Source of the DNA: Mycobacterium phage prophiGD17-1
Strand: one strand, 5' to 3'
Sequence record: MW584165.1
DNA length: 51,224 bases
Shown here: one piece after another, positions 1-51,224 of the stretch
Position numbering within the stretch: the stretch's first letter is position 1
Layout of the letters: the number at the start of each line of letters is the position of its first letter
The notes under the pieces: generated by a model
What the model was told of the DNA's origin: nothing
The model's input: only the letters and a program-made list of their open reading frames with translations
Database searches by the model: none
Made by a program: the position numbers and the translations under genes

Positions 1-39
1 TTGGTGGAGCTAAGGGGAATCGAACCCCTGACCTTCTCG
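1..39 (-). other. attL core: partial copy of a tRNA 3' end (T-arm, acceptor 3' strand, CCA); direct repeat of 51186-51224
   Basis: The reverse complement of 1-39 reads ...GAGAAGGTCAGGGGTTCGATTCCCCTTAGCTCCACCA, a typical tRNA T-stem/loop (AGGGG-TTCGATT-CCCCT) plus acceptor and CCA. An identical 39-mer sits at the far end of the window. Identity is lost after position 39 (AT-rich non-tRNA sequence), so this copy is a truncated duplicate. Confidence 0.8.
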
Positions 40-59
40 TTACTGAAAATTAGGACTAT

Positions 60-200
60 CAGAGACAGTTAGCAACAGTCAAGGACAATCCAAAAATAGG
101 GATATACCAGCGGATACTCAGACTTTTGGACAGTCAAGGACAATCGAACACAATGGCGAACAGCCATCACGTCGTGCGAATTACCGTCCACTTAGTGTCC
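60..200. repeat. attL arm: direct repeats CAGTCAAGGACAATC (about 76-90 and 132-146) and paired GTCCAC (ACCGTCCACTTAGTGTCCACC about 181-200); candidate arm-type integrase binding sites
   Basis: Repeats seen directly. A similar TGTCCAT-ttat-TGTCCAC pair occurs next to attR at about 51100-51120. Confidence 0.5.
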
Positions 201-225
201 ACCTTCTTGGCGTTTCTCGAGGTGC

Positions 226-1548
226 CTAAAGTTCGCCGCCGATGGCCCTATGCACCGCATCGGCCGCAGCCGGATGGGCTCGCCCTCGTGCGAAATACAC
301 CCGCTGAGTCATCGCCGGATCGACGTGCCCAAGTACGTCGGCGGCAACCCTTGCTGATAGCCCTGCATCGTCAATGATGGTTGCTACAGCCTTGCGGAAG
401 CTGTGCGCGGTGATCTTCATGTGCAGGCCCAGCGCTGAACGTACGCGCCGCCACTGTGCGGCAACATTGTGCGGGTCACGCGGCGTCCAGCACTCGGACG
501 GAAACACCAAATCGGCGTACTCCGGCGCGATGGGCCCAGGGTAGAGAAGCTGGCGCTCCGCGAGCCGCTTTCGGCGTGCCTTCAACATCTCGACCGCGAA
601 CAGCGGCAACGCAATCTCGTTCTCGCTCGCCTTAGGGTCATCGTCAACATCGGCGAGCGCCAAACCGCCGCCCTTGATTCGTATCAGCTTCTTTGAGGGC
701 CGCAAAATGCCAGTTTCGAGGTCGATGTCCGGCCACCTGACGGCGAGTGATTGCGCTCTGCGGTGTGCAGTCGCGACAAGCATCACAACCCAATCGACAA
801 GGTCAACGCGTTCGGAAAACTCGGCGACCGTGGGCGGCGCGTATCGCTTCCGGTTTTTCTTCCGCTCGGCCAGCGACAGAATGGTTGGGCATGGCAGCTC
901 GGAGGTGCGGACGCTGACGAGGATGTGACACACCTCGTCCACCGTTAAATGCTTGGCGCCCCTTTGTTTTCCGCTCTTGCCCGGCGTCAGCTTCACCTCG
1001 CGCAACGGGTTGACGGTGATGGCACCGCCGCTCATCCGAATCGCATAGTTGTACATGCCGGAAAGCACGGTGCGCGATGACTTCGCCGAGTCCGGGCCGC
1101 GCGTCTCGGCGACCGTGGTCAAATACTTTTCCATGACCGGGGTGGGCGCCTCCAGAAGTCGGCGATACCCGAAGGCTGAATTGAAGCTCTTGGCTTCGGC
1201 GTCGTACCTGTCCAGCGTTCCCGACGCTCGCCCCTGACTGATCAAATACGGGCGGTAGTGGTCGAAATACAGTGACTTTATTGTTGTTTCGACTGACAGG
1301 TCAGCATCAAGGATTGACACTGACAGCTCGGAAGCGGCGACTAGCACCGCGTCGCGGGCGCGCGTGCCATCGCGGTCAGGGACAGTGCGCCCACGCGAGT
1401 CTGTCTTAGGTGGGCTGAACCGCATCACCTTTCGTGACTTTCCGCTGGCGTCGCGGACGCGGACAATGGCCCGCCATAAGCCGGGCTGCATCTCCTTCAG
1501 ATTGACCTTGCCTGGCACCCCAATGGGTCGTGGCGGTCTACCTCGCAT
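226..1548 (-). CDS. int: tyrosine integrase
   Basis: C-terminus has HSFRKAVAT...LGH...TQRVY, the catalytic H-x-x-R / H / Y motifs of tyrosine recombinases. Start chosen at the ATG at 1548 (MRGRPPRPIGV...) preceded by AGGAGA; the ORF is open back to 1617. Adjacent to attL. Confidence 0.85.
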   Translation of the reverse strand: MRGRPPRPIGVPGKVNLKEMQPGLWRAIVRVRDASGKSRKVMRFSPPKTDSRGRTVPDRDGTRARDAVLVAASELSVSILDADLSVETTIKSLYFDHYRPYLISQGRASGTLDRYDAEAKSFNSAFGYRRLLEAPTPVMEKYLTTVAETRGPDSAKSSRTVLSGMYNYAIRMSGGAITVNPLREVKLTPGKSGKQRGAKHLTVDEVCHILVSVRTSELPCPTILSLAERKKNRKRYAPPTVAEFSERVDLVDWVVMLVATAHRRAQSLAVRWPDIDLETGILRPSKKLIRIKGGGLALADVDDDPKASENEIALPLFAVEMLKARRKRLAERQLLYPGPIAPEYADLVFPSECWTPRDPHNVAAQWRRVRSALGLHMKITAHSFRKAVATIIDDAGLSARVAADVLGHVDPAMTQRVYFARGRAHPAAADAVHRAIGGEL

Positions 1549-1558
1549 GTCGGGTCTC

Positions 1559-2014
1559 CTACCGCTGAAACAATGACAAGTGCTCGATGACAAAGCCGAT
1601 CGCCGAAATGGTTGCACCGCCCATGGTCATGGCAATGTCGCGCACTTCGAAACGCCTATTGAGGTCATCTCGTCCGGCTTGGTGGGACTCAATGGCGTCA
1701 TCAATCGTTGGGCGGATGCCCGCCTTCAAGTCCTCTAGTGCATCCTCAACATTCTCAAGTCGTTTCGCAGGGTCATTTGAGGTGACCTTCACGCGCGGCG
1801 TGCCTCCAATGAGTTCCGGCCTGGCGGGCAGCGGACTTACCGTCTTGTCACCACAGCGGCTGGCAAGGATCGTGCGCAGCCATGCCAGAAGCTGATCAAA
1901 CACCTTGCGGCACTTATCAAGTATCCCTAAAGCTCGATTCAGGGCATCGAGCGAACCCGCGAGGGTGATCGCTATGCCAAGTATTTGAAGCCAGAAACCC
2001 GAAGCCGCCGCCAT
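1559..2014 (-). CDS. hypothetical membrane protein in the lysogeny operon (candidate prophage-expressed exclusion or defence protein)
   Basis: 151 aa with an N-terminal hydrophobic helix (FWLQILGIAITLAGSL) and a C-terminal hydrophobic segment. TAAATG junction with the upstream DUF3263 gene. Confidence 0.5.
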   Translation of the reverse strand: MAAASGFWLQILGIAITLAGSLDALNRALGILDKCRKVFDQLLAWLRTILASRCGDKTVSPLPARPELIGGTPRVKVTSNDPAKRLENVEDALEDLKAGIRPTIDDAIESHQAGRDDLNRRFEVRDIAMTMGGATISAIGFVIEHLSLFQR

Positions 2015-2212
2015 TTACATCCCCCTTATCCGCCGCAGCCGGTTGACGGTCTGTGCGTCGATGGCCAGCGCCTCTGGTGTCTCGATGATGGCGTTCAACT
2101 TCTGGTAGTAGCGGACCGGCGATAGGCCGAAACGCTCGCGTATTGCTTCGTCCTTGGCGCCGGATGCAGGCCACCAAATACGCTCCATAGCAAGGGCTTC
2201 AACAGTGTTCAT
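2015..2212 (-). CDS. DUF3263-family small protein
   Basis: 65 aa ...ERIWWPASGAKDEAIRERFGLSPVRYYQKLNAIIETPEALAIDAQTVNRLRRIR matches the conserved actinobacterial DUF3263 pattern (WW..AG.KE.AIRE.FG.S..RYYQ.LNALID.PEAL..DP..V.RLRR). ATGA overlap with the upstream ImmA gene. Confidence 0.55.
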   Translation of the reverse strand: MNTVEALAMERIWWPASGAKDEAIRERFGLSPVRYYQKLNAIIETPEALAIDAQTVNRLRRIRGM

Positions 2213-2757
2213 GGGCGTTGCGGGTCTTCAACACGGTCAGCGAGCCAGTCGCGCTCAGTAGGGGTTAGGGTCTGGCGTCGCACCCGCACGGTGTGAACGT
2301 CGGTCCAAAGCTCTTCGGCCAGTTCGTAATCATCGTTGGTCCATTGCAGCCCACGCAGCAGAGCGGGTAGCGGGATGAGTCGGCGTGCCGCCAGCACATC
2401 CACGTAGTGCTCTTCGCGGGCGCGGTGGATGACGGGCGCGATGCCTCGGTCAACGTGGATCAACTCATGCGTCAAGGTCGAGCGGCGCTCAGCCTGTGTG
2501 AGGCTCTTGCACAGCCAGATGGTGTTGCCCTTGATCAGTCCGGCCACTCCCCGGGGCAGGACGTGATCGCAGGAAACAGCGATGTGTGGATAGTGCTCGG
2601 CGAGCGTTCGCCATGGATGCCAATGGTTCGTGATCATGGTGCGAGACGCTAGAACAGGCCACCGACAAATACGGCGCTGACCAGGAACTACAGCGCTGTC
2701 ATTCCGAGAACGGGCAGCTCGGAGGGGCCGCTTACTCGTCGTCGTCGCGTTCGCCAT
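2209..2757 (-). CDS. ImmA/IrrE-family zinc metallopeptidase (HEXXH)
   Basis: HELIH motif (THELIHVDRG) downstream of an HTH regulator in the same orientation, a classic ImmR-ImmA layout. Start uncertain: ATG 2757 chosen; the ORF is open to TTG 2802, and ATG 2637 is an alternative. Confidence 0.6.
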   Translation of the reverse strand: MANATTTSKRPLRAARSRNDSAVVPGQRRICRWPVLASRTMITNHWHPWRTLAEHYPHIAVSCDHVLPRGVAGLIKGNTIWLCKSLTQAERRSTLTHELIHVDRGIAPVIHRAREEHYVDVLAARRLIPLPALLRGLQWTNDDYELAEELWTDVHTVRVRRQTLTPTERDWLADRVEDPQRP

Positions 2758-3499
2758 CGGACTGCTTTTCACGCCGCGACGCCGCCACGTCAAGGTCGTC
2801 AATGTCTGGCGGCGGTGGCACCGGCCTACGACGGTCGGCGAGGGAGGTGACTCCAGGCGGCGGTGATTCGTCGGCTTGCCGAGTTTCGCCCGATCTGATG
2901 GGCGGCTTGGCGACCTCAGCGAGCAAGGGGGCGAAGAGCTTTACAACCTCGTCGGCATTGTCGGCATAAGAGGTGGCGATCATCTTGACGATTTCGTCAT
3001 TAAGGAATGACCGTAGTTCCATGTTCCCGGCCATTGCGTTGGCTTTCACGGCCTCCACCTCATCCTCCGACGGGAAGTTGGCGTTGCCGCGCGGCCTTAG
3101 TCGTTCGACCATTTCATTGATGGCGAGGGTGTTGCCTTCCATCACTCTGATGTGCCGGATGATGTCCGAAAATGATTCGGCGACAGCCTCAATTGGTACG
3201 CCCGCCTTGAGGCTGGGGTGCGTGCGGTTCGGTCTCTGATCGGCCGGGGCGGTCTCCAAAAGGATTGGCTCGCCCCCCGCGAGGGTGATGTCAATTGAGC
3301 CGGGCTCCCAGAGCAGTACATCTTCGATCGCCGCCTTCGTGCTCCCTGAGAAGTTTGTGCGGCGCCCGCCCTCCAGGTCGCTGACGAGGCGGGGGGTCAC
3401 GTGTGCTCGATCGGCCAGCGCTTTCGCGGTGTGTATGCGGAGTTGAGCCCGACGAAGCCGGACACGATGCCCTAGCCGCTCGGCGTTGGTCTCACTCAC
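2732..3499 (-). CDS. XRE-family HTH transcriptional repressor (ImmR / CI-like) with a long C-terminal domain
   Basis: N-terminal HTH (LRRAQLRIHTAKALADRAHVTPRLVSDLEGG). GTG start at 3499 preceded by GAGGGGA. Divergent from the cro-like gene; acidic C-terminal tail. Confidence 0.75.
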   Translation of the reverse strand: MSETNAERLGHRVRLRRAQLRIHTAKALADRAHVTPRLVSDLEGGRRTNFSGSTKAAIEDVLLWEPGSIDITLAGGEPILLETAPADQRPNRTHPSLKAGVPIEAVAESFSDIIRHIRVMEGNTLAINEMVERLRPRGNANFPSEDEVEAVKANAMAGNMELRSFLNDEIVKMIATSYADNADEVVKLFAPLLAEVAKPPIRSGETRQADESPPPGVTSLADRRRPVPPPPDIDDLDVAASRREKQSDGERDDDE

Positions 3500-3640
3500 G
3501 GGGTTCCCCTCAGTATCAAATGAAAAGCTCAGGAAAGGTTTCAGCTAGCAATCATTGTAGCTACCTGCGCAAATCCATGCTATAGAATTTTTTCTGGTTC
3601 CAGGCTTGTTGTTTCCGGTTCGTTTCTATATCGTGGTCGC
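3500..3640. promoter_or_regulatory. divergent immunity switch region (repressor and cro promoters with candidate operators)
   Basis: AT-rich 140 bp in a 64% GC genome. Imperfect palindrome AGCTAGCAATCATTGTAGCTA (about 3545-3565); direct repeats GGTTCC / GTTTCCGGTTCGTTTC (about 3597-3625); TATATC -10-like element 9 nt before ATG 3641, suggesting a leaderless cro mRNA. Confidence 0.55.
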
Positions 3641-3877
3641 ATGGTGATCGAAGACCCAGCCCGCATGGGCGCCACGATTCAAGCGCTCCGCGAGGCCTAT
3701 GGCTGGCGGTCCGTCAACCTCGCGCGGGAGCTGGGTATCAGCCACCCGTACTTGTCGAACATCGAGGCCGGTCGCCGACGCTGCACCCCCGATTTGGCGC
3801 GCAAGATTGCCACCGTGCTCGGTGTCCCGCTGGCCGCAATCACCACCGACTACAGCGTCACGGAGATTGGCGCATGA
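3641..3877 (+). CDS. Cro-like XRE-family HTH regulator
   Basis: 78 aa with HTH (WRSVNLARELGISHPYLSNIEAGRR). Divergent from the repressor; probably leaderless. Confidence 0.7.
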   Translation: MVIEDPARMGATIQALREAYGWRSVNLARELGISHPYLSNIEAGRRRCTPDLARKIATVLGVPLAAITTDYSVTEIGA

Positions 3878-4230
3878 CCGCGACTCTTCAGGAACTCGCC
3901 GCCCAGGCGGGCATGACCGCCGATAGCTCGCCGGTCGAAATGGCGCGCATTGCAACAACTATCGCCGATACCGGCCTCACTCCCCTCTCGGCCCATGAAA
4001 CGCTCCGCGCCTTGCTCCGCATTCAGCGAGAGGCGAAAGCGCCGGTGTTCGTCACGACCAGTGTTGGCGCTGAAATCCTGGGCATTCATCCCGAAACGCT
4101 CCGCTACTGGAACCGTCGCGGACTCTATGACCTTCCGGCGCCTACTCGCGCCGGTAGTCAGCTTCGGTGGGACGCCACCGAGCTACGCGCATGGGCCGAG
4201 CGCCGGAAGCAGCGCCCGACCGCTTCATAA
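3874..4230 (+). CDS. excisionase-family / MerR-like HTH DNA-binding protein (candidate Xis)
   Basis: ATGA overlap with cro. C-terminal FVTTSVGAEILGIHPETLRYWNRRGLYDLPAP...WDATELRAWAE resembles the Xis/HTH_17 fold. Confidence 0.55.
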   Translation: MTATLQELAAQAGMTADSSPVEMARIATTIADTGLTPLSAHETLRALLRIQREAKAPVFVTTSVGAEILGIHPETLRYWNRRGLYDLPAPTRAGSQLRWDATELRAWAERRKQRPTAS

Positions 4231-4260
4231 TCCCAACTCTCACAACTGAATAACCCCCAA

Positions 4261-4301
4261 CGCTGACGGCGGTCTACTCGCCAAAGTCCCCGCCGTCAGC
4301 G
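4261..4301 (+). terminator. GC-rich hairpin: perfect 12-bp inverted repeat CGCTGACGGCGG...CCGCCGTCAGCG with a 17-nt loop
   Basis: Seen directly. Lies between the xis-like gene and the next gene's RBS (AGGAGG). It has the form of an intrinsic terminator or attenuator; no U-tract, as is common in mycobacteria. Confidence 0.5.
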
Positions 4302-4340
4302 CCATCGAGAACCGAAATCAGCCCTTAGGAGGCATTCGGC

Positions 4341-4628
4341 ATGTCTGACGCTACCCAATTGGCCCCGGCACAGGCCAACACTCCCCCGTTCCTGGTCGAG
4401 CACATCGCCAACGGCTTCGCCACCGACACCCTCGTCAACGACGAACTTGTGGTTGTGTCCTGGCCGAGCGCCAACCCCCGATACGGCGACCAGATCTGCG
4501 TCGCCCCATGGATGGATGACGGCGACACCTGGTGCGGCTTTCTGGTCGCCGACGAGCATGCCGCCCGCAAGGCACGTACCGCTATCGCCCGCACGTACAT
4601 CGCCGGACTCAAGGCCGGTGCGCGATGA
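4341..4628 (+). CDS. hypothetical protein
   Basis: Strong RBS (TTAGGAGGCATTCGGC ATG). First gene of a translationally coupled chain. Confidence 0.55.
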   Translation: MSDATQLAPAQANTPPFLVEHIANGFATDTLVNDELVVVSWPSANPRYGDQICVAPWMDDGDTWCGFLVADEHAARKARTAIARTYIAGLKAGAR

Positions 4629-4882
4629 CCGCCCCGGCGCCATGGTGGACCGCCACGGATGGCGATGGCTTCGTGCCGCCCCGTACCACCAACAACGATC
4701 GGGTGACCGAGGTCGTGCACGTCAGCGAGGGCATGCATTGCGTCCGGCTCACCGACATTGCCCGTACCGACCTCGGAGTCGGGTGGGATTGCATTGACGC
4801 CCGGAACGGCACAGACGCCCGGCGCATTTCGGAGCTGGTCGCCCGCCTAGTCGCCGCACTACGCGAGTTGGGTGACGCATGA
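4625..4882 (+). CDS. hypothetical protein
   Basis: ATGA start/stop overlap with the upstream gene. The ORF-table start at 4532 is rejected in favour of the coupled ATG at 4625. Confidence 0.5.
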   Translation: MTAPAPWWTATDGDGFVPPRTTNNDRVTEVVHVSEGMHCVRLTDIARTDLGVGWDCIDARNGTDARRISELVARLVAALRELGDA

Positions 4883-5325
4883 CCGTCCGGCGCGGTACCA
4901 CGAACCGCAATGATCGTGGCTCGGCCGAAGATCGGCGGCGCCGCAGGCAATGGCTGCTCGACACGTTCGGCGATGGCACCACATGCCGGTGCTCGACATG
5001 CCCGACCGTCTTGGACTTCGACAGCATCACCGTTGACCGGCATCCGGTCGCGGGCGTTGACGGTGGCACGTACCGGCGCGGCAACATCCGGCCACAGTGC
5101 GCGCCATGTGCGAGTCGCCAGGGCGGTAAGATGTCGGCGCAGCGCCGCCCGCTCAAGGTCGGCCATCTGGTGCGTTTCCGCAAGGGCGGCAAGGTGTACC
5201 GCATCCACTCTGTTTGGAGCCAGGCTAGCTGCGTCATCCTCGACAGGGCCGATCACCCTGACGGCACCAGACGGGTGCCCCGTGGCTGGCACCCCGTCGA
5301 CAGGTTGATTCGGGTGCCCGCATGA
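4879..5325 (+). CDS. HNH-like endonuclease (putative)
   Basis: ATGA overlap. CRCSTC...DRHP...GNIRPQCAPC is consistent with a Cys4 zinc-ribbon HNH fold. Confidence 0.5.
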   Translation: MTVRRGTTNRNDRGSAEDRRRRRQWLLDTFGDGTTCRCSTCPTVLDFDSITVDRHPVAGVDGGTYRRGNIRPQCAPCASRQGGKMSAQRRPLKVGHLVRFRKGGKVYRIHSVWSQASCVILDRADHPDGTRRVPRGWHPVDRLIRVPA

Positions 5326-5519
5326 GCGCCCTTATCTCCTACGGCGCCAGCGCGTTCGTGGAACTCAGCACCAAGATCGAGGGCGATCACATCCTGGTGT
5401 CCGCCGACAACTGCTCACTGGACATTCGACTGAATATCGATGAGGCCGAAGAGCATGCGGCGGAACTGAATCAGGCCATCGCAGACCTGAGAGCCAACCA
5501 GAAGGCGGCGCGCTCGTGA
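5322..5519 (+). CDS. hypothetical protein
   Basis: ATGA overlap with the upstream gene. Confidence 0.5.
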   Translation: MSALISYGASAFVELSTKIEGDHILVSADNCSLDIRLNIDEAEEHAAELNQAIADLRANQKAARS

Positions 5520-5656
5520 TCAGCGGTCGCACGGACGGCGGGAAACGCATCGACACCGCCAACACAGTCTCGGCGGCGCAATGGGCTTGGCAACAAGTCC
5601 AATCCGGCGCCGTCGTCGTCATCACCAACACCAAGGAAAGGCACGAAAACCAATGA
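5516..5656 (+). CDS. small hypothetical protein (46 aa)
   Basis: GTGA overlap upstream and ATGA overlap downstream. Not in the ORF table because it is under 60 aa. Confidence 0.35.
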   Translation: MISGRTDGGKRIDTANTVSAAQWAWQQVQSGAVVVITNTKERHENQ

Positions 5657-5952
5657 GCACTCAATACACACAGTCCCGCGAAGACGGCGCGCAGGTCTTC
5701 AAGGTCAACGACAAGATCATCGCCACAGTCGACGGCCGACGCGTTGAACCGGAAACACCCGGCCCGTACTTCGATGCGGAAAACCGCGCCGAAGCCCTGG
5801 ACGGCGCGCGAGCCGTCGCAGAGGCGTACGCGGCCGGATACGACGCGGGCCTGGCCGAGGGCGCGCCCGTCAGCGCACAGCGGGCCCGTGCCATCGCCGA
5901 CGAGCAGATCGCCAAGGCACTGGAAAGCCTCACCGTGGAGGTGAAGCGATGA
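5653..5952 (+). CDS. hypothetical protein
   Basis: AAGGAAAGG RBS before ATG 5653 (MSTQYTQS...). The table's upstream start at 5581 is rejected. Confidence 0.5.
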   Translation: MSTQYTQSREDGAQVFKVNDKIIATVDGRRVEPETPGPYFDAENRAEALDGARAVAEAYAAGYDAGLAEGAPVSAQRARAIADEQIAKALESLTVEVKR

Positions 5953-6239
5953 GCACAAACGTCATTCGCGCCATCGGCGAACTCACGCCGCCGCCACCCG
6001 AGCCGATCGCGGTGCAGATCGTAGAGGTGCACGCTCGCCGGATCGGGCTGCGTGCCGGGGACCAAACCATCGGCGTTGCCTACGTATTCAGCGGCGGCCC
6101 GCCATGGGTGGTCGACCCCAATATTCCCGGCGTTCCCACCCTCCCGGCCTTCCTCGTCACCAACAAGTCCGAAGCCATCGACGCCCTGACGCAGGTCGGG
6201 CACATCTACGTGGCTGCCAAGACAGGGGAACTCAAGTGA
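5949..6239 (+). CDS. hypothetical protein, paralog A of a tandem pair
   Basis: ATGA overlap. Shares NVIRAIGEL...EAIDALTQVGHIYV with the next gene. Confidence 0.55.
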   Translation: MSTNVIRAIGELTPPPPEPIAVQIVEVHARRIGLRAGDQTIGVAYVFSGGPPWVVDPNIPGVPTLPAFLVTNKSEAIDALTQVGHIYVAAKTGELK

Positions 6240-6511
6240 GTATCAACGTCATTTACACAGTCGGTGAGCTTCCCGCCACCGTCAACTATGTGCAGGTGGT
6301 CAGCTTGGGTGCTGACCGGCTGGAGCTTCGCGCCGCTGGTCAAATGATCGCCGAGGCATACAGATGCGGCGATGACTGGGCGATTGACATCAAGACGCCA
6401 ACAGCTCGGAACCTGCCCCGTTTCATTCTGGACGACCGTCGCGAAGCAATCGACGCTCTACACCAAATCGGCGCGCTGTACCTCGACCTACGGATGGCGG
6501 TGCAGTCATGA
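6236..6511 (+). CDS. hypothetical protein, paralog B of a tandem pair
   Basis: GTGA overlap. NVIYTVGEL...EAIDALHQIGALYL. Confidence 0.5.
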   Translation: MSINVIYTVGELPATVNYVQVVSLGADRLELRAAGQMIAEAYRCGDDWAIDIKTPTARNLPRFILDDRREAIDALHQIGALYLDLRMAVQS

Positions 6512-6909
6512 GCTACAGCGGTGCCGTGTCCCCGCTCAAGGTCTTGCCGCGCGAATCGGTTGAGCGCGACGAGCTTCCGACGTTCGAATTCACGGGCTCC
6601 GAAGTGGTCGCCGAGATTCGCAGGCTTGCGCAGCGGTTCCCCGACCAGACAGCCGAATGTAAGTACGTCGGCAAGGATGATCGCCCGCACTGCATTGGTG
6701 GGCGCGCGCTCGCCAATCTCGGAGTGCCGCTGGGGATTCTAATCCAGGCCGAGGGCACCGCCCTCGATACGGCGATGTCTCGCCTGCGCATCACGGCAAC
6801 CCATAAGCAGCGCGGTTGGTGCCGGGCGGTGCAGGCGTACCAGGACGAAGGAAAACCGTGGGCCGCAGCGGTCCAGATGGCCAACGCGATGGTAGGTGCG
6901 CTGTCATGA
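6508..6909 (+). CDS. hypothetical protein
   Basis: ATGA overlap; 133-aa ORF. Confidence 0.55.
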   Translation: MSYSGAVSPLKVLPRESVERDELPTFEFTGSEVVAEIRRLAQRFPDQTAECKYVGKDDRPHCIGGRALANLGVPLGILIQAEGTALDTAMSRLRITATHKQRGWCRAVQAYQDEGKPWAAAVQMANAMVGALS

Positions 6910-7091
6910 ACACCGCCACTGTCTGCGGCGGGTGCGGCCGGGTTGTCATGCGCCCCATGGGCGGCGAGGTCTGCCAAAAATGCCGGCAAGGGCAGATGCC
7001 GACGCCCTCTGACGCCTGGGCTCACGCGCTGATGATCATCGTGACCCTGTTCATCGTCGGCATCGTCGCGGTTGAAGCGGGGTGGCTATGA
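6906..7091 (+). CDS. small zinc-ribbon membrane protein
   Basis: ATGA overlap. CGGCGRV...CQKCRQG followed by a C-terminal TM helix (MIIVTLFIVGIVAV). Confidence 0.45.
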   Translation: MNTATVCGGCGRVVMRPMGGEVCQKCRQGQMPTPSDAWAHALMIIVTLFIVGIVAVEAGWL

Positions 7092-7327
7092 GCTACCTGA
7101 TTGACCAGAACGGTGACACCTTCGATGTACGTGTCGTTGGGCTGGAGGACCCATTGGCGACGGCCTACCCCGAGATGTACGGCGGCGAGCCGACCCCGCA
7201 ATGGGTTGTTGACGTGACGGGCATTGCCGAGGACCTGGAGCCAATCAAGGTGGTCGACTTCGAACAGGCCTACCGCACATTGCAGGTCATCGGCCGCGTC
7301 TACGAGGCAGGCGGCGGCGGGTCATGA
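7088..7327 (+). CDS. hypothetical protein
   Basis: ATGA overlap. Confidence 0.5.
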   Translation: MSYLIDQNGDTFDVRVVGLEDPLATAYPEMYGGEPTPQWVVDVTGIAEDLEPIKVVDFEQAYRTLQVIGRVYEAGGGGS

Positions 7328-7758
7328 GCGCCAGGTACGGCGTGCGGGAGGTCTTCAACGGGCGCTACCGCGTTGTGAAGCGCTTCGGCAATGGGGACTT
7401 CGCCGAGAAAGGCTCCTACCCCACCAAGGCAATGGCGCAGGGCCGGGCAGCGCAACTGGAGCAGCGCGCGGCCCGCCGAGACGCGGTGGCCGAGGCGAAG
7501 CGCCGCGCGAAAAACCACTGCGAGTGCAAGGGCGAATGCGGACATCTGCACTTCGCATCGCGCACCTGTCAGTGGGGCGAAGGCGAAGACATGGGCGGCA
7601 TCGGCAAGGTCGTCCTGGTCGCGGTGCCGCTCGACGGCGACGACACAAATCTGTCGCTGACCAACATCCGCATGCTGTGCCAGCTCTGCAAACAGCATCA
7701 CGACGCCGACCGAATCAACGGCGGCGCCGCACTTTTCGACATTAAGGAGCCGGAATGA
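7324..7758 (+). CDS. hypothetical protein (Cys/His-rich C-terminal region)
   Basis: ATGA overlap. HCECKGECGHLH...LCQLCKQHHDAD. Confidence 0.55.
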   Translation: MSARYGVREVFNGRYRVVKRFGNGDFAEKGSYPTKAMAQGRAAQLEQRAARRDAVAEAKRRAKNHCECKGECGHLHFASRTCQWGEGEDMGGIGKVVLVAVPLDGDDTNLSLTNIRMLCQLCKQHHDADRINGGAALFDIKEPE

Positions 7759-8084
7759 CTGAGTTAGAGCAGCTAGTAAAGATCCTCGAAGACAGCGGCG
7801 GCGACGCCATCGCGCCTGGCGATATTGACGGCTTCGTGCATGTCGCCTCCATTCGCCACCCGGATCGGCGCTGGTCGTACACCAGTGAAGAGATAATGCG
7901 CGCTCCCTCGGGGCGGCTTTACGCCTTCCTGAATGAGCACGGTCTGACCGAATGCCAGGACGACGGATACGGCCCGGCATTCCACGACTACACGGTCTAC
8001 GAGGTTGAAGCCGTCACCGAGTTCGTGGAGCGCACCCGCTACGTCAAGGTCGAGCAGGCCAGCGCCGCAGAGGTCGAGGCATGA
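7755..8084 (+). CDS. hypothetical protein
   Basis: AAGGAGC RBS; ATGA overlap. Confidence 0.55.
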   Translation: MTELEQLVKILEDSGGDAIAPGDIDGFVHVASIRHPDRRWSYTSEEIMRAPSGRLYAFLNEHGLTECQDDGYGPAFHDYTVYEVEAVTEFVERTRYVKVEQASAAEVEA

Positions 8085-8314
8085 GCGCCGTGGTGCGGGC
8101 CATCGTCAGCGTCAGCGGCATCCTGCCCACGCAGACCACCGAGGACATTGAAGTACCGCGCGCCAACGGATATCAGATCGACGTAGACGGTCGACTCATT
8201 CTCAAAACCTCGTCATTGGGCGGCGAAACGATTGCCGCATTCCAGAAATGGGACCACTTCATCATCACTCCCGACCGTGGTCCGAATGGGCGTTTCATCA
8301 AGAAAGGCAGCTGA
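8081..8314 (+). CDS. hypothetical protein
   Basis: ATGA overlap. Confidence 0.5.
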   Translation: MSAVVRAIVSVSGILPTQTTEDIEVPRANGYQIDVDGRLILKTSSLGGETIAAFQKWDHFIITPDRGPNGRFIKKGS

Positions 8315-8428
8315 TTGTGAGTGACATTGATCCGCGTGAGGCGAAGCTACCCGCCTGGGCGCGTGAGCAATTGGCGAAGGCTCGGATAGGTTCTTTCGCG
8401 TCTATCTCCAGGATTGGAGGCGGTCGAA

Positions 8429-8662
8429 GTGAGCGATATCGACTGGGAGACCGTTGAAGTCGATGACGGATTCAGGGCGGCACACCATGGCGTCTGCGGC
8501 AAGTGCGGCGAAGACATCTTCCCTGGCGAGCGTATCCGCCGGGCTGTCGGCGGTCACTACGAGCATGTCAAGTGCGATATCGATGTCGACGCCGAGGCCG
8601 ACGCGGCGCTGGTATCGGTGTGCCCGGACTGCAACCTTGAACACGCTGGCGGGTGCTTCTGA
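8429..8662 (+). CDS. small zinc-ribbon protein
   Basis: GGAGG RBS, then GTG 8429 after 8 nt. CGKCGE...CPDCN. Confidence 0.45.
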   Translation: MSDIDWETVEVDDGFRAAHHGVCGKCGEDIFPGERIRRAVGGHYEHVKCDIDVDAEADAALVSVCPDCNLEHAGGCF

Positions 8663-8892
8663 TGACGGCATACGAAGTCTCGGCATTCATCGAGACGAAT
8701 GAGCATCCCGAGCTGATCAGGCTGCGCATGGCCGATGTGATCGAAGGTGCCGGGATAAAGCTCGGAGACATCGCCTTGACGCGGGCCAAGGATCAGGCGC
8801 CAACGAACGGTGACGACAATCCGGCCCGCCAGGGTGATTGCACGAAGCTGTGCGGCGCCCCTGGTTGCGCGTCGTGGGGGTGCCTGTCATGA
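8662..8892 (+). CDS. hypothetical protein
   Basis: TGATG 1-nt overlap with the upstream gene. Confidence 0.45.
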   Translation: MTAYEVSAFIETNEHPELIRLRMADVIEGAGIKLGDIALTRAKDQAPTNGDDNPARQGDCTKLCGAPGCASWGCLS

Positions 8893-9935
8893 CCACCGAA
8901 ATCGACTGGGAATCGGTGCCGGACGTTGAGCCCGGCCCGGAGCGGGACTACTTCGGCGTGTACCGCAACGGCAACAATCAGCCGTTGATCATGGCCGAGG
9001 ATGGCAGCAAGCGCTACCCGTACCAGCGCACCACCAACTTCATTGACCAGCTGGAGGATGGCGGCGAGGGCCTGCGGATCTGGACCGAACGCCTCACCTT
9101 GGCCGGTCTGGTTATGTCACCGGAGCTGCGCAAAGAGCTGATGGCGTGGATGGGTGAGCCGCGCGAGCTGTCCGACATCGCCCGGCGCGCAGCACGGCTG
9201 GCGGGGCGCGATGAAAAGCAGGAATGGGGCTCGATGCTCCACCAGATCACCGACGCCATCGACAAGGGCGACATGATGCCCCGCCAGTGGTGGAACGAAA
9301 ACACCAAGCAGATGGAGCCGGTTCCGGTCGCCGAGGTGAACCGCGACGTGGAGGCCTACCGGATGGCCACGCGCTGCCTCACCCATCACGCAGCCGAACA
9401 GATGCACGTCTTCGACCCCTACCGGGTCGCGGGCACGCCTGACCGGGTGTCGAGCTACAGCGCCAACGGCAAGCGTCAGGGCCGCCCGAAGATTGCCGAC
9501 CTCAAGACGGGCACCCTGCATCCCCGGATGGTGGAGGCACAGCTAGCGATGTACTCACGCAGCCTCCCCTATGACCCGCAGGCCGAGGTGAGGTTGGACG
9601 CCGAACCGGTCGACCAGAAGCGCGGCATCGTCATCCACCTGCCGATGAAACAAGCCAGGTGCGAACTGTTTTGGGCTGACCTGACGAAGGGCTGGGCCGA
9701 CTGCAAGGTGGCCCGCGACAAGCATCAGAAGGGCTTGCGCCGCAAGCTGGAGACCCTGGGGCGACTCATCGAGCTTGGCCCCGATGTGCCGCTCATGGAG
9801 CGGGTTGGTCTGTGCGCCAATGTCGATGCCTTGCGCGACCTCTGGAAAGAAGCCGTCGAGCGCGGCGAGTTAACCGAAGACCTCAAGGCGGCATGCCTTG
9901 AACGCCAACAGTTGTTGGCACCAACCAGTAAGTAA
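8889..9935 (+). CDS. RecB-family (PD-(D/E)xK, Cas4-like) exonuclease
   Basis: ATGA overlap. IADLKTG (D-x-K-T-G) followed by QLAMY (Q-h-x-x-Y), the hallmark motifs III and QhxxY of RecB/Cas4-family nucleases. Confidence 0.6.
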   Translation: MTTEIDWESVPDVEPGPERDYFGVYRNGNNQPLIMAEDGSKRYPYQRTTNFIDQLEDGGEGLRIWTERLTLAGLVMSPELRKELMAWMGEPRELSDIARRAARLAGRDEKQEWGSMLHQITDAIDKGDMMPRQWWNENTKQMEPVPVAEVNRDVEAYRMATRCLTHHAAEQMHVFDPYRVAGTPDRVSSYSANGKRQGRPKIADLKTGTLHPRMVEAQLAMYSRSLPYDPQAEVRLDAEPVDQKRGIVIHLPMKQARCELFWADLTKGWADCKVARDKHQKGLRRKLETLGRLIELGPDVPLMERVGLCANVDALRDLWKEAVERGELTEDLKAACLERQQLLAPTSK

Positions 9936-9953
9936 CAGAAGGGAATACGCAAC

Positions 9954-10403
9954 ATGACTGCATGGGAAGATATCGACGTTCCACAGGGGGCGTTTGTCGG
10001 ATGGGGTGACGCCAAGGGTCAGCACGTGACCGGCAAGGTGCTGGAGTACGCCGAGCGCGGCGGCACCGACTTCAACGGCGGCACTTGCCCGCTACTGACG
10101 GTCGAACTCACCGAGGCTGCCGCATCATTCAACAAGGCGGGACAGCGCACCGACTTTCCGGCTGGGGATCTGGTCAACATCACCTGCGGACAGGTCTCGC
10201 TCAAGCGTGCCGTTAAGGCGGCGGCACTCGAAGCCGGTGACCTGGTGAAGATCACGCTGGAGGACTTCACGAAGACGCAGAACGGCACCGTGAAGGTGTT
10301 TGGCATCAAGGTGGCGCGCGGTGCAGGTGGACACGTCGCGCCGCCCGCGACCGCCAGCACCGGATTCGGTAGCACCGCCGACGATTCCACTCCACCGTTC
10401 TGA
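9954..10403 (+). CDS. hypothetical protein
   Basis: AGAAGGGAA RBS; 149 aa. Confidence 0.55.
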   Translation: MTAWEDIDVPQGAFVGWGDAKGQHVTGKVLEYAERGGTDFNGGTCPLLTVELTEAAASFNKAGQRTDFPAGDLVNITCGQVSLKRAVKAAALEAGDLVKITLEDFTKTQNGTVKVFGIKVARGAGGHVAPPATASTGFGSTADDSTPPF

Positions 10404-10531
10404 TCGACGGCTGGTCGCGCCTGCGGTGAGGACATGGGCCAGCGCGCTAATGCAGGCATTGGGCGCGGACCTTCAGATTGGCCCATGTCACCAGTACCCC
10501 CAAATTCCAAGGTATAGAAAGGATTTAACAA

Positions 10532-11002
10532 ATGGCTATCAGCAAGGCGGCGCTACTCGATGTCATCGATGGCGCCCTGAAAGCCCACACAGAAGACCAG
10601 CAGCGCTACGACGCCGAGGTCAAGGAATGGCAGCGCAAGCGGCGTGAGAAGTGGGACGCCGAGGCGGTCCCCCGCCTCGGCAGCCTGCGGGACATGTTGA
10701 CGACCAAGCTCAAAGCAGGCCAGGTCGTTACCGACAGGGACATTTCCAATGCGATTGGCCCAGACCTGGACGGCTACAACCGCAACGTCAGTTATGTGAC
10801 GTGGGAACCGAATTCGAAGCCCAGCTACAACCAAGTCAAGCCCGTACCTCACCTCAACGTCTCGACACTCAATCAGCTCAAGTCAGCGCTGTCGGTTATC
10901 GACGGCGAATCCATCTCGACAAGCACCCTGTCCCAGTGGGGTTTCCGCAACCTCGGATTCCTGTTCAAGTCCGCTACTGAACTCACCAAGGAAGGCAATT
11001 GA
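10532..11002 (+). CDS. hypothetical protein
   Basis: AAAGGA RBS; 156 aa. Confidence 0.55.
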   Translation: MAISKAALLDVIDGALKAHTEDQQRYDAEVKEWQRKRREKWDAEAVPRLGSLRDMLTTKLKAGQVVTDRDISNAIGPDLDGYNRNVSYVTWEPNSKPSYNQVKPVPHLNVSTLNQLKSALSVIDGESISTSTLSQWGFRNLGFLFKSATELTKEGN

Positions 11003-11865
11003 CCATGCCCGTATCCATGTGGATTTTCATCGTCCTGGCGGTGCTCGCCGTCATTGGCGTGATCATCGGCATCTTCGCCCGAGGCGAAGAGCGCGCGGTG
11101 AGCTTCGCAGGCGCGATTGTCGCCGGAGTTGTCGGCCTGGTGTTCTTCGCGTTCGCCGCGACGACCGTCGTTGGCACGCGCCAGATCGGCATCGAGACGA
11201 AGTTCGGCCGCCCCACTGGCACGACGCTCACCAACGGCCTGCACCTCAAGTCGCCGGTCACCTCGGTAACCGAGATGGACGGTGCCGTGCAGATCGACCA
11301 GCACAAGGACAATGGACGTATCAAGGTCCGGCTGGGCAACAGCTCGACAGCGGACGCTGACGTGTCGGTGCGCTGGCAGATCAAGCCGGACGCGGCACCC
11401 GAATTATTCTTGCAATACAAGACATTCGACAACGTGCGCATCAACCTGGTGACCCGCAACCTACAGGTTGCCCTCAACGAGGTGTTCGCAACGTTCGATC
11501 CTCTGGCGCCGAAGAACCTTGACCGTTCACCGCTGCCCGAGCTGTCGACGCAGGCGAAGAACATTCTGGCCGCGAAGGTCGGCAGTCAGGTCGAGATTCT
11601 GGATGTCGCGGTGCCCACCATCGACTACGACGACGGCACCGAGCAGAAGATCAACCAGCTCAACCAGGAACGGGCGGCGACCGCTGTCGCCGAGCAGGCC
11701 AAGAAGACCGCCGTAGAGCAGGCCAAGGCCAACGGCGAGTTGGCCGGATCGGTCTCGCGCGACCCCAACGTCCTGGTCTCGAAGTGCTTGGACATCGCCC
11801 GCGAGAAGGGCTTGGCGCTTCTGTGCTGGCCCACAACCCCTGTCCCCACCATCCCCGTCAAGTAA
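10999..11865 (+). CDS. SPFH / band-7 (stomatin-prohibitin-HflKC) family membrane protein
   Basis: N-terminal TM helix, then GIETKFGRPTGTTLTNGLHLKSPV (the characteristic band-7 PGLHFK-like motif). Overlaps the upstream stop. Start is TTG 10999 or ATG 11005. Confidence 0.65.
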   Translation: MTMPVSMWIFIVLAVLAVIGVIIGIFARGEERAVSFAGAIVAGVVGLVFFAFAATTVVGTRQIGIETKFGRPTGTTLTNGLHLKSPVTSVTEMDGAVQIDQHKDNGRIKVRLGNSSTADADVSVRWQIKPDAAPELFLQYKTFDNVRINLVTRNLQVALNEVFATFDPLAPKNLDRSPLPELSTQAKNILAAKVGSQVEILDVAVPTIDYDDGTEQKINQLNQERAATAVAEQAKKTAVEQAKANGELAGSVSRDPNVLVSKCLDIAREKGLALLCWPTTPVPTIPVK

Positions 11866-11936
11866 GGCGGCGGCTGGCGGCGGGTGTCCCCCCGCCCCGC
11901 CGTCAGCCGTCCAAAACCCCCAGAGAGGCAACCGCA

Positions 11937-13133
11937 GTGAATCGCATCCCCGGCCACAACCTGTTGAACTTCGCCAGCCAGATCGATGACAACACCATCG
12001 AGCAGGCCAAGGAAACGGCATCCATGCCGTTCATCCACCCGCACGTTGCACTCATGCCGGACGCGCACAGCGGCAAGGGCTCGGCGGTCGGCACCGTCAT
12101 CCCCACAGTCGGCGCTGTCATCCCGGCAGCGGTCGGCGTAGACATCGGGTGCGGCATGATCGCGGTGCGCACCGCCTACGTCGGTGCCCATATCGACGGC
12201 CGGGACTTGTCGAAGCTGCGCGCCTCGGTGGAGTCGGCCATCCCGCTCTCCCCAGGCAACTACAACCGGAGCCTGGACCGGTTCGACTTCACTGCCGAGA
12301 AGATCGCCGGACTTGAGCACATGGCCAAGTACGACGTTGATCTGTCGCACTCGCCGAAGTGGCGCGAGCAGCTGGGCAGCCTCGGCGGCGGCAACCATTT
12401 CATCGAACTATGCGTCGACAACTACGAGCGGGTGTGGCTATTCCTGCATTCCGGTTCACGCGGTGTCGGCAACAAGATCGCCCAGAAGCACATCAAGGTG
12501 GCTCAGGACTTGTGCAAACGGTACTGGATTGACCTGCCGAACCGTGACCTCGCCTACCTGGCTGAGGACACCGACGAATTCAACTCGTACATCAAGGAAT
12601 TGGCGTGGGCGCAGCGTTTCGCCTACCTAAACCGTGCCGAAATGATGGACCGCTTCCTGCGGGCATTCGCGCACTGGATGGGCTCCGACCCGACCAACGC
12701 CGACGAGGTGGCCAGTATCGAGGTCGAGCGCATCAACTGCCACCACAACTACACCGCCCGGCAGAAGATCGGGAACGTCGATGTGTGGCTGACCCGCAAG
12801 GGCGCTATCGACGCCAATGAGGGTGTTATGGGCGTCATCCCCGGCTCGATGGGCACCCGCTCGTATGTGGTGCGCGGCAAGGGCAACCCGGCAGGCCTGT
12901 ATTCAGCACCGCACGGCGCCGGACGCCGGTTCTCGCGCACCAAGGCCCGCGAACTGTTCACCGCCGACGACTTGGCCAAGGCCATGGCCGGTATCGAATA
13001 CCGGCACGGTGAGGCGTGGATCGATGAGATTCCGCAGGCATACAAGGACATTGACGTTGTGATGGACGACGCCGCCGAGTTGGTCGAGGTCGTCGCCGAG
13101 CTGCGCCAGGTCATGAACGTGAAGGGACAGTGA
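11937..13133 (+). CDS. rtcB: RtcB-family RNA ligase
   Basis: MPDAHSGKGSAVG, GGGNHF, HSGSRGVG and CHHNY are diagnostic RtcB motifs. GTG start at 11937 after AGAGAGG, aligning with the N-terminus of E. coli RtcB. The table's 11784 start is rejected. Confidence 0.85.
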   Translation: MNRIPGHNLLNFASQIDDNTIEQAKETASMPFIHPHVALMPDAHSGKGSAVGTVIPTVGAVIPAAVGVDIGCGMIAVRTAYVGAHIDGRDLSKLRASVESAIPLSPGNYNRSLDRFDFTAEKIAGLEHMAKYDVDLSHSPKWREQLGSLGGGNHFIELCVDNYERVWLFLHSGSRGVGNKIAQKHIKVAQDLCKRYWIDLPNRDLAYLAEDTDEFNSYIKELAWAQRFAYLNRAEMMDRFLRAFAHWMGSDPTNADEVASIEVERINCHHNYTARQKIGNVDVWLTRKGAIDANEGVMGVIPGSMGTRSYVVRGKGNPAGLYSAPHGAGRRFSRTKARELFTADDLAKAMAGIEYRHGEAWIDEIPQAYKDIDVVMDDAAELVEVVAELRQVMNVKGQ

Positions 13134-13408
13134 CCATGGCACAGCACGAGATGCGCGACCCGTCCGAGAATCGGTGCGTCGCCCGCAAGATAGATGGCGC
13201 CTTCTACCGGGTGTCGTGGAACGGCTCACCCGGCGGTGATGTGATCCTCCCCGAGGGCGCGTTGGGTGTCGTGCGGTCGCCTGTGTCCCACCACAACGAC
13301 CGCGTGGCCACCATCGACCGGCCCGTGGTGCGCGTAACGCCACTGGGGCGCACATGGCGTATCGGCTACAACATCGACGGCCAGTTTCGCGTCGAGGCCA
13401 TCGCATGA
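13130..13408 (+). CDS. hypothetical protein
   Basis: GTGA overlap with rtcB; alternative ATG at 13136. Confidence 0.5.
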   Translation: MTMAQHEMRDPSENRCVARKIDGAFYRVSWNGSPGGDVILPEGALGVVRSPVSHHNDRVATIDRPVVRVTPLGRTWRIGYNIDGQFRVEAIA

Positions 13409-14115
13409 GGCTTTTCAGCACATGCCGCGACTGCGGTGAGGCCATGTTGGTCACCAGCATTGACGACACGGTGCATCCGACATGCGAGCCGAAGCCGACC
13501 GCCGTCGACATTCAGTGCGCCGAGTTCCTGGCCGCTGTGCAGGCCGGTGACGACGCTCGCGCCGACGAGCTGGCCGCGACCATCGATGCCGCCGAACGGC
13601 CCACCTTGCGCGGCTCAGCCCTGTACTACAGCCAGTCCCTCGGCTGGCCGGTGTTCCCACTCAAGGCCGGGAGCAAGGAACCGGCCACGCTCAAGGGATT
13701 CAAGGACGCCACCACGAACCGGCGCCGCATCGAAGCCTGGTGGAACGGCAACCCCAACTACAACATTGGGCTTGCTACCGGCCACGCCTTCGATGTGGTG
13801 GACATCGACCCCGGTCCGGGTGGCCGCGAGTCTCTGGCGCAGCTGGAGCAGGCGGGCAGCCTGCCCGACGTTCACGGCTATGTGGTCACCGCAGGCAACC
13901 GCGCCGAAGGCCGACCAGCTGGCATTCACCTGTACGTCAAAGCCACCGGACGCGGCAACCGTGCTGGCTTCCTACCCGGCATCGATTATCGCGGAACGGG
14001 TGGCTATGTCGTCGGCGCCCCATCCACCCTCGGCAACCACCAGAGCTGGCAATGGCTCATGCGGCCATCACCAGATATCAAGGCACACAACAACACTGAA
14101 AGGAAAGTGGCATGA
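13405..14115 (+). CDS. bifunctional DNA primase/polymerase (PrimPol) N-terminal domain protein
   Basis: ATGA overlap. GWPVFPLKAGSKEP...KDATTN...IEAWW..NPNYNIGLATG..FDVVDID matches the Prim-Pol domain signature. N-terminal Cys cluster. Confidence 0.65.
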   Translation: MRLFSTCRDCGEAMLVTSIDDTVHPTCEPKPTAVDIQCAEFLAAVQAGDDARADELAATIDAAERPTLRGSALYYSQSLGWPVFPLKAGSKEPATLKGFKDATTNRRRIEAWWNGNPNYNIGLATGHAFDVVDIDPGPGGRESLAQLEQAGSLPDVHGYVVTAGNRAEGRPAGIHLYVKATGRGNRAGFLPGIDYRGTGGYVVGAPSTLGNHQSWQWLMRPSPDIKAHNNTERKVA

Positions 14116-14426
14116 GTAGCGCGCAGACGCTCATGGTGCAGACGATGGGGGCACACCGGTCCTACTACAACCACGGCGACGACTGCGACCGGTGCACAGG
14201 CTGCAATTGGAGGGGTCATGCACCCGATGAGCACGAGGCCCACGTTGCCGCTGAGATAGATAAAGCCCTAGGAGGACTCACGCGGAAGCGGCGGATTGAC
14301 CGTCAATGGCGCGAGACGGGCGAGGTGCACCACGACCGATTCTTTGAAGGGAAGCCCGTCCCCAAGACGCGGCTGCACTATGTGCAGCAGTCCCGTTGGG
14401 CGTCTGACTGGACGGTGACCGAATGA
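14112..14426 (+). CDS. hypothetical protein
   Basis: ATGA overlap. Confidence 0.5.
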   Translation: MSSAQTLMVQTMGAHRSYYNHGDDCDRCTGCNWRGHAPDEHEAHVAAEIDKALGGLTRKRRIDRQWRETGEVHHDRFFEGKPVPKTRLHYVQQSRWASDWTVTE

Positions 14427-14456
14427 GCACCTTGACCGGCTGGACGAAGGCAACCA

Positions 14457-14732
14457 ATGTCTAGCCCGCTGGCGTTCGGCGACTGCGGCGGGGTGCTCGA
14501 CTGCGGGCTTGTGCCATCACTCAACGCCGACATCGTTGAGGTTAAGCGCGCCGTATTTGACTACCGCACAGGCATTGTCATGGTCGATGGCCGACGCTTC
14601 CCGTTCATGCTCCACGAAGACGGCCCCACCGTTGAGTTGAACGGTCACGGCTACCCCGTCGTACTCACGGTCCCGGCGGTGTTCCTGATCGATGACCTAC
14701 ACATCATTGGCGCACCGAGACGGGGGCGCTGA
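14457..14732 (+). CDS. hypothetical protein
   Basis: ORF with ATG start. Confidence 0.45.
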   Translation: MSSPLAFGDCGGVLDCGLVPSLNADIVEVKRAVFDYRTGIVMVDGRRFPFMLHEDGPTVELNGHGYPVVLTVPAVFLIDDLHIIGAPRRGR

Positions 14733-14899
14733 TGAGTACCCGAATCGTGTTCCCCGCACCTGAGCCGCCCAAGGGTTCCGTCCAGTGCGGACGTTGCGGG
14801 CGATTCTGTCGCCGTAACCCCACACGCGCTGTCACGTATTGGCCCGACACTTGGGTCGATCACTATCTCTGCCAATCGTGCAAGGAACTGGAGCTATGA
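14732..14899 (+). CDS. small zinc-ribbon protein (55 aa)
   Basis: TGATG overlap upstream and ATGA overlap downstream. CGRCGRFC...CQSC. Under the 60-aa table cutoff. Confidence 0.35.
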   Translation: MSTRIVFPAPEPPKGSVQCGRCGRFCRRNPTRAVTYWPDTWVDHYLCQSCKELEL

Positions 14900-15192
14900 C
14901 CGACCCAGCAGTCGAAGCCGCACAACGGGTCTGGGCGGCAATGTTCCCGCTCGGCCCGTCATGGAACGCTGTGGCCCATGGCGGAAACGAGGACTTCTTC
15001 GTTGCTGCTGCCCGTGAGATGGCTAAGTCGATTCGCAAACTGCACCGGCCGATGACCCCGAGCGAGCTGGCCGACGCCGGGCTATCGCCAGATTGGCGAA
15101 AGTGCGTTGAGTGCTCCAGCGGCTACTACTGGCGAGACTTTCCCTGCGCGACAGCCGAACACATTTACACGACAGAGGAATTGGAGCGATGA
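14896..15192 (+). CDS. hypothetical protein
   Basis: ATGA overlap. Internal start of the table ORF 14839. Confidence 0.5.
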   Translation: MTDPAVEAAQRVWAAMFPLGPSWNAVAHGGNEDFFVAAAREMAKSIRKLHRPMTPSELADAGLSPDWRKCVECSSGYYWRDFPCATAEHIYTTEELER

Positions 15193-16256
15193 CCGCTAAC
15201 CCGGAACAGTCGGTGCTGGACGCTATCGACGCGCTGGTCGATGAGCAGATGGCGGGCGGCGAGTACGCCGCCATCTCGCGCGCCGAGGCGGTAGTTACTG
15301 GCGTGGACCGGTGCGCGCTATGCGGCGTCAACTGGCACGGCTCCCCGTGGACGGGCGTCGACCGCGACCATCTCGGCGAGTACGACCAGCGCAACCACGG
15401 GCGTTCCGTGGGATGCCCTGGCGCGTTCGCGACTGGGCCGCAACGCATTCGGTACCGCTGGCACAAACGGCAACGCTCAGCGATGCGGGAGTGGATGGGG
15501 CGCGGTCAAGATCCGTTGCAGCGGTGCCTGCAGACCCTGCAGAACATCTATGACTTCATCGAATTGCTGACAGGCGAGCAACCGGCGCCCTGGCAGCGCG
15601 AGCAGCTGGCCAGCTGGTTCAACGGCACCGTCCCGAACCTGCCTCCAGAGTTCCAGTTCCCCCGGCCTATTCGGTTCCCGCCGCCCATGGGCCCGCGCGG
15701 CGCCGAGGCCACATTCGAGGCACTGGACGAGGCGTACACGATCGATCCGGCAGACACCTCGGCGCCCTTGCCGAAGCTGTTCATGGTTCCGACCCGTGGC
15801 GGTCAGCAGTCGATCACGCGCCTCCGGCCCGATAGTCGGGCCCTGCTGCGCTACTGGGGATCACCGCAGGTGCTCGGTAGGTGGTGGGAACTAGATCCGG
15901 CTGAAATGCCCTGGGCTGACCTGGAAATCACGCACGAACAGGACCGACCGCCCTTGGGCCGGACAGGCCGGGATAGGTCACTGCCCCCGTTTCAACGCGT
16001 CTTCATTGAGCTGACCACAGTCAGCGGGTTGCACGCCAACCCGATCGGTTTGATTGCGATCGGGCACGGCGACCCCGGCGCCTCCGGCACGGTGCGCCGC
16101 GCCTACCTCAAGTCGATCGGCGATCATCCGCCGCTGCTCTACGGCGGCGACCGTCGCACAAGCGCATGGCAGCCGACATCGTGGGTCTTGCTCGGCGACG
16201 GGCGGATGAACCCTGAGCAGCTGGTGCGCACGATGCGTGAGGTCGAGCACCTGTGA
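15189..16256 (+). CDS. hypothetical protein
   Basis: ATGA overlap; 355 aa. Confidence 0.55.
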   Translation: MTANPEQSVLDAIDALVDEQMAGGEYAAISRAEAVVTGVDRCALCGVNWHGSPWTGVDRDHLGEYDQRNHGRSVGCPGAFATGPQRIRYRWHKRQRSAMREWMGRGQDPLQRCLQTLQNIYDFIELLTGEQPAPWQREQLASWFNGTVPNLPPEFQFPRPIRFPPPMGPRGAEATFEALDEAYTIDPADTSAPLPKLFMVPTRGGQQSITRLRPDSRALLRYWGSPQVLGRWWELDPAEMPWADLEITHEQDRPPLGRTGRDRSLPPFQRVFIELTTVSGLHANPIGLIAIGHGDPGASGTVRRAYLKSIGDHPPLLYGGDRRTSAWQPTSWVLLGDGRMNPEQLVRTMREVEHL

Positions 16257-17926
16257 GCGGCGATGACCTGTTCGAAAACATGGAACGCCTTGGCATTGGT
16301 CTCAAGCCGGAGCGCCGCCCGGTGCCCCGCACGGCGACCACAACCCGCGACACCGCGCCCTACTACCGGGCCGCGCTGGAGAAGGAAATGGTGGAGATGG
16401 CCTCCACTGGGGAGGGCAGGCGCAACGACCAGCTGAACATTTCGGCGTTCAACCTCGGCCAGCTGGTGCCGCACGGGCTTGACGAACTCGAGGTTATCGA
16501 CTCGTTGACGGCGGCGGCGCGATCGACGGCGGGAACGCCGATGACGGACCGCGAGATTGAGCGCACCATCCGCAGCGGCTTGGAGTCCGGTAAGCAGCAG
16601 CCCCGATACGCCGAGAACACCAGCTATGCGATGTCGGCGGCGGCGCCGATCGATGTGCCGCCTCCGACCGAACCACCGCGGATTGACGTACGCGACTACG
16701 AGGGCGACTTTTGGCAGTCCCGCACGTCGCTGAGCACGGTGTATACCGCTGCCCTTGCTGGCATGTGTTCACCGTGGGCGGTGCTGGCCTGCTGTGCGGC
16801 ACGGGCTTTGGCGCTGGTCGATCCACACATCAAGCTGCCCGCCATCATCGGTTCCCGTGGCGGCTCGCTGAACTGGTTCGCGATGCTGGCCGCTGAATCC
16901 GGCGGCGGCAAGTCAACGGCGATGGAAATCGCCGAAGAGCTGATACCGATGGCCATCAAGACGCTGAACTTGGGCAGCGGTGAAGGCCTTATCGAGGCCT
17001 TCGGCGAGCGCAACGACGACGGCACGGTCAAGGACCCGGTGGCGGGTCACCGCTCGATTCTGTTCTCTGTCGATGAGATTGACTCGTATTCGGCGGTGGC
17101 CGGGCGCAGCGGTTCGACGGTGATGCCGATCCTGCGGTCAGCGTTCACGGGTGGCTCGCTGGGCTTCGCGTACCGGAAAGGCAATCGGCTGCCGGTGCTT
17201 CCGGCGCACTCGTATCGGATGACGCTGGTGTGTGCCGCCCAGCCGGGGCGGACGCGCGCCATGTTCGCCGACGCCGATGGCGGGACACCGCAGCGGTTTA
17301 TGTGGTTCCCGGCGACCGATCCACGGATCGCGGCGGTGCGGCCCACATTCAACGGCGCCCTGTATCTGCCTCCGGTGACCGATTGGCAGTATCCGGCCAC
17401 CCTGCGGGTGCCATCGGAGTGCGAGGGCCTGATTGTGACCACGCGGGCCTCCCAGGCGCGCGGTGAGACAGCGGCGCTCAATTCGCATGCCCTGTTCGCC
17501 CGCGAGAAGTTCGCCTACGCCCTGGCCATCCTGGACGGCCGGTCGGCGATGGATTCGGAGGACTGGCGTCTATCCGGGGTCGCGGCGGCGGTGTCCGACG
17601 CGGTGCGTCAATGGGTGCTCGATCAGCTGGCGGCTTCCGAAGCCGAAGAGGCGCGCCAGAAAGGGCGCCTGCAAGGTGTGGCCAAGTCGGCGGCTGACAT
17701 CGAGAAGGCGGTCGAAGACGGGGCCCTGATGGCGCGATCCATCGAAAAGGTGTCGGAGCTTCTACGTAAAGCCGGGGATGACGGACTCACCGGCAGAGAG
17801 GTGCGACGCAAGCTCGCTGCCCGGTTGCAGCCCTTCAGCGAGCAGGCATTGGCGGTGTTGCAGGCGGATGGCAAGGCCCACGCCAATGTCGCTGCCGGAC
17901 GCGCTCAACGGTGGGTGTGGTCATGA
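16253..17926 (+). CDS. P-loop NTPase, primase C-terminal / helicase-like replication protein
   Basis: GTGA overlap. Walker A (AESGGGKST) and Walker B (ILFSVDEID). N-terminal primase-C-terminal-like region. Sits next to PrimPol and the iteron-like region. Confidence 0.6.
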   Translation: MSGDDLFENMERLGIGLKPERRPVPRTATTTRDTAPYYRAALEKEMVEMASTGEGRRNDQLNISAFNLGQLVPHGLDELEVIDSLTAAARSTAGTPMTDREIERTIRSGLESGKQQPRYAENTSYAMSAAAPIDVPPPTEPPRIDVRDYEGDFWQSRTSLSTVYTAALAGMCSPWAVLACCAARALALVDPHIKLPAIIGSRGGSLNWFAMLAAESGGGKSTAMEIAEELIPMAIKTLNLGSGEGLIEAFGERNDDGTVKDPVAGHRSILFSVDEIDSYSAVAGRSGSTVMPILRSAFTGGSLGFAYRKGNRLPVLPAHSYRMTLVCAAQPGRTRAMFADADGGTPQRFMWFPATDPRIAAVRPTFNGALYLPPVTDWQYPATLRVPSECEGLIVTTRASQARGETAALNSHALFAREKFAYALAILDGRSAMDSEDWRLSGVAAAVSDAVRQWVLDQLAASEAEEARQKGRLQGVAKSAADIEKAVEDGALMARSIEKVSELLRKAGDDGLTGREVRRKLAARLQPFSEQALAVLQADGKAHANVAAGRAQRWVWS

Positions 17927-17937
17927 CTCCAGCAAAG

Positions 17938-18000
17938 GGTGTCAGTGGTGTCAGCGCTGACAGTAGGTGTCAGCAACTCGCCACTGACACCGCTGACACC
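17938..18000. repeat. array of GGTGTCAG motifs: three direct copies (17938-45, 17947-54, 17966-73) then two inverted copies CTGACACC (17984-91, 17993-18000); includes the near-palindrome GTGTCAGCGCTGACAG
   Basis: Seen directly. Iteron/operator-like organisation. Confidence 0.7.
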
Positions 18001-18075
18001 AAGGATGCCCTAATAAACGTCTCTACCTGGTCCTATATATAACTATGCATATAAGAGAGATTCGTGTACGTATGC
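18001..18075. promoter_or_regulatory. AT-rich island (CTAATAAACGTCTCTACCTGGTCCTATATATAACTATGCATATAAGAGAGATTCGTGTACGTATG): candidate DNA unwinding element and/or strong promoter
   Basis: Striking drop in GC between the two GGTGTCAG motif clusters, immediately downstream of the replication genes. Confidence 0.5.
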
Positions 18076-18114
18076 GCCACCCCAGGCCAGAGCCTTGGGG
18101 GGTGCGCGCACGAA

Positions 18115-18140
18115 GTGTCAGCGCTGACACCACTGACACC
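18115..18140. repeat. perfect 16-bp palindrome GTGTCAGCGCTGACAC (18115-18130) plus an adjacent CTGACACC (18133-18140)
   Basis: Seen directly. The same 8-mer recurs at 18669-18676 just before ATG 18678. Confidence 0.7.
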
Positions 18141-18189
18141 TCAGCTACGCCGGAAAAGCCAGTTAACAATCACAACCGAAGGGATTGAG

Positions 18190-18681
18190 ATGACCACCAC
18201 GAAGTCCAAGCCAAAGCCCAAGTGCAAGGACTGCCTTGCCGAGGGCGTCACAACACTGCGGCCTGCCCCGTGGCCCGGTCCCCGCTGCGAAACGCACCGC
18301 AGGGCCCGGCAGAAGGCCGTCCGGCGCAAGAACCATGGCCGGATGGTCGAGAACACCTACGGCATCACGGAGACCGAATACGAGGCGATTCTGGCCGTGC
18401 AGGGCGGTGCCTGCGCCATCTGCGGACGGGCCAAGGGCATCACGAAGCGGCTAGCCGTCGACCATGACCACAAGCTCGGGAACACACGCGAAGCAGTGCG
18501 CGGCCTGCTGTGCACGACATGCAACCACGTCGTCATTGGCCGATACGGACCCGAAGCACTGCGAAGGGCCATCGACTACCTGGCAGATCCTCCGGCGCGG
18601 CGAGTTCTCGCCACCGCACCAGCTGCCCATGTGGCTCGCACCGAGGACAAGGCCCCGGCAGCCGCCGAGGTGTCAGCATGA
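18190..18681 (+). CDS. endonuclease VII (T4 gp49-like Holliday-junction resolvase)
   Basis: CAICGRAKGITKRLAVDHDHKLGNTREAVRGLLCTTCNHVVIG matches the Endonuclease_7 signature (C..C...L.VDHDH.TG.VRGLLC..CN). ATG 18190 after GAAGGGATTGAG. Confidence 0.75.
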   Translation: MTTTKSKPKPKCKDCLAEGVTTLRPAPWPGPRCETHRRARQKAVRRKNHGRMVENTYGITETEYEAILAVQGGACAICGRAKGITKRLAVDHDHKLGNTREAVRGLLCTTCNHVVIGRYGPEALRRAIDYLADPPARRVLATAPAAHVARTEDKAPAAAEVSA

Positions 18682-19181
18682 CCGCGATCACGTGGGACAG
18701 CGGCGCCGGATTCCTTAAGGGCACCGTCGAAGGTCAATGGCGGTACGCCAACGCTGGTGGTTTCGTCTGGTACAGGGAGGATGATCAAAGCGGTTGGTGC
18801 CCAATAGGGCTGGGGCATCCCAATGGCCAGGCATACGCCGAGGCCCACTGGGCAGGCCTACAGGACCGAAGGGTGGCCGATGCGATCAACACCATTCGCG
18901 ACGCCTCGGCGCTACTCGCCGCATCATCAGGCCCCATACGGCTCGAATCTGACGAAGCGGCCAGGCTGTACGCCGCGATCGACGCCCTACCGCCGTCGCC
19001 CGTCGCCCCGCCACCCACGCGTCGCACGCTGTGGATCAACGGCGTCGTCCTGACCGGTGAAGTTCGATCGATCAGCACCCACACCCACGGCGACGGAACG
19101 CAATCCATCGAGTTCAGCTTCAGGCCGGACAGCGCTGATGACACCGTGCGGGTCATCGAGTCCATGCGAGTTGACCAGTGA
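18678..19181 (+). CDS. hypothetical protein
   Basis: ATGA overlap. A GGTGTCAG motif lies within 10 nt upstream of the ATG. Confidence 0.55.
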   Translation: MTAITWDSGAGFLKGTVEGQWRYANAGGFVWYREDDQSGWCPIGLGHPNGQAYAEAHWAGLQDRRVADAINTIRDASALLAASSGPIRLESDEAARLYAAIDALPPSPVAPPPTRRTLWINGVVLTGEVRSISTHTHGDGTQSIEFSFRPDSADDTVRVIESMRVDQ

Positions 19182-19411
19182 GCAAGAACGCGCCAGTGGA
19201 TGCCATCAACCCATCGCACTACAGGAATCACCCGTCCGGGGTCGAATGCATCACCATCACCGAGCATTTCGGGTTCAACCTCGGCAACGCCGTCAAATAC
19301 ATCTGGCGCGCCGGGCTCAAGACGGACAGCCCCGTCGAAGACCTGAAAAAGGCGCGGTGGTACCTCGACCGGCAGATAGCGCTTATCGAGGGAAGTGGGG
19401 TCGACCAGTGA
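19178..19411 (+). CDS. DUF3310-family protein
   Basis: GTGA overlap. PSHYRNHPSGVECITITEHFGFNLGNAVKYIWRAGLK...EDLKKARWYL matches the DUF3310 pattern common in actinophages. Confidence 0.6.
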   Translation: MSKNAPVDAINPSHYRNHPSGVECITITEHFGFNLGNAVKYIWRAGLKTDSPVEDLKKARWYLDRQIALIEGSGVDQ

Positions 19412-19821
19412 AGGTCTACATCGTCACCACAGGCAGCTATTCGGACTACCAGATTCAACGGGTGCTCACTGACAAGGAACGGGCCGAAAAGCTTGCCGCC
19501 GCATGGAATAACACCGCCTACTACGGCGGTGATGCCCAGGTCACGGAGTGGGAGACAGACGAGCAGACGGACACCCTGGCCCGCCAGTGGGTGCAGAGTG
19601 AAGTCCTTCTCTACGGCTACGAGTGGACACCCGTTGGCGCCTTTGAGCAGGTCTACGACATCGACGGCTGGACATACGAAGGCGCCCACCCCGGCAAGGC
19701 CACCGTGGTCGAAGCCACCGACCGATTCGTCAAGGTGATCGGAACCGACGAAATGGCCGTCCGGAAAAACATCTACGACACCGTGACACAGATCCGAGCA
19801 CGAGCCGAAGGGATTGCATGA
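19408..19821 (+). CDS. hypothetical protein
   Basis: GTGA overlap. Internal start of the table ORF 19057. Confidence 0.5.
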   Translation: MKVYIVTTGSYSDYQIQRVLTDKERAEKLAAAWNNTAYYGGDAQVTEWETDEQTDTLARQWVQSEVLLYGYEWTPVGAFEQVYDIDGWTYEGAHPGKATVVEATDRFVKVIGTDEMAVRKNIYDTVTQIRARAEGIA

Positions 19822-19822
19822 C

Positions 19823-20500
19823 ATGACCACCATCGCGAAGGGCACCCACATCAACCTGTGCGCGCACCCGGATTGCAAGCGCGACAACGGCAAGCCAGCA
19901 CACACGCCGGATGGCATGTGCCGCAGCTGCCAGCGCCGCGTCGCCACCGCACTGGAGCGCGTTGTGCTCGATTGGGTTCAGCTGCACCAGCTCCCCGCAC
20001 CCAACAAGGGCGACAAGATGCGCGGCGCCAAGGTTAAGGACTACGGCCACCCAGCCGAATGGGCCTCGGACATGCTCACGAAGATCGCCATATGCCTACG
20101 GGCAGCACATGACAACCTCGCAAGCACGCTGGCCGAGCAAGGGCACGAGGCCCCTGGCGAGGATTACCCCAGTGAGCGCGCCGCCGTCATCGCCGCACAC
20201 ACCTACCTGTCGGTGCGCATCGACAAGCTGTGCCGCCAAGACTGGGCGCCGGACATCATCGCCGAATGGCTTGGCCTGCACTCGAAAGTACGCAGCCAGC
20301 TCGGCCTGACGCGGCCACGTATCGCCCTGCCAACACCGTGCCCAGACTGCGACATGCGGACCCTGACGCGCTACATCGACGTGCAGCGTGACTGGATTGA
20401 GTGCGGCAACTGCCAGACGCAGATCCGCAGCGAGCACTATCCGCTGTGGACATCGATCGTGCTCGAAGAGCTTGTGACCGAGGCGCAGGGTCAGTCCTGA
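19823..20500 (+). CDS. hypothetical Cys-rich protein
   Basis: AAGGG RBS. Several CxxC pairs (CAHPDC, CRSC, CPDC, CGNC). Confidence 0.55.
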   Translation: MTTIAKGTHINLCAHPDCKRDNGKPAHTPDGMCRSCQRRVATALERVVLDWVQLHQLPAPNKGDKMRGAKVKDYGHPAEWASDMLTKIAICLRAAHDNLASTLAEQGHEAPGEDYPSERAAVIAAHTYLSVRIDKLCRQDWAPDIIAEWLGLHSKVRSQLGLTRPRIALPTPCPDCDMRTLTRYIDVQRDWIECGNCQTQIRSEHYPLWTSIVLEELVTEAQGQS

Positions 20501-20627
20501 CACGCCCGCAAGCGCGAGATGCGGAATGTCCTGTGTTACATGTACTATGGGTGCGACTGACAGAGCTATACCCAAACACCGGACCCATTCGCCCGTGCGG
20601 AGGGGTTTTCGCATTTCAGGGGAGTTC

Positions 20628-20864
20628 ATGACTGCGGTACTCGCGCCAGATGGCGCCGAATCCCTCGTCACCGCCGAAGAAGCGGCCACCATCTGCGGTG
20701 TCCGATCCGTCACTGTGCGCCAATGGGCTTCGCGCGGCTACGGCCCCGCCAAGTGCAAGACCAGGCTGCCACAGTGCGGCATAAACGATCGCGGCCGCAA
20801 GCTCTACCGGCTGCTCGATGTCGCCAAGGCTGAGCACGCAACAAGGGCACTCGCCCGCAGATGA
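20628..20864 (+). CDS. excisionase-family HTH DNA-binding protein (second Xis-like gene)
   Basis: GGGGAG RBS. TAEEAATICGVRSVTVRQWASRG is an HTH_17/Xis-like helix-turn-helix. Preceded by a 128-bp intergenic region with the palindrome GTCAGTCCTGAC at 20488-20499. Confidence 0.55.
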   Translation: MTAVLAPDGAESLVTAEEAATICGVRSVTVRQWASRGYGPAKCKTRLPQCGINDRGRKLYRLLDVAKAEHATRALARR

Positions 20865-21001
20865 GCGCTGGCCTGATGCGAGCACTGCGCGACGCAGAAC
20901 GCATACGGGCACAAGCAATCATCGAAGACGACGCCGCTGGCCAAGACTGGGCAAACGACGAAATAGACCGCATCACCGAGGCCCTGGAAAGGGCCCACTG
21001 A
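20861..21001 (+). CDS. small hypothetical protein (46 aa)
   Basis: ATGA overlap; under the table cutoff. Confidence 0.3.
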   Translation: MSAGLMRALRDAERIRAQAIIEDDAAGQDWANDEIDRITEALERAH

Positions 21002-21177
21002 TGGCGCCCAACGACAGCCGCATTGTCTGTATTACGACCGAGATGCGCGAGCCGCACGTAATCACGCTGCTACTCGACGGTCAGTCGATCGGCACATTGG
21101 ACCTGCGCCAGTACATGCCTTGGCATACCAAGATTCGCGTTGTCATCACTCGATGGCTCAGAAGGCCCTGGCGCTAA
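21001..21177 (+). CDS. small hypothetical protein (58 aa)
   Basis: TGATG overlap. Arg-rich C-terminus, possibly spurious. Confidence 0.25.
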   Translation: MAPNDSRIVCITTEMREPHVITLLLDGQSIGTLDLRQYMPWHTKIRVVITRWLRRPWR

Positions 21178-21368
21178 CCATGGATCACTGTCCCGCCACA
21201 CCTGCGGAGTTGGCTAGTTCAACCGCCTATGACGCACTCGGGAAGGCAGAGCAGGCGCTACGAGAAGCAGACCGGCTCAACAAGATCTTGCGCGCCGTCG
21301 TTGCACAGCTCGGCTACAGATTCACCGTCGACGCCAACGGCAACGTGAGTGTGGCTGTACCGCAATGA
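21120..21368 (+). CDS. hypothetical protein (start uncertain: 21120, 21153 or 21180)
   Basis: ORF ending in an ATGA overlap with the HNH gene. Confidence 0.35.
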   Translation: MAYQDSRCHHSMAQKALALTMDHCPATPAELASSTAYDALGKAEQALREADRLNKILRAVVAQLGYRFTVDANGNVSVAVPQ

Positions 21369-21643
21369 CAGTGCGGCGCAACACCACGCTACGAGACAAG
21401 CACAGGCGCTACCTCGCACGTGGACGGCCACCATGCCACCACTGCGGCGAGCCCATCGACTACGAGGCCAATCACCTTGAGCCACTGAGCTATCAGGTTG
21501 ACCACCTCATCCCCTTATCCAAGGGCGGCACAGACACACTGGACAACAAGGTGCCATCGCACCGACAGTGCAACCGGGACAAAAGCGACAAGCTGCCCGA
21601 AGACATCGGCGCCAACTTCGTCACCGAAAGGCGCTGGTGGTGA
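21365..21643 (+). CDS. HNH endonuclease (terminase-associated type)
   Basis: CHHCGEPID...HLEPLSYQVDHLIPLSKGGTDTLDNKVPSHRQCNRDK is the canonical HNH motif. Lies just upstream of the packaging genes. Confidence 0.85.
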   Translation: MTVRRNTTLRDKHRRYLARGRPPCHHCGEPIDYEANHLEPLSYQVDHLIPLSKGGTDTLDNKVPSHRQCNRDKSDKLPEDIGANFVTERRWW

Positions 21644-21834
21644 TCGCTTTCGATCCAGTCAGTGCCGAGCGAGTGCGACAGATGATCGGCGAGTACGACG
21701 AGGCACGGCTAGCAGACGCACGTCATGGCGAAGCCGACAACTCAGGCAACGTCGCGGGCGATGCCCTTGTCGACGTTCTACGGGAATGCTTCAACCATCC
21801 GAAGGTTGCTGCATTGGTCGTCAAAGTTAGCTGA
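21640..21834 (+). CDS. small hypothetical protein
   Basis: GTGA overlap with the HNH gene. Confidence 0.35.
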   Translation: MIAFDPVSAERVRQMIGEYDEARLADARHGEADNSGNVAGDALVDVLRECFNHPKVAALVVKVS

Positions 21835-22004
21835 CCTCGAGTATTTTCACAGGTCGCAGGCATTGCCGCTGCCACTGGCTGTGTCGCGCAAGCCTTTGAC
21901 CAGGGGGTTTCCCCTCCCCCGCCGCCTAGTCGCCCCTCGTGGCATAGGCGGACATTTACATACCACATTTTCCACCAAACCCCGGTGCGGTTACTGACGA
22001 CGAA
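21835..22004. other. non-coding region between the HNH and terminase genes: candidate cos / packaging-initiation region
   Basis: About 170 bp with no convincing ORF, containing GGGGGTTTCCCCTCCCCCGCCGCC. An HNH endonuclease next to TerL is the arrangement seen in HK97-like cos phages. Confidence 0.35.
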
Positions 22005-22256
22005 ATGGCGATGCCGATGTACGCGAATGCCCAGGGTGACGGGCTGTTTTTGGTGCTCAAGTTCCGCGCTGACGACGGCCTAGACACGGGCAGCTACACC
22101 GGGAGCTATCGGCACAAGCCAGCGTGCCGGTCGTACAACACGTTCGCCGCTGCCAAGGCTCAGCGGACCCGGTATCGCAATCAGGGCTATGGCGCGCGTA
22201 TCGCCGAGGTGACTATCGCTGGCGGCGAGCCGTCGATTCGCTGGGTCGAGGGATAG
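22005..22256 (+). CDS. hypothetical protein immediately upstream of terL (position of a small terminase; no recognisable HTH)
   Basis: 83-aa ORF ending 8 nt before the terL start. Confidence 0.35.
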   Translation: MAMPMYANAQGDGLFLVLKFRADDGLDTGSYTGSYRHKPACRSYNTFAAAKAQRTRYRNQGYGARIAEVTIAGGEPSIRWVEG

Positions 22257-22263
22257 CCGACCA

Positions 22264-24111
22264 ATGTCGGTGATGCTGGCCGCTCGCGAGGGTGACCAGA
22301 CCGACCTGCTGGAGTCGATGCGCGACCGCCTTTCGCCGGTTGTGCTTGACCCGGAGACCAATACCCGCGAGCTGGCGTCGCTGTCGCAGCGGCTGCTGGA
22401 GATTCTGCGCGACCTTGACGACGGCCCCGAGTCCCGCAAGGAACGCCGCGAGCTTCTGGGCAAGATGCGTGTCCGGGTGGCGAGTGCCGTCGACCGTGCT
22501 GACACCCCGATTCGCGACTTGGCGGCGCTGTCGCGGCGTCTGCTGGATATCGCCGAAGACATCGCCATCTTGGATCAGCTGTCGGGTGAAACAGACCCGA
22601 TCGCGCACGCGGTGAAGGTACCTGACGATACGAACGTCGAAGCCCCGGCACTGTATGCCAAGGCCCGCTATGTGGTGCCGCCAGAGAACATGGTCACTAC
22701 CGAGTGGCCATCGATCTGCGAGATATGCCGCGTGCTGGGCATCGAATTCGATGACTGGCAAGACGACTTAGGTCGCCTGATCTTGGCGAAGCGGCCGGAC
22801 GGCCTGTACGCCTCGGACACGACGGCCATCTCGATACCGCGCCAGTCAGGCAAGACCTACCTGATCGGCGCAATTGTGTTCGCGCTGTGCATCAAATACC
22901 CCGGCCTGCGGTGTATCTGGACCGCGCACCTGTTCAAGACGGCGCGCGAGACTTTCGAGTCGATGCAGGGCCTGGCCGACATGCCGAGCGTAAAGCCGTA
23001 CATCAAGCGGATTTACAGCGGCTCGGGTGACGAAAAGATCCTGTTCACCAATGGCTCGGTGATCATGTTCGGCGCCCGCGAGCGCGGCTTTGGTCGCGGC
23101 TTCCCGAACATCGGCGTGCTGATTTTCGATGAGGCGCAGATCCTTACGTCGAAGGCGCTCGATGACATGACGCCATCTACGAACGTTGCGAAGAACCCGC
23201 TCATTTTGACGATGGGCACACCGCCCAAGCCGGAGGACCCGAGCGAGTTTTTCACCACTCAGCGTCTCGACGCTGGTATCGAGGCCGACGACGAAGACTA
23301 TGCCGGGCTCGATGACGATGACGACGATGTGCCGCGTGAGTCGCTGTACGTCGAGTTCTCGGCGGACCGTGGATGCGACCCGAGTGACAAGACTCAGTGG
23401 CGCAAGGCCATTCCAGCGTTCCCGAACCGCGTCAGTGAGCGTGCGGTACGCCGCATGCGCAAAATCCTGGGCGAGGCCTCATTCCTTCGGGAAGGTCTCG
23501 GCATCTGGGACAAGATCGTCAGGACCAAGCGCATCATTTCAAAGCGCCTGTGGGCCTCGGCGATCGACATTGGCCCAGACAGCGATGCGACGCCCTCGGC
23601 GATCGGTGTCGACATGTCACATGGGCGCGAGCTGTCCATTTCGGCAGCGTGGGTGCTCGAAGGCGGGCGCGTCCACGTCGAAGAGGTCTGGAGCGGCTTC
23701 GACATTTCGGCCGGCAAAAACTGGTTGGTCGAGACATCGAAACGCATTGACATCCTGATCGATTCAGCTTCGCCCGCGTCGGCGCTACTGCCCGATCTGC
23801 TGGCCAGGCGGTGCCGGGCTCGCCAAACCACAGCGCAGGACATGGCCAAAGCCTGCGGCGCCTGGATGGATGCGATCGACTCCGAACTTTTGGACGACGG
23901 CCTACCACTGCTGACCCATAGCGGTCAGGAAGCACTCACCAAGGCAGTCGCCGGGGCCCAGAAGCGGCCCATCCGCGACGCAGGCGGCTTCGGCTGGGAC
24001 CGGTCGGATGACGCCGTGAACATTGCGCCTCTGGTGTCGGGAAGCCTTGCGCTACTTGGCGCAACCACTAACGGACCTCGGAAACGGACCACCAGAAAGG
24101 CGGTGTACTAG
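22264..24111 (+). CDS. terminase large subunit
   Basis: Walker A (IPRQSGKTY) and Walker B (VLIFDEAQ). 615 aa with a C-terminal nuclease-like region. GAGGGA RBS. Confidence 0.9.
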   Translation: MSVMLAAREGDQTDLLESMRDRLSPVVLDPETNTRELASLSQRLLEILRDLDDGPESRKERRELLGKMRVRVASAVDRADTPIRDLAALSRRLLDIAEDIAILDQLSGETDPIAHAVKVPDDTNVEAPALYAKARYVVPPENMVTTEWPSICEICRVLGIEFDDWQDDLGRLILAKRPDGLYASDTTAISIPRQSGKTYLIGAIVFALCIKYPGLRCIWTAHLFKTARETFESMQGLADMPSVKPYIKRIYSGSGDEKILFTNGSVIMFGARERGFGRGFPNIGVLIFDEAQILTSKALDDMTPSTNVAKNPLILTMGTPPKPEDPSEFFTTQRLDAGIEADDEDYAGLDDDDDDVPRESLYVEFSADRGCDPSDKTQWRKAIPAFPNRVSERAVRRMRKILGEASFLREGLGIWDKIVRTKRIISKRLWASAIDIGPDSDATPSAIGVDMSHGRELSISAAWVLEGGRVHVEEVWSGFDISAGKNWLVETSKRIDILIDSASPASALLPDLLARRCRARQTTAQDMAKACGAWMDAIDSELLDDGLPLLTHSGQEALTKAVAGAQKRPIRDAGGFGWDRSDDAVNIAPLVSGSLALLGATTNGPRKRTTRKAVY

Positions 24112-25590
24112 ATGGTTGCACCGCCTGCAGACCTGGCCCGCTTCATGGACACCGGCGAGTTGTCCGGTCAGGAAGTCCAGTACCTCGGACGGCTGCGCAG
24201 CCAGTTGGCTCAGGCTCGCCGCGCCAACGAGAAGAAGTACACGCTGTACGAGGGCAAGCACAAGGCGCGCAATCTGGATATCGCGGTGCCGCCGCACCTT
24301 GCTGACCTTGAGGTGTTTGTCGGCACACCCGGCATTGTGGTCGACGTGCTCGCTGAGCGCGTCGAGTGGGACGGCTGGTCGGTGCTCGACGGCGACAGCA
24401 CCGTCTTGGATGAGGCATACCGGGACAACGCCCTTGAGGTTGAACAGGCCCGTCAAGCGGTCGATTCGCTGATCTGCGGCATGGGCTTTGTCAGTGTCGG
24501 TACCGGCGATCAAGAGCTGAATGAGCCAGCTGTGGTGGTCGGTGCTGAGTCCCCTATGGAAACGACTGTGCTGTGGGATTCCCGGCGCCGTATCGAGGCT
24601 GCTGGCCTGATCCAGCGCCGCGACCCGCTGACCGCCACCGTGACTACCGAAGTGCTGTACACCCCGCAGGCAACGGTGACGTTGCCGCGCGGCGGCGATG
24701 GCCGTGTCACCGAGGTTCAGCGCGATGACCACAACCTCGGCGTGGTGCCGATTGTCCAGTTCCCGAACCGTGAGCGGCCCTCCGATATTCGGGGCCGCTC
24801 AGAGATAACCCCGCCTGTGCGGTATGCGACCGAGGCTATCGGCCGCACCTTGCTCGGCATGGAAATCAACCGCGAGTTCTACACCGCGCCACAGCGGTAC
24901 GGCCTTGGTGTTGACCCGGCACAGTTCGGCATTGACGAGAACACCCCGGCGGGCGAGAAGCTGGTCAAGCAGTGGAACGTGGCCATGTCGCGGATGAACT
25001 TCATTCCGCCCCCAGAGCCAGGCGACCCGATGCCGCAGGTCGGCCAGTTCACTCCGGCGCCACCGACACCGTATATCGAGCAGATCAAGCACTACCTACA
25101 ACACGTCTCGGCTGAGTCGGCGATCCCGTGGAACTATCTTGGCTTCGCCACCGATAACCCGCCGTCTGCGGACGCGGTGCGCGTGCTGGAGTCGCGGCTA
25201 GTCAAGCGCGCCTTGCTGCGCCAGCGCATGTGGTCGCGGGCATGGCGCCAGGTCGCTTACCTGATCGTCAAGCATCGTGACCCGCAGGCGACGATGGCCG
25301 CTGTCAGCGGCGTCGCACCGAACTGGCTCAACCCTGCCACGCCCACACCCGCATCGGACGCCGACCGGGTTTCCAAACTGATCGCATCCGATGTCCTGGA
25401 GCCCAATTCCAAGGTCACGTACCGCGAGGTCGGTATTTCCGAGGCCGATCAGAAGATCATGGGGCAGGAACGCCGACAGAACACGGTCGCCAAGCTGGTC
25501 GACCGGTTGTCGAATTCGCCTGTGCAAGAGGTTCCCCCACCGCCGCAGGGCGTGACGCCGGAGTTGGTGGATGCCAACCGAGGCAGCTGA
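24112..25590 (+). CDS. portal protein
   Basis: 492 aa immediately after terL. Typical position and size. Confidence 0.8.
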   Translation: MVAPPADLARFMDTGELSGQEVQYLGRLRSQLAQARRANEKKYTLYEGKHKARNLDIAVPPHLADLEVFVGTPGIVVDVLAERVEWDGWSVLDGDSTVLDEAYRDNALEVEQARQAVDSLICGMGFVSVGTGDQELNEPAVVVGAESPMETTVLWDSRRRIEAAGLIQRRDPLTATVTTEVLYTPQATVTLPRGGDGRVTEVQRDDHNLGVVPIVQFPNRERPSDIRGRSEITPPVRYATEAIGRTLLGMEINREFYTAPQRYGLGVDPAQFGIDENTPAGEKLVKQWNVAMSRMNFIPPPEPGDPMPQVGQFTPAPPTPYIEQIKHYLQHVSAESAIPWNYLGFATDNPPSADAVRVLESRLVKRALLRQRMWSRAWRQVAYLIVKHRDPQATMAAVSGVAPNWLNPATPTPASDADRVSKLIASDVLEPNSKVTYREVGISEADQKIMGQERRQNTVAKLVDRLSNSPVQEVPPPPQGVTPELVDANRGS

Positions 25591-26476
25591 GTTTCAGCTA
25601 CTCCTGACGCGGCTCACCGTCGAGCTGGGCGGCGAAATCGCAGACCTATTGGCCCGCATCGCCGGAATGCAGCCGGTGGAGCAGATGGCGTATATCACCG
25701 CCGCCTACCCGGAAGTGGTGACGCCGTACCTGGCCGCGTCCAATGACCTGACGCAGGCCTGGTACGAAGCTCAGCCGGTGGTCGTGGCGCCGTCAGCGCC
25801 CGCGTTTGAAACGGTGGCCGCACCGCTGCTCGATGTTGAGGCGCTAGCCATTTCGGGGCGCTGGTCGCTGACGCAGGGCAAGCCCATCGAGGCTTTACAG
25901 GGCTCGGCGACGCGCTCGGTGTTCGATCAGTCGCGGCGCACCATCTCCGACAATGTGGAGCGCGAGACCGGCGCCCGGTGGGCCCGCTACGCCTCGGCGA
26001 ACGCGTGCAACTTCTGCAAGATGCTCGCCACACGCGGCGCGGTGTACACGTCCGAGGCATCGGCCCTGGGGGTCACTGGTCGCAGCGTGAACCTGGAGAC
26101 ATCGGACCGGCGCGCCATCGCGGCCGGACAGATGACCCGCGACGAAGCCCTGGCTCGACGCTCTACGTTCCGCTCGGCGCGCGAGGCGGGCAAGCGCGGA
26201 CGGCAGGTCGGTGATGCCCGTGTCGGTGCGCTGCGCGGCTCGCAGCAGTACGGCGATAAGTATCACGACTGGTGCCACTGCATCGCGGTGGCGGTGCGCC
26301 CTGGCGGTTCCTACGAGCCGCCGTCATACGTCGAGCAGTGGGACAAGCAATACGCCGCAGCGGTGACCGCCACTCGCGAGGCGGGCCAAACCAAGGGCAG
26401 GTACGGCGCCATCGACTTCAAAGCGGTACTGCGCCACATGGATGCGCAACAGCGCGAACAGACCTCCACCCCATAG
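25571..26476 (+). CDS. head maturation protein (capsid maturation protease or MuF-like minor head protein; uncertain)
   Basis: Occupies the position of lambda gpC. 301 aa with Cys/His clusters (CNFC, HDWCHC). Confidence 0.5.
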   Translation: MPTEAAEFQLLLTRLTVELGGEIADLLARIAGMQPVEQMAYITAAYPEVVTPYLAASNDLTQAWYEAQPVVVAPSAPAFETVAAPLLDVEALAISGRWSLTQGKPIEALQGSATRSVFDQSRRTISDNVERETGARWARYASANACNFCKMLATRGAVYTSEASALGVTGRSVNLETSDRRAIAAGQMTRDEALARRSTFRSAREAGKRGRQVGDARVGALRGSQQYGDKYHDWCHCIAVAVRPGGSYEPPSYVEQWDKQYAAAVTATREAGQTKGRYGAIDFKAVLRHMDAQQREQTSTP

Positions 26477-26543
26477 CGGGGCGTGAGCGCGGACGGCCAG
26501 CGTCAAATCGGCCGGGTAATGCTGACGAGCTACGGAGATTTTC

Positions 26544-27179
26544 ATGACTACAGTTCTGCCGACCCATCCCCGAACTGGATTGACTGCACTTGCTATTGGC
26601 AAGCGCGGCCCGATCTGGCCCGTGGCTGGGGCTTCGTCCGATCACGACCAGGACAACGGCGACAAGGGATCTGGTGACGCCAAGTTCACTCAGGCCGATG
26701 TGGAGCGCATCATCGGCGAGCGCCTGACCCGTGAGCGCGCCGAGGTCGCCAACAAATACGGCGACCTGGATGTACTCAAGTCCAGCCACACCGAGCTGCA
26801 AGCGATCAAGGATCGCGACAAGACGGACGCTGACAAGGTTCAGGATCAAATCACCGATCTGCAAACCAAATTGGCTGCCGAGGCCGAGGCCCGCACCAAG
26901 GCCGAGGCGAAGGCGGCGGCGGCTGAGCGCACACAGTATGGCGTCGACAAGGGGCTGCCGCTGGCGCTCGCCAAGAAGCTGGTCGGGACCACCGACGCCG
27001 AGCTTGACGCCGAAATCAACGAACTCAAGCCCTTTGTGGCTACCACCGATGGCGGTCCACGGCCCCCGGCGCCCAATCAGCACCAGGGCCAACCCCCCGG
27101 CGGCAAGAGCACCAAGCCGTCCTCGGTGTCCGCTGGCGCAGAGCTGTACACGAAGTCACACCCGAAACCCAACGCGTAG
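26544..27179 (+). CDS. scaffolding protein
   Basis: Highly charged coiled-coil sequence (AEAEARTKAEAKAAAAER...). GGAG RBS. Lies between portal/protease and capsid. Confidence 0.75.
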   Translation: MTTVLPTHPRTGLTALAIGKRGPIWPVAGASSDHDQDNGDKGSGDAKFTQADVERIIGERLTRERAEVANKYGDLDVLKSSHTELQAIKDRDKTDADKVQDQITDLQTKLAAEAEARTKAEAKAAAAERTQYGVDKGLPLALAKKLVGTTDAELDAEINELKPFVATTDGGPRPPAPNQHQGQPPGGKSTKPSSVSAGAELYTKSHPKPNA

Positions 27180-27223
27180 CACAGGACTCGCCTGCGCTAT
27201 CCCAACTCCCATAAGGAGGAAAA

Positions 27224-27598
27224 ATGGATCTCACTGTTCGCACTGAGACCTTTGGTGCAGGTAACCAGTCCTGGCTTGGTTCTAAGCACGGTACCGACGC
27301 ATGCCGGACCGTCACCATCGATCGAGAATCCCTGGTTAAGGAAACCCACTACCCGGACGGTCGGCTCAAGTCCGGCCTGCCGCTGGCCAAGGTGGGCGAC
27401 ACCTATGTGCCATACGCCGCTGGCGGCGCCAATGGTGCTGGCGTACTTGCCGGTTTCCTGTTCACCGACCAGTCGGTCCGTGATGGCGGCGGCGACATCG
27501 TTGCCCCGCTGCTCGACCACGGCCGCGTGATCCTGTCAAAGCTCCCCGCCACGGTCGCCGCTGACGCGGACACCACTGGCCTGTTCGTTTTCGTCTAA
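27224..27598 (+). CDS. head decoration protein (lambda gpD-like), putative
   Basis: 124 aa with a very strong RBS (AAGGAGGAAAA ATG), immediately upstream of the major capsid gene, as in lambda D-E. Confidence 0.55.
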   Translation: MDLTVRTETFGAGNQSWLGSKHGTDACRTVTIDRESLVKETHYPDGRLKSGLPLAKVGDTYVPYAAGGANGAGVLAGFLFTDQSVRDGGGDIVAPLLDHGRVILSKLPATVAADADTTGLFVFV

Positions 27599-27612
27599 GG
27601 AAGGGCTGAACA

Positions 27613-28650
27613 ATGACTCTATGGACTGATGTCATCACCCCGGCCGCACTGACCGGGTATGCCCGCAAAGCGCTGGCCGACCGCGAACGCCGCAAGGGCT
27701 CCCTGGCCGCGTTCCTGCCGAACCGCACCGTGCCGGACATCGTTGCTCGCTTCGTCAAGGGCGACAACGGCCTTCTGGACGCGGCCGAGTACCGCTCGTA
27801 CGACGCAGAGGTCAGCATCGGGGAGACTCCCGGCGCCGAGCGCGTCACCATCGAGCTGCCCCCGCTGGGCCGCAAGGTGCGCGTGTCCGAATACGACCAG
27901 CTGCGCCTGCGTGGCAACGTCGACTCCGACACGGTGCTGTCGACAGTGCTCAAGGAGGCCAAGCGCCTCGCCTACGCCATCAGCGACAAGCTCGAAGTGA
28001 TGCGCGGCAAGGTCATTAACAGCGGCAAGGCCGCAATCAATGAGAACGGCTTCATCGCCACTGCCGACTTCGGTCGCGGCGCTGCCTTCGCCGTCACCGC
28101 CGCAACCCCGTGGTCCGATCCGGCCTCCAAGCCGCTGACCGACCTTCGGCTGTGGCGTGATGCCTACGTCGAAGAGAACGGCGACGAGCCGGGCGTCATC
28201 CTGACTTCGCGCCGGGTGCTCAACGCGCTCATGCTGTCTGCCGAACTCAAGGCCTTGGCCACCAACTCGGCTACCGCGCCGGGACTGGTGACCGAAGCCT
28301 TTGTACAGGCCACCTTGTCCGCGTACGGCCTTCCTCCGATCGCGGTGTTCGACCGCCGCGCCAAGGTGGCGGGCACGACTGTCCGCATCCTGCCGGAGGA
28401 CAAGCTGTACCTGCTGCCCGCGCCGGTCGATGCGTATGCAGAGGACGGCACCGACCTCGGTGCGACCGTCTGGGGCACCACCCTGGAGTCCTCCGAGCCG
28501 GATTACGAGATTGCCGAGGTTGACCGCCCCGGCATCGCGATGGGCGCTTTCAAGACCCGCGACCCGATCGGTGTGTGGGTTCACGGCGCCGCCATCGGCC
28601 TGCCGGTGTTGGCCAACGCCAACCTGTCCATGGCCGCAAAGGTGCTGTAG
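27613..28650 (+). CDS. major capsid protein (lambda gpE-like fold)
   Basis: 345 aa with a strong RBS (TAAGGAAGGG). Position and length match gpE-family capsids; follows the D-like gene. Confidence 0.8.
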   Translation: MTLWTDVITPAALTGYARKALADRERRKGSLAAFLPNRTVPDIVARFVKGDNGLLDAAEYRSYDAEVSIGETPGAERVTIELPPLGRKVRVSEYDQLRLRGNVDSDTVLSTVLKEAKRLAYAISDKLEVMRGKVINSGKAAINENGFIATADFGRGAAFAVTAATPWSDPASKPLTDLRLWRDAYVEENGDEPGVILTSRRVLNALMLSAELKALATNSATAPGLVTEAFVQATLSAYGLPPIAVFDRRAKVAGTTVRILPEDKLYLLPAPVDAYAEDGTDLGATVWGTTLESSEPDYEIAEVDRPGIAMGAFKTRDPIGVWVHGAAIGLPVLANANLSMAAKVL

Positions 28651-28952
28651 TGCCTTCGATCCGATCCGATTTGGTCGGTGTCATCTACCTGCCCGGTGGG
28701 GCGCGCCTGTCCGCAGGCGATCCCGTCCCACCGGGTGAGGTGGTGGGCGCTCACCTAATCGAAGACGGCGAGGTCGACACCGCAGACCCGGAGCCCACCG
28801 GGGCGCCAACCGATACCACTGACGTGACAGCCGAAGAAGTGACAGAGGCACAGCCCGAGCCCGCCGAAGCGGCAGCCGAGGCACCGGAGCCGGTGGCACC
28901 CCGCCCGGCCACGAGCCGGACCCGGAAGCGCTCAAGTGGCCGCGCTCGCTGA
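28650..28952 (+). CDS. hypothetical protein (acidic, Pro/Glu/Ala-rich C-terminus)
   Basis: TAGTG overlap with the capsid gene. Confidence 0.45.
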   Translation: MPSIRSDLVGVIYLPGGARLSAGDPVPPGEVVGAHLIEDGEVDTADPEPTGAPTDTTDVTAEEVTEAQPEPAEAAAEAPEPVAPRPATSRTRKRSSGRAR

Positions 28953-29310
28953 CCAGGCCGACGTTGAGGCGCGGCTACGCCGCGACCTGACTGCCGACGA
29001 GGTTGAGTGGCTGCCGGGCGTGCTCGATGAGGCCTCTGCCCTGGTTTCTGCCTACTGCGGTGACCGCGACTTCGACCCGGTACCGGACAGGGTGCGCATC
29101 GTGACCTCACGGGTTGCGGCGCGCGCCCTGACTGGCCGAACTGACTCGGCCACTGCTGTCACCAATGCAGCGCACGTCTTCTCACAGACCGTGACTCTCA
29201 ATGCCGACGCCGCCAACGGCGGCGTGTGGCTCACTAAGGCCGACAAACTCGCCCTGCACCGCTGGGCCGTGTCGGGTAAGGCCTTCTCTGTCGACATCTC
29301 GGGTCGATGA
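28936..29310 (+). CDS. head-tail connector / adaptor protein
   Basis: GTG start. Position and size typical. Confidence 0.55.
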   Translation: MAALADQADVEARLRRDLTADEVEWLPGVLDEASALVSAYCGDRDFDPVPDRVRIVTSRVAARALTGRTDSATAVTNAAHVFSQTVTLNADAANGGVWLTKADKLALHRWAVSGKAFSVDISGR

Positions 29311-29654
29311 CCCCGCCGAGCTTTCCCACACCGTTCGTCGTCGTGCACGAGGCCTTCATTCCTGACGCCCTGAACGCACATGGCGATCCGATCGACAAGT
29401 GGGCACCCGCAACCGCACGATCCGTGTATGGCGCTGGCCCGGCGATGTCGAATGAGCCGAAGTTGGTCGGCCAAGATCGCGTCATTGTTGACGTGGTGCT
29501 GCTCGTGCCGCCCGGCCAGGTCTACGGCCCACGTGATCGGGTGATGCTGGCGGGCAACGTCTTTGAATGCGTCGGTTATCCCGAGTCCACCGAATTCAAT
29601 CCATTCGGCAAGCACTTCGGCGCTGTCGTCAACCTACGCAGAGTTGAAGGGTAG
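29307..29654 (+). CDS. head-tail joining protein
   Basis: ATGA overlap. Confidence 0.55.
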   Translation: MTPPSFPTPFVVVHEAFIPDALNAHGDPIDKWAPATARSVYGAGPAMSNEPKLVGQDRVIVDVVLLVPPGQVYGPRDRVMLAGNVFECVGYPESTEFNPFGKHFGAVVNLRRVEG

Positions 29655-29663
29655 GGGGTAGGG

Positions 29664-29960
29664 ATGACCGTTACCAAGGTGCGCGTCAACAAACGCGCCT
29701 TCCGTGAGCTGCGCAAGTCAGAACCGGTGCAGGCCAGGCTGCTTGAGGTCGGCGAAGTTGTCGCCCAAGACGCCAACCTGGATCACCAAGTGACCGCTGA
29801 CGTGGCACAGAACGGCCCCGTCGATGACGGGCCAAGCTACACCGCAGACTTGCACGTCGGCAAGAACCGCGCCCGTGTCTCGGTAGTGACCGCGACCGGT
29901 CGCGCCATGGGGCACGAGCGGCGCACATCCTCGCTTCTGCGGGCAGCCGCACGCCGATGA
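29664..29960 (+). CDS. head-tail joining / neck protein
   Basis: GGGTAGGG RBS. Confidence 0.55.
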   Translation: MTVTKVRVNKRAFRELRKSEPVQARLLEVGEVVAQDANLDHQVTADVAQNGPVDDGPSYTADLHVGKNRARVSVVTATGRAMGHERRTSSLLRAAARR

Positions 29961-30364
29961 CGCTCATCGTCCACCCGGACGTTGATCAGCTCGCCGTCAC
30001 CTATTTCACCAGCACCCTTGCCGCACAGGGTCACACGCAGCATGTGGGTAAGAAAGTACCGGCCAAGAATCGCCCCGATCGGTTCATGCGCGTCTATTCT
30101 AACGGCGGGCCCGACGAATCGCTGATCGTCACGCGGGCGCAGGTCGTCGCCCAGCTCTATGACATCGACGGCCCTCGGTGCGCTCAGACCGCGAATCTGG
30201 TGGCAGCACTGGGCAAGGCAGCTGTTGGCTTCCTTTTCGACGGCTACCCCTACGTGGCTAGGGCCAAAAAGCTCGGTGGCCCAACCGATCTGGACGACCC
30301 GGACGTCAAGACGCACGTCCGCTATCAGGTCGTCCTCGAATGGCTCATCAGAGCCAAGCACTGA
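29957..30364 (+). CDS. tail terminator-like protein
   Basis: ATGA overlap; last gene before the major tail protein. Confidence 0.5.
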   Translation: MTLIVHPDVDQLAVTYFTSTLAAQGHTQHVGKKVPAKNRPDRFMRVYSNGGPDESLIVTRAQVVAQLYDIDGPRCAQTANLVAALGKAAVGFLFDGYPYVARAKKLGGPTDLDDPDVKTHVRYQVVLEWLIRAKH

Positions 30365-30422
30365 GTCTCAAGGCATCTTTACCAATCCCATTGCCCGCGT
30401 TGGGCAGAGAGGTGTATTCACC

Positions 30423-31100
30423 ATGACCGGACCCATTGTCGCTGGCCCCGGTGGCGCAGCGGGCGATATCAAAGAACTGTTCTCCGGCTCGCCGACCGCG
30501 CCGGGAATCACTGGCGGTGTATTCATCGGCAAGCCGGGCATTGCCCTGCCCCCGGCCGACGACATCTTCATCCCCGCCACCGAGCACAGCCCTGACCTGA
30601 AAAATGTCGGCTTCGTCTCCGAAGACGGAGTGACCGGCACCGAAGATCGATCGATCAATGAGATTGCCGCCTGGGGCGGCGATATCGTTGCGTTCCTACA
30701 GGAATCGTTCTCGGTGTCGTGGCAGATGGTGCTGCTACAGATCATGAATCGAGAGATTGCCAAGCTGGCGTACGGCGACGACAACGTGGCCTACACGCAG
30801 GCAACGCAGGCGCATGGCAACTGGCTGGCCATCAAGGTCAACAAGCTGATGCTGCCGAAAAAGACCGTGTGGATTGACAGCTTCTACTCCGATGGCTCCG
30901 AAGGTCTCAAGGCGATGCGGTGGGTCGCACCGCTGGCCCAGGTGTCCGAGAAGGGCGATTTTAAGACCGCGCACAGCGAGTTGTCGGGCCATGACCTGAC
31001 CCTCAAGCTGCTCCCCGATTCACAGGGCAACAACGCCTACATCTACCTGGACGACGGCCAGGTTGTGCCTCTGCCCGCAGGCGGTGGCGGAACCCCTTAG
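30423..31100 (+). CDS. major tail protein
   Basis: AGAGAGG RBS. 225 aa. Followed by a strong hairpin and then the G/GT chaperone genes. Confidence 0.7.
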   Translation: MTGPIVAGPGGAAGDIKELFSGSPTAPGITGGVFIGKPGIALPPADDIFIPATEHSPDLKNVGFVSEDGVTGTEDRSINEIAAWGGDIVAFLQESFSVSWQMVLLQIMNREIAKLAYGDDNVAYTQATQAHGNWLAIKVNKLMLPKKTVWIDSFYSDGSEGLKAMRWVAPLAQVSEKGDFKTAHSELSGHDLTLKLLPDSQGNNAYIYLDDGQVVPLPAGGGGTP

Positions 31101-31215
31101 CGCCTCCCCCGGCCCCGGAACCTGACCCGGAACCGGAGCCGGAGCCTGACCCCGAGCCAAGCGGCGACGGGGCTTAGGAGAGGCGAAAACCAGCCGCCCA
31201 CCGATTCACCACGCT

Positions 31216-31256
31216 GTCCCGCCCGTCCGTTTTGCCTTGGGACAGGCGGGCGGGAC
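31216..31256 (+). terminator. GC hairpin GTCCCGCCCG...CGGGCGGGAC (10-bp perfect stem) after the major tail gene
   Basis: Seen directly; classic location for a partial terminator. Confidence 0.5.
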
Positions 31257-31298
31257 CCAAGGCACTCCAAGGCAACTCACCTGCAAAGGAACAATCAC

Positions 31299-31754
31299 AT
31301 GGCCACCAAGGCAACCACAAAAAAGACCGCCCCCGCTGTCGAAGTTAACGATGACGATGTCCGTGAGCACGAGGACAACCTCGACATAGCCGAGGGCGAG
31401 CAGAGCACCGAGACCCCCGCGAAGCCGGAACCGAAGCCGGGCGATGCTGGCTTCGATTGGGCGCCTATCTACGTCGAGGGCACCGAGCTGAAACGCTACG
31501 AAGACCCCTCGGGCACCGTGGTGGCGCTGCCGCCGTTCCCGACGCCGGACGCGGGCGACATCTTCGCCGATCTGCTGGAGGACATTCCCGATCACGTGAT
31601 GCTGATCAAGCTCTTCCGTCAGGCCATGCGTGACCATGCCGTCGACTACGCCGAAGGTATCGCGGCGATCACCGCGGCCTTCCGTGGCGGCGGCAAGCTG
31701 GCTGATATCAAGAGCCTGCTGACGTTCTGGTCGGGAGCCAAACTCCCAAACTGA
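31299..31754 (+). CDS. tail assembly chaperone (G-like)
   Basis: AAAGGAACAATCAC ATG. Acidic 151-aa protein immediately upstream of the tape measure gene. Confidence 0.75.
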   Translation: MATKATTKKTAPAVEVNDDDVREHEDNLDIAEGEQSTETPAKPEPKPGDAGFDWAPIYVEGTELKRYEDPSGTVVALPPFPTPDAGDIFADLLEDIPDHVMLIKLFRQAMRDHAVDYAEGIAAITAAFRGGGKLADIKSLLTFWSGAKLPN

Positions 31755-32188
31755 TTGGCGAGGTCCGTGACTTCGCACGCAAGCACGAGGCGGCATTCCG
31801 CCTAGACCTGCTGCACGCCGGGCTGAGTTTCGACCGCCCGGCGTGCAGCTGGGAAGACTTGCATGCCTTCACCGTGGCCTCACCACCGGGGACCGCCATT
31901 CATTACGAGCTGGCCGAAGGGTGGCCGCTCGACTCACATCTTCTCGCCGGAATCCTTGAGCGCCTCAACGACTGGCTGTGGCTGCACACCAAGGATGCGC
32001 AGCGCAAGCCGCCACGGAACCGGCCGAAACAGATCCCACGCCCCGGCGTGCGTGAGCGCGCAAACGCGCTGACGGCAGCTCTCGGGGGCCGCACACAACA
32101 GGTCGTCCCGATGGCCGCATTCACATCCATGTGGCGCGAGGCACGGGCCCGATGGAAACGACAGAAGGGAGTTAGCGATGAGCAATGA
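31706..32188 (+). CDS. tail assembly chaperone -1 frameshift extension (GT-like product; slippery site CCCAAAC at 31745-31751)
   Basis: The -1 frame is open from 31706 through 32188 with no start codon until 31859. The heptamer C.CCA.AAC (X XXY YYZ) sits just before the G stop codon at 31752-31754. Confidence 0.65.
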   Translation, partial: YQEPADVLVGSQTPKLIGEVRDFARKHEAAFRLDLLHAGLSFDRPACSWEDLHAFTVASPPGTAIHYELAEGWPLDSHLLAGILERLNDWLWLHTKDAQRKPPRNRPKQIPRPGVRERANALTAALGGRTQQVVPMAAFTSMWREARARWKRQKGVSDEQ

Positions 32189-35100
32189 GCTAATGGCCCT
32201 TTGGGTTTCGATCGTTCCCGACACCTCCCGACTGGTACGCGAGACCCGTCGCGCCGTCGACGGCATTGACCTGACGGTCGACATTGACGCCGACACCGGC
32301 AAGGCGCGCCTGCAAATCAAGCGCCTGGACCGCGAACTGAGCAAGGCGCGGCCCTACAAGATCGACATCGACCGCAAGCAGATCACCGAGGCCGCGTCCT
32401 TCATTTCCAAGACTCTCGGCGGGGCGATGGCAGGCGCCCTGGGCGGTCTAGCTATCACAGGCGCCGCTGGTGGACTGACAGCCCTTACCGGCGCCATCAT
32501 GTCCGCTAGCGGCGCGTTTGGACTTTTGCCGGCCACCGCTGGCGGCGCGGCGACAGCTATCGGCGCGCTCAAGGTCGCCACCCTCGGCTTCGGCGACGCC
32601 ATGAAGGACATTGGCGACCCCGAAAAGTTCGCAAAGGCTATCGCAGACCTGTCACCGAACGCCCGCGAGACCGCGACCGCTATCCAGTCCATGCTGCCGC
32701 AGCTCAAGGACTTGAAAAACGCGGTACAGGACCGATTCTTTGACGGATTCGCCTCCGACGTGAAGGCCCTGGGCGCCACCTATCTGCCGATGATGCAAGG
32801 CGCCATGGCCGACATTGCGGGCAGTGCAAACAGCGCACTCAAGAGCGTTTCGGCGCTTCTGCAAGCACCGCAATCCGTTTCGGACATGGCAACACTGACC
32901 GGAAACAGCGCGACGGCATTCAACACCTTGTCGCAGGCCCTTTCACTGGTCGTCAAATCTCTGCTGGATATCGGCACTGTCGGCTCCACCTTCCTGCCGC
33001 AGCTGGCGCAGGGCGCCACCAACGCCGCCAATTCCTTCGCCCGGTTCGTCAGCAATGCACGCGAAAGCGGCCGCATGACTGAGTGGATTCAGACCGGCAT
33101 TCATGCCATGGGCCAGCTCGCCGATATCACAGGCAATCTGGGGTCGATCATCGGCGGGGTGTTCCGCGCAGGAAACGACGTGGGCGGCGGATTCCTGGCT
33201 TCGTTGCAGACCGTGACACAGACGATGCGCGACTTCGTGAACTCCGCCGAGGGCCAGGATGCTTTTGGCGCCTTCTTCACTGGAGCCAAGGAAGCCCTTG
33301 CCGCCCTGTCGCCGATCCTCAAGACAGTCGGCCAAAGCCTGCTCGGCACCATCATCCCCGCATTCACCGGCCTGGGCACTGCCGCCGCGCCTGCGCTGCA
33401 AGCGGTGTTCACCAATCTGGCCGAGGTCATGAAGACCCTTGCCCCCGTGGTGACCTCGCTGGCGGGCCCTATCTCGACCCTGCTCGACGCCATCGGACCG
33501 GCCGTAGTCCAGACCATTCAAGCGCTCGCCCCGGCAATTGCGCCGTTGGCGCAGGCCTTCGCCGACCTGGTGGCTGGTGCGGCCCCGATCCTGCCTGTGC
33601 TCGGCCAGCTGGTCGGCGCGGTGGTCGGTGCGCTCGCCCCAGCCCTGTCGACGCTATTCAAGGCCCTGGCCCCGGTCGTATCGGCGCTCGCGAACGCACT
33701 CAAGCCAGTCATCGACCAGCTGGCGCCCGTACTGGCCGAGGTCGCAGGCACATTCGCAGGCGCCTTCGCGGGTGCCCTCCAGCAGGTCACGCCGCTGCTG
33801 CCCCCGCTGCTGGGCGCAATGGGCGATCTGCTTAAGACGGCGATTCCCCTTCTGCCTCCGCTGGCCGAGCTGGGCACCGCCGCCATTCCCGCCATCGCGG
33901 CGGCGATCAAGGTTGTGGCGCCACTGTTCACCGGCCTGGTCAAGATCCTCACACCCATCGTTGACGTGGTGATCAAGCCCATGATCAGCGGATTCAAGGC
34001 GCTGGCCGATGTCATCGGCGGGGTTGCTGGTGGCTTGAACGGCATCGTAGACAAGGCCAGCGGCTTCCTGTCCAAGGTGCCTGGCCTCGGCGGCATCTTC
34101 GGCCACAAAGACGGTGGCCCGATCGGCAACGTGCCGGGCTACGCCGGAGGCGGCAAGGTCAGCGGACGGGGCACCGGCACCAGCGACTCCATCTTGGCGT
34201 GGCTGTCCAATGGCGAAGGTGTCATGACAGCGGCGGCGATGCGCAATGGCGGCGCCCCAATCCTGGCCGCGCTAAACGCCGGGTGGGTGCCACCGGCGGA
34301 AATGCTGCACGCCATGATCCCTGGCTTCGCACAGGGTCTCAACCCTGGCGCCGACTTCCTGCGCACCACGATCATGCGCCAGTGGCCGCAGATCGATGAC
34401 ATCGGCGGGCGCCGCGCCGAGGACGGCTACGGCGAGCACTCCAGCGGCAACGCCATTGACGTGATGGTCCCCGGTTGGGACACCCCTCAGGGCATGATGC
34501 TCGGCAATCAGGTTGCAGGCTTCCTGGTCAAGAACCGCGAACAACTCGGCCTGGACGGATTCATCTGGCGCCAAACCAGCTACGGCTACGGCGGGTCTTT
34601 CACAGACGGCAAGGCCATGAATGACCGTGGTTCGCCGACGCAGAACCACATGGATCACCTTCATGTCATGCTCGGCAAGGGCCGTGGCGCTGGCGCGGCG
34701 GCTGTAGGCCTACCCACCAGCAGCATTTCGCTGCCCTCGGCGTCCGGTATGTCCGGCGGCGGCAGCCTCTTCGGGGGTGGTTCGTTATCCGGTCGCGGCG
34801 GTGGCGCCGCAGGCGCGCGCCGGGTCCGCGAGGCGCAGGACCGTGTGTCTGATCGTGACTTTGCCGTGCAGCAGGCGCAGGCCTCGCTGGACGAACTCAA
34901 CGCCAAGGACCCCAGCAAGGTCACGCAGAAGCAGCGCGACGCCGCCGAATACCGGCTGGCCAAAGCCAAGCGTGAGCAGGCCCAAGCCACCGACGACCTA
35001 ACAGCGACGCAAAACGAATACAACGCCGCCATGGCGAACTCACCATTTGGCGGTGGGGCCGGTGGTGGCAGCGCGGCGGGCAGTGACCTCGGCCAAGGGC

Positions 35101-35528
35101 TGATCGACGGTTTGTTTCAGGGCCTCGGGTTTGACGGTTCGCTGTTCTCCGATCCGAGGCAGTGGGGGCTGGTGAAGATGTTCACCGGCCTACTCGGCGG
35201 CGGCGCTGGTGGGCCGGGCCAGGGCGGGGGCGGCATGTTGAACAGCATGGGCCTGCCGAGCCTTACCGGGTTGTTCTCGCAGGGTCAGACATCGACGGTG
35301 ACCGCAGAAAATGTGATGCCCGGCGGCGGGCCCGGTGGCCTTATCGCGGGCATTGGCGATATCGCCACCAACGCTTTCGCCCAAGGCATGTCGGCCCCGA
35401 CCACCATCGACAACTCCATCAACCTCAACGGCAATCAGGGCATGGACCCGCAGGCCGTTCAAACGTCCATCCAGAAGAAGCAAAACGAACGGACGCGCAC
35501 CTACGCGACGGCAGGACTGGGAGCATGA
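32178..35528 (+). CDS. tape measure protein (1116 aa) with an embedded LAS/M15-like zinc-peptidase motif
   Basis: Long Ala/Gly-rich helical protein following G/GT. EHSSGNAID (H-x6-D) and HMDHLHV (H-x-H) at about 34435-34670. Confidence 0.9.
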   Translation: MSNELMALWVSIVPDTSRLVRETRRAVDGIDLTVDIDADTGKARLQIKRLDRELSKARPYKIDIDRKQITEAASFISKTLGGAMAGALGGLAITGAAGGLTALTGAIMSASGAFGLLPATAGGAATAIGALKVATLGFGDAMKDIGDPEKFAKAIADLSPNARETATAIQSMLPQLKDLKNAVQDRFFDGFASDVKALGATYLPMMQGAMADIAGSANSALKSVSALLQAPQSVSDMATLTGNSATAFNTLSQALSLVVKSLLDIGTVGSTFLPQLAQGATNAANSFARFVSNARESGRMTEWIQTGIHAMGQLADITGNLGSIIGGVFRAGNDVGGGFLASLQTVTQTMRDFVNSAEGQDAFGAFFTGAKEALAALSPILKTVGQSLLGTIIPAFTGLGTAAAPALQAVFTNLAEVMKTLAPVVTSLAGPISTLLDAIGPAVVQTIQALAPAIAPLAQAFADLVAGAAPILPVLGQLVGAVVGALAPALSTLFKALAPVVSALANALKPVIDQLAPVLAEVAGTFAGAFAGALQQVTPLLPPLLGAMGDLLKTAIPLLPPLAELGTAAIPAIAAAIKVVAPLFTGLVKILTPIVDVVIKPMISGFKALADVIGGVAGGLNGIVDKASGFLSKVPGLGGIFGHKDGGPIGNVPGYAGGGKVSGRGTGTSDSILAWLSNGEGVMTAAAMRNGGAPILAALNAGWVPPAEMLHAMIPGFAQGLNPGADFLRTTIMRQWPQIDDIGGRRAEDGYGEHSSGNAIDVMVPGWDTPQGMMLGNQVAGFLVKNREQLGLDGFIWRQTSYGYGGSFTDGKAMNDRGSPTQNHMDHLHVMLGKGRGAGAAAVGLPTSSISLPSASGMSGGGSLFGGGSLSGRGGGAAGARRVREAQDRVSDRDFAVQQAQASLDELNAKDPSKVTQKQRDAAEYRLAKAKREQAQATDDLTATQNEYNAAMANSPFGGGAGGGSAAGSDLGQGLIDGLFQGLGFDGSLFSDPRQWGLVKMFTGLLGGGAGGPGQGGGGMLNSMGLPSLTGLFSQGQTSTVTAENVMPGGGPGGLIAGIGDIATNAFAQGMSAPTTIDNSINLNGNQGMDPQAVQTSIQKKQNERTRTYATAGLGA

Positions 35529-36754
35529 CCGAATCAGCCACCGCGCCAGATCATTGGGGCGAGAACCCGGCCGACAACCAGATTCAACCGCCCTTCTACC
35601 GCTGGGGCGGAAACGCCAATGAGCTTGCCGGAGCGGTGTTTGCCGCTGTCAAGTTCCCCGGCTGGGAGCAATTCACCCGCTGGGAATGGCTGCCCGAAGA
35701 ACTTAAGAACATGGAAACCAACCTGCTGTACATCGGTGTCGATGGCAGCAAGTGGCATCTTGCCGGTAACCATCGCGGCCGCGAAGGGGCGGTGCTGGAG
35801 TCCGAGCTGATGGGCGCCATGTCGGTTCCGTTCGATCACCGGTTCTCGGAAGGGCCCTACCTGATCGGCTCACGGCTGGAGCGCACTGACATCAAACGGC
35901 GCACGCAGTCATTCGGCGTCATCTTGAACCCCAACGCCAATGTGCGGGCCCGCCTGAATATTTCGACCGAGACCATCTACCGCAACACCGAGGCTAGGTG
36001 GCAGCGCGCATGGTCCAAGACGCAGCACGGCTGGTTGGGCTACTTCACCCGCTCGACCGGATGGCGCTGGCTCAAGGTCATTTTGGACGGTGGCGCCACC
36101 CCAGAGACCATGAAAAAGGACCCGGTGGCGTTCGGTAACAACATGCGCCAGGTGACGATGAACGTCGTCAGCCCGGACCCCTACGCCTACAAAAAGATGT
36201 TCCGCTCCAAGACCGTTGGCTTCGACGCCACCAAGCCCAAGGTCGCGGTCGGCGGTGAGGGCTCACTGTTCACCACCCTTGAGGACTTCCTGACTGACGG
36301 CATCGAAGCACTGCCCATGCAGGCCTGGCTGACCCACGTCCAATACGTCAACAAGGGCCAAATCGATGACTGGCCGAAGTTCATCATCAGCGGCACCGGC
36401 ACGGCATGGATACAGGACGGCCTCACACAGAACTTGGTGCGCTGCCCCGAAATCTACAGCGGCGATGGCTTTCTCATGGTCGACACCGACCCGACCGCCC
36501 GCACCTTCACCACCAGCAAGGAACCCGTAGACAACGTGTTCTACCGGTTCGCGCGCCAGGCCGAAATCCTCGACTACCTGCCGCTGCTGCATGACCTGGG
36601 CGACCAAGGGCTGCCCGCGTGGCGCCGCACCCGTGGCCAGCGGTTCGCATCCATCATCCCGCGTGAGACGGCGGTTACGACCGCCGTCTACCACACCAAC
36701 CCCGAAGCAAAGGTAACAGCTTTCATGCCACAGAAGTACGAGACCGCTTTCTAG
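35525..36754 (+). CDS. minor tail protein (distal tail protein-like)
   Basis: ATGA overlap with the tape measure gene; 409 aa. Confidence 0.7.
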   Translation: MTESATAPDHWGENPADNQIQPPFYRWGGNANELAGAVFAAVKFPGWEQFTRWEWLPEELKNMETNLLYIGVDGSKWHLAGNHRGREGAVLESELMGAMSVPFDHRFSEGPYLIGSRLERTDIKRRTQSFGVILNPNANVRARLNISTETIYRNTEARWQRAWSKTQHGWLGYFTRSTGWRWLKVILDGGATPETMKKDPVAFGNNMRQVTMNVVSPDPYAYKKMFRSKTVGFDATKPKVAVGGEGSLFTTLEDFLTDGIEALPMQAWLTHVQYVNKGQIDDWPKFIISGTGTAWIQDGLTQNLVRCPEIYSGDGFLMVDTDPTARTFTTSKEPVDNVFYRFARQAEILDYLPLLHDLGDQGLPAWRRTRGQRFASIIPRETAVTTAVYHTNPEAKVTAFMPQKYETAF

Positions 36755-38476
36755 ATGGCAACTTTGGCTGCGCCCGATCCTGCGCGCAGCCCCAGTGAGG
36801 CGTACCGCTACATGCATCGGCGGCGCCAGGTCATCATCGACTCGGCCCGCCAGCGCCCACTAATCCGCCTGTGGGACAAGGACATGAAGTTCATCGGCGT
36901 TGTTGCCGCTGAACAAAAACTTGACGCCGAAGAGATGATTCACGCGGCCGGGCAGGGCTCAATCACGCTGCTCGCGAACGACTGGCTGACCGAGTTCATT
37001 ACCCGCGATGTGCGCGCCGAAGAGGACTTGCACATCACCATCGACCCCAACCCGACCAAGCGGTCGTGGCGCACCCGCTGGGGCGGCAAGGTCGAATCGG
37101 TCAACATCAAGCGGACCGCTGACGGCATCCACTTGGTCGAGCTACAGCTCATCCACAACCGCAAGCACCTCGAACATATCTTGTTGGGCGCCAACCCATT
37201 CTTTCCACCCGAGGTTCAGCAGCCGAAGATGTGGCTGCTACCTGGCAACACCCGCACCATCTGCGCCACAACACTGTTCGTGAACCTGGCCCGCCAGTAC
37301 ATGCCGGGTTTCAACATCATCACCAACATCGCCAACCCGGCGGTGTGGCTGGGCACCAAGCTCACCAACATCAGCCCGCTTGACTGGCCGGTGCAGGTCG
37401 CTTTCGTCAACCCGTTCCTGGATCAGTCGCGGCTGAGCTTTGTCACCTCACGGTGGACCGACGCGCACAGTGTCTTCGATCCGATCCTCAAGGACGCCGG
37501 GTGCATCATCCGCGCCTACACCTGGCTGACCGAGGATGAGGACTCGCCACACACCGAGCTGTCCGAACTGCTCGGCAACAACATCTTGACCCGGCCCACC
37601 CGTAACTGCGTTGTCCTTGCGGTAGAAGACAAGTCGGGCGTCACCGGCCCCACTGGCACCGCCATCGACGGTGTGATCAACCTGGTCGGCTCCCTGGCCG
37701 ACGACATGATCACCGAGACCATTATTCCGGTCGACGCCGACCACGACGGCAAGACCGATCCGCTATTTCGTAAGTGGCTCAAGGTCGCCCCGGCGCCGCC
37801 AACGGTGATCTTCCGCGACACAGAGCATTCGGCGATCATCGACGCCGTTAGGGCGGTGCACAAGGCCAAGGCCCGCACCATCATGACCGGTTCTAAGTCA
37901 CCGGCAATTGTTAACCAGCTCCAGACATTTGGCATCAAGTACGCCCTGTCAGAGCTGTCGGCGCTGATATCTCAAGGCCCGTTTGCCGCACAGGTTCCCG
38001 GCACTCCGGGCTTGGAAGAGCTCTATCAGGGCCAATTGGACAATAGTCTGCTTGCGTACCAACGGTTTACGGATATCAAGCGTGTATTCCAGATGGGCAC
38101 ACACGCTTTCCTTGAGCACTGGGAAGCGGGCTCAGGCTCGGCATACACCGTGTCCGGTATCAAGTCGCTGCGCGATGGCCACTGGAAAACGCGGCCTTAC
38201 ACCAGCTTTAAGACAAACGTCGTCAATGGCTACCCCTGGCTGGTTCATTACGACTTCACTCTCGGCGACCGCCTGGGCTTTGAGTTGGTCGATGTCATCC
38301 ACGCCGACCAGTGCTCGGCGATTCGGATGGCCTACGACGAGACCACGCCGCTGCAATACGGGCTGTCAATCGGTATGGACGGCGAAGAAGAAGATCCCGC
38401 CGCCAAGGGGATGCGAACACTGCAAGCGGCCTGGTCGGTCGTCGGAATGCTCATGGGAAGTGGAGACGAATTCTAA
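36755..38476 (+). CDS. minor tail protein (tail tip / hub-like)
   Basis: 573 aa directly after Dit. Confidence 0.7.
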   Translation: MATLAAPDPARSPSEAYRYMHRRRQVIIDSARQRPLIRLWDKDMKFIGVVAAEQKLDAEEMIHAAGQGSITLLANDWLTEFITRDVRAEEDLHITIDPNPTKRSWRTRWGGKVESVNIKRTADGIHLVELQLIHNRKHLEHILLGANPFFPPEVQQPKMWLLPGNTRTICATTLFVNLARQYMPGFNIITNIANPAVWLGTKLTNISPLDWPVQVAFVNPFLDQSRLSFVTSRWTDAHSVFDPILKDAGCIIRAYTWLTEDEDSPHTELSELLGNNILTRPTRNCVVLAVEDKSGVTGPTGTAIDGVINLVGSLADDMITETIIPVDADHDGKTDPLFRKWLKVAPAPPTVIFRDTEHSAIIDAVRAVHKAKARTIMTGSKSPAIVNQLQTFGIKYALSELSALISQGPFAAQVPGTPGLEELYQGQLDNSLLAYQRFTDIKRVFQMGTHAFLEHWEAGSGSAYTVSGIKSLRDGHWKTRPYTSFKTNVVNGYPWLVHYDFTLGDRLGFELVDVIHADQCSAIRMAYDETTPLQYGLSIGMDGEEEDPAAKGMRTLQAAWSVVGMLMGSGDEF

Positions 38477-38961
38477 TGTACGTCAACGGCACTCACGAAG
38501 GCGCGGCCATGGGCACCGATCCACGGGTCACCGACGCCCCTGCCGAACACCTGCACAACGCCAACGTGGCCATGCATCAGATAGCCAGCGCGTTGGTGGC
38601 GGTCGGCATGCGCGACGGCAAGACATTGGACCTGTCCTATCTGGCGCCGATGATTGCCTATCACCTTGCGCTGCGCGGCTTCCGGCTTCACCAGGATGAG
38701 GCGCTGATCAAGAGCCGCCGTGTCGAAGGCGCCCAACACGAGGGCGCTTTGGAGTGGGTGGGCATCAATGCACCCGATGACGTGCGCGAGGAAATCGACA
38801 CCGCCACCACGCCGCAGGACATCGAAAACCTGTCCGGCAACGCCAAGGCCTTTTGGATTCGCCAGCTCGGCGGTGTGCCCGTCGATGACATGCCCGAGGG
38901 CTGGCGACAGAAGACCCGCATCACTTTCCAAGACGACGAGCAGACGGAGGCTCCACTATGA
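38476..38961 (+). CDS. minor tail protein
   Basis: TAATG overlap. Confidence 0.55.
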   Translation: MYVNGTHEGAAMGTDPRVTDAPAEHLHNANVAMHQIASALVAVGMRDGKTLDLSYLAPMIAYHLALRGFRLHQDEALIKSRRVEGAQHEGALEWVGINAPDDVREEIDTATTPQDIENLSGNAKAFWIRQLGGVPVDDMPEGWRQKTRITFQDDEQTEAPL

Positions 38962-40067
38962 CCGCACCCGCCGACCCGGTACAGGCGCAGCTTGGCGACC
39001 GGGTGTATCTGGGCACCCGGCTGGCCAATGTGCACTTCTACGGCGACGTGTCCGACATCGACACGCCCGGCGCCACCACGGCCACGATGGAAATGGTTGG
39101 CGACGACGCGGTGGTCACCATGGACGCCCTGGTAGGCCCCAAAGGCAATGACGGCGAGATGGCACCCATTGTCCGCATGCAATACGGCTCACCCATTGAC
39201 AGCCTGCAAGAGCTTGAAGAGCTGGCCAACACCCTGACCGACACCCCCGACGACATCGGCAAGGCCTGGTGGATCGGCAACCAGGTCTACATGTGGGACG
39301 GCACCGGATTCAAGGTCAAGGCCATGGGCACCGCCGGACCGGCCGGGCCCGTGCCGAACATCTCCCCCACCATTGAGTCGATCCCGTGGGCCGAGCAGCT
39401 GGCGGGCCGCAAGTCCAAGATCACCGTCAGCGGCACCGCCAACAACCCTGGCTGGCATTTCGAGATTGCAGCACCGCAGGGCCCCAAGGGCGATAACGCC
39501 ACCATCGCCGACGCGCTCGACTTCGATGACACCCTGCCGCCCACAGGGGGCCAGGTCGTCACCTGGGATGCCACCAAAAGCAAGTTCGTCCTGGCCGATC
39601 CCAACCCGTTCGCCACACGCATGTACACGATGCCGGAGGCCGCGTTTCAGTCGGTGCCGCTGGCCGTGGGTACCAAGGTCCCGATCGGTTCGCGCGAGAT
39701 TCCCGAGCAGACGCAGGAATACAACCTGTGGGTGCAGGGGCACCTGCGCACCAACGGTGTGGACCTTGACTTTGATCCGTTCCAGATCGGTTGCGAGGTC
39801 CGCATTTCCGAGCCGAACACCGATCCCAAGGGCGGCATCTTGGTGGCCCGCGGCTTCGGCAACTCCTCGCAGATGTTGCATATCAGCCCGCACGCGTCGA
39901 CACCACAAACACCTTCCGATGCCATCTCCCCCGATGGCGTGTACGGCAGATTCCCGCAGGGGCAAAAGCGCATCCTGACGGTGTTCTTGTACACCGACGG
40001 CCTGTTCGGCGTCTACAACTTTCAGCCCCGCGACGCACAGCTGGCCATTCAGGTGATCCCGGTCTAA
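38958..40067 (+). CDS. minor tail protein
   Basis: ATGA overlap; 369 aa. Confidence 0.65.
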   Translation: MTAPADPVQAQLGDRVYLGTRLANVHFYGDVSDIDTPGATTATMEMVGDDAVVTMDALVGPKGNDGEMAPIVRMQYGSPIDSLQELEELANTLTDTPDDIGKAWWIGNQVYMWDGTGFKVKAMGTAGPAGPVPNISPTIESIPWAEQLAGRKSKITVSGTANNPGWHFEIAAPQGPKGDNATIADALDFDDTLPPTGGQVVTWDATKSKFVLADPNPFATRMYTMPEAAFQSVPLAVGTKVPIGSREIPEQTQEYNLWVQGHLRTNGVDLDFDPFQIGCEVRISEPNTDPKGGILVARGFGNSSQMLHISPHASTPQTPSDAISPDGVYGRFPQGQKRILTVFLYTDGLFGVYNFQPRDAQLAIQVIPV

Positions 40068-41455
40068 TGGCCGTCTTCGATCGGCGTCAAGTCGGGCCAC
40101 CGCTTACCCACAATCCGAACACCAAGCTGGCCTTCGACAATCCCATGGCCTTCACCAAGGGCGCGGGCGACGGCGTTGACCGCTTCATCGGAATGATTGT
40201 CGAGGGCATCAAGCGCCTGTTCGGCATCGACCTGGCCGCACTGGCGGGAATTCTGACCGGCAAGTGGAACATCCTTGAGGGCCTACAGGGCGCAGTGTCC
40301 ACGGTGCAGGGCGCCATCACCAACATTCAGTCGGCCATCACCAGCCTGCAAGACAAGGTCGAAGACATCCCCGTACTGGGCGACTTATTCGAAATCATCA
40401 CCGGCAGACCAGATTCAGACCCCAACGATGCCGGTACGTGGATACGCAACGCCTTCGACGCCATTCTGCACGGCAGCCAGGGCGGCACCAACCCCGGCAG
40501 CAACGACAACTTCATCACCAACCTGTTCAACGCCATCACCGGAGTACGCAATACCGCGAACTCCGCGCAGTCGACGGCCTCGAATGCCCAGTCTGCCGCT
40601 GGCAGTGCACTTTCCAACGTCACACAAGTCGCGCAAAGCATCTTCAACTCTTGGTTCGGCGGGTCCACTGCGGCGGGCACTCCCGCCGAGGTTGAGCAGA
40701 CTATCGCGGCGATCAAGCAAGCCGTCATCAACGGATACACGGTGGACACGATCACTTCATCCGCCTCATACGATCGACCGTCCGCCAACATAACCGACCT
40801 AGTTGTCATCGGGATCGGATCAGGCAGCAACGGATATGCAGGCTCCAGCGGGACCACATCAGCGGGAGGGGTGGCCGGTTCCGGCGGACTAAATGGCGGA
40901 TACCTTGCCCTAAAGCTGAATCCGGCCGCGATTACCTGGCCCGTTGACGTGACGATCGGGACCAACGGCAACGACACGTCCTTTGGGCCCTACTTGACGA
41001 CCACCTCGGGAGCCGGTGGCATCCAGGGCGATTTTGGCTACCAGGCTACGTCGTCAACTCCCGGTAGTGGCGGTGCTGGCGGCACTGGAGGGTTCAAGGC
41101 TGACACTTCAGCCAACTACGGCACCACCGGGCGTACCGGAGTCTCATCGGCAGCTGCCAGCGGCGGAACTGGCGGGTCGCCTTCTGCCCTGCCTGCCGGG
41201 CCGGGAACCGCTGGCGACTCAGTGTCCGCAGGAGCGGAAATCAAATGTGGCGGCGCTGGAGGCGGCGGAGGCGGCGGCGGAAACCCAACCGGCACTCTCG
41301 CGCAAGGACGCGGAGGCGACGGTGGAGCTGGAGGCTACCCCGGAGGCGGCGGTGGCGGCGGAGGTGGCGGTGCCGGATGGAGCACTGGCAGTAAGGGGTC
41401 GGGAGGCTCAGGTGGCCCCGGCGCGAGCGGTGTCCTATGGGTGTTCTGGAAGTGA
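40067..41455 (+). CDS. minor tail protein with a glycine-rich C-terminus
   Basis: TAATG overlap. C-terminal GGAGGGGGGGGNPTG...GGGGGGGGGGAGW, as in mycobacteriophage tail fibre proteins. Confidence 0.65.
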   Translation: MAVFDRRQVGPPLTHNPNTKLAFDNPMAFTKGAGDGVDRFIGMIVEGIKRLFGIDLAALAGILTGKWNILEGLQGAVSTVQGAITNIQSAITSLQDKVEDIPVLGDLFEIITGRPDSDPNDAGTWIRNAFDAILHGSQGGTNPGSNDNFITNLFNAITGVRNTANSAQSTASNAQSAAGSALSNVTQVAQSIFNSWFGGSTAAGTPAEVEQTIAAIKQAVINGYTVDTITSSASYDRPSANITDLVVIGIGSGSNGYAGSSGTTSAGGVAGSGGLNGGYLALKLNPAAITWPVDVTIGTNGNDTSFGPYLTTTSGAGGIQGDFGYQATSSTPGSGGAGGTGGFKADTSANYGTTGRTGVSSAAASGGTGGSPSALPAGPGTAGDSVSAGAEIKCGGAGGGGGGGGNPTGTLAQGRGGDGGAGGYPGGGGGGGGGGAGWSTGSKGSGGSGGPGASGVLWVFWK

Positions 41456-41802
41456 TGGAAATGGCTACAGCTGAATTGGTTTCAGAGTTTCTGCCGCAGT
41501 TCTGCCCGAAAACCAACCACTACCGGTGTAGTGATGGCGACAAGACGTGGCACCTTCTGATCACTGTGCCCTCTGGCGAGAGCCTGAACACATTGCGCGA
41601 AGGCCTTGGCCTACCGATTCATGCAGTCGAATCTCATCTGCCACAACACGTTGACGTGTTCCTGGCCGACGAGGGCGGGACCGTGCTTGACGCCGACATG
41701 AACCCCGCCAATGGGCTAACGCCGCTGTGCCGAATCAACCACTGTACGTCGCACGTTCAAGCGCTTTCGAGAATGGGTTACCAGACAGGGGAATTGGCAT
41801 GA
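41455..41802 (+). CDS. hypothetical tail-module protein
   Basis: TGATG overlap. Confidence 0.5.
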   Translation: MEMATAELVSEFLPQFCPKTNHYRCSDGDKTWHLLITVPSGESLNTLREGLGLPIHAVESHLPQHVDVFLADEGGTVLDADMNPANGLTPLCRINHCTSHVQALSRMGYQTGELA

Positions 41803-42179
41803 CCTCACCGTTGATTGGCGGCTACGACCCCGACCTGCGAATCACCCTATCGGTCCGGCAGGACTTCATCTTGCTGCTGCGCCTCAAGGCTGACGATGAC
41901 GGCACCGCGCCGAACATTCATGACATCTTTCCGGCAGGCACCACCATCGATCTGCGGTTCTACCCGGACATGGCGGCGGTCCGTGCCGGTACCGAAATAG
42001 ACGGCACAGCAATACAACCAACCATCACCGATGACGGTGTATTCATCCGCATTGAGTCGCCCATCGCCGACAAGATCCCAGCCAAAGCCGAGGCGCGGCT
42101 GACCGTCACCTACCCGTCGAGCTATCCCAACGGCGATAACCTGCCATGGGCCAAATGCCGGGTGGCGCGCGATGACTGA
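41799..42179 (+). CDS. hypothetical tail-module protein
   Basis: ATGA overlap. Confidence 0.5.
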   Translation: MTSPLIGGYDPDLRITLSVRQDFILLLRLKADDDGTAPNIHDIFPAGTTIDLRFYPDMAAVRAGTEIDGTAIQPTITDDGVFIRIESPIADKIPAKAEARLTVTYPSSYPNGDNLPWAKCRVARDD

Positions 42180-42468
42180 GCTTCCCCGCCTAGTCATCGA
42201 TACCGAGCCGGTGCCGGTCATCGAACTGACCGCACCAAGCCGCCCCAAGCTCACACTGGCCCCGCCAAAGCCATCCGAGCAGATAGCCACACCAGTGCCC
42301 GGCCCACCAGGACCACGCGGAGAGCAAGGCGCACAAGGCGAACCCGGCCCAGCCTTCTCCGGCGTAGCCACCTGGTACGGCACAGGCGAACCGGACGTGA
42401 TCGTTGGCGCCAAGCCTGGCGACCTCTACATCGATGTCAGCACCGGCATCACCTACGAACTCAAATAG
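42172..42468 (+). CDS. collagen-like (Gly-X-Y) small tail protein
   Basis: PGPPGPRGEQGAQGEPGPA. The C-terminus GDLYIDVSTGITYELK is paralogous to the next gene. Confidence 0.55.
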   Translation: MTELPRLVIDTEPVPVIELTAPSRPKLTLAPPKPSEQIATPVPGPPGPRGEQGAQGEPGPAFSGVATWYGTGEPDVIVGAKPGDLYIDVSTGITYELK

Positions 42469-42484
42469 CAAGGGAGACAAAGCT

Positions 42485-43120
42485 ATGGCATGGGAGCAGC
42501 GCGGAAGCATCAAGGGACCCAAGGGCGACGTTGGACCCGAAGGGCCGCAGGGTATCCAAGGCCCCAAGGGCGATACCGGCATTCAGGGACCAGCCGGACC
42601 GCAAGGGGCTCAAGGCCCCACCGGATCGCAAGGCCCCCAAGGTGAGGACGGACGCGGCATCAGCATTGCGGGCACCGTCGCCAACTACGCGGCCCTGCCC
42701 ACCGACCTCACCTCGGACAACGACGGCCAAGGCTATTTCGTTGAAGCGGACGGCAGGCTGTACATCTGGAACGGCACAGCCTTCCCGGCCAATGGTGCGG
42801 GTGTATCGATTCGCGGCCCGCAGGGACCTACTGGCGCACAGGGCACTCAAGGCCCCAAGGGCGACAAGGGCGATACGGGCGACACCGGCCCCCAGGGCAT
42901 TCAAGGCGTCAAGGGCGATACCGGTGCCACCGGGGCGCAAGGGCCTGCCGGTCCAGCCGGTAATCAGGGGCCCGCAGGCCAGACAGGCGCCACCGGGGCG
43001 ACCGGCCCACGCGGGGCACGCATCACCACCGGCAACGGTACGCCGGGAACCATCACCGGACAGCAGGTCGGGGACTCCTACCTCGACCTGACATCCGGCG
43101 TCATCTACGAATTGCAGTAG
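42485..43120 (+). CDS. collagen-like minor tail protein
   Basis: AAGGGAGAC RBS. About 40 Gly-X-Y triplets in two blocks. C-terminus GDSYLDLTSGVIYELQ. Confidence 0.7.
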   Translation: MAWEQRGSIKGPKGDVGPEGPQGIQGPKGDTGIQGPAGPQGAQGPTGSQGPQGEDGRGISIAGTVANYAALPTDLTSDNDGQGYFVEADGRLYIWNGTAFPANGAGVSIRGPQGPTGAQGTQGPKGDKGDTGDTGPQGIQGVKGDTGATGAQGPAGPAGNQGPAGQTGATGATGPRGARITTGNGTPGTITGQQVGDSYLDLTSGVIYELQ

Positions 43121-43123
43121 CTG

Positions 43124-43462
43124 ATGGGATGGGTAACCAAGTCGGCACTGGCAGTGGCCTGGTCGGCGATCATTGGCAAGCCGTCCACCTTCCCGCCGAC
43201 CACCGGCACAACCGCCGCCACTGCCTGCGCCGGAAACGATGCTCGCCTGGGCGACACCCGCGTACCCACGGACAGCTCAGTGACCAATGCCAAGGTCGCG
43301 GCGAACGCAGCCATCGATGTCTCCAAGCTCGGCACTGGAAAAGTCGTGGGGTCCGTCAACGGCACCTCCACCTCCCTGTCCCTGTGGACCGGCACCAAAG
43401 CCCAATACGACGCGCTACCGGCGCCACGCGACGCGAACACCGTCTACATCTGGGCGACGTAA
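43124..43462 (+). CDS. minor tail protein
   Basis: 112 aa in the tail module. Confidence 0.55.
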   Translation: MGWVTKSALAVAWSAIIGKPSTFPPTTGTTAATACAGNDARLGDTRVPTDSSVTNAKVAANAAIDVSKLGTGKVVGSVNGTSTSLSLWTGTKAQYDALPAPRDANTVYIWAT

Positions 43463-44125
43463 ATGCCTATCAGCATTGGCGATGCGTTGCTCATCGGCGG
43501 CGTCGATGGCCCCGTGAACAAGTACATGAACGGCATCAGCCTCGGCGATGTGCAGGTGTGGGCCAGCGACCCCCGCACCGACCTGTTCGCCGAAACGCAG
43601 TCCGTCCTACCGCCAACCTGGGCCTACTGGGCCGACTACGTGATCCTGCCCGCAGGCGGCGGCGGTGGTGCCGGTGAAGGCGGTCTTAGCCGTTCTGGAA
43701 TAGGCGGCTACACCGGCACATGGCTCACCGGCACATTCATCGTCCCCAGTAGCTCGCTAGGCCTGACCTTGGGCGCCGGAGGCATAGGCGGTCAATCCGA
43801 GGGCGGCGGCAAGGGCGCACCCGGAAGCTCCGGCGGCACAACATCAATCAACGGCCCCGGCGGGCTCATCGCATCCGCCCCAGGCGGTCTGGGCGGCGAA
43901 GGCGCCAACTCCGGCGGCAGCGGCCAGAACGGCAAAACTATTAGCCCCCAAACGCTCTCGGCTTTCGGACAGACATTCGCCGCAGGCAGCGGAGGCACCG
44001 GCAACGCCGGTACGGGCGGGATCGGCGCAGGCGGCGCCGGAGGCAACGGCGGCATCTTCGGCAGCTTCACCAAAGGCGGCACAGGCGGGCCAGCGCGTAT
44101 CTGGCTTCGGTGGCGCTCGTACTAA
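43463..44125 (+). CDS. glycine-rich minor tail protein
   Basis: TAAATG junction. Poly-Gly/Ala segments. Confidence 0.6.
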   Translation: MPISIGDALLIGGVDGPVNKYMNGISLGDVQVWASDPRTDLFAETQSVLPPTWAYWADYVILPAGGGGGAGEGGLSRSGIGGYTGTWLTGTFIVPSSSLGLTLGAGGIGGQSEGGGKGAPGSSGGTTSINGPGGLIASAPGGLGGEGANSGGSGQNGKTISPQTLSAFGQTFAAGSGGTGNAGTGGIGAGGAGGNGGIFGSFTKGGTGGPARIWLRWRSY

Positions 44126-44142
44126 CAAGAGAGGCAACAACT

Positions 44143-44388
44143 ATGGGGTTCATCAGGACGCACATCACCGACCCAATTCGCCACGCAGTCGTTGACGAGA
44201 TTCGTCAGCAGATCCCGGTGATCATCAAGGCGGTAGTCATCGCCATCGCCGAAACGGTCGGCAACACCGCCATCTCCGGGGTCGACAAGATAACCGACGC
44301 GATACCTGGCGATGCCGATGACCGGATCATCGACCCACTGGTAGAGAAAGTCCGCGATACCGCCCGCAGGCTGGGACTGAGCCTGTGA
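44143..44388 (+). CDS. hypothetical protein (last gene before the lysis cassette)
   Basis: AGAGAGG RBS. The table's 44110 start is rejected. Confidence 0.5.
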   Translation: MGFIRTHITDPIRHAVVDEIRQQIPVIIKAVVIAIAETVGNTAISGVDKITDAIPGDADDRIIDPLVEKVRDTARRLGLSL

Positions 44389-45686
44389 GCTTCGTAGAGT
44401 TCGACGCCACGCCGCTGCGCACCCGCGAGCAGGTGGCACGCGAAGTGCACGCCGTCGCACTCGACAAGGGTCTCGATGAGCTGGCCAGCGCCATCGCGCT
44501 CATGACCATCTCCACCGAGGTCGGCGCCAACGACGAAAACGGCGAACGTCAGTGGTGGTGCCCGGCCAACCCGTCACGTGACGAAGAGACCATGAACTAT
44601 CCGCACGACTCCACCTCGGACGACAGCCGCTCATCGGGGTACCTACAGCAGCAGCCGGGCCCGAACGGCGAGCCGTGGTGGGGCACCGCCTACGACCGCA
44701 TGACCCTGGCCCGCTCAGTGGGCATGTTCTTTGACCGGCTCCCCGACGACTATCGAAGTGCCGCAGACAACCCCGCCCTTGCCGGCATTTTTGCTCAGCG
44801 CGTCCAGCGCAGCTCCTATCCCGACCGCTACGCGCAGAAGTGGGCCGAAGCCTGGGAAGTGCTGCGCCGCGCCCTATCTGACGACGAACCAACACCACCC
44901 GGAGGCAACAGCATGGCATGGACAGGCGACCCGATCTGGCTTGAGGACGTTCTACGCCCGGCGCTCGGCGATCGGCTCAAGACGCTACCCGGCTGGCAGA
45001 ACGCCGGACACGGCGACTTCAAAGACATTCGCGGCCTCATGTGGCACCACACCGGCAATTCCCGCGAGTCGGCACAGTCGATCCGCAACGGGCGCCCCGA
45101 CCTGCCGGGCCCGCTGTCCAACATCCACATCGCGCCGGACGGCACGGTCACGATTGTCGCGGTCGGCGTCTGCTGGCATGCAGGCCAAGGCTCCTACCCC
45201 TGGCTGCCGACCAACAACGCCAACTGGCACATGATCGGCATCGAATGCGCCTGGCCCGACATCGCACCCGATGGGTCCTACGATCCCGGCCAGCGCTGGC
45301 CTGACGCGCAGATCATCGCCATGCGCGATGTGGCCGCAGCGCTAACGACAAAGCTCGGCGTCGATGTCAGCTACAACATCGGCCACAAGGAATATGCCGG
45401 TGCCGCACAGGGCAAGTGGGACCCCGGAAACATCGATATGAATTGGTTCCGAGGCGAAATCGCCAAGGACATGCGCGGCGAATTCGACCCGGCGAACCCG
45501 CCCACACCGCCCGTGGTCGTGCCTCCCCCGGTTCTGCCCGGCCCCGCCAACCCCCGCACCGACCGCCAGCTTCTCGAAGAGATTTGGGACCAACTGCGCG
45601 GCCCTGGCGGCAACGGCTGGCCGCAGCTCGGTGGCAAGACCCTGGTCGATGCCATCGCCGAACTCACCGACAAGAAGGCGGCGTAA
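44385..45686 (+). CDS. lysA: Lysin A (endolysin): N-terminal lysozyme/transglycosylase-like region plus amidase_2 (PGRP-type N-acetylmuramoyl-L-alanine amidase) domain
   Basis: GTGA overlap. WHHTGN...HIAPDG...HMIGIECAW...IGHKEY are amidase_2 motifs. N-terminal ENGERQWW...SGYLQQQ...WWGT is SLT/lysozyme-like. Confidence 0.85.
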   Translation: MSFVEFDATPLRTREQVAREVHAVALDKGLDELASAIALMTISTEVGANDENGERQWWCPANPSRDEETMNYPHDSTSDDSRSSGYLQQQPGPNGEPWWGTAYDRMTLARSVGMFFDRLPDDYRSAADNPALAGIFAQRVQRSSYPDRYAQKWAEAWEVLRRALSDDEPTPPGGNSMAWTGDPIWLEDVLRPALGDRLKTLPGWQNAGHGDFKDIRGLMWHHTGNSRESAQSIRNGRPDLPGPLSNIHIAPDGTVTIVAVGVCWHAGQGSYPWLPTNNANWHMIGIECAWPDIAPDGSYDPGQRWPDAQIIAMRDVAAALTTKLGVDVSYNIGHKEYAGAAQGKWDPGNIDMNWFRGEIAKDMRGEFDPANPPTPPVVVPPPVLPGPANPRTDRQLLEEIWDQLRGPGGNGWPQLGGKTLVDAIAELTDKKAA

Positions 45687-45688
45687 CC

Positions 45689-46693
45689 ATGTATCTGAGC
45701 GGCCAATACGTAGGCATCGGCGAGGGCGACGACTCTCCCGAGGTCGGCAAGATCATCGACTTCATTCTGGTCAAGTGGGACCGATTCGATGACCTGCTCA
45801 CACCCGGCACCACCAGGTTCACCCCGGAGCTGACGGCGATCATCACCGAGCTGCAAGGGATCTACGTCACCGAAGGCAAGCTCGCCCCAGGAAGTTTCAC
45901 ACCCGGCGTGATCAACCTGGAAACCAAATACGCCATGGGATACCTGAAACGCCCTGTGCCCGAAGATAAGCGGCCTGTACTGTTCACGGTCTGCGGAACC
46001 GGCGTGCCCTGGTGGGTCGGCCCCGACGCCGACACCGCACGGGCCGTGGAGCGCAAGTACCGATGGCAGCCCATCGGCTACCGCGCCGCCCCGTTTCCCA
46101 TGGGCACATCCATCGATGAAGGCCGTGAAGAGCTAGTCAACCAGCTCACCATCCACCGCCTACAGGTGGAGCGCTTCGGCGGCGCGCTCGGCGGCTTCTC
46201 ACAAGGCGCCATCATCATCGCGCTGGTATGGGAACTCGACATTAGGCCGCTCACCGGACGCCTGCACTGGGCATACGGCAAGATCAAAAAGGCTGTGGCG
46301 TGGGGTAATCCCATGCGCGAGAAGGGTAAAGCCTACGGCGACGCCAACGGCCAGGCGCCCGGGCCCGAATCACACGGCATCGCTGATCAGCTGATGGTCG
46401 ATACCCCGCACTGGTGGCGTAACTACGCCCACCAAGGCGACATGTACACCGATGTCGAAGGCGACTCCGGCGAAATGAAAACGTCCATCTACAAGGTGGT
46501 CATCGGTCAACGCGTCTTCACCGGCCCCGATTCCATCCTGGCGCAAGTCGTTGAGATTGTGCAGCGTCCAGCCATCGAGCTAGTCGCCCTCACCAAGGCC
46601 GTCCTGGACGCCGGTCTGTTCTTCGTCAAACGCACAGGGCCGCACCTGAACTACGACACCGCGCCCGCCGTCGACTATCTACTGCAAGATTGA
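45689..46693 (+). CDS. lysB: Lysin B (mycolylarabinogalactan esterase, cutinase-like serine esterase)
   Basis: GFSQG (G-x-S-x-G) catalytic motif. Directly after LysA with an AAGAAGG RBS. Confidence 0.85.
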   Translation: MYLSGQYVGIGEGDDSPEVGKIIDFILVKWDRFDDLLTPGTTRFTPELTAIITELQGIYVTEGKLAPGSFTPGVINLETKYAMGYLKRPVPEDKRPVLFTVCGTGVPWWVGPDADTARAVERKYRWQPIGYRAAPFPMGTSIDEGREELVNQLTIHRLQVERFGGALGGFSQGAIIIALVWELDIRPLTGRLHWAYGKIKKAVAWGNPMREKGKAYGDANGQAPGPESHGIADQLMVDTPHWWRNYAHQGDMYTDVEGDSGEMKTSIYKVVIGQRVFTGPDSILAQVVEIVQRPAIELVALTKAVLDAGLFFVKRTGPHLNYDTAPAVDYLLQD

Positions 46694-46700
46694 GGTTTGG

Positions 46701-46931
46701 ATGATGATTGAGAAGTTGAGAGAACTGCTCACACCGAAAGTAAGGCTCTGGCTGTATGCCGTTGCCGTGGCGCTGTTTTCGCTCATGCTTTACTACAACG
46801 TCGTAGACGAACAGGCAGCCCCGCTGTGGCTGAACCTCATTTCGACCGTGTTCGTCGTCGGCGGTCAGGCCATCGCAACGGCCCACATTCCCCGCAGTGG
46901 CTCGCCCAAGAATGACGAGACCAACCGGTGA
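46701..46931 (+). CDS. holin
   Basis: 76 aa with two TM helices (LWLYAVAVALFSLMLYY / LNLISTVFVVGGQAIA) directly after the lysins. Confidence 0.7.
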   Translation: MMIEKLRELLTPKVRLWLYAVAVALFSLMLYYNVVDEQAAPLWLNLISTVFVVGGQAIATAHIPRSGSPKNDETNR

Positions 46932-47293
46932 CCCTCGACCAGTGGCTTGAACTCGCCGTCAGCCTGCTTGCGGGCGGGGTCATCGGCACCGCCATCAAGT
47001 CACTAGTAGACCGCTGGAACGCCAAGGACGCCAACAGCTCTGCGGACTGGAAAGCCTTCGCCACCGAGCAGCGCGAGACCTTCGCCGCCGCCATGACCGA
47101 GCAGCGCGAAGCCCACAACGCCGCCATCGGCGCACTCGGTGGCCGTGTCCAAGCGCTTGAGGACCGGCTGACCGAAGAGCAGAAGGTTCTAGGCATCGCC
47201 CTGGCTCACCTGCGCGAGCTTCGACGGTGGATTCAAGGCGGCGCTCACGGCGACGTACCGCTGCTACCTGCCCAGCTGGAGGGAAGGCTGTAG
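46928..47293 (+). CDS. membrane protein of the lysis cassette (N-terminal TM plus coiled coil)
   Basis: GTGA overlap with the holin. TM segment LELAVSLLAGGVIGTAI. Confidence 0.55.
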   Translation: MTLDQWLELAVSLLAGGVIGTAIKSLVDRWNAKDANSSADWKAFATEQRETFAAAMTEQREAHNAAIGALGGRVQALEDRLTEEQKVLGIALAHLRELRRWIQGGAHGDVPLLPAQLEGRL

Positions 47294-47337
47294 GCCGGAC
47301 ACACCGTGTTGTCGGCCCCTGGGCGTACAACTAGCCC

Positions 47338-47754
47338 ATGGACGCCAAGAGGGCCATTCGCGAGATTATCGCGCAGATGCCGAACTTCTTTAGCTGGACC
47401 TACAAAGAAACAATCGGCCACGGCCACTACCAGACCAGGGTCTATTCACAAGATGACATCGCCGGTCATGTCGCAACGACGCTGCTAGACAAACTGGGGG
47501 ACAAGGGATGTCAGGTAGTTTCACTACCGCCAGTAGAAACAGACGAATACGGCTGCCGCACCGTCCGGGTTCCGATCATTGGTCAAGGCTGGGCGTACGG
47601 GGAGATACGTATCAGCGATAACGCAGATCAATTGGTGATCGTGGACGTTCCATCACGGCTGCCGGTCGACAGTGCACCTGCGGTTGCAGCCGCACTGCTG
47701 GCCACACATGCAGCGGCGCGCGAATATCGGAGCCATTGGGAGCGAGGCGACTAG
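47338..47754 (+). CDS. hypothetical protein
   Basis: 138-aa ORF, the last plus-strand gene. Confidence 0.5.
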   Translation: MDAKRAIREIIAQMPNFFSWTYKETIGHGHYQTRVYSQDDIAGHVATTLLDKLGDKGCQVVSLPPVETDEYGCRTVRVPIIGQGWAYGEIRISDNADQLVIVDVPSRLPVDSAPAVAAALLATHAAAREYRSHWERGD

Positions 47755-47769
47755 CCGACGACATGCAAC

Positions 47770-47800
47770 CAGCCCCGCCTTCGGCAATGCCTGGGGCGGG
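47770..47800. terminator. short GC hairpin (CCCCGCC...GGGGCGGG) between convergent genes
   Basis: Seen directly between the 47754 plus-strand stop and the 47829 minus-strand stop. Confidence 0.35.
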
Positions 47801-47828
47801 ACTGGTTCGCACACTGGCGAGGACTTCG

Positions 47829-48095
47829 CTATGCCTTCCAGTAGTGGTTCTTGCTGACCGAGATGTACACCACGTTCAGCCAGCAGATGAAGACGCCGAA
47901 CAGCAGATGCTTGGTAAGTGAGTGCGCCGTCTGCTGGCGCACATACAGTGCACCGTCCTGGCCCTGTAGGGCTGGCGCTTGCGGCGGCGGGGGTGGTGCC
48001 GTGACGGTCCAGTTAGTGCCGTCGAAATACCGCTGCCCTGGCGCGCCCGATGGGTCGGGATACCAACCCGGTGCCGCCGACTGTGGTGCTGACAT
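47829..48095 (-). CDS. DUF2510-family membrane protein
   Basis: N-terminal GWYPDPSGAPGQRYFDGTNWT (the DUF2510 motif), then a Pro-rich linker and a C-terminal TM helix. Confidence 0.55.
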   Translation of the reverse strand: MSAPQSAAPGWYPDPSGAPGQRYFDGTNWTVTAPPPPPQAPALQGQDGALYVRQQTAHSLTKHLLFGVFICWLNVVYISVSKNHYWKA

Positions 48096-48202
48096 GAGCG
48101 AAGACCTTCCCCTCGATTCGATACCCCTGACCGGGGGAAGCGTACGCGCCGCTCACAGCACACGTACAGGGAACCGTCATCATGCGGCCCCTTGGCGATG
48201 CA

Positions 48203-48673
48203 CTACCCGGCGTCGGCGAATTCGGGTTGCTCGCGCAGGTGCCAGCCTGGCGCAACGTCGCCTGTGTCGTAGTAGCCCAGGAATAGTCTGATGGCCTCGG
48301 TTGGTGTCAATACCTCTGATGGGCGTACCGGGTAAGCGCTATCGCCGTTGTAGACCACTTCAGTCTCGGATTCGTTTGCCGCAGAAGGTCTTCCGATGGT
48401 GTAATGGCGCCGCACACCGTCAGCCTCAAGCCGTTTAATCTCGACCGTGAGCCTGCCATCCCTACCACAGGCTTGGATGCGCTCAGGCGAGTACGGGAAC
48501 TCATCGTATCGGACCTCTGGCGCAACCGGGTAGATTGAGTAGTACGTGTATCCCTTTGTGCCTAAACGATTTATGCCCGCTGCGAGCTGGCCTGGTATTT
48601 CTTCCGTAAAGTCACTGGTACGCATTTTGGCCAGGTTTGATTCTGCGATGTGGGTTGGCTTGTCAATCCTCAT
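48203..48673 (-). CDS. putative immunity protein for the upstream polymorphic toxin
   Basis: Its ATG overlaps the toxin stop codon (ATGA on the minus strand). 156 aa with no secretion signal. Confidence 0.6.
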   Translation of the reverse strand: MRIDKPTHIAESNLAKMRTSDFTEEIPGQLAAGINRLGTKGYTYYSIYPVAPEVRYDEFPYSPERIQACGRDGRLTVEIKRLEADGVRRHYTIGRPSAANESETEVVYNGDSAYPVRPSEVLTPTEAIRLFLGYYDTGDVAPGWHLREQPEFADAG

Positions 48674-50319
48674 TCCGCAGGAACCTCCACAACTCTCACC
48701 GAGGTGATCTTCACTGTTTCCACGACGCCTTGTTCATTGGTGATCGTCACATAGGCCGGATTCTCATACGACACAGCATCATCGAACGCCCTCTGCTGGC
48801 CATCCCTCGACGCACCCCCCGACTTCACCTCGATGCCCTCGTACGTACCATCCGGCTTACGGGCATGTCCGTCGTAGTAGCGGCCATGGTCAACGCCGTC
48901 CACTCTCGACTTTTTCGTCTCGGTGCTCACCCAACGCCCGGTCTCGTCTTTGTACTTGGCGACACCCTCTGCCTCTGGTTGGCGACCGTATCCCCGAGCT
49001 GTCCCGCCTCGGCCTGTGAACGTGCCGATGGAATCGCGGTCGTCGCCACGGTTGATGCCCTCGCCGGGCCGTCCAGTCCGGGCCTCCATCACCGTCACAC
49101 CGCTGACCGCAGCCTCTTTCGAGAGGTCAAGGGCTGGCGGTATGGCGACGACCGCGCCACCAGCAAGCAAGCCAGCACCGGCAACAGCGACGGGCGCAGC
49201 GACCGGTGTGGCAGCCCCACCGGTAAAGACCTCACCGACGCCTGCCGCAGCCATCATGTCGTAGCCGACCGCCATCATGCCGACCCCAGCTGCCATCTGG
49301 ATTGTCTGGCCGGGGTTGTCGATCATGGCCTGCCCCAAGGATGCAGCGGCATTCACCACCGGGGCCACGGTGTTGTATATCTCGTTACCGAAAAGCTCAA
49401 CCTGCATCTGTACCAACGACTTTAGGGTGTCGATAACCATCGATGCACCCTGAATGATCGGCGCCAGCAGCAGCGCGAGTGACTGCACTTCGGACTTGAA
49501 CTGGTTGACGATGTTGCGGATGTCGGCGGCGATTTTCTTTATTTCGTCGTCGTCTTCGCCGGTAATCCAGTCCACGACCTGTTTGGCACCGGTCAGCGGA
49601 TTTACCAAGCGGGCCAACAGGTCCAGTATCGACGCATGCGCCGTATCGATCTTGGCCGCGTAGTCGTTGAGCTTGGTGCCCATGGTGCCGCACATGCCGC
49701 CGACCTCGCCGACAGCACCGTCAATCGTCTTGAACGCACTATCGATCTTGGGACCTTCGGGTATCTGCTGGGCCTGCGCGGTTGCCTGCGCCCCCGCCAG
49801 TCCGGCCTGCTGAGCGGTGAATGCCGCACCGGCAGCCGTCCAAGCGGCGCCAGCGGCGCGCAGCTTCGCCGAATCGCCGTTTGGCCAAATCATTCCGATG
49901 AACGGCTCCACCAGGAACCAACCCGGTGGGTCGCCAACATCGCTACCCACCGCAGACGGCGGGGCCCCGGCCTTCACCGAGGGAGTGGGCGAGGCGGCGG
50001 GCAGTGGGTCGCCGCCCTTGCCGTCGATATTGGACGCCACCTCGGCACGCGAATAGTTAGTCGCCGAAGCCCGGATGCCGTCAGCGGCCCGCCCCGCACC
50101 GTTGGACACGTCCACCATCGCCTCAAGGAGTTCCTTGGCTGACGAGTCATACGACCGCGCGAACACGACCCCGGCGGGGTCATCCCCACCCATACCTGCC
50201 GAACTCGACAGCGCCGACTGCAATGCCGACAGCGCAGAACCCCACCCGCCCACCGAGCTGGAAACCGTTCTACCGGCGCCATCGAGGGCAACCGGGTCGA
50301 CATGAATCGGGGGTGCCAT
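48670..50319 (-). CDS. ESX/type VII-associated polymorphic toxin: WXG100-like N-terminal domain with YxxxE export motif, central Ala/Gly-rich hydrophobic region, C-terminal putative PD-(D/E)xK-type nuclease toxin domain
   Basis: 549 aa. N-terminal ~100 aa helical domain with a GGWGSA motif and NYSRAE (Y-x-x-x-E). A second W-x-G-like segment (IWPNGDS). C-terminal KPDGTYEGIEVK (PD...E-x-K). Directly downstream of two WXG100 genes, with a 2-nt gap. Confidence 0.75.
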   Translation of the reverse strand: MAPPIHVDPVALDGAGRTVSSSVGGWGSALSALQSALSSSAGMGGDDPAGVVFARSYDSSAKELLEAMVDVSNGAGRAADGIRASATNYSRAEVASNIDGKGGDPLPAASPTPSVKAGAPPSAVGSDVGDPPGWFLVEPFIGMIWPNGDSAKLRAAGAAWTAAGAAFTAQQAGLAGAQATAQAQQIPEGPKIDSAFKTIDGAVGEVGGMCGTMGTKLNDYAAKIDTAHASILDLLARLVNPLTGAKQVVDWITGEDDDEIKKIAADIRNIVNQFKSEVQSLALLLAPIIQGASMVIDTLKSLVQMQVELFGNEIYNTVAPVVNAAASLGQAMIDNPGQTIQMAAGVGMMAVGYDMMAAAGVGEVFTGGAATPVAAPVAVAGAGLLAGGAVVAIPPALDLSKEAAVSGVTVMEARTGRPGEGINRGDDRDSIGTFTGRGGTARGYGRQPEAEGVAKYKDETGRWVSTETKKSRVDGVDHGRYYDGHARKPDGTYEGIEVKSGGASRDGQQRAFDDAVSYENPAYVTITNEQGVVETVKITSVRVVEVPAE

Positions 50320-50321
50320 CG

Positions 50322-50612
50322 CTATGCCCAGTTCTGCATGTTCTTGGCAGCGGCGCCCGTGTAATTGCCGTGCGCGGCGTGGCTCGCGCTACGTAGGCCC
50401 CTGAGCGCTTCGCGCATCTGCTCGGCGCCCTTGGCCCACTTCTCGTGCGCCTGCGTGTGGGCCGTGGCGGCTTCACCTGTGAAGGTGGCGTGCAGGTTGT
50501 GAACCTCGGTGTCCATGGCCGCTATCGACGCCTCGGCTCGCTGCTCAACCTCTGCCATGCGCTCGATGATCCGCATTAGCTCGTCGGGCACAATGCCGAA
50601 TTCACCTGACAT
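50322..50612 (-). CDS. WXG100 (Esx-like) family protein
   Basis: 96-aa helical hairpin protein with a central HEKWAKGAE W-x-G-like motif and a strong RBS (GGGGGAGAGG). Typical ~100-aa size. Confidence 0.7.
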   Translation of the reverse strand: MSGEFGIVPDELMRIIERMAEVEQRAEASIAAMDTEVHNLHATFTGEAATAHTQAHEKWAKGAEQMREALRGLRSASHAAHGNYTGAAAKNMQNWA

Positions 50613-50621
50613 CCTCTCCCC

Positions 50622-50933
50622 CTACATTCCGCCAGCGGCGTTGACGTTGGCGGCGGTGGCCGCATCCTGGCCCACGAACGCATCCCCGGCGCTCGCCAAC
50701 AAGCTGCCCATCTGCGCAAGGCCCTGGTGCACCAGCTTGGCGCCCTCGTACCACTGGAACCACCGCGCGGTGAACGCTGCCGCCGACCCACCAGACCAAC
50801 CGGAGCCGACAAATCGCGACACCTCGGCGTCGAGGGCATCCAGCTCCGTCGCCAAACCGCCTGCGGTCGCAGTGACCAACCGCGAAACCCGCTGCAACTC
50901 TTCTGGCGAAACCCCGAGGACCCCTCCACTCAT
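50622..50933 (-). CDS. WXG100 (Esx-like) family protein
   Basis: 103 aa from the internal ATG (MSGGVLGVSPEELQ...) with GSGWSGGSAAAF (W-x-G). The 80-aa N-terminal extension of the table ORF is Arg/Pro-rich and looks non-coding. Confidence 0.65.
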   Translation of the reverse strand: MSGGVLGVSPEELQRVSRLVTATAGGLATELDALDAEVSRFVGSGWSGGSAAAFTARWFQWYEGAKLVHQGLAQMGSLLASAGDAFVGQDAATAANVNAAGGM

Positions 50934-51099
50934 TAGCGGATGGTATCGCCGCCTGGTTTGCCACCGCAACGGCAGAACTCGCTTACCCGGACAGGCTGGC
51001 ACTGCACCTATGGGCGGCATCGCGTGATGCGGTCCGTGGCGGCCAGGTTCGCCCCGGTCAGGGCCAGTATCGGTGGGGGCGTAGCCAGTCGCCGAGCAC

Positions 51100-51185
51100 G
51101 TCGCGCGAATTACTGTCCATTTATTGTCCACTGCGGACCCTATGTGGGTCCGTGGCGAACATTTGCAGGCCAATGACCTGCATGT
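51100..51185. repeat. attR-proximal arm: TGTCCAT-ttat-TGTCCAC direct repeat, palindrome GGACCCTATGTGGGTCC, and inverted repeat TGCAGG-ccaatga-CCTGCA; candidate arm-type / IHF sites and/or promoter of the esx-toxin operon
   Basis: Repeats seen directly. The GTCCAC motif is shared with the attL arm. Confidence 0.45.
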
Positions 51186-51224
51186 TTGGTGGAGCTAAGG
51201 GGAATCGAACCCCTGACCTTCTCG
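51186..51224 (-). tRNA. attR core: 3' portion of a minus-strand tRNA gene (body continues beyond the window end); isotype not determinable
   Basis: Identical 39-bp repeat. The CCA end lies at about 51187-51189 on the minus strand and the window ends inside the tRNA. Acceptor 3' strand is TAGCTCC with discriminator A. Confidence 0.65.

Follow-up and report, generated by a model that had tools for sequence, protein, structure and literature searches.

A predicted DNA damage-responsive operon of protease, DUF3263 and integrase genes beside the immunity repressor of the M. abscessus prophage prophiGD17-1

The minus-strand region 226-2668 of Mycobacterium phage prophiGD17-1, analysed here within the 51,224-nt sequence of record MW584165.1 (hereafter the window), probably constitutes a self-contained induction and excision operon rather than the tail of a repressor operon with two cargo genes. 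Behind a candidate PafBC-type DNA-damage promoter lie four tightly packed genes, which encode an M78 zinc protease, a NapA-like DUF3263 protein, a predicted two-transmembrane protein and a tyrosine integrase. Taken jointly, with all of its parts, we hold this model to be somewhat better than an even bet.

ProphiGD17-1 is an M. abscessus prophage of cluster MabD that occupies attB-3, a tRNA-overlapping site (PMC8092301, Table 1), and because phiGD17-1 is released spontaneously by strain GD17 the prophage is functional. The left end of the integrated prophage carries an attL common core (4-39), 36 nt that match, at 97-100% identity, the termini of other M. abscessus prophages and the attP regions of Gordonia phages; no tRNA genes were found in the window, and Rfam had no match there. 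The gene order given in the initial annotation, running on the minus strand from the repressor through the HEXXH protease, the DUF3263 protein and the 151-aa protein to the integrase, is real, as are the 10 nt between the stop codon of the 151-aa protein and the integrase ATG (1548). Its statement that all junctions overlap or abut is correct for protease/DUF3263 (ATGA) and for DUF3263/151-aa, which abut, and fails at the repressor/protease junction, which has a 94-nt gap. On the other side of the repressor gene, an AT-rich divergent switch region (3500-3640) separates it from a cro-like gene and holds an inverted repeat (3575-3587 / 3624-3636; CCATGCTATAGAA / TTCTATATCGTGG). The rightward early genes (3641-4230, plus strand), annotated 'excise' in the prophiGD05-1 record, comprise the cro-like HTH gene (3641-3877; HTH_3 / HTH_31 at 1e-13) and an excisionase gene (3874-4230; HTH_17 / MerR and PHROG 66 'excisionase').

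The 94-nt gap follows from the start codon of the protease. The start proposed initially, ATG 2757, overlaps the repressor gene and is unlikely because the longer frame meets a stop codon in prophiGD05-1 (which also eliminates TTG 2802), each of the three substitutions in the 2757-2637 stretch would alter an amino acid of that frame, every protease homologue opens with a W-H/N-P-W-R motif found just after ATG 2637, and the annotators of the record chose the equivalent ATG. With translation from ATG 2637, 94 nt therefore lie between the repressor stop and the protease start, and these are conserved promoter DNA.

On the minus strand, the gap contains a perfect match (2646-2668; TTGTCGGTG-GCCTGTTC-TAGCGT) to TGTCGG-N10-TAGCGT, the PafBC-dependent, LexA/RecA-independent DNA-damage promoter motif of the recA P1 type, and its -10 element ends 8 nt before ATG 2637. 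It meets both published consensus forms, namely tTGTCRgtg-8nt-TAnnnT for recA P1-type promoters (PMC5656591) and tGTCgg(N10)tA(N3)T, with its '-26 element', from PafBC ChIP-seq (PMC8635444), and is the one perfect match to TGTCRGTG-N8-TANNNT in the 51 kb of the window. Of 33 distinct protease loci from phages of Mycobacterium, Gordonia and Arthrobacter, 26 carry the motif at the equivalent place; its background frequency is 0.03 per kb, and ~0.005 occurrences per locus would be expected by chance. One-mismatch variants are present in six of the seven other loci. The end of the -10 element lies 7-8 nt from the start codon in 21 of the 26 motif loci; in the others it lies 4, 10, 17 or 65 nt from where the aligned domain begins. 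This distance is the same in Sbash, Che9c, Xavia, GD20-1 and GD43A-1, and the motif also immediately precedes the protease gene in Gordonia phage BaxterFox and Arthrobacter phage TripleJ, where the distance is 11 nt in TripleJ instead of 7-8 nt. A -10 element only 8 nt from the ATG implies a leaderless mRNA, and the lack of a Shine-Dalgarno sequence before ATG 2637 fits this, from which we infer that the protease mRNA is leaderless. A scan for generic sigma-70 promoters and terminators gave nothing relevant on the minus strand, with no terminator-like site predicted in the gap. The sequence suggests a candidate PafBC-type promoter, with use of the motif by PafBC presumed in M. abscessus, Gordonia and Arthrobacter; the motif is reported not to be conserved in Streptomyces venezuelae. 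Among the papers searched, none links PafBC to the induction of actinobacterial prophages. Given this promoter, damage-induced expression of the four genes appears at least as likely as constitutive lysogenic expression, and the initial view of them as a mere tail of the repressor operon gives way to that of a unit with its own conserved promoter.

Further upstream lies a conserved block (2675-2704, about -38 to -67) that combines the dyad GAAyrACA-N4-TGTrrTTC (2685-2704) with TTCCTGGTCA. Only at this palindrome is the dyad pattern matched perfectly in the window. The block is kept in eight loci with differing repressor alleles, is recognisable in Sbash, Xavia, GD43A-1, GD20-1 and two further loci, and is a candidate operator for a conserved factor. 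The core of the LexA box is GAAC-N4-GTTC, and the half-sites and spacing of the dyad misfit it; an assignment as repressor operator was also rejected, there being no second copy in the switch region. An RNA element in the repressor-protease gap was considered as well, and the predicted fold is no better than that of shuffled sequences (z = 0.33).

The first gene of the operon (2209-2637, minus strand) encodes a 142-aa metallopeptidase of the M78 (ImmA/IrrE-like) type with a helical C-terminal part. Its zinc site comprises HELIH at residues 57-61 and a downstream glutamate, E76; residues H57, E58, H61 and E76 are invariant in a nine-member alignment from three host genera. The protein matches PHROG 87 'metallo-protease' at 1.7e-18. 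Taken alone it reaches 15 bits (E = 0.022) with Pfam Peptidase_M78 (PF06114), for which the cut-off is 22 bits, and all nine family members match this model, the best at 1.8e-8, so that the initial assignment of the linked HEXXH protein to M78 is supported at family level and by the invariant residues. PDB relatives were limited to a weak minigluzincin match (E = 0.026). Homologues occur in at least 259 phage records, where many are annotated as 'IrrE-like protein' or 'metalloprotease', and the related proteases of Sbash, Che9c, Xavia, GD20-1, GD43A-1, BaxterFox and TripleJ are 27-51% identical to that of the window.

The presumed target is the XRE-type immunity repressor of 255 aa (2732-3499, minus strand; GTG 3499 to TAA 2732). 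Pfam finds in it HTH_31 (residues 8-54) and no S24 peptidase domain, and for this reason it is not a self-cleaver of the CI/LexA type, as had been proposed. Its identity to the protein annotated as 'immunity repressor' in prophiGD05-1 is 97%, and it shares the HTH and a W-E/A-P-G-S region with Sbash gp43, which has been shown experimentally to confer immunity. Near the C-terminus of otherwise divergent repressors we found a common motif, D-(Y/L)-x-(L/V)-A-A, represented in the window by D-L-D-V-A-A (2780-2797, minus strand; residues 235-240) with a charged tail of 15 residues after it. The motif lies 9-40 residues from the C-terminus in Sbash gp43, Che9c gp46, Xavia gp39, GD20-1 gp10, TripleJ gp41 and BaxterFox gp43 as well as in metagenomic loci. 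The residue after it is in most cases Arg, Ser or Gln, and its background is 0.024 per 1000 aa. It resembles the mycobacterial ssrA degron (tag AADSHQRDYALAA) and could be the cleavage site of the protease, as a masked ssrA-like degron; it could also serve another purpose. It is not recognisable in three related repressor alleles, and in relatives other genes often lie between repressor and protease.

The DUF3263 gene (2015-2212, minus strand; 65 aa), whose ATG overlaps the TGA of the protease gene, encodes a small NapA-like protein predicted to bind DNA. It matches Pfam PF11662 at 8.6e-25 (86.8 bits against a cut-off of 22.3 bits), and phmmer against the PDB retrieves 9n2g_U / 9n2n_U at 7e-18 with 56% identity. 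An AlphaFold2 model with five helices (pLDDT 91) has as its top Foldseek match 9n2n (TM 0.65), which is M. tuberculosis NapA bound to AT-rich DNA; NapA binds and bridges DNA with a preference for AT-rich sequence. The NapA equivalog model of NCBIfam (NF053843) is matched at 4e-22, with 78 bits against a cut-off of 160 and over profile positions 39-98 of 113 only. Judged by these matches, the phage protein is a carrier of the NapA domain and not a NapA orthologue. The protease frame ends 0-9 nt before DUF3263 in 16 of 19 IMG/VR loci, a linkage that is partly an ascertainment effect, because the loci behind the counts, retrieved with a degenerate DNA pattern, were mostly found through DUF3263. 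The coupling is kept in Mycobacterium, Gordonia and Arthrobacter phages without the membrane gene. As a fixed, coupled partner of the protease in such phages, and as a NapA homologue, DUF3263 is not the accessory cargo, functionally paired with the membrane protein, that it had been taken for. In prophiGD12-2 the DUF3263 protein is 95% identical and a GepA-like toxin/antitoxin replaces the membrane gene. Around 75 chromosomal DUF3263 genes of Streptomyces and Kitasatospora lack both protease and integrase genes in their vicinity. DUF3263 itself contains nothing similar to the tail motif of the repressors. In our view this protein probably belongs to the core of the system as the DNA-binding partner of the protease, and it would most likely bind the conserved dyad that precedes its own promoter, thereby acting as an autoregulator.

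The third gene (1559-2014, minus strand; 151 aa), whose ATG directly abuts the DUF3263 TAA and has a Shine-Dalgarno sequence (AAGGGGGA) upstream, encodes a predicted two-transmembrane protein with a helical central region. It has no family match in Pfam, PHROG, NCBIfam or PADLOC, and an AlphaFold2 model is unusable (pLDDT 51). A word-indexed search returned one cluster; exhaustive HMMER and then profile searches recovered ~20, so it is not an ORFan. These ~20 clusters come from Mycobacteroides only, and the gene lies between DUF3263 and int in every context read. Its label as a membrane protein is clear for the family and weak for the allele in the window: nearly all of 18 members have two terminal hydrophobic helices above a Kyte-Doolittle value of 1.6, with maxima of 1.7-2.2 (N-terminal) and 1.65-2.0 (C-terminal), and the window allele is the weakest (1.68 and 1.38). 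Residues G6, G13, G20, G133, S137, G140 and E144 are invariant, with conserved small-residue faces. Alleles are ~30% identical between flanks of 83-99% identity, and the gene has a dN/dS of 0.18-0.47 with saturated dS, compared with a dS of 0.1-0.2 in the flanks of the same relatives. Fast positive selection does not explain this divergence, as dS is saturated too; the saturation indicates allele replacement. In one decayed module the gene is intact beside truncated DUF3263 and int genes. Comparison of the family with PHROG and Pfam yielded sub-threshold coiled-coil, XhlA and SLATT noise only, kinship with Sbash gp31 was rejected (hhalign probability 0.2%), and PADLOC gave no hit at E <= 0.1 for any of the four proteins. 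The 151-aa gene alone behaves like a lineage-specific, swappable add-on, for which a defence role is possible. In our model this membrane protein was added in Mycobacteroides only, recombination shuffles its alleles, and most plausibly, though this is the least certain part, it acts at the envelope against other phages. The last gene (226-1548, minus strand) encodes the tyrosine integrase (Pfam Phage_integrase at 9e-12, PHROG 1 at 2e-31); AGGAG lies 8 nt upstream of its ATG, and identity to the integrases of relatives is only ~72%, in contrast with 92-99% for the flanking genes.

We propose the following mechanism. In the lysogen, weak expression of the operon would come from basal activity of its promoter, from transcripts that continue out of the repressor gene, or from both. 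DNA damage would generate single-stranded DNA and activate host PafBC, which would adapt RNA polymerase-SigA to the -26 element and give rise to the leaderless transcript. The accumulating protease would then inactivate the XRE repressor, most likely by a cut at the C-terminal D-(Y/L)-x-(L/V)-A-A; the rightward cro/xis/early operon would be derepressed, and integrase would be supplied by the same damage-induced transcript. More speculatively, the acidic tail would be lost through a cut after A-A, and the new ssrA-like ...LAA/VAA end would direct the repressor to ClpXP. Precedents are the cleavage of DdrO by IrrE at L106/R107, which removes 23 C-terminal residues, and that of ImmR by ImmA. RNA-seq showed that the homologous Sbash genes 40-43 are transcribed in the uninduced lysogen; the Sbash protease gene is therefore expressed without induction, and a threshold or an extra control must be assumed. 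We give the chain from DNA damage through PafBC, expression of protease and integrase and inactivation of the repressor to induction, as a whole, slightly more than an even chance. Its extension to a large group of temperate actinobacteriophages is tentative, and on present evidence doubtful. Here induction via PafBC would lead to an M78 clip that unmasks a ...(Y/L)x(L/V)AA degron for ClpXP, integrase and a NapA-like co-factor would be supplied from the protease transcript, and a hypervariable two-transmembrane protein would have been recruited in Mycobacteroides.

Several other readings of the locus bear on the role of DUF3263. One possibility, unlikely overall yet deserving some weight, is that it is the true partner of the protease in a variant of the widespread two-gene XRE/COG2856 module, being cleaved by the protease or restraining it and acting as local repressor of the operon, while the CI-like repressor is inactivated in another way. 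The coupling of DUF3263 to the protease is indeed far stricter than protease-repressor adjacency, the upstream dyad is constant across repressor alleles, and COG2856 proteins can work without cleavage (Rir/Crh); against this, DUF3263 has nothing like the repressor tail, a motif that the repressors retain throughout the protease-bearing group and that would have no ready explanation were they not the targets. Such a role is compatible with the main model. DUF3263 could instead be an architectural or directionality cofactor of the integrase (Xis- or IHF-like), as suggested by its place immediately upstream of int, often overlapping it (Sbash, Che9c, Xavia, BaxterFox, TripleJ), its occurrence beside integrases in Microcystis phage MinS1, and the ability of NapA to bind and bridge DNA, preferably AT-rich. 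This seems improbable, since the protease coupling persists where int is inverted or ~1 kb away (GD20-1, GD43A-1), a separate HTH_17 excisionase is present, and co-expression with int in Sbash lysogens would mean constant excision if DUF3263 were a directionality factor. Little probability is likewise left to the initial proposal of a two-gene defence or exclusion cassette, made of DUF3263 and the membrane protein and expressed constitutively in the lysogen from the tail of the repressor operon. The interval between repressor and int is a known site of prophage-expressed genes, a member of the membrane family directly follows DUF3263 in every Mycobacteroides context read, and without a terminator read-through from the repressor gene is possible. 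Set against these points are the coupling of DUF3263 to the protease in numerous phages without a membrane gene, the toxin/antitoxin in place of that gene in prophiGD12-2, the separate evolutionary tracks of the two genes (~30% identity for the membrane gene and 83-98% for DUF3263), the empty PADLOC search and the damage-type promoter in front of both.

The promoter and the membrane protein also allow other interpretations. Damage-induced division inhibitors are usually small membrane proteins, such as SidA, DidA, YneA and ChiZ, and prophages often encode such inhibitors. By this parallel, and by the DNA-damage promoter of the operon, the 151-aa protein could be a damage-induced host-manipulation factor, for example a cell-division inhibitor produced as induction begins, and not a defence protein. 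We consider this rather unlikely, because deep allelic diversity with recombinational swapping is not expected of a protein aimed at the conserved divisome, and the intact gene in the decayed module suggests a benefit to the host outside induction. The motif itself might be an ordinary SigA -10 element with fortuitous upstream bases, in which case the operon would be served by read-through only and the protease controlled post-translationally like ImmA. In line with this, Sbash genes 40-43 form one lysogenically expressed group and no terminator is predicted between repressor and protease; it nevertheless appears a slim prospect, given that the full 22-nt bipartite motif, and not the -10 element alone, is fixed in position across phages of three host genera with protein identities of only 27-51%, and that the chance expectation is the ~0.005 per locus cited above. 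The model of a damage-responsive induction and excision operon remains the one we prefer.

The induction of prophages in mycobacteria, Gordonia and related hosts is poorly understood. The repressors of these prophages have no self-cleavage domains, and mycobacteria respond to damage mainly by a system other than SOS. By placing an anti-repressor protease and an integrase behind a conserved PafBC-type promoter, the operon would offer concrete, testable wiring from host damage sensing to prophage induction, and it suggests how prophiGD17-1 and hundreds of related phages may sense damage and leave the chromosome. This matters for phage therapy, because susceptibility to phages in M. abscessus is shaped by its prophages, and therapeutic phages are being sought among induced prophages; if the model is true, quinolones and other DNA-damaging drugs are predicted to mobilise such prophages. 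For annotation, a DUF3263 gene beside an 'IrrE-like' gene should be described as a component of the switch, not as cargo. A further outcome is the definition of a new polymorphic family of membrane proteins, located at a hot spot of recombination in Mycobacteroides prophages.

Among known systems, ImmR/ImmA of the B. subtilis element ICEBs1 and IrrE/DdrO of Deinococcus share with prophiGD17-1 an XRE repressor without S24 domain and a small HEXXH+E M78 peptidase, here beside an integrase. IrrE cuts DdrO before an Arg and thereby trims a short stretch from its C-terminus, and the prophage motif lies 9-40 residues from the repressor C-terminus. In contrast to ImmA/IrrE, which are activated post-translationally, the prophage protease opens its own operon behind a PafBC-type promoter, and its control is probably transcriptional; the prophage family also has DUF3263 as a third fixed component, its repressor is not always adjacent, and cleavage here is a prediction from sequence. 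The promoter motif, tGTCgg-N10-tA-N3-T without a -35 element, is identical to that of the mycobacterial PafBC regulon and recA P1 (RecA-NDp), and its spacing is likewise compatible with a leaderless transcript, whereas the described targets of the regulon are chromosomal DNA-repair genes and the prophage operon is a predicted one. NapA (Rv0430; PDB 9N2G, 9N2N) has the same DUF3263 fold, with 56% identity over a 60-residue core and shared S-P-V-R-Y-Y-Q and V-N-R-L-R-R segments, whereas the phage protein consists of this core alone (65 aa, where the model has ~113 aa) and belongs to a protease-coupled operon of a mobile element. Autocleavage of LexA exposes a VAA end that is recognised by ClpX. 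In the integration-dependent immunity of the BPs type, the fate of the repressor is decided by an ssrA-like ...AA C-terminus, and the same may hold for prophiGD17-1; unlike in BPs and LexA, the prophage AA is internal, masked by a charged tail of 9-40 residues, and its hypothetical exposure would be the work of a dedicated metalloprotease rather than of integration or self-cleavage. Finally, the 151-aa protein resembles Sbash gp30/gp31, lambda RexB and the Sie proteins in being a small membrane protein near the attachment junction of a temperate actinophage and variable among relatives, whereas it is a single gene with no sensor partner, stands behind a damage-type promoter, and has no sequence or profile similarity to Sbash gp31 (hhalign 0.2%).

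Five consecutive genes on the minus strand form the lysogeny module of prophiGD17-1, a cluster MabD prophage with integration site attB-3 (Table 1, PMC8092301). Strain GD17 spontaneously releases the lytic form, phiGD17-1 (PMC8092298), so the module is functional. The 255-aa XRE repressor (GTG 3499 to TAA 2732; HTH_31) is followed by an HEXXH protease (ATG 2637, stop at 2209; PHROG 87 metallo-protease, 1.7e-18), a 65-aa DUF3263 protein (2212-2015; 8.6e-25) whose ATG overlaps the protease TGA, a 151-aa ORF (2014-1559) whose ATG abuts the DUF3263 TAA, and the integrase (Phage_integrase; ATG 1548), which starts 10 nt past the end of the 151-aa ORF. The gene order and family calls of the initial annotation all hold; its sole error of layout is an overlapping repressor-protease junction, as the protease begins 94 nt past the repressor stop. 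By sequence comparison, region 302-4300 is 88% identical to prophiGD05-1, and prophiGD12-2 is partly similar. The integrase (226-1548) is ~72% identical to those of three close relatives (L001, L002, L166) with 92-99% identical protease, DUF3263 protein and repressor, a divergence that fits a swapped int/attP module (attB-3 versus attB-10). An inverted repeat, CCATGCTATAGAA / TTCTATATCGTGG, lies at 3575-3587 and 3624-3636 in the AT-rich repressor/cro-like intergenic region, and its halves are candidate repressor operators.

TTG 2802 and ATG 2757 were rejected as protease starts: a stop codon closes the former frame in prophiGD05-1, and all three differences between 2757 and ATG 2637 are non-synonymous in that frame. 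A W-H-P-W-R motif just after ATG 2637 is the N-terminus in all protease homologues, and the prophiGD05-1 annotators chose the equivalent codon; on these grounds the protease is assigned 142 aa with its start at 2637. Taken alone it matches Pfam M78 marginally (E = 0.022). Peptidase_M78 is matched by all nine aligned family members (best E-value 1.8e-8), among which H57, E58, H61 and E76 are invariant, bearing out the proposed involvement of an ImmA/IrrE-like protease. A homologue is present in 259 phage records, and in many of them it already bears the name IrrE-like protein or metalloprotease; Sbash gp42 has been described as IrrE-like (PMC6426596). The last ~50 residues, in the C-terminal third (2209-2370), look helix-turn-helix-like, and several database records label this protease 'helix-turn-helix DNA binding protein'; it may itself bind DNA, perhaps at a dyad upstream of its gene (2685-2704).

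The main new result is a putative conserved promoter before the protease gene. The ~65 nt 5' of the start codon are conserved in eight Mycobacteroides loci, whichever repressor allele lies upstream, and the block is also recognisable in the phages and prophages Sbash, Che9c, Xavia, GD20-1, GD43A-1, TripleJ and BaxterFox, with proteases that share only 27-51% identity with that of prophiGD17-1. It reads TTGTCGGTG-GCCTGTTC-TAGCGT, with 8 nt between its end and the ATG. The published promoter consensus is tTGTCRgtg-8nt-TAnnnT (PMC5656591), and the PafBC ChIP-seq motif, tGTCgg(N10)tA(N3)T, combines a -26 element with a SigA -10 and no -35 (PMC8635444). The 51 kb window contains no perfect match besides the one before the protease. 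Among 33 distinct protease loci, 26 carry the motif (background 0.03 per kb) and 6 of the remaining 7 have one-mismatch variants in the same place. In 21 of the 26 a gap of 7-8 nt separates the end of the -10 from the start codon; this fixed spacing and the lack of a Shine-Dalgarno sequence before the protease start favour a leaderless mRNA. Among the papers covered by a full-text search, none links PafBC to prophages in actinobacteria. At about -38 to -67 of the promoter lies a second conserved block containing the 2685-2704 dyad, which is unique in the window; because it is invariant across repressor alleles, a conserved operon product or a host factor is the likelier ligand. RNA folding of the promoter/dyad region was no better than that of shuffled sequence.

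The DUF3263 protein, earlier viewed as cargo paired with a membrane protein, is a core operon component. By tblastn it is present in 137 records of Gordonia, Mycobacterium and Arthrobacter phages, and the metalloprotease-DUF3263-integrase order with overlapping stop and start codons recurs in Sbash, Che9c, Gordonia phage BaxterFox and Arthrobacter phage TripleJ, none of which (0/4) has the 151-aa gene. The protease-DUF3263 overlap is kept in Xavia, prophiGD20-1 and prophiGD43A-1 despite repressor-separating genes or an inverted int, and for 16 of 19 DUF3263 genes on IMG/VR contigs retrieved by a DUF3263 DNA pattern the protease ORF ends 0-9 nt upstream. The protein shares 56% identity (7e-18) with PDB chains 9n2g_U and 9n2n_U, and a Foldseek search with its model (pLDDT 91) matched 9n2n, M. 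tuberculosis NapA on AT-rich DNA. The NCBIfam NapA model scores 4e-22 and 78 bits, below the 160-bit equivalog cut-off; the protein has a NapA domain but is no NapA orthologue, and the label 'domain of unknown function' no longer strictly applies to it. Stand-alone DUF3263 genes are widespread in Streptomyces and Kitasatospora (loci L046-L165) and, like the phage proteins, have a V-N-R-L-R-R-I-R C-terminal helix; neither protease nor integrase was found near ~75 such chromosomal copies. The phage gene may derive from these cellular genes, or they from it. Microcystis phage MinS1 (L008, MZ923504), reported from a cyanobacterium, carries DUF3263, the protease family, two integrases and a sequence close to the PafBC-type motif, an odd set for a non-actinobacterial host.

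The int-proximal slot does hold a variable gene, as first proposed: flanking genes are 83-99% identical to those of prophiGD17-1 where the 151-aa gene is at ~30%, and in prophiGD12-2 a GepA-like toxin/antitoxin replaces it. Among 50,697 phage records only prophiGD05-1 has the gene, and word-indexed search returned a single cluster; exhaustive HMMER followed by profile search recovered ~20, almost entirely from Mycobacteroides (135-172 aa, 27-40% identity). In contexts reached through this protein and, independently, through DUF3263, the member lies exactly between DUF3263 and int in all but one. The exception (L174, 2900-4560) is a decayed module reduced to the last 22 codons of DUF3263 and the first 12 of int; its intact 172-aa membrane gene, beside a TNT polymorphic-toxin cassette, suggests retention for the host's benefit. 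The 151-aa gene has saturated dS, with dN/dS of 0.18-0.47, in comparisons with relatives where dS is 0.1-0.2 for the protease and DUF3263, values that rule out a recent burst of positive selection and point to old, recombination-exchanged alleles under purifying selection.

Family members are hydrophobic at both termini with a hydrophilic helical middle, and their conserved Gly/Ser faces and buried Glu suggest tight helix packing. No match was found to known families or defence models. Allelic diversity and retention after prophage decay would fit envelope-level exclusion or defence, while the PafBC-type promoter would fit a damage-induced host-manipulation factor.

The best-supported picture is of a probable PafBC-responsive induction and excision operon, and we infer all mechanistic steps past the sequence features. 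In agreement with the initial annotation, the switch is not CI-type; the four downstream genes, wrongly taken there for a constitutive part of the repressor operon, are preceded by their own putative PafBC-type promoter at the protease. The chief difficulty for this picture is that the Sbash homologues show detectable expression in the uninduced lysogen, where genes 40-43 are transcribed (PMC6426596).

Sbash gp43 confers immunity (PMC6426596). Beyond the helix-turn-helix region, the repressors in this phage group are for the most part unrelated. A tail motif is nevertheless common to them, placed 9-40 residues before the C-terminus and consisting of D-(Y/L)-x-(L/V/I)-A-(A/N) and then R, S or Q: DDLDVAASRREKQSDGERDDDE in prophiGD17-1, DMLDLAARRVENDDKPE in Sbash gp43, DDLGIAART... 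in Che9c gp46, DDLGVAAQK... in Xavia gp39, GDYGLAARR... in GD20-1 gp10, DDYRLAARE... in TripleJ gp41 and SDYELANRRGRGRTKGEQ in BaxterFox gp43. It also occurs in several metagenomic loci (background 0.024 per 1000 residues); three related repressor alleles have no recognisable copy. Gordonia-type repressors (L019, L023, L033, L177) share a basic segment, RRGRGKTKGEQLRDRD, after the A-A motif, conserved enough for a function of its own, possibly AT-hook-like. At four loci (L002 3441-4655, L168 2987-3898, L176 1138-2463, L180 1398-3014), 100-200 extra residues with repeated '...GYGVRIRK...' units extend past DVAAS-RREKQSD; should the motif be cut, these domains would separate from the DNA-binding part. 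Known M78 proteases cut their repressors near the C-terminal end: IrrE removes 23 residues from DdrO by cutting at L106/R107, and the ImmA cut in ImmR is at F95/M96 (PMC6868357). We infer that the tail motif is the probable protease site. The motif also resembles the mycobacterial ssrA tag AADSHQRDYALAA and, more speculatively, a cut after A-A would unmask a ClpXP degron on the repressor.

Follow-up and report, generated by a model that had tools for sequence, protein, structure and literature searches.

A variable cargo slot in the early region of Mycobacterium phage prophiGD17-1 encodes a complete RtcB RNA ligase with intact catalytic residues and, immediately upstream, a Band-7/SPFH membrane protein. 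Both genes are real, and the two families lie together recurrently in other phages. We analysed a stretch of 51,224 nucleotides (sequence record MW584165.1; hereafter the window), whose source is a temperate M. abscessus phage of the prophiGD05-1 type. It is ~95% identical to prophiGD05-1, in which the pair of genes is already annotated. We give even weight to the proposal, taken as a whole, that the RtcB of the cargo slot reseals RNA cut by ribotoxins and that the band-7 protein is an optional accessory of the same theme.

The early operon, on the + strand, runs in the order PD-(D/E)XK exonuclease, SSB-like 149-aa protein, 156-aa protein, band-7, RtcB, 92-aa protein and Prim-Pol. As the earlier note on this DNA had stated, RtcB lies amid replication genes in the early region, the pair being flanked by genes from the exonuclease (8889..9935) through Prim-Pol (13405..14115). 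The Cas4/RecB-like exonuclease belongs to the upstream recombination module (phrog_466 exonuclease, E=1.9e-45; Pfam PDDEXK_1, E=2.7e-4), and its start was deduced from the 1047-nt gp26 of prophiGD05-1. Prim-Pol is a DNA primase/polymerase of the downstream replication module (Pfam Prim-Pol, E=2.9e-33; phrog_5852, E=3.9e-63), with a start deduced from gp30 of prophiGD12-2. The slot opens between the recombination module (exonuclease and SSB-like protein) and the replication module (Prim-Pol and primase/helicase), and it holds here the 156-aa protein, band-7 and RtcB. The last two had been assigned open reading frames spanning 10999-13133; both genes stand, but their starts move to 11005 (band-7) and 11937 (RtcB), and therefore they do not overlap. 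A 71-nt spacer containing a strong hairpin separates them on the same strand. The 92-aa protein (13130..13408, +; function unassigned), whose start overlaps the RtcB stop (GTGA), has no family match in Pfam, PHROG or NCBIfam. Its homologues lie directly upstream of Prim-Pol even in loci that lack RtcB (L056/L217 and L214) and, judged by gene order, it travels with the Prim-Pol gene and not with RtcB. PADLOC defence-system models matched neither band-7 nor RtcB nor the three small neighbouring proteins.

The rtcB gene (11937..13133, +) encodes a 398-aa, intein-free member of the RNA 3'-phosphate/2',3'-cyclic-phosphate to 5'-OH ligases. Pfam RtcB (PF01139) matches the open reading frame 11784-13133 end to end, over model positions 1-426 of 426 (E=1.5e-113; 380.7 bits against a cutoff of 27); phrog_1075 matches it at E=5.9e-159 and PDB entries at E=3e-29. 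We place the start at GTG 11937 (MNRIPGHNLL..., with GAGAGG upstream), not at 11784, because all homologues, E. coli RtcB included, align from there. The protein is 45% identical to E. coli RtcB and all catalytic residues are invariant in the alignment: D69, C72, N153/H154, H171, H269/H270 and H326 correspond to E. coli D75, C78, N167/H168, H185, H280/H281 and H337, and D42 and H44 to D48 and H50. The complete RtcB with all signature motifs that had been described is thus confirmed, since the match is full-length and the metal ligands D69, C72, H154, H171 and H270 and the GMP-accepting H326 (HGAGR motif) are all kept. No metal ligand is mutated in the alignments with the E. coli and P. horikoshii enzymes, the latter agreeing on the active-site residues. 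Judged by these residues, the protein is very probably a functional RNA ligase.

RtcB homologues occur in 701 phage records. The prophage protein is 97-98% identical to prophiGD05-1 gp29 and prophiGD12-2 gp28 and 64-70% identical to cluster K and M phage proteins, and a sister prophage RtcB holds a 347-aa intein at the catalytic Cys. The RtcB-like ligases of actinobacteriophages (clusters K1/K6 and M, Gordonia and Rhodococcus phages) are thus its closest known relatives, and the prophage protein is of the E. coli RtcB length class and has all catalytic residues. Assignment to the RtcB2-PrfH ribosome-rescue pair was considered and rejected (TIGR03073, 153.9 bits against a cutoff of 271.8; no RF-1-like neighbour).

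Pnkp-, RtcA- and archease-like proteins were found neither among the best 25 of 71 families in a PHROG scan of 36 early-region ORFs nor in the prophiGD05-1 annotation, and an ATP-dependent RNA ligase (Pnkp/Rnl module) was likewise absent both from those 25 families and from that annotation. This agrees with the lack of a Pnkp-like healing enzyme reported earlier. Direct sealing of 2',3'-cyclic-P/5'-OH ends is the established chemistry of RtcB. Since no Pnkp, RtcA or archease was detected, such direct sealing is a reasonable reading here as well. We propose that RtcB would be a GTP/Mn2+-dependent RNA ligase produced in the early phase of lytic growth. If it works as the E. coli enzyme does, His326 would be guanylylated, GMP would be passed to an RNA 3'-phosphate after hydrolysis of the 2',3'-cyclic phosphate, and attack by the 5'-OH end would reseal the strand. 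The most likely substrates would be tRNA or rRNA that metal-independent ribotoxins, whether from the host or from competing prophages, have cleaved; resealing them would keep translation running with no need of a separate end-healing enzyme. A role in anti-ribotoxin defence or in repair of the translation apparatus is, in our judgement, rather probable.

Counter-defence is the standard proposal for phage RtcB and is not new. Pope et al. (2011) proposed that RtcB of cluster K mycobacteriophages counters host tRNA cleavage, an argument that rested on the co-occurrence of RtcB with phage tRNAs (PMC3203893). Phage tRNAs accompany RtcB in clusters K1 and M, where the tRNA-repair argument arose, whereas ARAGORN found no tRNA gene in the whole window, which weighs against our proposal. 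The same logic, by which a phage reseals a ribotoxin-cut tRNA, has been proposed for T4 Pnkp and Rnl1 acting against the PrrC anticodon nuclease. However, the T4 enzymes belong to another family with another chemistry, while RtcB seals 3'-P/2',3'-cP to 5'-OH directly with GTP; for the T4 healing step, no kinase/phosphatase was detected here in the prophiGD05-1 annotation or among the best 25 of 71 PHROG families.

The site of RtcB between the exonuclease/SSB-like genes and Prim-Pol would be explained if the enzyme served DNA metabolism, joining or capping DNA 3'-phosphate ends that arise from recombination or replication. E. coli RtcB can reportedly act on DNA 3'-phosphate ends in vitro, according to the Shuman laboratory. 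However, the closest phage homologues (64-70% identity) lie beside tRNA arrays or at the far right genome end and not among replication genes, RNA-repair genes (RNA ligase, RlaP, TROVE/Ro, CCA-adding/PolyA_pol, HD and Metallophos) are over-represented beside RtcB in viral contigs, and the slot is a general cargo site. We regard a DNA role as very unlikely and retain RNA repair as the task of RtcB.

The band-7 gene (11005..11865, +) encodes a 286-aa Band-7/SPFH membrane protein. Pfam Band_7 matches residues 57-238 of the 288-aa open reading frame 10999-11865 (E=1.5e-19; 71.2 bits against a cutoff of 23.6), and phrog_200 matches at E=1.4e-59. The start is most likely the ATG at 11005 (MPVSMW...), as annotated in prophiGD05-1, behind a AAGGAAGG Shine-Dalgarno sequence. 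Hydropathy peaks indicate two N-terminal TM helices (about 5-25 and 32-57). The AF2 model (pLDDT 79.3) has helices at 3-24 and 28-52, a beta/alpha SPFH core and, after the SPFH domain, a long coiled-coil helix of ~40 residues (210-251). A sequence search of the PDB gave no match; by Foldseek, the model matched prohibitin (8rrh_B, E=1.3e-12) and also HflK/C, stomatin, erlin and QmcA-YbbJ (8z5g), with E from 1e-12 to 1e-7. Pfam, the model and Foldseek agree in supporting the earlier assignment of an SPFH/band-7 membrane protein just upstream of RtcB, and on this modelling the protein has an SPFH fold with a TM anchor. Positive charges follow TM2 and, by the positive-inside rule, the SPFH domain probably faces the cytoplasm.

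The phage protein resembles the solved SPFH cages (HflK/C-FtsH, prohibitin, stomatin, erlin and QmcA-YbbJ) in its predicted SPFH domain, long helix and N-terminal anchor, but shares only 13-20% sequence identity with them. HflK/C has a single TM segment, whereas the phage protein has a two-helix hairpin anchor; and, unlike for the solved cages, no NfeD or FtsH-type partner gene lies beside it. Also specific to the phage family, in comparison with the cages, is a pair of conserved cysteines in the C-terminal segment (C261 and C274, both invariant in the alignment columns). Members of PHROG 200 (prophiGD25-1 gp15, Bongo gp116, Cali gp29 and Trina gp138) are 42-97% identical from residue ~60 onward and share the invariant residues, including the two C-terminal cysteines, and the hydrophobic N-terminus. 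An M. abscessus protein labelled 'SPFH domain-containing protein' matches it with 100% identity, and all homologues from a word-indexed search belong to Mycobacteriales and their phages. The view that SPFH proteins are unusual in phages does not hold: of the 362 phage records in which tblastn found homologues, 255 are from phages of Mycobacterium, 86 of Streptomyces, 15 of Gordonia and 5 of Rhodococcus, and many of the homologues are annotated 'band-7-like membrane protein'.

Bacterial SPFH genes often share operons with NfeD, as do PaFlo3 and PaFlo4 (PMC13086221) and QmcA-YbbJ (8z5g), and the earlier note had pointed to 9954-11002 as the place of such a partner, which would make band-7 one half of a classical SPFH-NfeD pair. 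Pfam, NCBIfam, hydropathy and synteny revealed none. The region encodes a soluble protein of 149 aa whose acidic C-terminal tail resembles that of SSB (…DDSTPPF; 9954..10403, +) and a 156-aa protein of phrog_1371 (E=1.6e-30; function unassigned; 10532..11002, +). Neither has an NfeD match in Pfam or NCBIfam at E<=0.01, or a match there to any other family, nor a hydrophobic or TM segment, their maximum Kyte-Doolittle 19-residue means being 0.69 and 0.86. The 149-aa protein, which had no match in Pfam, PHROG or NCBIfam, is all-beta with one helix in a single-sequence AF2 model (pLDDT 60.6) and may have an OB-like fold, as does the C-terminal domain of NfeD. However, the weak Foldseek matches of the model are mostly to SSB/PriB (E about 0.05), and the gene stays beside the exonuclease in prophiGD12-2, a relative from which band-7 has been deleted. 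Judged by its model, it is not NfeD but probably a ssDNA-binding protein with an OB fold that partners the exonuclease. The 156-aa gene is an optional insertion exactly at the band-7 start codon, present or absent in sister prophages: most sister loci with band-7 lack it, and in prophiGD05-1 the same leader leads directly into band-7. Moreover, the band-7 homologues of other phages have different upstream genes. A classical SPFH-NfeD pair encoded here is therefore improbable in the extreme.

A conserved intergenic hairpin (10431..10493, +) lies at the boundary where the exonuclease/149-aa module ends on its 3' side and the cargo slot begins. It comprises an 11-bp outer stem, an inner hairpin, a hypervariable 12-13-nt bulge and a 3' ACCA flank, with a fold energy of -32.5 kcal/mol (z=-3.2); its stems are identical among the sister prophages read, and the bulge has six alleles. 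At least 12 sister loci of the phage's own cluster carry band-7 and then RtcB, about 75 nt apart. L056/L217 carry band-7 only, prophiGD12-2 and L129/L207 carry RtcB with a mere remnant of band-7, and L214 carries neither gene. Sister prophages can thus have either gene alone, so any coupling of band-7 to RtcB is optional. The GC-rich hairpin of the spacer (11869..11911, +; -38.6 kcal/mol, z=-2.4 on the + strand) has survived in prophiGD12-2 along with the terminal ~27 nt of the band-7 gene, and one of its stem pairs varies as G·U, A-U or G-C among relatives. It is likely an RNA-level element, for example a terminator, attenuator or stabiliser.

The slot opens with a structured and conserved element whose bulge is hypervariable, and this raises the question of whether RtcB processes or ligates a phage-made transcript or small RNA, with the ACCA-flanked hairpin as the candidate; a passage in bioRxiv 10.1101/312249 reports a tRNA-like RNA in bacterial Band-7/RtcB loci. 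Against this, the hairpin is kept in L214, which has neither band-7 nor RtcB, no other lineage has it upstream of band-7, and it is not a tRNA by ARAGORN and has no Rfam match. Nor did ARAGORN across the window, or an Rfam scan of 9500-14000, give any meaningful tRNA-like RNA beside band-7, and the folds of the two intergenic regions are simple hairpins and not cloverleaves. A phage RNA is thus a highly improbable substrate, and we keep to ribotoxin-cut RNA.

Association of the two genes has been reported from bacteria. According to that passage, which cites Burroughs & Aravind (2016), bacterial RtcB adjoins a Band-7 protein and a tRNA-like RNA (b7a-tRNA), and the rtc locus of P. aeruginosa includes the SPFH protein PaFlo8 (PMC13086221). 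The prophage shares with these loci, as far as that passage describes them, a band-7 gene directly beside rtcB, but it differs in having no tRNA-like RNA and no RtcA/RtcR, and in its context, a phage early operon. In several unrelated phages, too, band-7 adjoins RtcB, Ro or tRNA arrays. In cluster M phages (Bongo, L125) RtcB follows a tRNA array and is itself followed by band-7; in L201, a viral contig that is unrelated and of low GC content, RtcB is followed by a 58-aa protein with two TM segments and this by an SPFH lipoprotein. In a Nocardia prophage (L035) band-7 lies 2.2 kb from RtcB-RlaP, and in L015, apparently chromosomal because it has the upstream motif of chromosomal orthologues, RtcB lies 1.3 kb from band-7. 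Rhodococcus phage Trina encodes a Ro-like protein followed by band-7, among tRNAs, and Streptomyces phage Teutsch has band-7 within a tRNA array. The earlier note treated the genes as unrelated, although their association is recurrent in phages and is published.

It could be, however, that band-7 and RtcB are unrelated neighbours brought together by phage mosaicism. RtcB would then repair RNA, while band-7 would have a task of its own at the membrane: it might exclude superinfecting phages, stabilise the membrane during infection, or, as HflK/C does with FtsH, scaffold or restrain a membrane protease of the host. Solved SPFH cages (HflK/C-FtsH, QmcA-YbbJ) do act on membrane proteins, and the slot behind its hairpin is a hot spot in which the 156-aa gene, band-7 and RtcB occur in every combination. 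Most phage lineages with band-7 have no RtcB nearby (~35 prophiGD25-1-like loci, prophiT37-1-like loci, cluster C (Cali), cluster R (Candle), and Gordonia phages Forza and Syleon), and the neighbours of PHROG 200 differ: RtcB here and in cluster M, Ro in Trina, MazG in Forza, Syleon and Bongo, and DnaQ/RecET in other M. abscessus prophages. Within M. abscessus prophages, band-7 is more constantly accompanied by a recombination exonuclease or RecE/RecT, and MazG also recurs in L112/L118/L121/L122/L124. Among the chromosomal orthologues examined, L015 alone has RtcB nearby, and in L019 band-7 pairs with a Ser/Thr kinase. Among 73 RtcB-encoding viral loci outside the clade, Band_7 accounts for 1/103 immediate-neighbour ORFs and is not among the best 25 families listed for 104 second neighbours, which speaks against coupling. 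On the other hand, the two genes became direct neighbours on at least three occasions, with differing gene orders and in viruses that are unrelated. To these are added two near-adjacencies and one case beside Ro, and in three groups of large lytic phages band-7 is embedded in tRNA arrays; bacteria are reported to show the same association (PMC13086221, and the passage in bioRxiv 10.1101/312249). Chance co-localisation seems unlikely, of the order of 1e-2 by a rough inferred estimate made with no formal test. Mosaicism keeps a substantial weight in our view, somewhat short of even.

Returning to the proposal of a shared theme, we suggest tentatively, by analogy with the Band-7-RtcB loci predicted in bacteria, that band-7 may act in the same pathway as RtcB, that is, in RNA damage and translation maintenance; we can see this being so without holding it to be probable. 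The protein would be anchored by its two-helix hairpin and would probably form an SPFH-type oligomeric cage, as a separable, optional accessory and not an obligate subunit of RtcB. It is tempting to go further and imagine the membrane cage as an RNA-repair platform that recruits RtcB or host RtcB, damaged tRNAs or ribosomes, and in which the hairpin at 10431-10493 could replace the bacterial tRNA-like RNA, but we consider this unlikely. If true, it would be the first SPFH scaffold tied to RNA repair and not to membrane-protein quality control.

In summary, our finding is largely ordinary, because both genes are common in actinobacterial phages and their pairing has already been noted in bacterial RNA-repair loci. 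The gene pair is deposited and annotated in M. abscessus prophages, the anti-ribotoxin role of RtcB is a 15-year-old proposal, and band-7-like annotation is routine in actinobacteriophages. Nevertheless, M. abscessus prophages, together with the lytic cluster M phages of M. smegmatis, offer a test bed for the role of RtcB-linked Band-7 proteins, since nearly isogenic variants occur naturally among them that carry the two genes together, either one alone (band-7 or RtcB), or neither. M. abscessus has many toxin systems and is a target of phage therapy, and learning whether RtcB widens host range against RNase-based defences would have some practical value.

The 51-kb window is a complete temperate phage with a G+C content of about 63%. 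In its left arm, a long leftward ORF (226-1617, minus strand) occupies by synteny the place of the tyrosine integrase of prophiGD05-1 (MW584169), an annotated close relative from M. abscessus, and another ORF lies at the position matching the prophiGD05-1 repressor. A rightward early operon and the terminase-to-tail genes follow, again by synteny with prophiGD05-1, and further right lie the gene of an amidase-domain lysin and, at the right end, a leftward WXG100-type gene. The protein encoded there has 549 aa and a WXG100-like domain (E=1.6e-7), and a 156-aa ORF comes next (together 48203-50319, minus strand), the layout expected of a secreted polymorphic toxin and its immunity gene, for which the pair is a candidate by arrangement. 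Scans for sigma-70 promoters and intrinsic terminators gave nothing above shuffle expectation. The region of interest (9900-13400) is 95% identical to prophiGD05-1 and, over the shared parts only, 96% identical to the sister prophage prophiGD12-2.

Both genes described in the earlier note, an RtcB ligase preceded by an SPFH/band-7 protein, are real, but their starts had to be corrected. Annotated relatives place the band-7 start at ATG 11005, within ORF 10999-11865, and these relatives and E. coli RtcB place the RtcB start at GTG 11937, within ORF 11784-13133; therefore, the two genes do not overlap. The RtcB ORF matches the entire Pfam RtcB model (E=1.5e-113) and PHROG 1075 (E=5.9e-159), and the 398-aa product from the corrected start is 45% identical to E. 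coli RtcB, with all catalytic residues in invariant columns of the alignment. Thus, D69, C72, N153/H154, H171, H269/H270 and H326 (in HGAGR) correspond to E. coli D75, C78, N167/H168, H185, H280/H281 and H337, and alignment to the P. horikoshii structure gives the same residues, so that the enzyme is complete, as had been proposed. As established for RtcB of E. coli and P. horikoshii, the reaction on a 2',3'-cyclic phosphate begins with the opening of the ring; the 3'-phosphate is then activated through a His-GMP intermediate as RNA(3')pp(5')G, which is attacked by the 5'-OH. Homologues occur in 701 phage records. Assignment to the PrfH type or another specific RtcB subfamily was discarded, as scores fell under the NCBIfam cutoffs. 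RtcB of one sister prophage (L209, IMGVR_UViG_2802429165_000001, the contig of loci L055 and L132) is interrupted in frame by a 347-aa intein, placed exactly at the metal-binding cysteine (…GVDIG|CVDRDT…FVTGN|CGMIAVRT…); RtcB of the window is intein-free.

The earlier observation that no Pnkp-like healing enzyme accompanies RtcB stands: no kinase/phosphatase, RtcA or archease was found among the PHROG matches listed for 36 early ORFs (best 25 of 71 families) or in the prophiGD05-1 annotation. A 92-aa gene (13130-13408) whose start is coupled to the stop codon of RtcB was considered as an archease-like cofactor and rejected, because it has no family match and, in loci lacking RtcB, tracks the Prim-Pol gene. 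The window holds no tRNA genes, and a PADLOC scan of band-7, RtcB and three small neighbours matched no defence system.

The band-7 ORF matches Pfam Band_7 (E=1.5e-19) and PHROG 200 (E=1.4e-59), and its product has a 100% identical counterpart among M. abscessus database proteins. In its AF2 model (20 sequences, pLDDT 79.3), two helices form the N-terminus, and besides the beta/alpha core a further helix spans roughly 40 residues. No PDB match was found for the family at the sequence level; fold comparison alone succeeded, Foldseek retrieving prohibitin, HflK/C, stomatin and erlin (E=1e-12 to 1e-10) as well as QmcA (1e-7). Hydropathy places transmembrane segments at residues 5-25 and 32-57, and the positive charges after the second one make it likelier that the two form a hairpin anchor and that the SPFH domain is cytoplasmic. 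Two C-terminal cysteines are invariant throughout the family. Such proteins had been thought unusual in phages, yet tblastn returned homologues in 362 phage records, many labelled "band-7-like membrane protein".

SPFH proteins can form one half of an SPFH-NfeD pair, and an NfeD-like partner had been suggested within 9954-11002. Neither protein encoded there, one of 149 aa (9954-10403, plus strand) and one of 156 aa (p156, 10532-11002), has a match to NfeD or to another family of Pfam or NCBIfam, and neither contains a hydrophobic segment. Since synteny, single-sequence AF2 and Foldseek were negative too, the NfeD partner was ruled out, and an SPFH-NfeD pair is the least credible of the readings considered. 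p156 (PHROG 1371) is an optional insert; in prophiGD05-1 the same leader leads directly into band-7. The C-terminus of the 149-aa protein is an SSB-like acidic tail (DDSTPPF, and DDLPPF in prophiGD12-2), and the protein's low-confidence single-sequence AF2 model is all-beta, with weak Foldseek matches to SSB and PriB. A PD-(D/E)XK exonuclease always precedes it, also in prophiGD12-2, which has no band-7. It may be an as yet unrecognised partner for ssDNA binding or annealing. That RtcB itself works on DNA 3'-phosphate ends in recombination is very improbable.

In some bacteria RtcB adjoins a Band-7 protein and a tRNA-like "b7a-tRNA" (Burroughs & Aravind 2016, as presented in bioRxiv 10.1101/312249). 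The window and 45 related loci were searched with ARAGORN, 9500-14000 was scanned against Rfam by E-value, and both intergenic regions were folded; no such RNA turned up in the window. The intergenic hairpin at 10431-10493 (plus strand) has stems identical across the sister prophages read and a conserved ACCA in its 3' flank. It recurs at L001, L046, L049, L053-L056, L101, L129 and L207-L220, and its conserved core was found in only 14 IMG/VR contigs, all apparently of the same prophage type. Its 12-13-nt 3' bulge is hypervariable, with the six alleles GACCTTCAGATT, GACGGTTCAGATT, GAAGGTTCAGATT, GATATTTCCCGAT, GACATTTCCCGAT and CAGTGGCAGCCT. As a tRNA-like or b7a RNA it was rejected: it has a tetraloop and no anticodon-like loop, other lineages lack it upstream of band-7, and it is retained in the absence of both band-7 and RtcB. 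That phage RNA such as this element is the RtcB substrate is very improbable as well. A second hairpin (11869-11911, plus strand; -38.6 kcal/mol, z=-2.4) lies within the 71-nt band-7/RtcB spacer; one stem pair alternates between G·U, A-U and G-C among relatives, which points to a role at the RNA level. In prophiGD12-2 (about 6487-6586), the final 27 nt or so of band-7 (…PTIPVK*) and this spacer hairpin remain between gp27 and RtcB, so that band-7 and the upstream hairpin were lost by clean deletion.

In the cluster of the window, RtcB lies about 75 nt after band-7 in a dozen sister loci. The order in cluster M phages is tRNA array, RtcB, band-7 and MazG. An unrelated low-GC viral contig (L201, 7155-8207) encodes RtcB, a 58-aa protein with two transmembrane segments and an SPFH protein whose signal is of the lipoprotein type (…LAGLMATTAAC), a juxtaposition independent of that in the window. 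In a Nocardia prophage band-7 lies 2.2 kb from RtcB-RlaP, in Streptomyces phage Teutsch a tRNA array encloses it, and in Rhodococcus phage Trina it follows a Ro-like gene among tRNAs. Directly 5' of that Ro-like gene, a 209-nt "tRNA-OTHER" (pseudo) feature (2852-3060) may be a Y RNA of the YrlA type, with its tRNA-like domain. According to the same bioRxiv text, Band-7 and Ro/YrlA contexts interchange (Burroughs & Aravind 2016, via 10.1101/312249). The P. aeruginosa SPFH gene paFlo8 has been placed within the rtc locus (PMC13086221, 2026).

A MazG-like nucleotide pyrophosphohydrolase lies 10-1040 nt after band-7 in Bongo, Forza, Syleon, L112, L118, L121, L122 and L124, and is, besides RtcB, Ro and tRNAs, a second recurrent neighbour in several unrelated phage lineages. 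Band-7 orthologues with 57-60% identity lie at apparently chromosomal loci, mostly of Mycobacterium/Mycolicibacterium (L015-L017, L019-L021, L025, L028, L029, L031, L032, L036, L038, L039), and share an upstream motif, TTGATC(A/G)TACGATTCGGC, containing the palindrome ATCGTACGAT. A Ser/Thr kinase gene follows band-7 at L019, and the longer loci carry a tRNA-Lys / tRNA-Glu-Asp-Phe cluster 2-4 kb away.

The majority of lineages with band-7 lack a nearby RtcB. In other viral contigs, a single Band_7 protein stood among the 103 ORFs immediately beside RtcB, and the best 25 families listed for 104 second neighbours included none. A general enrichment was therefore rejected; the pairing is recurrent but rare. 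Within the window's cluster, the cargo slot 3' of the 10431-10493 hairpin holds every combination of p156, band-7 and RtcB: band-7 only (L217), neither gene (L214), or RtcB with the band-7 remnant alone. That the two are unrelated neighbours joined by mosaicism is a real possibility, if not quite an even one. The association is recurrent and probably meaningful, though facultative, and that both proteins act in one pathway is conceivable, somewhat short of probable.

RtcB is made early in lytic growth and most plausibly reseals tRNA or rRNA cut by ribotoxins that form cyclic phosphates. Band-7 would form a membrane-attached oligomer and might tether or regulate RNA repair. Resealing of ribotoxin-cut RNA by RtcB has been proposed for cluster K phages (Pope et al., PMC3203893). 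Overexpression screens found mild toxicity of Adephagia RtcB and of the LeBron Band-7-like protein, and nothing more specific.

In summary, GenBank already has this gene pair annotated, actinobacteriophages commonly carry members of both families, and a Band-7-RtcB link was already predicted for bacteria. The bacterial loci, as far as the cited text presents them, carry a tRNA-like RNA, whereas the phage pair described here does not. It is modestly new that the Band-7-RtcB link, free of both a tRNA-like RNA and NfeD, recurs in phages.

Follow-up and report, generated by a model that had tools for sequence, protein, structure and literature searches.

A probable iteron-type replication origin downstream of the DUF3987 helicase gene in the Mycobacterium abscessus prophage prophiGD17-1

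Organization of the locus

The DNA analysed here (the window, 51,224 bp in full) comes from the Mycobacterium abscessus prophage prophiGD17-1, a member of cluster MabD (Dedrick et al. 2021, Table 1, PMC8092301) with prophiGD05-1 and prophiGD12-2 as close relatives; the terms origin of replication, primase and iteron are absent from the paper that assigns the cluster. An array of short repeats lies in the gap between the genes for a putative initiator helicase and for endonuclease VII, starting 12 nt past the helicase stop codon (17926 to 17938) and ending 50 nt ahead of the endonuclease VII gene start, and the genes near it are all on the plus strand. The features are listed here by window coordinates or, for the helicase domains, by residue.

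226-1617: integrase gene, at the far left end of the window
13354-14115, plus strand: AEP-type PrimPol gene (Pfam Prim-Pol, E 2.9e-33)
16253-17926, plus strand: putative initiator-helicase gene (DUF3987, 557 aa)
Helicase residues ~35-114: N-terminal helical (PriCT-like) domain in the AlphaFold2 model
Helicase residues ~190-430: MCM-like DUF3987 P-loop ATPase, Walker A lysine K220
Helicase residues 435-510: long connecting helix in the AlphaFold2 model
Helicase residues ~496-557: C-terminal winged helix (helix-strand-helix-helix-strand-strand in the model)
17711-17923, plus strand: codons of the variable C-terminal segment (residues ~487-557, including the winged helix)
17929-17936, plus strand: CCAGCAAA box, directly 3′ of the helicase stop codon
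17938-18000, both orientations: left iteron arm, six copies, one of them degenerate
17938, 17947 and 17966, plus strand: exact copies of GGTGTCAG
17957-17964, inverted: degenerate copy CTGACAGT
17984, 17993, 18124 and 18133: exact copies of CTGACACC, the minus orientation of GGTGTCAG
18009-18068: AT-rich core, proposed DNA-unwinding element, 35% GC
18114-18140: right iteron arm, three copies (AGTGTCAG in plus, then two CTGACACC in minus orientation), the left arm mirrored
18114-18121, plus strand: degenerate copy AGTGTCAG, one mismatch
18115-18130: perfect 16-bp palindrome GTGTCAGCGCTGACAC, within the right arm
18190-18681, plus strand: endonuclease VII (Holliday-junction resolvase) gene (Pfam Endonuclease_7, E 6e-24)
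18669 (plus) and 22499 (minus): outlying exact copies of GGTGTCAG
19814-20500: gene for a Cys-rich protein
20526-20864: gene for an Xis-like HTH protein
22264-24111: terminase gene, 4 kb from the array

The only Pfam match in the 557-aa protein is to DUF3987 (30.4 bits, cutoff 27), and precomputed PF13148 matches are recorded for most of its homologues. Its AlphaFold2 model, built with 71 homologues in the alignment, has a mean pLDDT of 88. The PriCT-like domain gives no Pfam match in the window protein itself, although a faint PriCT_1 match is recorded on the homologue P0041, and Pfam detects no primase domain in the helicase protein. A phmmer search of the helicase against PDB chains, at E values up to 1, returned two entries described as 'putative zinc protease' and no helicase.

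There are several distinctive features of the repeats. First, GGTGTCAG occurs on either strand in nine exact copies in the window, where 2.38 ± 1.59 are expected, and nine copies were reached in none of 100 dinucleotide-preserving shuffles. Second, seven of the nine are clustered at 17938-18140 (~203-211 bp), a span in which 0.01 copies would be expected (Poisson P ~1e-18), and the two exact copies outside the cluster equal the number that chance predicts. Third, adjacent GGTGTCAG copies are spaced by 9 bp. Fourth, the arms constitute a 32-nt inverted repeat (17938-17969 and 18109-18140, 91% complementary) in which the outer copies are mirror images, giving dyad symmetry around the AT-rich core. 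Finally, the CCAGCAAA box adjoining the array occurs only once in the window. An earlier note on this DNA had given positions for these motifs that all prove correct when re-checked against the sequence, and the genome-wide count that it proposed yields the enrichment and clustering just described; the degenerate copies CTGACAGT and AGTGTCAG were missed or under-described there.

The AT-rich core stands out within a window of 63.3% GC overall, and 18009-18068 is one of two 60-bp segments that tie for the lowest GC content in it. The 75-bp AT-rich island to which the earlier note drew attention (18001-18075) is likewise real, at 39% GC. A scan of the whole window found no tRNA genes, and the cumulative GC skew, with no extreme at the array locus, is uninformative.

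Conserved layout and changing repeats in related loci

Similar arrays are present in related prophages and in distant homologous loci drawn from a protein search and a phage collection. In 23 of 24 related loci an arrangement of repeats, AT core and repeats occupies a gap of 210-290 bp directly downstream of the helicase gene. The exception is Corndog gp22 (Corndog-type, cluster O), directly downstream of which such an array was not found, and the arrangement is therefore not universal among the homologues. Locus mapping places a 40-mer of 22-30% GC between both arms in every homologous locus, and 8 of the 13 mapped loci show the '> < <' pattern of the right arm. The repeats themselves fall into 11 sequence classes, and each distant locus has its own motif, which is nearly absent elsewhere in that locus:

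GGTGTCAG: window, L003, L005, L009, L011, L015, L017
GGTGGAGG: L001, L004, L006, L007, L008, L012
GTGTCGGC: L002, L010
GTGTCGGGC: L013
AGGTGTGGC: L014
GGTGGACA: L016 (M. chelonae)
ATGTTGGAC: L018
ATGTGGAC: L019
GTAGGAC: DS6A gp85
CGTGGACA: Gordonia phage Tarzan gp54
CCAGCAAAC: Gordonia phage BetterKatz gp70

A search of genome contigs with the helicase alignment found no relatives, and scanning genome contigs with the 26-nt right arm gave no match. In IMG/VR the same 26-mer is present only in four contigs of the GGTGTCAG type (T1), all of them already known, and there are thus no 'orphan' origins on other elements by this search.

Two parts of the locus are maintained while the repeat changes. 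The sequence AGCAAA lies within 11 nt of the helicase stop codon, or overlaps it, in 11 of 12 non-redundant loci, and this core is kept across the related loci whatever the iteron type. Among MabD-type loci the AT core is also conserved as a sequence (CCTAATAAACG..TATATATA..ATGCATAT), beyond its composition, and could contain a promoter or the site of a second factor. The conserved CCAGCAAA box and the element CCTAATAA are candidates for a second recognition element.

The changes are most informative among the closest relatives. In prophiGD05-1 and prophiGD12-2 the layout is the same and the AT core conserved, and the 8-mers are GGTGGAGG and GTGTCGGC, respectively; in the window and in prophiGD05-1 alike, the right arm reads motif-CG-reverse complement-A-reverse complement, with the spacing preserved. 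The helicases of the three MabD prophages are nearly 100% identical from residue ~20 to 485, and only the last ~70 residues diverge. Ten further IMG/VR contigs are of the same three types, with the C-terminal type matching the repeat in all of them. A 100-bp identity scan of the 4 kb on either side shows that only 17701-18200 tracks the repeat type, and the sole coding segment to do so is that of the helicase C-terminal codons; the PrimPol region and the genes for the Cys-rich and HTH proteins are mosaic in ways unrelated to it. Of the candidate binding proteins named in the earlier note, the NTPase encoded from 16253, which is the helicase, therefore follows the repeat type, and the Cys-rich and Xis-like HTH proteins do not.

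The same comparison delimits the feature. The earlier note had the array bracketing the endonuclease VII gene and reaching 18700 or even 20499, counting the GGTGTCAG copy at 18669 as a member and a palindrome at 20488-20499 as a related site. In relatives with different iterons, however, the 18669 copy is kept and the palindrome is unchanged or nearly so, and the 22499 copy, which sits inside the terminase gene, likewise persists. We therefore reject all three as accessory sites and regard them as coincidental, ordinary coding sequence, which confines the feature to approximately 17929-18141. The endonuclease VII gene is the first gene past the putative origin, and is part of its context, outside the origin itself.

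Because the array adjoins the winged-helix codons, co-inheritance alone would give an association within each type, and what carries the argument for recognition is how many independent classes there are, together with the cases in which helicase core and winged helix are dissociated. By computation, each of the 11 repeat classes is paired with its own winged-helix variant. L001 and L002 have helicase cores 98% and 99% identical to that of the window, winged helices of only 68% and 35% identity, and different iterons. Conversely, the helicase of L015 is 72% identical overall (core 83%, winged helix 76%), shares residues 512-523 with the window exactly (LTGREVRRKLAA, in the N-terminal part of the winged helix), and is associated with GGTGTCAG as in the window. 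In addition, for the hybrid C-terminus of P0033, which resembles T2 (the GGTGGAGG type) at residues 496-505 and T1 at 512-557, the predicted partner was GGTGTCAG, and this is the iteron found on its contig, L017. This double dissociation, together with P0033, supports a protein-specific recognition that is separable from mere linkage, and we propose that the variable C-terminal segment is the determinant of iteron specificity, with residues 512-527 as candidates for contacting bases.

The T1 and T2 winged helices differ at 20 of 62 residues. Positive selection in situ was considered as the source of this divergence and rejected, as a comparison of T1 with T2 gives a dS of 1.02 for the winged-helix codons and 0.09 for the core, with dN/dS at ~0.25. 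The disparity in dS argues for an old cassette, comprising winged helix and origin, that recombination has exchanged as a unit.

These patterns bear on whether the inverted repeats could act by nucleic-acid structure alone, as a terminator or RNA hairpin, or as a cruciform for the adjacent resolvase. The 32-nt inverted repeat has a predicted single-strand fold of -62.6 kcal/mol (z = -8.65 against shuffles), the next gene encodes a resolvase in many loci (EndoVII or RusA, after the gap in L015, L016, L018, L019 and BetterKatz), and the pRN1 origin provides a precedent of a stem-loop downstream of a rep gene (PMC4234260). A hairpin, however, has no need of direct repeats at 9-bp spacing, and between types all copies switch to one new 8-mer with no pairwise compensatory changes; that direct and inverted copies switch together fits recognition by a protein. 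Neither a terminator-like site with a T-run (consensus scan of 17700-18400) nor any Rfam match (scan of the whole window) was found, and we consider an explanation by structure alone very improbable.

A role as a packaging (pac/cos), partition (parS-like) or site-specific recombination site is more improbable still. Such sites can also be clusters of short repeats, sometimes beside AT-rich DNA, but the terminase gene is 4 kb away, no ParA or ParB is annotated in the related prophage regions examined, and the integrase gene is at the far left end of the window. None of these proteins adjoins the repeats or co-varies with them, whereas the helicase C-terminus does both.

The repeats might instead be operators that control a promoter in the AT core, serving endonuclease VII and the genes beyond it, with no origin function; the factor might then be a different phage regulator, or the helicase might regulate itself through its winged helix. 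Dimeric HTH and winged-helix regulators typically bind palindromic sites, and the core contains TATA-like hexamers, is conserved in sequence among the MabD loci, and lies ~130 bp upstream of the next gene. Nonetheless, we regard this as unlikely. First, a consensus scan of 17700-18400 finds no sigma-70-type promoter. Second, neither the immunity repressor nor the nearby HTH proteins co-vary with the repeats; the window (GGTGTCAG) and prophiGD05-1 (GGTGGAGG) encode repressors that share 98% identity and have the same HTH region. Third, the only protein segment that does co-vary is part of a replicative-type helicase. Finally, the stoperators of cluster A phages, which the earlier note had offered as a parallel, are many dispersed sites bound by the immunity repressor; the sites here are undispersed and do not follow the repressor, matching neither trait. 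A regulatory role could nevertheless coexist with origin function, with which it is compatible.

A candidate lytic replication origin

With these comparisons in hand, we place a probability of about 80% on the interpretation that this MabD-cluster prophage uses 17929-18141 as its origin of lytic replication, read by the winged helix of the helicase. That iterons and an unwinding element might form a phage origin beside the replication genes had been suggested in the earlier note, and both the conserved layout and the covariation of repeat and winged helix support it; the comparison of motifs across related prophages, also proposed there, is what revealed a layout that is kept and a repeat that changes with the helicase C-terminus.

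From sequence and predicted folds we infer binding, melting, helicase loading and origin activity along the following lines. The C-terminal winged helix of the DUF3987 helicase (16253-17926) would recognise the 8-bp iterons, and, with these forming two mirror-image sets, each arm would receive helicase oligomers oriented opposite to those on the other. The AT core would then melt, and the helicases would load themselves onto the opened DNA. The N-terminal PriCT-like domain of the helicase would bring in the PrimPol (13354-14115), which would then prime synthesis. The PrimPol is likely the priming partner of the helicase; although a mosaic insert of ~2 kb separates the two genes in prophiGD17-1, in L015, L016 and L019 the helicase gene is directly preceded by a Prim-Pol gene.

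Winged helix and iterons together may represent a single exchangeable specificity cassette moved by recombination between near-identical phages. A broader proposal, that such 'replicon specificity cassettes' are shuffled so as to define compatibility groups and that the origin is two-part with an invariant (CC)AGCAAA box, is put forward tentatively, as something possible rather than probable when the two ideas are taken jointly. Were the cassette idea correct, co-resident or superinfecting relatives would be unable to fire each other's origins. If the origin is indeed two-part, the winged helix would read the variable iterons and invariant machinery would read (CC)AGCAAA, which might be, for example, a PrimPol start site or a mark for helicase loading.

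Relationship to known systems and significance

The closest parallel in organization is with the staphylococcal SaPI elements. A SaPI origin directly follows the rep open reading frame, and its 6-12 short iterons flank an AT-rich centre, with two or more on each side pointing in opposite directions; SaPI Rep is a helicase that loads itself, its C-terminal winged helix recognises the iterons of its own island, and a primase gene accompanies it (PMC9371898). The prophage matches this pri-rep-ori anatomy in having the putative origin 3′ of the rep gene, split iterons, an AT core and opposite arms, and in its protein plan of a hexameric-type helicase ATPase with a C-terminal winged helix and a primase encoded nearby. 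No sequence homology to the SaPI Reps is detectable, however, and there are further differences: the iterons are longer (8-9 bp, against 5-6 bp in SaPI), the helicase is of the DUF3987/MCM-like type with a putative PriCT-like N-terminal domain, the primase is an AEP PrimPol, the host is actinobacterial, and the element is a full temperate phage where SaPI is a satellite.

Concerted change of initiator and iterons has a counterpart among lambdoid phages, in which the specificity domain of the O initiator and the iterons of ori co-vary as an exchangeable unit among similar phages. The prophage resembles them in that the specificity domain of the putative initiator and the iterons change together. 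The lambda ori, though, is inside the O gene and has iterons of ~19 bp, and O, which is no helicase itself, brings in host DnaB via P.

In bacteriophage P4 the alpha protein is both a helicase and an origin-binding protein whose C-terminal winged helix recognises ori, which contains octamer iterons, TGTTCACC, in both orientations; the octamers and the winged helix reportedly come from the work of Ziegelin and Lanka and of Yeo et al. 2002, as cited in PMC4234260. The helicase is of the SF3 type, and P4 replication further requires crr, a second cis region that lies several kb from ori. The prophage is similar in having one protein with a helicase and a putative origin-reading winged helix, and 8-mers in both orientations, but there is no second iteron cluster in the window, the two outlying copies being at chance level. 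P4 alpha also has a fused Toprim-type primase (PMC4234260). The primase of the prophage is instead separate and encoded by an AEP Prim-Pol gene. In pRN1, ORF904 contains prim-pol, SF3 helicase and winged-helix domains, and the origin is downstream of orf904 (PMC4234260). It differs from the prophage in that this origin is a ~100-nt stem-loop without iterons, the domains are fused, and pRN1 is an archaeal plasmid.

The iteron plasmid class (RepA, pi, TrfA), with tandem direct repeats of 17-22 bp and a Rep_3-type initiator with two winged helices, is not matched: the repeats are of 8-9 bp, both direct and inverted, and there is no Rep-family Pfam match among the 15 window proteins scanned, which include genes on both sides of the array.

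With respect to the protein, the PriCT-DUF3987 protein AgaPH, the one member of its kind to have been characterised, is a helicase by experiment and binds the adjacent PrimPol, AgaPP, in vitro; DUF3987 is classed as superfamily 6, and AgaPH unwinds DNA 5′ to 3′ (PMC11724360). The terms 'iteron' and 'winged' are absent from that paper, and no origin is described in it (PMC11724360). The prophage helicase shares with AgaPH a putative PriCT-like N-terminal domain, a DUF3987 ATPase, a small C-terminal domain, and a separate PrimPol in the same module. MCM helicases have 3′ to 5′ polarity, opposite to AgaPH, and the details of loading therefore cannot simply be borrowed from MCM or from SaPI.

The kind of system is thus already known from SaPI, P4 and lambdoid O/ori, and earlier work has considered the DUF3987 helicase family and what its role is likely to be, including a proposal that the C-terminal winged helices of AEP-helicase proteins recognise origins (PMC5862659). 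In the searchable literature we found no description of iteron origins of this kind, either in mycobacteriophages or with DUF3987 helicases. 'Hypothetical protein' genes have been placed over such putative origins in at least two published annotations, and these can be corrected. The helicase-origin cassette could seed new mycobacterial vectors, and the origin should be protected when therapeutic phages are engineered or synthesized. The matched pairs of winged helix and iteron offer a natural specificity series for dissecting DNA recognition by winged helices, and T1 and T2, which differ at so few residues and yet are paired with different 8-mers, make a ready test system. More generally, a family that includes the M. 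abscessus MabD prophages, the M. tuberculosis phage DS6A and several Gordonia phages now has a testable candidate origin of ~210 bp.

A short box at the helicase stop codon

The proposed origin of prophiGD17-1 directly follows the stop codon of the putative initiator-helicase gene (16253-17926, + strand), and a short box precedes the left iteron arm:

17929-17936, (CC)AGCAAA box, just 3' of the helicase stop codon

The full sequence at this position, CCAGCAAA, occurs only once in the whole window. Among non-redundant loci the box is present in 11 of 12 irrespective of iteron type, namely the window, the MabD-type loci L001 and L002, L015 (which shares the window's iteron), the M. chelonae prophage (L016), DS6A (L020), Gordonia phage BetterKatz (L023), and the related loci L013, L014, L018 and L019. 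It lies 0–11 nt from the helicase stop codon, with some copies overlapping a TAG stop, and BetterKatz has CCAGCAAAC as its iteron. Beside the variable iterons, the box may constitute an invariant second element of the origin.

Sequences around the AT core and other AT-rich islands

Two further elements of the window are associated with the AT core:

18009-18017, CCTAATAAA, left edge of the AT core
18082-18086, CCAGG, past the AT core and ahead of the right iteron arm

Both recur in L001, L015, the M. chelonae prophage and BetterKatz, and the CCAGG of MabD-type loci follows the AT core and precedes the right arm. At the core's left edge, the window, the M. chelonae prophage and BetterKatz have the word CCTAAT(AA) in common, the helicases of the latter two being 52% and about 33% identical, respectively, to that of the window. 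CCTAAT(AA) and CCAGG are words kept within a region that is otherwise changing fast.

The window contains two other strongly AT-rich islands:

39-98, 35% GC, at the left prophage end and adjoining the integrase gene
3534-3593, 37% GC, where the immunity repressor and the early genes diverge

The first is probably att-related DNA and the second probably promoter/operator DNA.

Gene calls and gene neighborhoods in relatives

In two relatives a 'hypothetical protein' CDS covers the iteron and AT-core region:

L002 6930-7181, prophiGD12-2 gene 33
L022 3027-3299, Gordonia phage Tarzan gp55

Both calls are probably spurious, because neither the window nor the other types conserve an ORF equivalent to them. 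A different arrangement is seen in Cluster O:

L021 757-3117, Corndog gp22, helicase homologue

Over the ATPase region it is 44% identical to the window helicase, and it is fused to a longer N-terminus. There is no iteron/AT-core array directly 3' of this gene, only two copies of CACGACGTGC, and the Corndog origin may be located elsewhere.

Upstream of the helicase gene, a mosaic insert is present, absent or replaced across relatives, independently of iteron type:

~14100-16250, mosaic insert (~2 kb) between the PrimPol and helicase genes
15111-16256, 381-aa ORF in the insert, with no Pfam match

On the other side, the first gene 3' of the origin encodes a Holliday-junction resolvase in six examined loci (the window, at 18190-18681, L015, L018, L019, the M. 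chelonae prophage and BetterKatz). This enzyme is endonuclease VII in some loci and the unrelated RusA in others, which suggests that there is a functional reason for the adjacency of origin and resolvase.

Follow-up and report, generated by a model that had tools for sequence, protein, structure and literature searches.

A probable ESX (type VII) polymorphic toxin-immunity cassette with a predicted nuclease payload in Mycobacterium phage prophiGD17-1

Described ESX toxin systems and the layout of the prophage locus

ESX toxins carried by prophages are thought to influence how clinical strains of Mycobacterium abscessus compete and how virulent they are. In the operons esxF-esxE-cpnT-ift of M. 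tuberculosis and MAB_3112-3115 of M. abscessus, two Esx genes are followed by a gene for a CpnT-type toxin and by a protective gene. The export of CpnT is reported to require EsxE-EsxF and ESX-4; the toxin domain of CpnT is a TNT NAD+ glycohydrolase. The EatA-TapA1-TapA2-EatI system of M. abscessus is similar in layout, with one or two small helical helpers, a helical N-terminal carrier, and a downstream inhibitor gene, and ESX-4-dependent inter-mycobacterial competition by EatA has been shown experimentally (Benedict et al. 2026, PMC13444075). A survey of 946 M. abscessus genomes in the same paper found many such loci, nuclease payloads among them.

The prophiGD17-1 cassette has the same gene order as the CpnT operons: two WXG100 genes, a toxin gene whose product has a CpnT-like N-terminal domain, and a small last gene. 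It differs in being prophage-borne, in the DddI-like fold predicted for its immunity protein, and in its toxin domain, a predicted PD-(D/E)xK nuclease in place of the TNT domain. Also, EatA is a GH183 arabinanase with the cell wall as its target, and the inhibitor EatI is a secreted lipoprotein, whereas a predicted nuclease and a predicted cytoplasmic immunity protein are found here. The original prediction of an ESX WXG100-toxin-immunity cassette is supported by the WXG100 genes, the homology of the carrier to CpnT, the modular C-terminus of the toxin, and the co-varying immunity gene. The locus is therefore very probably a polymorphic toxin-immunity cassette of configuration 't' on the esxF-esxE-cpnT-ift plan, with nuclease payload, export, and neutralisation as its inferred properties. 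The features are collected in Table 1.

Table 1. Features of the toxin-immunity cassette and its surroundings in the window
Feature	Position	Strand	Basis
attR core: 3' end of host tRNA-Ala(CGC)	51186-51224	-	Identical attL core copy at 2-40
Candidate promoter	50940-50969	-	-35 TTGCGG 50969-50964, 18-nt spacer, -10 TACCAT 50945-50940
Exchanged module (2.77 kb)	48198-50969	-	97% shared with MabC prophages; flanks match prophiGD05-1 and GD12-2
EsxF-like WXG100 protein, 103 aa	50622-50933	-	Pfam WXG100, NCBIfam WXG100_ESAT6
EsxE-like WXG100 protein, 96 aa	50322-50612	-	Pfam WXG100
CpnT-like helical carrier domain, toxin residues 1-330	49330-50319	-	CpnT identity, PF25547, invariant columns
Ala/Gly-rich hydrophobic segment, toxin residues 331-400	49120-49329	-	Composition, hydropathy, conserved Gly/Pro columns
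Linker, toxin residues 401-445	48985-49119	-	Predicted disordered, pLDDT <55 (AlphaFold2)
Predicted PD-(D/E)xK (VRR-NUC-like) nuclease domain, toxin residues 446-549	48673-48984	-	Model, invariant residues, weak VRR_NUC matches
Predicted immunity protein, 156 aa, DddI-like fold	48203-48673	-	Overlap, prophiGD13-2 identity, model, co-variation

The window, that is the whole stretch of 51,224 nucleotides analysed (MW584165.1), is a complete prophage bounded at both ends by a 39-bp direct repeat. A 28-nt probe from within the repeat had exact matches at 6-33 and 51191-51218, where chance alone would give 0. The full tRNA-Ala gene is present in the source genome (locus L005, 5058-5133) in the same orientation as the cassette. 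Because the repeat is the 3' end of this tRNA-Ala(CGC) gene, the cassette had been placed correctly at attR, and it sits just inside it. The accompanying view that the whole phage is transcribed rightward did not hold, as the attL side carries long minus-strand ORFs; one of these, 226-1617, is annotated as a tyrosine integrase in prophiGD05-1 and GD12-2.

All four minus-strand ORFs described for the right end are present and tightly packed. The two small genes are separated by 9 nt, and 2 nt separate the second of them from the 549-aa toxin gene (48670-50319). As had been noted, the start of the last gene overlaps the toxin stop, by 4 nt (ATGA, combining the toxin TGA with the immunity ATG). 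Further downstream on the minus strand, 107 nt from the immunity gene, comes a fifth ORF (47829-48095, DUF2510).

The first ATG (50933) lies only 7 nt downstream of the candidate -10, and therefore a leaderless mRNA would result. The candidate promoter stretch is kept in 4 of 4 configuration-t cassettes, and the shared module starts exactly at the -35. Since its score is under the threshold of the sigma-70 scan, the promoter is put forward by inference only. The SigM-type -35 (GGAACCG) that is present upstream of the chromosomal esxF-esxE-cpnT-like operon was not visible when the upstream sequence was read, a further difference from that operon. PT-Imm loci of other prophages are expressed in lysogeny, and some lysogens are without such expression (Dedrick et al. 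2021, PMC8092301). In the prophiGD17-1 lysogen, a promoter belonging to the cassette and located just within attR would drive its transcription, and the mRNA may be leaderless, starting with the ATG at 50933.

The Esx pair and the toxin carrier

Both small proteins, predicted earlier to be WXG100-like, exceed the gathering score of Pfam WXG100 (PF06013; cut-off 27.3), with 61.3 bits (E 1.1e-16) for the 103-aa protein and 42.8 bits (E 6.5e-11) for the 96-aa protein. With NCBIfam WXG100_ESAT6 (TIGR03930; cut-off 44.85), the 103-aa protein scores above the cut-off (48.8 bits, E 6.1e-13) and the 96-aa protein just under it (41.9 bits). The central W-x-G turn is W46-S-G48 in the former, with F44-T-G46 in its place in the latter. 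The best solved relatives of the 103-aa protein are the M. abscessus MAB_3112/MAB_3113 pair (PDB 4i0x), and that of the 96-aa protein is MAB_3113 (4i0x_B, E 5.8e-6), which is called EsxE in PMC13491425. By analogy with the two chains of 4i0x, their nearest solved relatives, the two proteins may form a heterodimer. The ATG of the 103-aa protein is kept in the sister cassettes; the GenBank version is 12 codons shorter (91 aa).

The carrier part of the toxin resembles CpnT most clearly at residues 4-310, which are 49% identical over 308 residues to an M. cookii protein named CpnT by NCBI; the prophage toxin has 549 aa, compared to 732 aa for that protein. Pfam WXG100_2 (PF25547) was matched at residues 142-236 (E 1.6e-7) and in 20 of 20 homologs. 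PF06013 had been expected in three proteins. This was borne out for the two small ones, and toxin residues 5-93 gave only weak matches (E 0.11-0.24), as did the toxin homologs (13 of 20 matched, best E 3.4e-4). The proposal that GGWGSA (W26) serves as the WXG motif of the toxin had to be abandoned: W26 is unconserved in 20 homologs, and the 99% identical toxin of prophiGD13-2 has W-D-S at this position. Invariant in the homologs are M43-x-G45 and then D47-P-A-G50, mid-way in the first ~95 residues. The proposed YxxxD/E export signal fared better. Y89xxxE93 is largely conserved, Y89 being invariant and residue 93 being mostly E, with N in five homologs.

The hydrophobic Ala/Gly-rich middle recognised earlier was likewise found, with 43% Ala+Gly, 6% charged residues, and a Kyte-Doolittle hydropathy peak at residues ~376-391. 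Homologs have the pattern ...LDATGVGA..VGVP.N.AG... in common in this segment, its Gly/Pro columns are conserved, and similar segments also occur in unrelated carriers with the same C-terminal domain. In the linker, the motif (D)RGDGRD..G.F is conserved and recurs in diverse homologs.

The carrier bears on the question of whether the toxin leaves the cell at all. A position at the attachment junction, which is a frequent site of mycobacteriophage defence genes (PMC8092301), together with the toxin-antidote logic, would fit an unexported intracellular addiction or abortive-infection module, stabilising the prophage or protecting against superinfection. However, ~400 toxin residues make up a conserved ESX carrier domain and two WXG100 genes stand ahead of it, all of which would be needless inside the cell, and no PADLOC defence model was matched; such a module is thus very unlikely. 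In the preferred reading of an exported toxin, the EsxF-like and EsxE-like proteins would work as a heterodimer with the helical N-terminal domain bearing the Y89xxxE93 signal. The toxin would then exit via a host ESX system, most likely ESX-4 by analogy with CpnT and EatA.

The toxin C-terminal domain and its immunity partner

The alignment of the toxin to CpnT ends at residue 310 and Pfam is silent on the C-terminus, so that no TNT (NAD+ glycohydrolase) domain was detected. The divergence suggested for the C-terminus is seen among sister prophages, in which the N-terminus stays near-identical: in four of them the toxins are near-identical through residue 452 and divergent beyond. The C-terminal domain is found in 184 clusters (50% identity). 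It is the terminal domain in every case, and its carriers are CpnT-like, other helical, and Rhs proteins.

In the AlphaFold2 model (pLDDT >90), the domain has the order alpha-beta-beta-beta-alpha-beta-beta, which contains the alpha-beta-beta-beta-alpha-beta core fold of PD-(D/E)xK nucleases. Residues E449, D483, E497, K499, and Q509 are invariant across 39 diverse homologs and are candidate catalytic residues. The model places D483 at the start of strand 2 and E497-V-K499 on strand 3, in agreement with the residue arrangement of the PD-(D/E)xK class. The predicted core fold and the E...D...ExK...Q pattern are those of VRR-NUC and FAN1-type nucleases. Additionally, RhsA of P. protegens (7q97), the C-terminal domain of which is a predicted DNase, gave a weak profile match in its C-terminal region, with the pattern D...EVK.GS...Q. 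Compared to VRR-NUC, FAN1, and RhsA, the domain has in addition a conserved (D)RGDGRD leader and two strands at its C-terminal end, and it has no significant sequence match to them. [quoted passage not shown] From the model and the invariant residues, the C-terminal ~105 residues are probably a PD-(D/E)xK (VRR-NUC-like) nuclease.

Many full-length homologs (P0007, P0008, P0010, P0015, P0020, and others) bear the NCBI/UniRef name NAD(+)--arginine ADP-ribosyltransferase, which would give the C-terminal domain another activity. Against this, the relatives in which a Pfam ART domain (PF03496, PF01129) is actually present have 710-740 aa, and their alignment covers only the N-terminal 56-64% of the query, no ART match was obtained in the window toxin or in 20 aligned homologs, and both the model and the conserved D...ExK favour the PD-(D/E)xK fold. 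An ADP-ribosyltransferase is thus extremely improbable here, and the name looks carried over from the common carrier domain.

The small last gene had been taken for an immunity gene, and this assignment is strengthened by its overlap with the toxin gene, its co-variation with the C-terminal domain, and its predicted fold. Among the sister prophages, the identity of the immunity protein is 100%, 90%, and 56%, tracking the divergence of the toxin C-terminus. In three other loci (L006, L008, L010), the same toxin domain is directly followed by the gene of an immunity homolog (E 6e-16 to 6e-50), and in L006 this linkage is kept with a different carrier. The AlphaFold2 model (pLDDT 93.5) is similar in fold to DddI of Burkholderia cenocepacia (PDB 6u08), a proven immunity protein and the partner of the T6SS deaminase DddA, at 7% identity; unlike DddA, the prophage toxin is without a deaminase motif. 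No match to the immunity protein was found in Pfam, NCBIfam, PHROG, or PADLOC, and Pfam gave 0 family matches on 36 of its homologs. No signal peptide or lipobox was seen by eye, which suggests a cytoplasmic protein. A conserved N-terminal region, a modular variable C-terminus, and an adjacent, downstream, co-varying immunity gene are the features of the polymorphic toxin-immunity class (Zhang et al. 2012) and of the PT-Imm loci of Dedrick et al. 2021, and all were found in the cassette.

In the cytoplasm of the producer, the immunity protein would bind and block the nuclease domain. The PD-(D/E)xK domain would cut nucleic acid in a recipient without the immunity protein, most likely another mycobacterium. 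The same cassette could alternatively aim its toxin at the infected host cell, as a virulence factor like CpnT/TNT. Its carrier is homologous to CpnT, the toxin domain of which is reported to kill macrophages, and prophage PT-Imm loci have been proposed to promote growth in infected host cells (Dedrick et al. 2021, PMC8092301). However, the toxin domain is common to Rhs-type and other polymorphic toxins of many bacteria and is paired everywhere with a dedicated, predicted cytoplasmic immunity protein, a pattern that is typical of inter-bacterial toxins. Moreover, ESX-4-dependent inter-mycobacterial killing has been shown in M. abscessus (PMC13444075). A host-cell target is therefore considered unlikely, and the two roles are compatible with each other.

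Published copies, module exchange and significance

As the original prediction stated, such cassettes have been described in M. abscessus prophages, and near-identical copies of this one are already known. By megablast, the module shares 97% of its DNA sequence with prophiGD13-2 genes 65-68, which GenBank names WXG, WXG, polymorphic toxin, and polymorphic toxin immunity protein; 543 of 549 toxin residues and 156 of 156 immunity residues are identical. Table S3 of Dedrick et al. 2021 (PMC8092301) lists the cassette as PT-Imm configuration 't'; further carriers of this configuration are prophi52-1, prophi91-1, prophiGD44-1, prophi104-2, prophiGD51-1, and prophiCCUG48898T-1. Genes, order, orientation, and annotation are the same across this group, with a DNA identity of 92-97%. 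The suggestion that the toxin-immunity combination might be uncharacterised thus stands for its biochemistry and fails for its novelty: the cassette is not new, because the annotated database records of prophiGD13-2 and its relatives already contain the same pair (99% and 100%), which is also listed as 't'.

The surroundings of the copies differ. In the configuration-t prophages of cluster MabC, the genes that come after the cassette encode an HTH protein and a tyrosine integrase, and attP lies within the repressor gene. In contrast, the prophiGD17-1 cassette lies directly against the tRNA-Ala attR, in a backbone like that of prophiGD05-1 and GD12-2 (MabD), where the corresponding position is taken by configuration 'l'. 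The megablast match runs 5 nt past the immunity stop codon and, at its other end, begins 36 nt ahead of the first ATG. Judged from these edges and flanks, the 2.77-kb unit acts as a module and has moved between prophage clusters, into a MabD-type backbone.

The prophiGD17-1 copy adds little to the existing catalogue. It does provide a clear case of such a cassette being transferred whole between clusters of prophages, and the database name ADP-ribosyltransferase is probably wrong for this toxin family. ESX-4-dependent inter-mycobacterial killing was shown only recently, with a different payload. For one payload among many of unknown function, the analysis gives a testable prediction, namely a nuclease that depends on metal, has the candidate catalytic residues named above, and is inhibited by a protein of DddI fold. 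A wider proposal is more tentative and is somewhat less likely to be right than wrong. Two families without a Pfam or NCBIfam model, the VRR-NUC-like toxin domain and the DddI-fold immunity protein, may travel together across ESX (CpnT-like), Rhs, and other carriers. They would be packaged in M. abscessus with two Esx genes and a leaderless promoter of their own as a 2.77-kb module that hops between unrelated prophage clusters, and this module may arm lysogens for ESX-4-dependent killing of other mycobacteria.

Layout of the cassette and its published relatives

Four minus-strand open reading frames are present just inside attR, at exactly the positions where a WXG100-toxin-immunity cassette was originally predicted (see table). 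Reading from 5' to 3', the genes are separated by 9 nt and 2 nt, and the last pair overlaps by 4 nt in an ATGA. As determined by megablast against GenBank phage records, the block containing them is 97% identical at the DNA level to prophiGD13-2, and six other M. abscessus prophages match it at 92-97%. All matching records annotate the same four genes: two WXG motif proteins, a polymorphic toxin protein and a polymorphic toxin immunity protein. Compared with the prophiGD13-2 proteins, 543 of the 549 toxin residues and all 156 residues of the immunity protein are identical.

Features at and near the cassette, and elsewhere in the window
Feature	Position	Strand	Product
WXG100 gene, EsxF-like	50622-50933	minus	103 aa
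WXG100 gene, EsxE-like	50322-50612	minus	96 aa
Toxin gene	48670-50319	minus	549 aa
Immunity gene	48203-48673	minus	156 aa
Additional ORF with DUF2510 domain	47829-48095	minus	88 aa
Block shared with prophiGD13-2	48198-50969
attR arm	50970-51185
39-bp direct repeat	2-40 and 51186-51224
27-bp direct repeat	176-202 and 51105-51131
GC-rich hairpin	51164-51182
RtcB-like segment	11784-13133

Polymorphic toxin-immunity cassettes that adjoin attachment junctions and carry WXG-100 partners were described by Dedrick et al. 2021 (PMC8092301); export was expected to use ESX-3 or ESX-4, and in several lysogens the cassettes were expressed during lysogeny. ProphiGD13-2 is the prototype of their configuration 't' (Table S3). 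The suggestion that the toxin-immunity combination might be new therefore does not stand, since a near-identical pair has already been published and annotated; the pair is uncharacterised in the biochemical sense only. The original prediction was otherwise accurate and well interpreted, and the cassette itself is already known in near-identical form.

Outside the shared block, the window resembles prophiGD05-1 and prophiGD12-2 of cluster MabD (93-96%), in which this position is occupied by another toxin cassette, configuration 'l'. The attR arm is a diverged form of the prophiGD12-2 arm. The shared block, read as an exchanged module, starts 36 nt ahead of the first ATG and ends 5 nt beyond the immunity stop codon. 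Within this 36-nt stretch TTGCGG and TACCAT are separated by 18 nt, the ATG lies 7 nt downstream of TACCAT, and this arrangement is kept in all four cassettes. From this sequence we infer a candidate self-contained promoter that would give a leaderless mRNA; it is put forward by inference because a sigma-70 scan of 47700-51224 returned no promoter at threshold. Control by SigM was also considered. The SigM -35 element reported for a chromosomal esxF-esxE-cpnT-like operon is GGAACCG (PMC13491425). Upstream of the cassette none was found by eye, the closest sequence being CGAACCT with 2 mismatches, and in the window GGAACCG was not enriched among the matches listed. SigM control was set aside as unsupported, though not disproved.

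The window spans a complete prophage with a 39-bp direct repeat at both ends. The identical 549-aa toxin was found on a single public contig, CP063165.1 (GCA_017183835.1, 5.1 Mb), where the repeat forms the 3' end of a tRNA-Ala(CGC) gene directed into the prophage. Because the window holds just the 3' 39 nt of this tRNA, no tRNA was found within it by ARAGORN.

Several other elements were observed around the cassette. A 27-bp direct repeat, GCGAATTAC(T/C)GTCCA(T/C)TTA(T/G)TGTCCAC, would flank the att core of the excised phage, one copy to each side, and is kept in the prophiGD12-2 right arm; these copies are probably arm-type integrase binding sites. A hairpin, GCAGG-N7-CCTGC, lies on the phage side of attR directly past the tRNA-Ala 3' end, between the co-oriented tRNA and cassette. 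It was flagged by the scan on the opposite strand only, and it may insulate the cassette from read-through. A fifth minus-strand ORF, encoding a DUF2510 domain and a C-terminal hydrophobic helix and matching a PHROG 'moron' membrane protein, is not part of the exchanged module; at its 5' end and upstream of it, the sequence matches gene 83 of prophiGD12-2 ('YcdA-like lipoprotein') and gene 90 of prophiGD05-1. Additionally, and unrelated to the cassette, one segment of the window has about 75% DNA identity to RtcB-like RNA ligase genes of many mycobacteriophages.

Helper proteins and toxin carrier region

Both small proteins pass the Pfam WXG100 model (E 1.1e-16 for the 103-aa protein and 6.5e-11 for the 96-aa protein), and among solved proteins they are closest to the pair in 4i0x, M. 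abscessus MAB_3112 and MAB_3113. The turn motif is W46-S-G48 in the first and F44-T-G46 in the second. In the MabC prophage records the first gene is annotated as 91 aa (L001 5428-5703, L003 3955-4230, L004 3925-4200). All four sister cassettes keep the ATG of the longer form, and the match of this form to the WXG100 profile starts at residue 8; therefore, the 103-aa ORF as first proposed fits better and is preferred over the GenBank form.

Residues 4-310 of the toxin are 49% identical to an M. cookii protein named CpnT by NCBI, and therefore the locus is built like esxF-esxE-cpnT-ift. Pfam places WXG100_2 (PF25547) on residues 142-236, with a weak WXG100 signal at 5-93; among 20 full-length homologs, PF25547 occurs in all 20 and the weak WXG100 signal in 13. 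The reading of GGWGSA as the WXG motif of the toxin did not hold, as this site is W-D-S in prophiGD13-2 and W26 varies among homologs, in which M43-x-G45 and D47-P-A-G50 are invariant. As for the proposed YxxxD/E export signal, the tyrosine stands, Y89 being invariant, and the acidic position stands in part, residue 93 being mostly E, with N in five homologs. The hydrophobic Ala/Gly-rich middle was located at residues 331-400.

The C-terminal payload and its predicted inhibitor

An exhaustive HMMER search with toxin residues 400-549 recovered 184 clusters at 50% identity. The match is C-terminal in every full-length protein listed, and the carriers include CpnT-like, other helical and Rhs-repeat proteins. 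A polymorphic-toxin payload behaves in this way. In the AlphaFold2 model (18-sequence alignment), residues 446-549 have pLDDT >90 and form a helix, three strands, a helix and two strands. E449, D483, E497, K499 and Q509 are invariant in 39 diverse homologs; in the model, D483 falls where strand 2 begins and strand 3 carries E497-x-K499, a predicted classical PD-(D/E)xK arrangement. Weak Pfam VRR_NUC matches were obtained in three homologs. The isolated domain itself has no Pfam match at E up to 10, and searches of the full-length cassette proteins gave none for it in NCBIfam, PHROGs or PADLOC. Against PDB sequences, the whole toxin yielded chance matches only, while the 39-sequence domain profile reached a best E of 0.4-0.45, with one match inside the RhsA toxin region that is a weak lead only; Foldseek against the PDB gave no match for the domain at E 0.001 or better, the listed matches being non-significant. 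With moderate confidence, the model and the conserved residues point to a metal-dependent nuclease.

A different activity is implied by the NCBI/UniRef name 'NAD(+)--arginine ADP-ribosyltransferase', which is carried by full-length homologs without an ART domain (P0007, P0008, P0010, P0015, P0020, P0025 and others). The name fits relatives that have the carrier domain alone in common and that do have ART domains; it was probably transferred through this CpnT-like domain. An ADP-ribosyltransferase is thus an unlikely identity for the C-terminal domain and was rejected.

The 156-aa immunity protein has no match in Pfam, NCBIfam, PHROGs or PADLOC, and all 89 homologs with an organism name are mycobacterial. 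Comparison of four sister prophages shows almost no difference between the toxins up to residue 452 and divergence beyond it, and the proteins encoded downstream diverge in step with the toxin ends (100%, 90% and 56% identity). Homologs also lie directly downstream of toxins with the same C-terminal domain in three other contexts (E 6e-16 to 6e-50), one of which has a different N-terminal carrier and a single helper gene. This co-divergence and retained linkage support an immunity role. At two other mycobacterial loci the immunity homolog is followed by another small gene that is conserved between them (MSYDIFAFDPA...; L008 6278-6802, L010 6166-6546); the window lacks it, and it may be an additional immunity gene or an accessory one. 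Two family members of Mycolicibacterium sp. 120266, P0160 and P0165, have neighbouring locus tags in one genome (SBI67_27810 and SBI67_27805), a hint that immunity genes occur in tandem or as orphans there, as at other polymorphic toxin loci.

Export and target

The best-supported reading is an ESX-exported nuclease toxin kept inactive in its producer. The immunity protein would hold the predicted nuclease inactive in the producing cell, and the two Esx proteins would help to export the toxin. In M. abscessus, the toxin EatA acts between mycobacteria and depends on ESX-4 (PMC13444075), and its locus follows the same logic as the cassette. By analogy with CpnT and EatA, ESX-4 would be the likeliest route. 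A bacterial victim is favoured because the payload is common to Rhs-type toxins and is always paired with a cytoplasmic immunity protein; a toxin aimed at the host cell instead would be a less likely alternative. That the cassette acts inside the cell, as an addiction or defence module, is unlikely. What the cassette still offers is a functional prediction for the payload and its inhibitor that is specific and can be tested.
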